This document shows, in pieces, positions 1-7,672 of a DNA stretch of 7,672 bases. The translations under genes were made by a program, and so were the position numbers. This DNA comes from a virus (taxonomy: Duplodnaviria; Heunggongvirae; Uroviricota; Caudoviricetes). Within the stretch, counting starts at the first letter, position 1. The number at the start of each line of letters is the position of its first letter. Below the pieces are notes generated by a model that made no database searches, was not told the origin of the DNA, and was given only the letters and a program-made list of their open reading frames with translations. The stretch lies in IMG/VR virus record IMGVR_UViG_2693429605_000022, positions 1-7,672 of that record; one strand, written 5' to 3'.

Positions 1-52
1 CCGTTTGGCGATATCAAATCTGATGGCACGGTGAAAACGGCTCTCGAAAACC
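1..52. repeat. Inverted repeat: nt 1-52 are the exact reverse complement of 2000-2051 (3' end of the fiber constant region), and the repeat runs off the window edge
   Basis: Direct comparison: reverse complement of GGTTTTCGAGAGCCGTTTTCACCGTGCCATCAGATTTGATATCGCCAAACGG equals nt 1-52. Confidence 0.9.
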
Positions 53-525
53 AAAAAAAAAAGACAAATTCGGCATTACCCGTTGGTGTGCCTGTTCCGT
101 GGCCTTCCGCCACTCCGCCAACGGGGTGGCTAAAATGTAACGGAGCAGTATTTTCTTCTGAAAAGTACCCAAATCTGGCAAAGGCTTACCCAACATTAAA
201 ATTACCAGATTTACGCGGTGAATTTATTCGTGGCTGGGATGATGGGCGCGGGATTGACTCTGGTCGTAACTTATTATCTGCACAGAATGATGCAATTCAG
301 AATATTGTTGGTTCTTTTGGGCGTACCCAGCTTTTTAGAGACGTACTTAGTTCAGGGCCATTTAGTCAACATGGGCAAGTATTATCTACAGGTCTAAAGG
401 AAGCCGAAATTATTGAGGGTTATGGCGCTTATAACTGGACATTCGACGCATCTCGCTCAGTTCGCACAGCATCTGAAACCCGCTCCCGTAACATCGCCTT
501 TAATTATATTGTGAGGGCTGCATGA
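1..525 (+). CDS. Phage side tail fiber protein, 3' portion only (end of the shared constant region plus variable C-terminal cassette A); the 5' part lies upstream of the window
   Basis: Frame 1 is open from nt 1 ([17 protein letters not shown]...) to TGA at 523-525. Nt 1-52 are an exact inverted copy of 2000-2051, encoding the same peptide that ends the constant part of the fiber gene at 1545-2288. The stop overlaps the start of the downstream tfa (ATGA at 522-525), a typical fiber-tfa coupling. Confidence 0.7.
   Translation, partial: PFGDIKSDGTVKTALENQKKKTNSALPVGVPVPWPSATPPTGWLKCNGAVFSSEKYPNLAKAYPTLKLPDLRGEFIRGWDDGRGIDSGRNLLSAQNDAIQNIVGSFGRTQLFRDVLSSGPFSQHGQVLSTGLKEAEIIEGYGAYNWTFDASRSVRTASETRSRNIAFNYIVRAA
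41..66. other. Constant/variable junction of cassette A at the equivalent position; a possible degenerate crossover site in inverted orientation
   Basis: CTCTCGAAAACC AA AAAAAAAAGACA shares the constant-side half-site with site 1 in inverted orientation, but the other half is an A-tract and the central dinucleotide reads AA rather than the TT expected for an inverted partner. Confidence 0.3.
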
Positions 526-1127
526 TAAGTAAAGCTGTATTAAATAATGAACTCATCGCCACAAAGGCCGGAGACATTACCGTTTATAATTATGATGGTG
601 AAACACGGGAATATATTTCCACATCAACTGAATATCTTGCTGTGGGTGTTGGTATCCCGGCATGTTCCTGTTTAGATGCTCCTGGCTCATATAAAGCTGG
701 TTATGCAATTTGCCGTTCTGCAGATTTTAACTCATGGGAATATGTGCCAGACCATCGCGGTGAAATCGTCTATAGCACCGAAACAGGAGAATCAAAAGAA
801 ATCACAGTTCCGGGTGATTACCCTGAAAATACAACCACTATCGCCCCGTTAACGTCATACGATAAATGGGATGGTGAGAAATGGGTGACCGATACTGAGG
901 CACAGCATAACGCCGCAGTAGACGCGGCAGAAGTACGGCGCCAGTCACTGATTGATGCTGCTATGGCTTCCATTAGTCTGATTCAGCTGAAATTGCAGGC
1001 CGGGCGGAAGCTGACGCAGGCAGAAACAACCCGGCTTAACGCTGTGCTGGATTACATTGACGCGGTGACTGCAACAGATACCAGCACCGCGCCGGATGTC
1101 ATCTGGCCTGAACTACCGGAGGCGTAG
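522..1127 (+). CDS. tfa: Tail fiber assembly protein (Tfa chaperone, Mu U / P2 G / e14 TfaE-like), 201 aa, cognate to cassette A
   Basis: ATG at 522 is preceded by GAGGG (513-517) and overlaps the stop of the upstream fiber cassette. The N-terminus MISKAVLNNELIATKAGDITVYNYDGETREY and the C-terminal TSTAPDVIWPELP motif are characteristic of the Tfa family. Confidence 0.85.
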   Translation: MISKAVLNNELIATKAGDITVYNYDGETREYISTSTEYLAVGVGIPACSCLDAPGSYKAGYAICRSADFNSWEYVPDHRGEIVYSTETGESKEITVPGDYPENTTTIAPLTSYDKWDGEKWVTDTEAQHNAAVDAAEVRRQSLIDAAMASISLIQLKLQAGRKLTQAETTRLNAVLDYIDAVTATDTSTAPDVIWPELPEA

Positions 1128-1542
1128 GCCATTCAATATCTGGAGCACTGGAGGTATCAACCAGTTCCAGTGCGTCCAGATAATCCAGCCATAAATTATA
1201 TTGTTCCAGCTCGTAACCTTTCAGACGACCAATAGCAGCTTTGCCAGGCCACTGATGGGTATTGATGTAGGTATTGACTTCTGAAACCAAAGATATCTTT
1301 TTCATTTCAGCCGCCAGCATCTCATCCTCTTTTGAAGGCGGCGGGGAATTAATCCATATTGGCCGTCCTGAACTGTCAGCGCCAATTTCTTTCCCTTCTG
1401 GATGCAGCCCAAGAAATTGCTCATATGTTTCTCTGGTAATTTCAATAACATCATCAGGAAGCGTTCCCGCATCCTCATATTCTGGAAACAATTCTTGCAG
1501 ATAAAAACTTTTACTTGCGGGTGAAAAGAATACTGAGTTCAT
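1099..1542 (-). CDS. tfa: Tail fiber assembly protein (Tfa), 147 aa, cognate to fiber cassette B
   Basis: ATG (1542-1540) lies 2 nt after the TAA stop of the fiber gene at 1545-1547. The C-terminal motif TSSAPDIEWPTPP is the conserved Tfa C-terminus. Its 3' end overlaps the convergent tfa at 522-1127 by 29 nt. Confidence 0.8.
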   Translation of the reverse strand: MNSVFFSPASKSFYLQELFPEYEDAGTLPDDVIEITRETYEQFLGLHPEGKEIGADSSGRPIWINSPPPSKEDEMLAAEMKKISLVSEVNTYINTHQWPGKAAIGRLKGYELEQYNLWLDYLDALELVDTSSAPDIEWPTPPVVQAR

Positions 1543-1544
1543 TC

Positions 1545-2288
1545 TTACCGTCCAATGATTAACGCTGAGACGCTGGTATCTGAAGGAAAGGCTGCATTCA
1601 GTGGTTTGTCGACTTTGAACACAATCGTATTATTCCCCCTGACAGCGGCAAAAGAACAAACCGCCGTCGCGTATGAACCTGTAATATTACTGGATACACC
1701 ACCATAAGCTGTTGTTGATACCAGAGGGATAACGCCCAGCACCTTATTAGGAAATACAAAGGGCAATGTGGCTGTGGCAATATAAGACTTATTAGAACCT
1801 GTAATGGCATAAGCATTATCAGTCATTCCATTCATCGCCACTGGACCGCTTATACTTACAGTAACCATCTGAATGATTAGCCCGTCAGGTTGACGAATCA
1901 CAAAATTTCCATTGCCACCAGTAACCGTCCAGAAAGACATATCAGGGATTTGGTTTTCCCCGTTGCCCACATTTCGTTTTGCCGCTTCTCCCAAACCAAG
2001 GTTTTCGAGAGCCGTTTTCACCGTGCCATCAGATTTGATATCGCCAAACGGATTCTTGCGGCTTAACAGCAGCGCACGAAGCGCGGTAAGCAGCTGGTCA
2101 TGCCGCCCCTTCTCCAGGCTGGCACCGGATGCCTCCACCACGCTGCAGAGTTCTTCCTGCAACATGTCAAAGTAGTCATCATCCAGATCGGTGGCAGGTG
2201 TGCCGGTCTGGGGGTTACCACGGGTAAAACCGTTCTTACCCGCGCCGAACTTATCCTTCTGCGCGGTTTTCGTGTCTATACGATGCAT
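1545..2288 (-). CDS. Phage side tail fiber protein, complete (247 aa): N-terminal constant region (~96 aa, 2288-2000) joined at a hix-like site to variable cassette B (1999-1545)
   Basis: ATG at 2288-2286 lies 3 nt downstream of the stop of the upstream tail gene. The constant part ends ...[17 protein letters not shown], identical to the window start on the other strand. The variable part begins [21 protein letters not shown], closely similar to the start of cassette C (3992-4365). The protein is Gly/Thr/Asn/Ser-rich, typical of fiber tips. Confidence 0.8.
1986..2011. other. Candidate 26-bp hix/gix-like invertase crossover site 1, inside the fiber gene at the constant/variable junction
   Basis: TTCTCCCAAACC AA GGTTTTCGAGAG has imperfect dyad symmetry around a central AA and strongly resembles recalled hixL (TTCTTGAAAACC AA GGTTTTTGATAA). 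The identity with the window-start copy ends exactly at the centre. Confidence 0.6.
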
Positions 2289-2291
2289 GGA

Positions 2292-3971
<1,680 letters not shown>

Positions 3972-3991
3972 ATAAATCACCCTGAATAAAA

Positions 3992-4365
3992 TTACTCACC
4001 AACAGCCCACCAACTGTAATGCATAGATACCGTGTCACTGGTTGATGACGTTCTGTAAGCAGAATTAAAGCCGGTTAACGTAGGGCCTTCTGCAGTCATC
4101 ACGAACCCTCGCCCAGCGCCTAAAGGCGCACCGCCATCACCAGAATGGGTAAGAATGGCGCAGTCCGCTTTTTTAGGGAAAGGGATAGGAAATGTAATCC
4201 TCATTGTTTGCGTCGATAATTTCGGCATAGCCTCGCCTCGACCATATTGCAGAATTTTACCGTTGGGTAATTTCATCCATCCATCACCACTGGCAAAAGA
4301 GGCCATGTCCGGTATCTGATTTTCCCCTGTCCCTACATCCCGTTTTGCCGCTTCTCCCAAACCAA
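3992..4365 (-). other. Silent (start-less) alternative tail fiber C-terminal cassette C, beginning at a hix-like crossover site and ending at TAA 3994-3992
   Basis: Reading the minus strand from the site gives [24 protein letters not shown]..., matching the start of cassette B in frame. About 65 nt (4300-4365) are near-identical to 1935-1999. The extra N-terminal residues in the ORF-track entry 3992..4405 are read-through of the invertase upstream region. Confidence 0.6.
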
Positions 4366-4377
4366 CGTTTATGAAAA
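4352..4377. other. Candidate hix/gix-like crossover site 3, 55 bp upstream of the invertase start and at the start of cassette C
   Basis: TTCTCCCAAACC AA CGTTTATGAAAA has a left half and core identical to site 1 and a right half resembling the hix half-site. Position next to the invertase gene mirrors gixR-gin in Mu. Confidence 0.6.
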
Positions 4378-4431
4378 TGCAGAAATAACGAGCAAATGGC
4401 ATCATTCCTGCTTTTGTCAGGGAGATCTACC

Positions 4432-4986
4432 ATGCTTATTGGCTATGTACGTGTGTCAACAAATGACCAGAACACAGATCTACAACGTAATGCGCTGAAC
4501 TGTGCAGGATGCGAGCTGATTTTTGAAGACAAGATAAGCGGTACAAAGTCCGAAAGGCCTGGACTGAAAAAACTGCTCAGGACATTATCGGCAGGTGACA
4601 CTCTGGTTGTCTGGAAGCTGGATCGGCTGGGGCGTAGTATGCGGCATCTGGTCATTCTGGTTGAGGAGTTGCGCGAACGAGGCATCAACTTTCGTAGTCT
4701 GACGGATTCAATTGATACTAGTACCCCAATGGGGCGCTTTTTCTTTCATGTGATGGGTGCCCTGGCTGAAATGGAGCGTGAACTGATTGTTGAACGAACA
4801 AAAGCTGGACTGGAAGCTGCTCGCGCACAGGGACGAATTGGTGGACGTAAGCCAAAACTAACGGATGAGCAGTGGGCGCAGGCAGGGAGACTAATCGCTG
4901 CAGGAGAAACGCGTCAGCGCGTAGCATTAATTTATGATGTAGGAGTGTCAACACTATACCGAAAATTTCCTGTAGGCAGGGATTAG
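4432..4986 (+). CDS. pin: Site-specific DNA invertase, serine recombinase of the Pin/Gin/Cin/Hin family, 184 aa
   Basis: ATG at 4432 with AGGGAG 7 nt upstream. N-terminal MLIGYVRVSTNDQ carries the catalytic serine, the central block is VVWKLDRLGRSM...GINFRSLTDSIDTSTPMGRFFFHVMGALAEMERELI, and there is a C-terminal HTH. Near-identical in pattern to recalled Gin/Pin. The ORF-track start at 4396 is a non-coding extension. Confidence 0.93.
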   Translation: MLIGYVRVSTNDQNTDLQRNALNCAGCELIFEDKISGTKSERPGLKKLLRTLSAGDTLVVWKLDRLGRSMRHLVILVEELRERGINFRSLTDSIDTSTPMGRFFFHVMGALAEMERELIVERTKAGLEAARAQGRIGGRKPKLTDEQWAQAGRLIAAGETRQRVALIYDVGVSTLYRKFPVGRD

Positions 4987-5215
4987 ACATGATGCAGGCC
5001 ACCGGTAAAGATTGATGCTGGCAGACAGCACAACTTTACAGCCCAAACTGTCGAGCTCTTGGGAACTCAGACACTAGCCATATATCGGCTCTCTTAGAGC
5101 CGGTGAACCCTCTAAATCAATTCGCCCAGAATGATATTTTTGTACTGGGCAGACCATCACAATTCGGTAATAGACAGCATCAAAGGCAGCTAAATAAACC
5201 TTAGGCTTATCCACA

Positions 5216-6724
5216 TTACATATCTGCATCAGGAGCCAGTGGGTGTCGAAGATAATGTTCCTGAAGAACATCTGCAATTGATTTCAGATTGTCTTCCTTA
5301 ACAATGGAAAGAATGTCACGTCCATTTTTCCAGTCTAATGATATTTTTGTATTTCTTTGCTTCTGATGAAGCAGCAGCTCAAGTGCTTCAGGTTCAAAAT
5401 CTGATGAGGTCCAGAATGAAAAAGTCATTTTTCGGTCACGGTACACATGAATCTGACTGTAGAATTTTCTGATGCGTTGAACTCGTTCGAGCCACTTTTC
5501 GATCATTTCGACTGAAATTAGTCGCTTAACTTCATAGCCTTTACATTCGTAGCACTTAATTTCTGCTTCGCCTCTAAAACCAATCACATCTATTTCAGCC
5601 TTACCTGCCTCGGTACTGATTTGTTTATTCAAGTCCACAGTGCTGACATTTTGGGTTTTCAGTACGATGTGACCAACTAACATTTCAAACATTACGCCTC
5701 TTATATTGATTGCGGCGCCTTCAATCCTCGTAAGTCCTTTAAATAGTTCGTTGATTTTTTCTGGGTTTGCTGCCGCAATAGCACTGGCACGATTAAGAGT
5801 ATTTAATAAACTGGACAGTAGTGCTGAAATGTCTTGACCAAGTAGGTTAGATACTGTTGTAGCCATTACACCAGCTTGTTTCGCAAGGCGAAAGGCTTCT
5901 GGATCAAAACGTTCTGCAATCAGCATAGCTAGAAACGGGCGAGTATTTCGCATATTTCTGCATCGCTGTACTTTCGTGAGATAGGTTTGGATGCTTTTGC
6001 TATCTAAATCATTGTATATGACATCTGCAACAATGAAGCCATTACTCATTTCACCTTTTTGTACTGTTGCTAAAGGCATAATATATGACGGAGCACATAT
6101 GTCCCAATGGTGATGGCTAAATGAAGGCATATTCTGAGAGTTACGGACTTGGACCTTATTAAAGCTGCCAAGGCTATTGTGTTTAATCCAGTCAGCTACA
6201 CCTTTAATGAGAATATCTTCAACCAGCAATTGGTTTCGGACATGTTGGGTATCCGTTACCCCGTTAATATTATTTATGTAAGTAACAAGACAATCCCCCA
6301 AAACGACATCAACTTCCCTACGCAGAACTGAACCTTTAAGCAATTGCGCTTCAAGACGGCTTGACGCAATGTGTCCCTTCAGTTTGTCCGGACTCCCTGA
6401 AACCTTGCTAAAAAGATATGTCGGGATCGCCCCTTGATAAGGGTGGAAAGCGAAAAAGGTGTGAGCATAGACTGTTCTTGCATTTACATGACTTTCAAGC
6501 AATGCAATCCAATATCGACGAGAGTTATAGTCCTTTGTCAGATAGAGAAATGCTTCATTTTTGGGCAAAGAAAAATGAGTAAAACGTTGAACATCACCTC
6601 CAACGCGGGAGATTCGCTGTCTGGCGTTAACTTCTGTTAGGCCATTGGCTATCAGTTTTTCTCTTAAGGCAGATGAGGACATCGGCCCGTAGATATGTAG
6701 AAGTTGTTCTATGGATGGTTTCAT
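5216..6724 (-). CDS. Hypothetical protein, 502 aa, no family recognised; cargo-position gene between invertase and ssrA; possible N-terminal wHTH-like region and C-terminal PD-(D/E)xK-like nuclease motif (tentative)
   Basis: Long uninterrupted ORF in visibly AT-rich DNA (codons rich in AAA/AAT/ATT), convergent with pin. Candidate motif EIDVIGF...(E)AEIK/CYECKGY at about residues 377-395 fits hD...(D/E)xK spacing. No obvious Shine-Dalgarno before the ATG at 6724, so the exact start is uncertain (next Met is residue 15). Confidence 0.8.
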   Translation of the reverse strand: MKPSIEQLLHIYGPMSSSALREKLIANGLTEVNARQRISRVGGDVQRFTHFSLPKNEAFLYLTKDYNSRRYWIALLESHVNARTVYAHTFFAFHPYQGAIPTYLFSKVSGSPDKLKGHIASSRLEAQLLKGSVLRREVDVVLGDCLVTYINNINGVTDTQHVRNQLLVEDILIKGVADWIKHNSLGSFNKVQVRNSQNMPSFSHHHWDICAPSYIMPLATVQKGEMSNGFIVADVIYNDLDSKSIQTYLTKVQRCRNMRNTRPFLAMLIAERFDPEAFRLAKQAGVMATTVSNLLGQDISALLSSLLNTLNRASAIAAANPEKINELFKGLTRIEGAAINIRGVMFEMLVGHIVLKTQNVSTVDLNKQISTEAGKAEIDVIGFRGEAEIKCYECKGYEVKRLISVEMIEKWLERVQRIRKFYSQIHVYRDRKMTFSFWTSSDFEPEALELLLHQKQRNTKISLDWKNGRDILSIVKEDNLKSIADVLQEHYLRHPLAPDADM

Positions 6725-7111
6725 TGAGTGTCACACTGCGCTATTTATAATATAACTACATTAGCGGATGATGAGTTCAAGATTAGTAAGGTTATGTTTT
6801 AACATATTGATAAACATGAATAAAAAATGTGTGTGATGCTTGTTTTTTCAGTGTTTGTCACAGTGCGTTTTTTAATCGATGTTTTTGTGTTAAAAACGTC
6901 CTACTTAGTTAATGTAATTGCACGTTTTATTGCGATTTTTTTTGGCCGCTTAACTTAGTTGTACTTGTTTGCTAGAGAGGTTATTTAAACCAGCTTCGCT
7001 GCCATTGGTCAAATAGGTAATGGTGTTATCTGGTATCCGAAAGTACCAATGAAGGTAAAAAGGAATTCCATCCCATAACACGAAGAGGGATAGCGTGTTG
7101 CCGCAGGTAAT

Positions 7112-7142
7112 AAAAACGAAAAAGCCCGCATTAGCGGGCTTT
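7112..7142 (-). terminator. Rho-independent terminator on the minus strand, downstream of ssrA
   Basis: Minus-strand reading gives a GC-rich hairpin AAAGCCCGC-TAAT-GCGGGCTTT followed by TTTTTCGTTTTT. It lies about 130-160 nt past the mature tmRNA 3' end and upstream of the AT-rich leader of the 502-aa gene. Confidence 0.55.
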
Positions 7143-7270
7143 CATGTCACTTGGGAGCCGCGGCTCCTTTGCGTATCCTTTTTTGTCTCCTCACCGTCTG
7201 GTCGGTGTCCTGCTGAGACTGCTAACTTCCTGTTTTTATTGGTGTTGTCCTTACACCGTCCAATCATGAT

Positions 7271-7633
7271 TGGTGGAGCTGGCGGGAGTTGAACCCGCGT
7301 CCGAAATTCCTACATCCTCGGTACTACATGCTTAGTCAGTCTTTACATTCGCTTGCCAGCTGCGGACGGACACGCCACTAACAAACTAGCCTGATTAAGT
7401 TTTAACGCTTCAACCCCAGGCAGGGCTTCCACGCGATCTCTTTTGGGTTTGACCTCTCTTGATCCCCGTCCTAAGAGCGGAGGCTAGGGAGAGAGGGCTC
7501 TAAGCAGGTTATTAAGCTGCTAAAGCGTAGTTTTCGTCGTTTGCGACTATTTTTTGCGGCTTTTTACGAGGCCAACCGCCCCTCGGCATGCACCTTGGGT
7601 TTCGCAAATCCCGTCGAATCCAGAATCAGCCCC
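7271..7633 (-). ncRNA. ssrA: tmRNA (transfer-messenger RNA, SsrA), complete 363 nt, enterobacterial type
   Basis: Minus strand reads GGGGCTGATTCTGGATTCGACGGGATTTGCGAAACCCAAGGTGCATGCC ... GGTTCAACTCCCGCCAGCTCCACCA. The tag reading frame GCAAACGACGAAAACTACGCTTTAGCAGCTTAA encodes ANDENYALAA plus stop. It matches the E. coli tmRNA as I recall it. Confidence 0.97.
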
Positions 7634-7647
7634 AATGTGTAAAGGTA

Positions 7648-7656
7648 AGTATACCA
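7648..7656 (-). promoter_or_regulatory. Probable ssrA promoter extended -10 element (TGgTATACT on the minus strand), about 8 nt upstream of the mature tmRNA 5' end; -35 region at or beyond the window edge
   Basis: Minus strand reads ...CTGGTATACTTACCTTTACACATT|GGGGCTG. Position and sequence fit a sigma70 extended -10. Confidence 0.45.
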
Positions 7657-7672
7657 GATTTATGAGCGCCAT

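What the first reader, a model, noticed from the sequence alone, without database searches (positions are those of the whole stretch)
1..4986. Three-cassette tail-fiber variation module with hix-like sites in a non-canonical arrangement
There are three alternative fiber C-terminal cassettes (A 53-525 plus strand, B 1545-1999 minus, C 3992-4365 minus), each followed by its own tfa, and an intact pin-like invertase. A canonical Mu G or e14 P segment has two cassettes flanked by inverted sites. Here sites 1 (1986-2011) and 3 (4352-4377) share an identical half-site and core but are in direct orientation with both cassettes on the same strand, so Pin action between them would delete rather than invert. 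The only inverted partner in the window (41-66) has a degenerate outer half and a mismatched core. This points either to a multi-site Min-like shuffling system (p15B-type) whose other sites lie outside the window, or to a module scrambled by IS-associated rearrangement and now frozen.
Basis: partly seen in the sequence, partly recalled or inferred. Interest (0 to 1): 0.6.

Follow-up and report, generated by a model that had tools for sequence, protein, structure and literature searches.

The report
Ordinary Pin switch, broken draft scaffold
The three tail-fibre cassettes, the invertase and its sites are real, but they are parts of the well-known e14-type two-cassette switch, and the odd layout depends on an unresolved gap (N) and a scaffold end in a draft E. 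coli assembly.

Summary
But the window is the end of a draft E. coli scaffold (CYDP01000040.1).

- **Left end:** window nt 1 is scaffold position 2. The terminal 53 nt loop back into the scaffold's own constant fibre part.
- **IS3/tfaC junction:** window nt 3837, the exact IS3/tfaC junction that puts cassette C beside the A/B module, is an 'N' in the deposited record.
- **Damaged site:** site 41-66 carries a 16-nt patch found in no other sequence searched.

Relatives point to ordinary switches:

- Close relatives (CD45, 602687) carry the pieces at two separate loci. Each locus is a canonical two-site switch or a remnant of one.
- The same A/B segment is an exact 1,943-bp inversion isomer between natural isolates.
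- In 9 of 10 other contexts read, it has exactly two inverted sites and one invertase. The tenth is a decayed copy with one site.
- Sites 1 and 3 are identical to the K-12 e14 sites, and Pin is 93% identical to PinE.

A Min-like multi-site system is not supported. An IS3-linked rearrangement remains possible but unverified. Low interest.

The parts
1..52 (+). Terminal copy of the last 52 nt of the fibre constant part (Sc), up to the crossover site. This is the scaffold end.
   Evidence: It is a perfect inverted repeat with 2000-2051, or 53 nt counting the one extra scaffold base. It carries the T allele (AAATCTGATGG) of the scaffold's own Sc, not the G allele of full-length ssrA prophages or K-12 e14.
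41..66 (+). Site 2. Only the Sc-side half-site CTCTCGAAAACC is present.
   Evidence: Shown by the regex and alignment. Relatives have CTCTCGAAAACC TT GGTTTGGGAGAA at this junction (L008).
53..68 (+). Aberrant 16-mer AAAAAAAAAAGACAAA. It replaces the core plus the Sv-side half-site (TTGGTTTGGGAGAAGG).
   Evidence: It is unique to this scaffold. The replaced 16 nt equal the e14 P-segment inverted repeat quoted in PMC12529663.
69..525 (+). Cassette A (SvA), an alternative fibre C-terminus with a tail-collar domain.
   Evidence: Pfam Collar, E=1.7e-15. Positions 69-3836 are 100% identical to L003/L004.
522..1127 (+). tfaA, the tail-fibre assembly chaperone for cassette A.
   Evidence: Caudo_TAP, E=6e-32. 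The exact protein occurs in 823 database blocks, always next to the same partner in the places read.
1099..1542 (-). tfaB, the chaperone for cassette B. It converges on tfaA and overlaps it.
   Evidence: Caudo_TAP, E=6e-27.
1545..2288 (-). Fibre gene in its current state: constant part Sc (2012-2288) fused to cassette B (1545-1985).
   Evidence: ORF of 247 aa. PHROG tail-fibre families match. It is 100% identical to the fibre of CD45.
1986..2011 (-). Site 1 (pixL type), CTCTCGAAAACC TT GGTTTGGGAGAA on the coding strand.
   Evidence: It is identical to the K-12 e14 site in stfP/ycfK.
2292..2864 (-). ymfQ (Mu Gp48-like baseplate protein). Its 5' end is replaced by the IS end.
   Evidence: Phage_Mu_Gp48, E=9e-27. 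It is 190 aa here against 194 aa in intact prophages.
2852..3836 (+). First 985 nt of an IS3-family element (orfA 2924-3235, 5' part of orfB).
   Evidence: It is 100% identical to full-length IS3 copies in CD45/602687, at both the ssrA and e14 loci. OrfA matches HTH_Tnp_1.
3837..3837 (.). Unresolved base or gap: 'N' in the deposited scaffold, rendered 'A' in the window.
   Evidence: The homology breakpoint falls at exactly this base.
3838..3980 (-). 5' fragment (47 codons) of tfaC, the chaperone for cassette C.
   Evidence: It is 100% identical to tfaC at the e14 locus of CD45/602687, where the gene continues for 264 nt more.
3992..4365 (-). Cassette C (SvC), a gp53-like fibre C-terminus next to pin.
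   Evidence: Gp53-like_C, E=1.8e-13. Positions 3838-4422 are identical to the e14 locus of CD45.
4352..4377 (+). Site 3 (pixR type), TTCTCCCAAACC AA CGTTTATGAAAA.
   Evidence: It is identical to the K-12 e14 site next to pinE.
4432..4986 (+). pin, a Din-family serine DNA invertase of 184 aa.
   Evidence: Resolvase + HTH_7. The best solved relative is Gin (3UJ3, E=2e-92). It is 92.9% identical to K-12 PinE, 74% to Mu Gin and 100% to the L002 pin.
5216..6724 (-). Cargo ORF of 502 aa between pin and the attachment site.
   Evidence: No Pfam or PHROG match. There is a weak LmuA hit, E=0.007. The same gene sits in L001, L002, L006 and L007.
7271..7633 (-). ssrA (tmRNA), the chromosomal attachment locus of the prophage.
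   Evidence: ARAGORN and annotations in relatives.

Best explanation
The window is a draft scaffold. It runs through pieces of ordinary e14-type (Pin/pix) tail-fibre inversion switches in an E. coli defective Mu-like-tail prophage at ssrA.

**Piece A (1-3836).** This is a canonical two-cassette segment (SvA-tfaA / tfaB-SvB) with the constant fibre part, ymfQ and an IS3 element that truncated the prophage.

**Piece B (3838-7672).** This is the invertase-proximal end of such a switch: cassette C, pixR, pin, a cargo gene and ssrA.

**Why the layout looks non-canonical.** It rests on three features private to this assembly:
- the single-N join at 3837;
- the scaffold end that loops back into the same constant part, as expected if the sequenced culture held both orientations;
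- an unexplained 16-nt patch over the third site.

**How the real switch works.**
- Inferred from family membership: Pin dimers bind the two 26-bp sites. A Fis-bound enhancer in the 5' part of pin assembles the invertasome. All four strands are cut at the central TT/AA. One 180-degree rotation and religation invert the 1,943-bp segment.
- Shown here in relatives: the inversion places either SvB+tfaB or SvA+tfaA behind the constant fibre N-terminus.

This is not a three-cassette shuffling module.
For: - **Source and gap.** The source scaffold is identified. nt 3837 is N in the record, exactly at the IS3/tfaC homology break.
- **Scaffold end.** Window nt 1 is scaffold position 2. The terminal 53 nt equal the reverse complement of 2000-2052 and carry the allele of the scaffold's own Sc.
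- **Uniqueness of the join.** None of 5,426 complete genomes has IS3 followed by tfaC(5') within about 650 nt on that strand. None has the 53-68 patch (also 23-25, 36, 37).
- **Relatives.** Their chromosomal flank is 99.86% identical. They hold piece A at ssrA as a two-site switch beside pinE, and cassette C-pixR-pinE at e14/icd.
- **Natural inversion.** Exact isomer pairs exist: L003/L008 and L020/L023 (1,943 bp, 100% reverse complement, 100% flanks) and L002/L006 (1,898 bp).
- **Other contexts.** Nine of 10 other contexts of the exact TfaA have exactly two inverted sites 1,945 nt apart. All ten have a single resolvase-type gene, truncated in L016 and L018.
- **Assembly behaviour.** In 385 of 823 database blocks the segment sits only on contigs under 2 kb, so assemblers routinely break here.
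- **Family membership.** Sites 1 and 3 are identical to K-12 e14 sites, and Pin is 93% identical to PinE.
- **Literature.** Cultures hold both e14 orientations, about 30% inverted (PMC12529663; PMC4272514).
Against: - The N could be an ambiguous base, or a short gap in a true junction.
- Piece B stops at tfaC codon 48, which is not a repeat boundary in the closest relatives: the tfaC 3' part is single-copy there. That hints at a real discontinuity in this strain, for example an IS insertion.
- The orientation of IS3 relative to tfaC in the scaffold does not match the e14 locus of relatives. A trivial paired-end mis-link is therefore not obvious either.
- The 16-nt patch cannot be produced by mixing the four canonical junctions, so reads with it (or a gap-filling error) must exist.
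- No complete genome joins cassette C to this pin allele either. Homology switches inside a 72-nt shared stretch, 4351-4422.
- I had no reads and could not see the rest of the assembly.
Confidence: 0.68

Rival explanations
1. The scaffold order is real. In this strain an IS3-linked rearrangement (inversion or adjacent deletion) joined an inverted A/B-Sc-ymfQ module to a truncated tfaC-SvC-pixR-pin end, with the last ~270 nt of IS3 hidden in the gap. That leaves two directly repeated pix sites and an orphan cassette C. The array would be largely frozen, because wild-type invertases of this family act on inverted sites in cis.
For: - IS3 lies exactly at the join, and the same IS3 has truncated both prophages in relatives.
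- Piece B ends at a position that is not a repeat boundary in relatives.
- Tandem elements at ssrA do occur; L004 has a lambdoid prophage between ssrA and the remnant.
- An inversion with end points in tfaC and at IS3 in a tandem ancestor reproduces the scaffold order. This is my own derivation, i.e. inference.
Against: - The junction base is N.
- No complete genome shows the adjacency.
- It needs at least two extra events.
- It does not explain the Sc copy and the 16-nt patch at the left end.
- IS3 breaks at internal position 985, not at an IS end, in the sequence as given.
Confidence: 0.25
2. This is a genuine multi-site (Min/p15B-like, or EPEC P2-like three-repeat) shuffling system with three cassettes. 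Its remaining sites, and perhaps a second constant part, lie left of the window.
For: - Three cassettes carrying the LGLGE joint motif sit in 4.4 kb.
- A constant-part copy sits at the left end in inverted orientation to site 3.
- Three-repeat, four-variant systems exist in E. coli prophages (PMC4272514).
Against: - Site 2 lacks its core and one half-site.
- Sites 1 and 3 are directly repeated.
- Cassette C's chaperone gene is truncated.
- The adjacency crosses an N.
- All 10 other contexts of this A/B pair have two cassettes, and 9 of them have exactly two sites.
- The terminal Sc copy has the allele of the scaffold's own Sc.
Confidence: 0.03
3. A real inverted duplication places a full constant part (Sc, perhaps with ymfQ) on both sides of the A/B segment, so both fibres are expressed. 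One site has been deliberately or accidentally destroyed by the 16-nt replacement, giving a natural lock.
For: The inverted repeat of at least 53 nt reaches the scaffold end. The 16-nt replacement removes exactly the core and one half-site while keeping the reading frame (ALENQKKKTNSALPVG).
Against: - It is unique among all sequences searched.
- The position 53-68 nt from a scaffold end is where assembly errors concentrate (my own knowledge).
- No precedent appeared in the 10 contexts read.
Confidence: 0.04

Closest known systems
e14 P segment / PinE of E. coli K-12 (stfP-tfaP / tfaE-stfE, pix sites)
   Same: - The 26-bp sites are identical: CTCTCGAAAACC TT GGTTTGGGAGAA and TTCTCCCAAACC AA CGTTTATGAAAA.
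- Pin is 92.9% identical to PinE.
- The gene order is the same: ymfQ-fibre-tfa/tfa'-Sv'-pin-cargo.
- The segment size is similar: 1,943 bp between the cores here, against a 1,797-bp P segment in K-12.
(PMC12529663)
   Different: - The element sits at ssrA rather than icd.
- The cassettes differ in sequence (A/B), and C is gp53-like.
- The cargo is a 502-aa ORF instead of mcrA.
- In this scaffold the parts are not arranged as one switch.
Mu G segment / Gin, and more broadly P1 C/Cin and Salmonella H/Hin
   Same: - It is a serine invertase; Gin is 74% identical and is the best solved structure, 3UJ3.
- Each site is 26 bp with a 2-bp core.
- The constant fibre part is fused to alternative C-termini, each with its own chaperone.
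- The tail module is Mu-like (Gp45/46/47/48).

   Different: The gix sequence differs (TTATCCAAAACC TC GGTTTACAGGAA). The fibres are much shorter. The element is a defective prophage remnant, not a transposable phage.
Multiple-inversion systems: p15B Min (from memory) and the three-repeat P2-like prophage locus of EPEC E2348/69 (PMC4272514)
   Same: There are more than two fibre C-terminal cassettes and more than two site-like sequences near one invertase.
   Different: - Those systems have three or more functional sites, placed so that inversions fuse each cassette to the constant part, and several isomers coexist.
- Here one site is destroyed, the two intact ones are direct repeats across an N, and cassette C lies upstream of the constant part.

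Membership tests
Din-family (Hin/Gin/Cin/Pin) invertase switch, e14 P-segment type | A small serine recombinase with an N-terminal resolvase catalytic domain and a C-terminal HTH, closely related to Gin/Pin. | tested here: met
   Resolvase E=9e-52 and HTH_7 E=3e-14. Gin 3UJ3 E=2e-92 over residues 1-183. It is 92.9% identical to K-12 PinE, and the YVRVSTNDQ active-site motif is conserved.
Din-family (Hin/Gin/Cin/Pin) invertase switch, e14 P-segment type | Two 26-bp crossover sites with identical 2-bp core, in inverted orientation, flanking the invertible segment. | tested here: inconclusive
   In the window as given, the A/B segment has one intact site (1986-2011) and one half-site (41-66). The second intact site (4352-4377) is a direct repeat beyond an N. 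The 100%-identical segment in L003, L008, L020 and L023 has both sites, properly inverted. The window is a scaffold end plus a gap, so the test cannot be decisive for this strain.
Din-family (Hin/Gin/Cin/Pin) invertase switch, e14 P-segment type | A Fis-bound recombinational enhancer inside the 5' part of the invertase gene. | tested here: inconclusive
   The first 200 nt of pin are 98% identical to K-12 pinE, against 84% for the rest. One Fis-like 15-mer at nt 71-85 is shared with gin, but no pair about 48 bp apart was found by a simple consensus scan. Fis binding cannot be tested in silico.
Din-family (Hin/Gin/Cin/Pin) invertase switch, e14 P-segment type | Alternative fibre C-terminal cassettes, each with its own chaperone, convergently arranged behind one constant N-terminal part. 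| tested here: met
   SvA-tfaA (+) and tfaB-SvB (-) converge and overlap at 1099-1127. Sc lies at 2012-2288. The joint encodes LGLGE in all 117 related fibres that could be aligned at this point.
Din-family (Hin/Gin/Cin/Pin) invertase switch, e14 P-segment type | The segment is actually found in both orientations. | tested here: met
   Exact inversion isomers between isolates: L003/L008, L020/L023 and L002/L006. For the window's own strain, the only hint is the terminal Sc copy.
Min/p15B-type or three-repeat multiple-inversion system | Three or more functional crossover sites, in both orientations, within one contiguous region. | tested here: not met
   There are two intact sites, both in the same orientation. 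The third lacks its core and one half-site. The region is interrupted by an N.
Min/p15B-type or three-repeat multiple-inversion system | Every cassette can be brought behind the constant part by inversions. | tested here: not met
   Cassette C and site 3 lie upstream of Sc (beyond ymfQ and IS3) and on the same strand. Recombination between sites 1 and 3 would delete, not invert. tfaC is a 47-codon fragment.
Min/p15B-type or three-repeat multiple-inversion system | More than two isomers coexist in a population. | not testable with these tools
   This needs the reads of GCA_001283505.1 or new long reads.
IS3-family insertion sequence | A complete element with both ends and orfA/orfB with a programmed frameshift. 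| tested here: not met
   Only the first 985 nt are present, then N. OrfA matches HTH_Tnp_1. Full-length, 100%-identical copies exist in relatives.

The most novel reading that the evidence does not exclude
The scaffold order and the 16-nt patch are both real. In that case this strain carries a recently rearranged, IS3-linked array. A second fibre module sits beside an orphan cassette and the invertase. One pix site is cleanly replaced, forming a natural lock. Two intact sites are in direct repeat, giving a natural test of whether Pin will delete in vivo.
Probability: 0.25. Interest if true: 0.3.

Novelty: already known. Interest (0 to 1): 0.1.

Why it matters
It matters mainly as a caution. 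Invertible fibre segments, with their short inverted sites, several near-identical invertase loci and nearby IS copies, are places where short-read assemblies break and get stitched together. In 385 of 823 database blocks this segment is found only on contigs under 2 kb. 'Non-canonical' site arrangements in draft scaffolds must therefore be checked against Ns and contig ends before they are read as biology. The underlying biology is the textbook e14/Mu-type host-range switch. It has gained some fresh interest from reports that e14 P-segment inversion can block phage T2 adsorption (PMC12529663).

Tried and rejected
1. **A complete genome with the same layout.** Megablast of the whole window and of both junctions against 5,426 complete E. 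coli genomes found none.
2. **The odd 16-mer elsewhere.** I checked 120 fibre cluster representatives, an exact-protein look-up, exact DNA scans of GTDB genomes and IMG/VR, and all fetched loci. It is absent everywhere. I also tested whether it is a complement, reverse or IUPAC-collapse of the canonical 16-mer; it is not.
3. **A repeat boundary at tfaC codon 48.** I tested whether the tfaC breakpoint is a repeat boundary in relatives, which would explain the contig break. It is not; the 3' part is single-copy there.
4. **A paired-end mis-link via the e14 IS3-tfaC junction of relatives.** The orientations do not fit, so I rejected this as a sufficient explanation.
5. **A Fis-site consensus scan for the enhancer.** Inconclusive.
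6. **Literature look-up of the assembly accession.** Nothing was found.
7. **Pin-mediated exchange between the e14 and ssrA prophages as the origin of the SvC-pin junction.** This is possible, because the homology switch lies within 4351-4422, which contains the site. It is not distinguishable from ordinary mosaicism or misassembly.

Full report
**What is in the window**

Read left to right, the window contains:
- 1-52: a copy of the last 52 nt of a tail-fibre constant part (Sc).
- 53-525 (+): cassette A, with a Collar domain.
- 522-1127 (+): tfaA.
- 1099-1542 (-): tfaB.
- 1545-2288 (-): a complete 247-aa fibre gene, made of Sc (2012-2288) fused to cassette B.
- 2292-2864 (-): ymfQ, Mu Gp48-like.
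- 2852-3836 (+): the first 985 nt of an IS3-family element.
- 3838-3980 (-): a 47-codon 5' fragment of a third chaperone gene, tfaC.
- 3992-4365 (-): cassette C, gp53-like.
- 4432-4986 (+): pin, with Resolvase + HTH_7 domains.
- 5216-6724 (-): a 502-aa ORF with no family match.
- 7271-7633 (-): ssrA.

- 1986-2011, TTCTCCCAAACC AA GGTTTTCGAGAG.
- 4352-4377, TTCTCCCAAACC AA CGTTTATGAAAA. This and the previous site are in the same orientation.
- 41-66, which keeps only CTCTCGAAAACC.

**Where the window comes from**

A junction-specific ORF led to one record: scaffold CYDP01000040.1 of the draft assembly GCA_001283505.1 (E. coli, 31.7 kb). The window matches it at 7671 of 7672 positions. Three facts about the record change the picture.

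1. **The N at 3837.** The single difference is window nt 3837, 'A' in the window and 'N' in the deposited sequence (ctctgNgccataaac). This base is the exact point where 100% identity to IS3 ends (3836) and 100% identity to tfaC begins (3838). The only link between cassette C/pin and the A/B-Sc-ymfQ module is thus an unresolved join, not read-through sequence.
2. **The left end.** Window nt 1 is scaffold position 2. With the one extra base, the terminal 53 nt are the perfect reverse complement of 2000-2052. They carry the T allele (AAATCTGATGG) of the scaffold's own Sc. Full-length ssrA prophages and K-12 e14 have G at that position. The scaffold therefore ends by running back into the same constant part it already contains.
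3. **The 16-nt patch.** The 16 nt at 53-68 (AAAAAAAAAAGACAAA) sit exactly where every relative has TTGGTTTGGGAGAAGG, i.e. the 2-bp core, the cassette-side half-site and two more bases. That is the same 16-nt repeat that PMC12529663 gives for the e14 P segment. The patch was found nowhere else:
   - not in 5,426 complete E. coli genomes (best 90.8% over nt 1-140);
   - not in the 120 best fibre clusters; the 117 that could be aligned at this joint all encode ...LGLGEGS... or a one-residue variant of it;
   - the exact 174-aa product is on this one contig only;
   - exact DNA scans of GTDB genomes and IMG/VR gave nothing.

**What relatives show**

The chromosomal flank of the scaffold is 99.86% identical to strain CD45. 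CD45, 602687 and PS1Thumoskin9 carry window 69-3836 at 100% identity. There it forms a canonical remnant next to ssrA: ssrA, three small ORFs, pinE, site, [SvA tfaA tfaB SvB], site, Sc, ymfQ, then a full IS3 and a truncated ypjA.

The same strains carry window 3838-4440 at 99.8% identity. CD45 and 602687, the two I read, have it at a different locus, e14 at icd: a truncated tail gene, IS3 (opposite orientation), full tfaC, SvC, site, pinE, mcrA.

Full-length versions of the ssrA prophage (L001, L002, L006, L007) have the order ymfQ-fibre-tfa-tfa'-Sv'-pin-502aa-ssrA, with two sites.

No complete genome has IS3 followed by the tfaC 5' part, even allowing about 650 nt between them. None joins cassette C to this particular pin allele. 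The homology switch there lies within 4351-4422, a 72-nt stretch shared by both loci that contains the site.

**Evidence that the switch works and is two-sited**

- L003 and L008 differ by a precise inversion. The 1,943 bp between the two cores are 100% reverse complements, with 100% identical 800-nt flanks.
- The same holds for L020/L023, two assemblies of 5,150,576 and 5,150,578 bp, and for L002/L006 (1,898 bp).
- Of ten further contexts of the exact TfaA protein, nine have exactly two inverted sites 1,945 nt apart. All ten have a single resolvase-type gene, truncated in L016 and L018, behind P2-like, Mu-like or another type of baseplate. The tenth context is a decayed copy with one site.
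- In 385 of 823 database blocks this protein is found only on contigs under 2 kb. Draft assemblies habitually break at these sites.
- Published work shows that clonal K-12 cultures hold both e14 orientations, about 30% inverted, and that several Pin paralogues act in trans (PMC4272514; PMC12529663). A mixed culture would supply Sc|SvA reads as well as Sc|SvB reads, which fits a scaffold that has Sc at both ends of the segment.

**Mechanism**

Sites 1 and 3 are letter-for-letter the K-12 e14 sites. Pin is 92.9% identical to PinE and 74% to Mu Gin, and its best solved relative is Gin (3UJ3, E=2e-92).

By family knowledge (Hin; PMC3798978):
- Dimers bind two 26-bp sites.
- A Fis-bound enhancer near one site, inside the invertase gene, assembles the invertasome.
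- The strands are cut at the central 2 bp, and one subunit rotation inverts the segment.
- The wild-type enzyme is restricted to inversion between sites on the same molecule.

The enhancer itself could not be verified. The first 200 nt of pin are 98% identical to pinE, against 84% for the rest, but a consensus scan for paired Fis sites was inconclusive.

**What remains open**

I cannot prove that the join at 3837 is wrong.
- Piece B stops at a point that is not a repeat boundary in relatives.
- The IS3 orientation does not fit a simple mis-link through the relatives' e14 junction.
- An IS3-linked rearrangement private to this strain therefore remains possible; I give it about 0.25.
- Even then, the array would be a scrambled remnant: an orphan cassette C, a truncated chaperone gene, two direct-repeat sites and one dead site. 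It would not be a Min-like shuffling system.

The 16-nt patch is unexplained. It cannot arise from mixing the four canonical junctions, and it lies 53-68 nt from a scaffold end.

**Verdict**

The components are a known, ordinary e14-type Pin switch at ssrA. The 'non-canonical three-cassette arrangement' is not established by the sequence and is most likely a product of draft assembly. Interest is low.

Noticed in passing
window 5216-6724 (-): This 502-aa ORF has no Pfam or PHROG match and only a weak PADLOC hit to LmuA (E=0.007, aa 368-485). It occupies the slot between pin and the attachment site. In other strains that slot holds McrA, a LEM-3-like GIY-YIG protein, a restriction-modification pair, Avs2 or an AAA ATPase. 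It is therefore a candidate anti-phage cargo gene.
   Followed up: partly
L014-L023, window 522-1127: The exact TfaA protein and the same A/B cassette pair sit behind at least three different tail backbones. These are P2-like (Tail_P2_I, 432-506-aa fibres), Mu-like (Gp48) and a Phage_Wedge1/Sheath_initiator type. The joint always encodes LGLGE, so the crossover site doubles as a universal splice point for cassette exchange.
   Followed up: partly
(database-wide), window 69-1985: In 385 of 823 database blocks this TfaA is carried only on contigs under 2 kb. Many cluster members are 'partial' fibre proteins on contigs of about 1.9 kb. The invertible segment routinely falls out as its own contig in short-read assemblies.
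   Followed up: partly
L020 vs L023; L003 vs L008; L002 vs L006: Pairs of near-identical genomes carry the segment as exact inversion isomers, with 100% reverse complement between the cores and 100% identical flanks. One pair comprises two assemblies of 5,150,576 and 5,150,578 bp.
   Followed up: yes
window 4432-4631 vs 4632-4971: The first 200 nt of pin are 98% identical to K-12 pinE, while the rest is 84%. The 72 nt from the site into the pin upstream region (4351-4422) are identical between the e14 and ssrA prophage loci. This region is either a conserved regulatory or enhancer block, or a recombination mosaic boundary.
   Followed up: partly
window 7119-7304; L004 6198-6384: A partial copy of the ssrA 3' end lies beyond a lambdoid prophage in strain PS1Thumoskin9. 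Elements therefore stack in tandem at ssrA, and the boundary of homology between different ssrA islands falls near window 7119.
   Followed up: no
L018 (UGFL01000003.1): This is a decayed copy of the same A/B segment, with only one recognisable crossover site, a 31-aa invertase fragment and broken ymfQ and fibre genes. It is an example of a genuinely frozen remnant.
   Followed up: no
window 3837: The window shows 'A' where the public record has 'N'. This creates an apparent stop codon (TGA) that ends the transposase ORF at 3837, and an apparent fused C-terminus (…EFMAQRSC) on the truncated tfaC ORF. Both ORF ends are by-products of that substitution.
   Followed up: yes

Follow-up and report, generated by a model that had tools for sequence, protein, structure and literature searches.

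A candidate methyltransferase-independent nuclease and the slot after pin

In genomic setting, the closest described counterparts of the gene analysed here are McrA and PD-T4-3, single-gene nucleases lacking a methyltransferase whose genes, like ours, immediately follow pinE at the end of the prophage. The HNH fold of McrA and the GIY-YIG fold annotated for PD-T4-3 are both unrelated to the fold of our 502-aa protein, making these genes analogous cargo rather than homologues. The fusion of a sensor to a nuclease, the lack of a methyltransferase and the defence contexts are shared with the modification-dependent winged-helix (wH) fusions DpnI, FcyTI, HhiV4I and others, from a study in which a missing methyltransferase neighbour served to flag modification-dependent enzymes (PMC11037411), and with the END nucleases (PMC12191111). 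However, the architectures of those enzymes (PD-(D/E)xK-wH, PUA-wH-HNH, wH-GIY-YIG, PLD-wH and PLD-iEndoIII) differ from that of the 502-aa protein, and no sequence match to the winged-helix fusion or END enzymes was seen. Identity with END nucleases in particular was rejected, given that these combine a PLD nuclease with an inactive EndoIII domain. Finally, ZwsA (Zowangsin) of P. aeruginosa is a single-gene defence effector whose NERD-type E/D/ExK centre is nearly identical in spacing to that of our protein and which is reported to cut RNA, an activity of which PD-(D/E)xK/NERD domains are thus capable; compared by description only, ZwsA has the organization VHS-DUF647-NERD-S4 with catalytic residues 535–582, unlike the wH-wH-REase-REase layout described below (preprint 10.64898/2026.04.06.716636).

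The window, i.e., the whole stretch of 7,672 nucleotides that was analysed, includes an E. coli prophage terminus. Bordering the cargo slot, the final phage gene encodes a pin-type serine invertase (4396–4986, plus strand; Pfam Resolvase, 1e-51, and HTH_7), which is annotated as pinE in L001 and whose start is placed at approximately 4432 in sister genomes. The integration target is the tmRNA gene ssrA (7271–7633, minus strand; ARAGORN and RefSeq annotation). An att-type direct repeat (7119–7302), consisting of the ssrA 3′ end and about 150 bp downstream, forms one boundary of the integrated element and matches positions 8009–8192 of L012, at the opposite, int end of this prophage, with 92% identity over 185 bp. 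The repeat contains an intrinsic terminator (7143–7120, minus strand), and the same stretch flanks ssrA natively in 4264 E. coli genomes. Because the 185-bp repeat lies beyond the 502-aa gene, this gene is inside the integrated element, as cargo that follows pin in an att-bounded E. coli prophage at ssrA. An IS element disrupts the prophage copy in this window.

The tmRNA locus is a known defence hotspot of E. coli (PMC10121019), and the initial annotation had proposed that the slot at the prophage end carries defence cargo. This proposal agrees with the occupants of the pin-to-att slot elsewhere, namely, mcrA in e14 of K-12 and, in other sister prophages, PD-T4-3 (E=2.4e-140) with an OLD/GajA-like ATPase-nuclease behind it. 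In the window, the interval from pin to the att repeat contains no partner gene and, specifically, no cognate methyltransferase as in classical type II/IIS restriction-modification (R-M). Lamassu can be set aside as well, given that the LmuA match is weak (E=0.007, nuclease core only) and the slot has no neighbouring gene that could represent LmuB or LmuC. Likewise, neither the window nor L001 contains the Gabija components GajA (ATPase-Toprim) or GajB (UvrD helicase).

The gene itself occupies positions 5216–6724 on the minus strand, stop codon included, with an ATG start, exactly as initially annotated, and encodes a predicted product of about 57 kDa. Full-length homologues, the AlphaFold model and a dN/dS of 0.08 relative to the Morganella orthologue (82% protein identity) all attest to the ORF, which is a genuine gene evolving under purifying selection. 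Its GC content (40.9%; GC3, 34.9%) and that of the 394-nt leader that extends from the att repeat to the start codon (6725–7118, minus strand; 35.3%) are lower than those of pin and the tail module (both 49.1%) and of the att/ssrA region (50.9%), in accord with the AT-richness noted originally. This low GC content, the absence of a Shine-Dalgarno sequence upstream of the gene and the disruption of the prophage copy by the IS element could be taken as signs of a decaying, non-functional ORF in AT-rich junk at the prophage end. Such decay is, however, hard to reconcile with the low dN/dS, with the invariance of the catalytic residues across phyla, and with the frame that is unbroken in all 8 E. 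coli carriers (of 5426 genomes), at 99.3–99.9% nucleotide identity; the conservation data effectively refute this reading, which we consider extremely improbable.

All public copies of the protein are named 'hypothetical protein', and the literature searched contained no mention of six of its accessions. HMM comparison of the query with Pfam, NCBIfam, PHROG and PADLOC yielded nothing better than E=0.007, which was also the best, non-significant value against the PADLOC v2.0 defence families, and phmmer against PDB sequences returned only noise, so the original failure to place the protein in a known family stands.

Predicted domain architecture and conserved residues

The AlphaFold model (pLDDT 90.1, pTM 0.85) confidently predicts four domains, two winged-helix and two restriction-endonuclease (REase)-fold, in the order wH-wH-REase-like-REase. 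Residue conservation was assessed in an alignment of 50 homologues, whereas related loci were retrieved with a 17-sequence alignment. The first winged-helix domain (aa 1–65; 6530–6724, minus strand) contains the recognition helix AARQRISR with R40, which lies within the SSALREKLIANGLTEVNARQRISR stretch and is invariant throughout the 50-homologue alignment, which reaches down to 24% identity; in the query, this N-terminus is recognizable as a winged helix by structure only. For the second domain (aa 66–150; 6275–6529, minus strand), the model predicts helices 69–81, 85–92, 102–109 and 121–130 followed by a beta hairpin (134–148), and the winged-helix-like assignment derives from this topology along with winged-helix matches in a structure search that was not confined to domain 2.

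The middle domain (aa 155–295; 5840–6262, minus strand) is predicted to adopt the restriction-endonuclease fold. It lacks the canonical ExK motif, and D208, D234 and K251 are invariant, with E169 retained as E in 49 of the 50 sequences. Long Foldseek alignments to Card1 had prompted consideration of a CARF-like middle domain, a candidate that was dropped once the isolated domain proved to be of the restriction-endonuclease fold. A helical linker (aa 296–334; 5723–5839, minus strand; helices 297–311 and 321–331), modelled with lower confidence (pLDDT 63–82), connects the two nuclease-fold domains. The C-terminal domain (aa 335–502; 5216–5722, minus strand) is a predicted canonical PD-(D/E)xK nuclease, in which the alpha-beta-beta-beta-alpha-beta core of the superfamily is present and the E...(P)D...(D/E)xK residues occupy the correct secondary-structure elements, i.e., E347 in alpha1, D379 in beta2, and E393-C394-K395 in beta3. 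Of these, D379 and E393 show no variation among the 50 members, E347 is conserved in 49, and K395 in 43; the substitution of R for K395 in the remaining 7 is a point against the catalytic reading. All eight of these residues in the two nuclease-fold domains (E169, D208, D234, K251, E347, D379, E393 and K395) are retained in plasmid-borne members at 24–29% identity. Thus, the C-terminal PD-(D/E)xK core suggested by the initial annotation is recovered in the model; the N-terminal helix-turn-helix is recovered too, as a winged helix with the invariant R40, but there are two such domains rather than one, and the annotation named a single nuclease core, missing the middle domain that comparison of isolated domain structures brought to light.

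Mrr proteins are about 300 aa long, shorter than our protein, which further differs from Mrr and AF1548-type PD-(D/E)xK nucleases by its two winged-helix domains and the extra middle nuclease-fold domain. As stated originally, there is no recognizable Mrr or Mcr signature: Mrr_cat (PF04471) does not match the query at E<=1 and matches only 3 of 50 members (best E 2.5e-6), whereas Mrr_N matches none of the 50. The Pfam NERD model (PF08378) gives no match to the query and matches to 5 of 50 members (best E 1.5e-4), and distant plasmid-borne members carry the PGAP name 'NERD domain-containing protein'. Further enzymes for comparison are the type IIS nucleases FokI and N.BspD6I and monomers with two catalytic domains such as Mva1269I, but the 502-aa protein has neither a nearby methyltransferase nor a sequence-level relationship to them and, in its family, the recognition helix is conserved throughout rather than diversified.

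The nuclease domain is similar to those of the CARF/SAVED-linked effectors Card1, Can2, Cdn1 and Cap4; the family profile aligns E...D...ECK with Card1, and the PADLOC CARF_PDDEXK models weakly match 5 of 50 members. Given that the structurally closest nuclease domains include these four along with NucC and Avs, all signal-activated suicide effectors, the protein might itself be an abortive-infection-type effector, in which the middle or winged-helix domains restrain the nuclease until a phage cue frees it to degrade host and phage nucleic acid, perhaps RNA, indiscriminately. Such a role would fit the reported cleavage of RNA-phage genomes by stand-alone ZwsA, whose catalytic residues share the E-32-D-13/14-ExK spacing (preprint 10.64898/2026.04.06.716636). 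However, the 502-aa protein lacks a CARF or SAVED sensor, the domains upstream of the nuclease being winged-helix and restriction-endonuclease folds, and no cyclase or other signal generator was found nearby. On balance, we regard an abortive-infection effector as unlikely, and two further observations, on its expression and its carriers, bear on it below.

Upstream element, carriers and neighbourhoods of the family

The 39-nt segment GTAGTTATATTATAAATAGCGCAGTGTGACA (6729–6767, minus strand), which ends 4 nt before the ATG, emerged from comparison of orthologue upstream regions and was detected solely through their alignment. It is 87–94% identical upstream of the Morganella and Pantoea orthologues, which reside in different mobile elements, the Pantoea protein being only 60% identical to ours; similarity to the Salmonella leader is weaker (70% over 164 nt). 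Downstream of the genes, the flanks of the compared orthologues have nothing in common. Although a simple promoter scan of the coding strand found no consensus sigma-70 site, the element is probably a core promoter and/or operator, and the gene probably moves as a self-contained cassette that brings its own conserved promoter-proximal element. The tight control of expression suggested by this conservation would suit a suicide effector.

The family is large and spans many phyla. Full-length homologues form 92 clusters at 90% identity, and a profile search recovered 1243 clusters (50% identity) at E<=1e-3 and 545 at E<=1e-30, the latter all of about 500 aa and full length, so that the family comprises at least 545 such clusters. 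Its carriers include prophages, integrative and conjugative elements (ICEs), a Tn7-like element and 357 PLSDB plasmids, including 187 of Klebsiella and 85 of Escherichia. In ColE1-type plasmids of 3.3–4.7 kb, the family gene is the sole sizeable cargo; tolerance of the gene on such multicopy plasmids fits a benign, target-restricted enzyme better than an indiscriminate effector. None of 50,697 sequenced phages has the gene, and IMG/VR almost lacks it; therefore, carriage by a prophage is the exception for the family.

Such diversity of carriers, and the small plasmids on which the gene travels alone, would also be expected if the protein served the mobile element itself, through maintenance or addiction, exclusion of competitors, recombination or repair (in the manner of NucS/EndoMS or a resolvase), or transcriptional regulation by its winged-helix domains. 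The structure search matched, among others, NucS/EndoMS and an excision-controlling factor, one source calls a homologue a Holliday-junction-resolvase-like endonuclease, and a palindromic element, TTATATTATAA, lies inside the gene's own promoter region. Nevertheless, a conserved antitoxin or partner never adjoins the gene, which occupies cargo slots rather than replication or recombination modules, its distribution is patchy (8/5426 E. coli genomes) and its most frequent neighbours are known defence genes. Service to the element thus appears quite improbable.

The surroundings of individual relatives illustrate this association. The Morganella gene is located at the end of a lambda-like prophage, the Salmonella gene in an ICE-like element with ArdC near, and the Pantoea gene on a plasmid; in the Tn7-like element, the relative is the first cargo gene, with Wadjet near, and in an ICE it directly follows a type I R-M system and precedes ardA. 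Across 87 species-level loci, known defence genes are the commonest neighbours. GajA, GajB or both adjoin the family gene in 22 loci, and both are present in 16. Among the immediate neighbours in loci without Gabija are pAgo, IetS, HEC-06, PDC-S24, SduA (Shedu), DruE (Druantia), Dsr1 and AbiEi, as well as type II and IIG restriction genes, integrases, ArdA, ArdC and type IV secretion system genes. Hence the homologues lie overwhelmingly on mobile elements and beside known defence genes, the outcome that the initial annotation had anticipated; the support for a defence role from these neighbourhoods is guilt by association. Except for 3 loci that have a complete type I system, the 87 loci show no recurrent methyltransferase family within 6 kb, and clustering of neighbours revealed no universal partner gene. 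A conserved downstream partner was discarded, because the genes downstream of the Morganella relative and of that in the Tn7-like element are mutually unrelated. The mad3/mad8 matches of an ABC ATPase beside relative P0047 were dismissed as generic ABC similarity, the island there interrupting a peptide-transporter operon.

The frequent adjacency to Gabija, in 22 of 87 loci, is new here. In the family tree, the Gabija-linked loci are spread over about 12 separate lineages; they represent at least 5 different PADLOC GajA/GajB sub-models, gene order and orientation differ among them (GajA>GajB>X, X>GajA>GajB, divergent or convergent, X being the family gene), and the family gene accompanies the Gabija pair on an enterobacterial F-type plasmid, too. 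Given that Gabija is present in roughly 15% of genomes (PMC10781630), this adjacency is far above chance, and the protein could be a third Gabija component or act in synergy with the system, in which case the copy in E. coli would have become detached, acting alone or with Gabija elsewhere in the host. Several observations render a Gabija companion improbable, however: about three quarters of the members, including the entire clade of the E. coli gene, have no Gabija neighbour, tiny plasmids carry the family gene by itself, canonical Gabija consists of two genes, and co-localization in defence islands alone would also yield adjacency. Nor does the published 'GajC' provide a known third gene: this MazF-like protein takes the place of GajA and has no relationship to ours (PMC13069673). 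The original statement that a partner gene is lacking is therefore correct for this locus but has to be amended for the family, a quarter of whose examined members adjoin Gabija.

Proposed function and implications

Taken together, we favour, with a probability of approximately 60%, the possibility that the 502-aa protein is a stand-alone, methyltransferase-independent endonuclease that protects the lysogen, and with it the prophage, against phage or other foreign DNA while sparing self. Under this scenario, the two N-terminal winged-helix domains would bind nucleic acid. Conservation of the recognition helix with R40 across the family suggests that all members recognize a common ligand, for example a modified base or a DNA structure, and have not diversified in sequence specificity. 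The two covalently linked restriction-endonuclease-fold domains could form a built-in pseudo-dimer, with the catalytic centre in the C-terminal domain (E347, D379, E393-x-K395), whereas the middle domain (E169, D208, D234, K251) might either cut the other strand with a non-canonical active site of its own or be an inactivated copy with a role in DNA binding or regulation.

Taken alone, type IV-like dependence on modification is our preferred guess at how self DNA would be spared, albeit a tentative one with the odds against it. The E. coli hosts are assumed to be Dam+ and Dcm+, so that modification dependence cannot target Dam or Dcm methylation. The winged-helix enzymes mentioned above read Dam-type 6mA and would be self-toxic in Dam+ E. 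coli (PMC11037411). A bolder and rather doubtful extension is that the family represents a hitherto unrecognized class of restriction-like immunity that needs no methyltransferase. A single chain would couple two winged-helix readers to a covalent REase pair with two distinct active sites, would be expressed from a self-contained and possibly autoregulated cassette, and would co-operate with Gabija. Functional co-operation of this kind would explain why approximately a quarter of the members, in about 12 independent lineages, are found beside GajA/GajB.

If confirmed as a defence gene, the 502-aa gene would add a widespread, hitherto unannotated single-gene system found in many phyla. The slot after pin in e14/SfV-type prophages, so far occupied by McrA, by PD-T4-3 together with the OLD-like gene, or by the gene described here, emerges as a small, minable defence hotspot. 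The presence of the gene on plasmids of Klebsiella and E. coli could bear on phage therapy and plasmid transfer, and the repeated pairing with Gabija lends itself to direct testing, as an instance either of a Gabija variant with three parts or of defence systems acting in synergy. Finally, the tandem nuclease-fold design, combined with a conserved winged-helix reader, could reveal a new, methyltransferase-free mode of discrimination between self and foreign nucleic acid.

The gene and its predicted architecture

The 502-aa ORF (5216-6724, minus strand) is placed between a pin-type serine invertase with Resolvase and HTH_7 domains (4396-4986) and the tmRNA gene, ssrA (7271-7633). It is a real gene, with a dN/dS of 0.08 relative to its Morganella orthologue. 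The initial annotation described the gene as richer in AT than its surroundings, with an AT-rich leader, and this is borne out by the GC content: 40.9% for the gene (GC3, 34.9%) and 35.3% for the 394-nt leader, against 49-51% in the flanking phage and ssrA DNA. Equally, the protein could not be placed in a known family, given that searches of Pfam, NCBIfam, PHROGs and PADLOC gave no significant match; LmuA came closest (E=0.007, over the nuclease core). Every public copy is named 'hypothetical protein', and no description of the family was found in the models (PADLOC v2.0 among them), papers and annotations searched. The family is large: a word-indexed search recovered 92 clusters of full-length homologues, and a profile-based search across 1.84 billion representatives yielded 1243 clusters at E<=1e-3 and 545 at E<=1e-30, nearly all of ~500 aa and matching end to end.

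The protein is well supported as a predicted PD-(D/E)xK superfamily nuclease, of the Mrr/NERD/Card1 branch; equally well supported is its architecture, in which two winged-helix domains in tandem precede an unusual core of two nuclease folds in tandem. In the AlphaFold model built from an alignment of 50 homologues (pLDDT 90.1, pTM 0.85), a winged helix spans residues 1-65; the helix-turn-helix-like stretch suspected near the N-terminus corresponds to its helices 2 and 3, and R40 within this domain is invariant among the 50 sequences. Family members give weak matches to NERD, Mrr_cat, DUF234 and CARF_PDDEXK, and the motif E...EIDV...ECK of the family profile aligned with Card1. In the same alignment, E347 is conserved in 49 of the 50 sequences, D379 and E393 are invariant, and position 395 is occupied by lysine in 43 sequences and by arginine in the other 7. 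Thus, the D379/E393/K395 triad proposed at the outset was right, its residues being invariant or nearly so. The nuclease reading of the C-terminal core stands, but it had missed a second restriction-endonuclease fold, at residues ~155-295. This middle domain aligns in register with the C-terminal one over alpha2-beta4-alpha3 (hhalign, P=0.0023), which suggests an internal duplication. The middle domain lacks the ExK motif, D234-V-I standing in that place; E169 (49/50) and the invariant D208, D234 and K251 are nearly all retained in plasmid-borne relatives of 24-29% identity. This domain may provide a second active site of a non-canonical kind, or it may be a pseudo-nuclease that serves in binding or regulation.

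A cargo cassette at the end of a prophage

In E. coli TUM11352, where 3.3 kb is collinear with the window at 99.2% identity, a complete myovirus prophage of e14/SfV type, whose baseplate is of Mu type, is integrated at ssrA and has the gene in last position. An att-type direct repeat of 185 bp (92% identity), comprising the ssrA 3' end and the downstream terminator, lies at 7119-7302 in the window and at 8009-8192 in L012, the far, int-side end of the TUM11352 prophage. Because this repeat bounds the whole integrated element, the gene falls inside it, with pin on one side and att on the other. Among 5426 complete E. coli genomes, the gene is present in only 8, each of which has the same pin-gene-ssrA stretch. 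Beyond the repeat, at 8345-10215 of L012, three more cargo-like genes precede int: two encode hypothetical proteins (303 and 199 aa) and one a STAS-like domain protein (108 aa). Together, these genes may constitute a second cargo or defence module.

The slot after pinE is variable among e14/SfV-type prophages (L014 4649-7833; L015 4649-5422; L013 4698-5531). In e14 of K-12, it holds mcrA; in other sister prophages, it holds a GIY-YIG gene identified as PD-T4-3 (E=2.4e-140), in an O157-type strain and also in strain Sx181-0-1, where an OLD/GajA/AriA-like ATPase-nuclease follows. The tmRNA locus is a recognised defence-island hotspot of E. coli (PMC10121019). Matches to P2-like phages were rejected as evidence on this slot, pin being internal to those genomes.

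The tail-fibre module of the window copy (1-4350) is rearranged, with 1938-2855 and 499-1254 in the opposite orientation to that in the intact sister prophage and a partial IS3-family element (orfA, 2888-3235; truncated orfB, 3355-3837) at the inversion junction, so that this copy is probably defective, with its cargo kept. Pin, the 502-aa gene and att are intact and collinear despite the rearrangement.

Close relatives occupy different elements: a lambda-like prophage of Morganella, between a tail fibre gene and int (82% identity); an integrative element of Salmonella with ArdC, integrases and UmuDC (86%); and a plasmid of Pantoea (60%). No similarity was found among their downstream flanks. 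An element of ~35 nt, GTAGTTATATTATAAATAGCGCAGTGTGACA (6729-6767, minus strand), stops 4 nt short of the ATG and includes the palindrome TTATATTATAA. Its conservation in Morganella and Pantoea (87-94%) exceeds that of the protein itself; the match of the Salmonella leader is weaker, at 70% over 164 nt. We infer that this element is the cassette's own promoter and/or operator. No Shine-Dalgarno sequence precedes the gene, and the element may be an autoregulated promoter yielding a nearly leaderless transcript.

Plasmid carriers and the Gabija neighbourhood

Full-length members of 24-60% identity reside on 357 PLSDB plasmids (187 from Klebsiella, 85 from Escherichia and 26 from Salmonella), and most of those examined retain all signature residues. 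In the examined plasmids of the IncI and IncF groups, including E. coli W pRK1 and a Klebsiella IncFII plasmid, a distant family gene (~26% identity) heads a conserved three-gene array, followed by a 375-aa DUF4238 gene and a 96-aa ORF (L101 7034-10006; L102 6965-10005; L100 8001-11053); pAF18_1 has the same layout, with the 375-aa gene unannotated or hypothetical. A DUF4238 protein is a validated defence gene product that protects against T7 (PMC9122126). On ColE1-type plasmids of 3.3-4.7 kb from Klebsiella, Salmonella and E. coli, such as pKP121-4 (L098, 4685 bp) and pGY1 (L103, 3592 bp), the family gene is the only sizeable cargo, and PGAP names its product 'NERD domain-containing protein'. 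The gene is absent from the sequenced phages of INPHARED, and in IMG/VR it is limited to 3 contigs.

A scan of one genome per species gave 119 loci from many phyla. Of the more distant members, one is the leading cargo gene in a Tn7-like transposon, close to Wadjet; another, in an ICE, immediately follows a type I R-M system and lies ahead of ardA; and a third is a moron of another prophage. When ORFs were called and all neighbours within 6 kb were clustered for 87 loci, the only strongly recurrent ones were an AAA_15 ATPase and a UvrD-like helicase, identified as full-length GajA and GajB (PADLOC, E down to 1e-274, five sub-model pairs). One or both are directly adjacent in 22 of the 87 loci: both in 16 (L025, L030, L032, L034, L037, L041, L045, L049, L057, L063, L070, L074, L076, L078, L082, L084), one in L039, L042, L047, L079, L085 and L097. 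The order is GajA>GajB>X, X>GajA>GajB, divergent or convergent, X being the family member. Gabija is present in ~15% of genomes (PMC10781630); by a rough estimate, the adjacency exceeds chance hundreds of times. A rival to independent action is a functional tie with Gabija: the linked loci are dispersed over ~12 lineages of the family tree and the pairing recurs on an enterobacterial plasmid (L100, 5672-7234 and 4665-5687), whereas linkage is absent in the clade holding the E. coli gene.

Among the nearest upstream and downstream genes in the other loci are strong matches to pAgo, IetS, HEC-06, PDC-S24, SduA, DruE, Dsr1, AbiEi and type II/IIG restriction genes, as well as integrases, ArdA, ArdC and T4SS coupling proteins. 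There is good support for regarding the gene as self-contained cargo that mobile elements carry and that is found among defence systems. At L010 (7249-11521), an islet of ParA, three small ORFs and the family gene splits a peptide ABC-transporter operon; a MADS system there was rejected, the PADLOC mad3/mad8 matches of the adjacent ATPase reflecting generic ABC similarity.

Predicted function

We propose, with a probability of roughly 0.6, that the protein acts as a stand-alone defence nuclease. No methyltransferase family recurs within 6 kb in the 87 loci and the recognition helix is conserved family-wide, which argues against an enzyme of type II-like design whose sequence specificity has diversified. 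The same two features are compatible with a protein that senses modification or structure, for which winged-helix fusion enzymes (PMC11037411) and END nucleases (PMC12191111) provide precedents. Alternatively, the mode could be abortive or trigger-activated, possibly with an RNA substrate (cf. ZwsA), or the protein might serve the mobile element itself. A solitary nuclease as a cargo gene is a familiar theme; what is new in the family described here is its architecture, its size and its link to Gabija, and it merits testing.

Follow-up and report, generated by a model that had tools for sequence, protein, structure and literature searches.

Several described systems come close to the control region analysed in this study. 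The control of restriction-modification systems by C proteins and their C boxes is known from PvuII, Esp1396I and AhdI. Repression loops between phased operators are represented by gal OE/OI with HU, lac O1/O3 and deo, and IHF-assisted loops are known as well. Enzymes of the FokI and N.BspD6I class have short asymmetric recognition sites, and the active dimer of a FokI-like enzyme requires two sites for its assembly. BrxR and CapW are separate regulators of defence islands, which are of the wHTH type and carry WYL domains. Type IV endonucleases with a winged-helix fusion are reported to be 6mA-dependent and toxic in Dam+ E. coli (PMC11037411). The END nucleases are of the PLD type and thus represent a different family (PMC12191111).

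We have analysed a window (the whole stretch of viral DNA, 7,672 nt in length) in which the gene of a 502-aa protein is preceded by two TGTGACA boxes. These boxes are extremely conserved, exclusive to one gene family, fixed in position and orientation and separated by helically phased distances. The control region which carries them belongs to a mobile single-gene cassette. It is, in our judgement, fairly likely that the region is a promoter with two operators which is autoregulated by the product of its own gene via a DNA loop; from the comparisons described below, we infer the binder and its binding to the boxes, the start site of transcription and the sign of the regulation. The features of the locus are listed in Table 1.

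Table 1 Features of the 502-aa gene, its upstream region and the adjoining ssrA end of the prophage (positions refer to the window)
Feature	Position	Strand	Basis
502-aa cargo gene, uncharacterised Type IIS-like nuclease (predicted)	5216..6724	-	Model, fold similarity
Proximal 22-bp element TTATAAATAGCGCAGTGTGACA	6729..6750	-	Sequence, cross-locus conservation, information profile
Predicted IHF-consensus site TATCAATATGTTA	6800..6812	-	Perfect match to WATCAANNNNTTR
Distal element TAAAAAACGCACTGTGACA	6856..6874	-	Sequence, cross-locus conservation
AT-rich spacer, specific to the E. coli version of the cassette	6875..7118		Alignment with upstream regions of homologues
Intrinsic terminator, stem GAAAGCCCGC/GCGGGCTTTT followed by a T-run	7105..7143	- (ssrA strand)	Terminator scan, inverted repeat
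Phage-borne att homology, last 35 nt of ssrA and 152 bp downstream	7119..7305		TUM11352 repeat, alignment
ssrA (tmRNA), integration target	7271..7633	-	ARAGORN and Rfam RF00023, 295.8 bits

The original prediction, which described the stretch between positions 6725 and 7111 as a leader, was made without the prophage setting, and the stretch proved to border on an att region, at that end of a prophage which is nearest to ssrA. The same DNA in E. coli TUM11352 forms this end of a prophage of ~40 kb with the gene order integrase, immunity and replication, head, Mu/P2-like tail, Pin invertase, 502-aa gene and ssrA. A direct repeat of 187 bp (92% identity), which is equivalent to the att homology of the window, flanks the TUM11352 prophage on both sides. 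The free phages LLS, Ayreon and phiNP share this block at attP; it is annotated as 'tmRNA pseudogene / attP' in phage LLS, where it is located between the invertase-side cargo region and the integrase. The homology to other E. coli ssrA loci ends at ~7105 (megablast), and other E. coli strains carry different cargo genes in the same slot. The position between the invertase and attP is documented as a cargo position of ssrA-integrating phages. According to this prophage layout, the supposed leader is the upstream region of a cargo gene which occupies the invertase-to-attP slot of an ssrA-integrating prophage. The terminator on the minus strand (7143-7120 and the T-run) separates ssrA from the control region and insulates the cargo gene from ssrA read-through.

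The description of the stretch as non-coding, AT-rich and located 5' of the 502-aa gene was found to be correct (31-32% GC, longest ORFs of 40-43 aa). The GC content is 0.31-0.32 across positions 6700-6999 versus 0.45-0.53 in the flanking DNA. With tblastn, none of the small ORFs (43, 43 and 40 aa) was matched significantly in the upstream regions of seven homologues, and the small-protein reading was dropped since they are not conserved in related loci. The stretch does not form one unit within its proposed limits. The conserved control DNA covers only positions 6725-6874; the spacer beyond it shows little or no conservation in comparison with the upstream regions of other homologues, and the att/ssrA-terminator region begins at ~7105-7119. 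In one strain, IS2 is inserted at ~6972. The original prediction regarded the AT-rich sequence as typical of H-NS-bound promoters of acquired genes; what the sequence itself shows in this respect is its low GC content of 0.31-0.32. The AT-richness of the whole stretch is not a conserved property because the surroundings are GC-rich in GC-rich hosts, where the element itself stays AT-rich.

A motif search of the window located TGTCACACTGCG at 6729-6740 and TGTCACAGTGCG, an 11/12 match to this proximal copy, at 6856-6867, both on the plus strand; the 12-nt motif thus occurs twice in direct orientation, exactly at the coordinates that had been given for it. No other copy of the 12-mer was present in the window even with up to two mismatches, and no further TGTGACA/TGTCACA was found in the 7,672 bases beyond the two boxes. 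Taken alone, the 11/12 repeat is not significant and lies within chance: a direct 12-mer pair which equalled or bettered it was obtained in 93 of 300 dinucleotide shuffles of positions 6700-7111, and about one occurrence of the motif with up to two mismatches is expected per window. The repeat is longer than the 12-mer, with 16 of 19 positions matching as TAAAWAVCGCASTGTGACA and 23 of 29 between 6719-6747 and 6846-6874. The latter match was reached by none of 300 dinucleotide shuffles. The decisive evidence that the repeat is real and not a product of chance is its conservation in other loci.

The homologues of the 502-aa protein, which formed 92 clusters, were collected together with their DNA. 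The scan of contigs gave only distant relatives, and near relatives were obtained by exact-protein look-ups. The first comparison set consisted of the E. coli window, a Salmonella element, a Logan contig and a Morganella prophage, with proteins 82-86% identical to that of the window. The alignment showed that both copies of the motif are invariant in this set, although the mobile elements differ and the surrounding DNA has diverged. The Salmonella element carries ArdC and DUF1281 genes, and its homologue of the 502-aa gene is located downstream of the ArdC-containing block; in Morganella, the homologue lies directly downstream of a tail-fibre gene and is flanked on the other side by a 270-aa gene and int. 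On the gene's strand, the proximal copy reads GTAGTTrTATTATAAATAGmGCAGTGTGACA across the set, followed by 3-4 nt and ATG, and the distal copy reads AAAAAC(G/A)CACTGTGACAA. Homologues with ~60% identity (from Pantoea and others) have the same two-copy pattern, and the Salmonella, Morganella and Pantoea loci show no variation in the distal element.

The conservation of the proximal element reaches much further. Among loci picked by protein similarity only, TTATAAATAGCGCAGTGTGACA was matched in 19-22 of its 22 bases in all 17 full-length ones, including the distant loci from Victivallis, Hydrogenovibrio, Pyrinomonadaceae, Lentisphaerae, Halanaerobacter, Butyrivibrio, Myxococcus and Henriciella, whose proteins are only 25-40% identical to that of the window. 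Its carriers belong to the Proteobacteria, Lentisphaerae, Acidobacteria, Firmicutes and Myxococcota. In three incomplete copies of the gene (L011, L012 and L014), the DNA upstream of the matching portion does not contain the element; L011 and L012 lack the N-terminal part. A scan with the exact 21-mer TATAAATWGCGCAGTGTGACA yielded 107 metagenome stretches and one viral contig, and a gene of the family was found directly 3' of the 21-mer in 72 of the 81 loci read. The nine exceptions comprise five loci cut by a contig end and four orphan elements without an ORF downstream; these four elements without a gene count against our model. The median identity of the proteins encoded behind the exact 21-mers to the protein of the window is 33%. 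The operator-type pair proposed in the original prediction can thus be retained as a pair of candidate sites, since both copies are shared between genera and the proximal one even between phyla. Missing conservation of the motif in related loci had been named among the grounds for refuting that proposal, and this ground is decisively removed by the conservation found.

The distal TGTGACA box (6856-6862) is situated 127 bp (~12 helical turns) upstream of the proximal one, in the same direction and with an A-run before it. Among 72 unique upstream regions, 58 contain an exact distal TGTGACA at a distance of 108-151 bp upstream, always in direct orientation, and the inverted sequence TGTCACA was found in the distal position in none of them. 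The exact distal box is absent from 14 of the 72 regions, which counts against the model. The box is asymmetric and its central G is invariant. In the information profile of unique upstream regions (70 sequences), the conserved columns are those of the 22-bp element and of a second TGTGACA with a weak C and an A-run before it, and there is no other informative column between or around the boxes.

The distances between the boxes cluster near 110, 121, 130, 141 and 151 bp. With 52 independent-looking spacers (no shared 8-mers, although the sequences are not fully independent), the best period within the range of 5-20 bp was 10.5 bp (R = 0.46). This value was attained at 10.5 bp by none of 3000 uniform-random sets and at any period by 5 of 3000. 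A spacing with a period of 10.5 bp is the signature of two sites which face the same side of the DNA helix. The predicted IHF site lies approximately midway between the boxes, 43-45 nt after the distal box. A perfect IHF consensus is present at the same offset in five Enterobacterales lineages, i.e. the window, Salmonella (L015), L020, Morganella (L016) and Pantoea (L021), and in 10 of the 52 independent-looking upstream regions overall. The proximal site with its 22 conserved bp and the distal site with 7 bp and an A-run are, as judged from this difference, not equivalent, and their unequal conservation is a weak point of the two-operator model. Part of the proximal 22 bp may have a role other than binding the 502-aa protein.

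A gap of 4 nt separates the proximal element from the ATG of the 502-aa gene, and no Shine-Dalgarno sequence is present. The element reads as a −10-like hexamer TATAAA, a GC-rich (GCGC) discriminator, a CA dinucleotide as the probable start site and the TGTGACA box (6729-6735, minus strand). The TATAAA sequence (6744-6749, minus strand), which matches TATAAT in 5 of 6 positions, precedes the ATG by ~20 nt and does not vary within the family. We found no TTGACA-like enrichment at the required offset (16-18 bp upstream of the −10 hexamer) in 71 unique upstream regions; only a weak A-run occurs ~38-41 nt upstream of the proposed start. As there is no conserved −35 motif, the promoter assignment depends on the −10-like hexamer and its position. 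A consensus promoter scanner reported no minus-strand sigma-70 promoter in the stretch, and on the plus strand it reported TTGAGT-16-TATAAT. The plus-strand TATAAT at 6746-6751, which had been noted in the original prediction, is indeed present, but as a reverse complement it coincides with part of the element conserved on the minus strand. Both the final T of this TATAAT and the −35 hexamer that goes with it (TTGAGT) fall in non-conserved positions; the conserved reading is therefore that on the gene's strand, and a divergent plus-strand promoter was rejected as the conserved feature for this reason. Such a promoter might nevertheless operate at the E. coli locus itself.

A leader or 5' UTR of ~390 nt, as previously supposed, is unlikely with TATAAA and the proximal box so close to the ATG. 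This proximity indicates that the transcribed leader probably has a length of ~13-20 nt. In most loci, the start codon is located 2-27 nt past the proximal box (3-4 nt in enterics, where no Shine-Dalgarno sequence is found), which fits an operator overlapping the start site. The Shine-Dalgarno sequence is absent in many members of the family. Some of the annotated starts, e.g. that of P0011, lie too far downstream.

The AlphaFold2 model of the 502-aa protein (pLDDT 90, pTM 0.85) consists of an N-terminal winged helix, a second winged-helix-like module, a middle alpha/beta domain and a C-terminal PD-(D/E)xK domain. The product is thus predicted to contain a sequence-specific DNA-binding domain, the N-terminal winged helix, with a conserved recognition helix. 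The canonical winged helix comprises residues 5-62 of the model and the recognition helix approximately residues 31-40 (...ARQRISR). This helix is one of the best-conserved portions of the protein, and 20 aligned sequences show no variation at A34, R35, Q36, R37, S39 and R40. Across 56 sequences with identities down to 24%, R40, D379 and E393 are invariant and A34 nearly so. The PD-(D/E)xK residues D379, E393 and K395 are conserved. The fold is similar to those of N.BspD6I, FokI and AF1548, the predicted recognition domain is separate from the PD-(D/E)xK cleavage domain, and by its architecture the protein models as a Type IIS-like nuclease. No significant family match for the protein was found in Pfam, NCBIfam and PHROGs; PADLOC gave nothing significant, only a weak match to LmuA, and a profile search of the PDB gave only a marginal match to Card1. 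No methyltransferase gene is located next to the gene in the 12 lineages examined. The neighbourhoods examined differ in every lineage and contain no conserved neighbouring or partner gene. Since, moreover, no other column of the upstream regions is informative, the gene product is the only conserved candidate for the binder.

The tie of the boxes to one gene family, their fixed position, their phasing and the occurrence in hosts without a common dedicated regulator are most simply read as a promoter-operator module co-evolving with the DNA-binding domain of the product. Transcription would start at the CA dinucleotide, which would give a leader of ~13 nt without a Shine-Dalgarno sequence in the window. 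The TGTGACA operator would then occupy about +3 to +9 and the distal operator would be positioned 12 helical turns upstream. The gene's own product would bind both boxes through its N-terminal winged helix, and the bound molecules would bridge them and thus form a DNA loop, possibly with the help of IHF bending the intervening DNA in enterics. The loop would occlude the promoter and the start site and so shut the promoter. The outcome would be a tight negative autoregulation of a potentially toxic nuclease which has no partner methyltransferase.

The boxes might also be the cognate recognition sites of the nuclease, used for binding and cleavage or for sensing, with regulation being secondary and the phased pair serving as a storage or assembly platform or as a self-marker. 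The Type IIS-like architecture indicated by the fold, the 7-bp asymmetric site typical of the Type IIS class, the two direct and helically phased copies and the lack of a methyltransferase in all neighbourhoods examined would agree with this assumption. However, neither TGTGACA nor TGTCACA is depleted in 60 of the family's own coding sequences (3 and 1 occurrences versus 1.7 and 3.3 expected), and a host genome without protection would contain a 7-mer hundreds of times. The fixed position relative to the start codon and the −10-like hexamer points to a role in expression. We therefore consider this explanation unlikely; it overlaps with autoregulation by the gene product instead of excluding it. 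A bolder and equally doubtful combination of both is that TGTGACA is the cognate recognition sequence of an undescribed Type IIS-like family without methyltransferases, whose phased copies combine the functions of a repression loop and of a parking site or dosage sensor. If this were true, few promoter-operator modules of mobile defence-type genes would be as deeply conserved as the 22-bp element, and the system would be switched on by titration of the protein away from it, e.g. by foreign DNA which enters the cell or replicates.

Binding of the boxes by a regulator other than the gene product, whether a global one of the host or one of the mobile element, would fit the generic idea of operator sites in the original prediction. 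The IHF consensus between the boxes in enterics and the TGTGA sequence, which we take to resemble a CRP half-site, could be quoted in its favour. On inspection by eye, however, neither copy can be read as a full CRP or LexA site, and no partner gene is conserved in neighbourhoods that differ from lineage to lineage. Since the element spans five groups at the phylum level, which have no common dedicated host regulator, its phylogenetic spread makes a host regulator quite improbable, and our judgement of this explanation as a whole is the same.

A function in RNA, with the element acting at the 5' end of the mRNA as a translational operator or as part of an sRNA, is very unlikely. The proximal element does abut the start codon in a family where many members have no Shine-Dalgarno sequence, and it would be contained in the RNA if transcription started upstream of TATAAA. 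The small RNA or structured 5' UTR that had been suggested for the stretch nevertheless found no backing: no Rfam family was detected at the gathering and E-value thresholds, the sub-threshold matches being confined to the terminator, and the fold of positions 6690-6880 is no better than that of shuffled sequences (z = −1.1). An sRNA or riboswitch-like leader was rejected on these grounds. Moreover, no conserved sequence from which a structure could be built is present between the boxes, and the pairing of the distal with the proximal copy in the fold of the window is not kept in distant loci. The phasing of the distal box at 10.5 bp, the helical repeat of DNA, is a property of DNA.

The IHF consensus inside the stretch and its place beside the att homology, at the end of the prophage nearest to ssrA, might suggest that integrase, Xis or IHF binds the repeats as arm-type sites for prophage attachment, but this is hardly conceivable. 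The boxes are 410-540 bp away from the crossover region in the 3' end of ssrA. Neither the int-side arm nor phages LLS, Ayreon and phiNP, which have only positions 7119-7305 in common with the window, contain them. The boxes accompany the cargo gene also where its upstream region faces no attachment site, e.g. in Morganella and in the Salmonella element, and arm-type sites are refuted by these findings. A chance match in AT-rich DNA, which the shuffles and the expected count would allow for the 12-mer, is refuted practically beyond doubt by the 23/29 extension and by the conservation of both boxes at fixed positions across phyla.

In our search of the literature, neither the element nor the RefSeq accessions turned up in any paper, and TGTGACA was nowhere described as an autoregulatory operator. 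The closest single-gene nucleases in print belong to other families and do not match, namely the PLD-type END nucleases (PMC12191111) and the Type IV enzymes with a winged-helix fusion, which are Dam-dependent (PMC11037411). The kind of mechanism, i.e. autoregulatory phased operators controlling a mobile nuclease, is known, whereas the element and the depth of its conservation appear to be undescribed, as does the union of regulator and nuclease in a single protein. It is unusual that a 22-bp non-coding element stays nearly unchanged while the identity of the protein falls to 25-40% across phyla. This points to a tightly co-evolving pair of DNA and protein at the heart of an uncharacterised family of ~500-aa nucleases, which is widespread on mobile elements (92 protein clusters and more than 100 metagenome loci). 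Negative autoregulation would be a likely explanation for the safety of a solitary, potentially toxic restriction-like enzyme in horizontal transfer. The locus also provides an experimental handle consisting of a defined candidate binding site, predictions based on phasing and corrections of start codons, and the 21-mer can serve as a sequence tag for finding members of the family and fixing their mis-annotated starts.

As in the C-box systems, short boxes are located here at the promoter of a mobile nuclease system, and distal and proximal sites, as we suppose for this locus, time and limit the expression of the nuclease. The boxes of both are conserved across unrelated hosts because the box and the binding domain travel together. 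In contrast to the C-box systems, there is no separate small C gene, the putative DNA-binding domain being fused to the nuclease; upstream regions contain no conserved small ORF, and the locus is therefore not assigned to this group. The repeats are asymmetric, direct and ~127 bp apart, whereas C boxes are adjacent palindromes, and the methyltransferase that belongs to those systems is absent from every neighbourhood examined here. The 502-aa protein likewise differs from Type IIS enzymes and nickases such as FokI and N.BspD6I, as it shows no family membership at the sequence level and has no methyltransferase. Sites locked to the start of the own gene, as found here, are not a described feature of Type IIS genes.

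The phased repression loops resemble this control region in having two operators ~110-150 bp apart with a spacing quantised at the helical repeat, and in the consensus site of a bending protein between the operators, which is found here in enterics. They differ from it in that the operators of gal, lac and deo are palindromes bound by dimers, whereas direct repeats of a 7-bp box are present here, where looping is suggested by the spacing statistics alone. A winged helix fused to or associated with the nuclease of a mobile defence-type gene without a methyltransferase is shared with the Type IV fusions and with BrxR/CapW. In contrast to the present protein, BrxR and CapW are separate regulators with a WYL domain, and PADLOC found no significant match here. 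Whereas the 6mA-dependent winged-helix enzymes are reported to be toxic in Dam+ E. coli (PMC11037411), the present gene resides in E. coli and Salmonella. Finally, the gene is placed between the Pin/Fin invertase and attP like the genes in the moron slots of the ssrA-integrating phages LLS, Ayreon and phiNP, with its own control region and a terminator as a shield against ssrA read-through. In contrast to the content of these slots, the same cassette together with its control region occurs also outside the group of ssrA phages and outside phages altogether.

The att homology of the phage copy is unusually long; it extends over 187 bp and comprises the ssrA 3′ end and 152 bp of the downstream DNA, including the terminator. 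The ssrA gene, which encodes tmRNA, acquires its 3′ end and terminator from the phage upon integration. The same homology block is common to the free phages LLS, Ayreon and phiNP.

Coordinates of the features in the window and in two compared loci, L003 (E. coli TUM11352 prophage) and L138
Feature	Window	L003	L138
Phage copy of att region	7119-7305	7009-7195	3501-3691
T(T/G)ATGTAATT followed by GATTTTTTT	6909-6944	7206-7230	
Direct repeat TTGTCTCCTCACCGTC / TTGTCCTTACACCGTC	7183-7198 and 7245-7260		
Second cargo cluster		7345-9215	
Tail-fibre/ymfQ block	~1-2903		
IS3 fragment	~2920-3836		
Identity to e14-like region	69-3836		
isrC match	2920-3042 (+)		

The motif T(T/G)ATGTAATT followed by GATTTTTTT was found in two places: one copy lies inside the spacer of the control region upstream of the 502-aa gene, and the other, in L003, directly adjoins the ssrA fragment in the integrase-side prophage arm. 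It could be an arm-type site for Int/Xis or what remains of an att arm, or it may have arisen by chance. The direct repeat TTGTCTCCTCACCGTC / TTGTCCTTACACCGTC (12/16 match), located within the att homology near the ssrA end, is a candidate site for integrase, either of the arm or of the core-proximal type.

In E. coli TUM11352, three genes between the att repeat and int form a second cargo cluster, located to the integrase side of attP. One of them encodes a protein with a STAS-like domain, and the cluster may be a further accessory or defence module. E. coli FT130 carries the same prophage end as the window, with 28 nt from the 3′ end of ssrA. There, this prophage end borders not a full ssrA but the gene for an AAA ATPase and the pao/yagU region, an arrangement that points to a rearrangement between att copies of the ssrA type.

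The annotated N-termini of some homologues of the 502-aa protein are too short, e.g. in L027/L028 (protein P0011); in L027, the called start lies 84 nt downstream of the conserved promoter-like element and a proper ATG. Such mis-called starts within the family can be corrected with the element as a guide. The exact 21-mer of the element also occurs without a family gene or any downstream ORF in four metagenome loci (L037, L049, L077 and L092), and these orphan copies may be relics or decoys. The copies in L037 and L049 sit amid small phage-like genes on the opposite strand; in both, TGTCACACT is also present in inverted orientation, 10 nt ahead of TATAAAT.

In the left part of the window, at 1-4350, the tail-fibre/ymfQ block is inverted with respect to the intact TUM11352 prophage and is followed by the IS3 fragment, and the segment 69-3836 is 100% identical to an e14-like region of other strains. 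On these grounds, the prophage end within the window is rearranged or mosaic. The strong Rfam match to isrC (RF01387; 150 bits, E 1.5e-37) is positioned at the left end of the IS3-family element, the transposase of which starts at ~2924 according to the comparison with NZ_CP180607.1. Because of this coincidence, the apparent sRNA match may simply represent an IS end.
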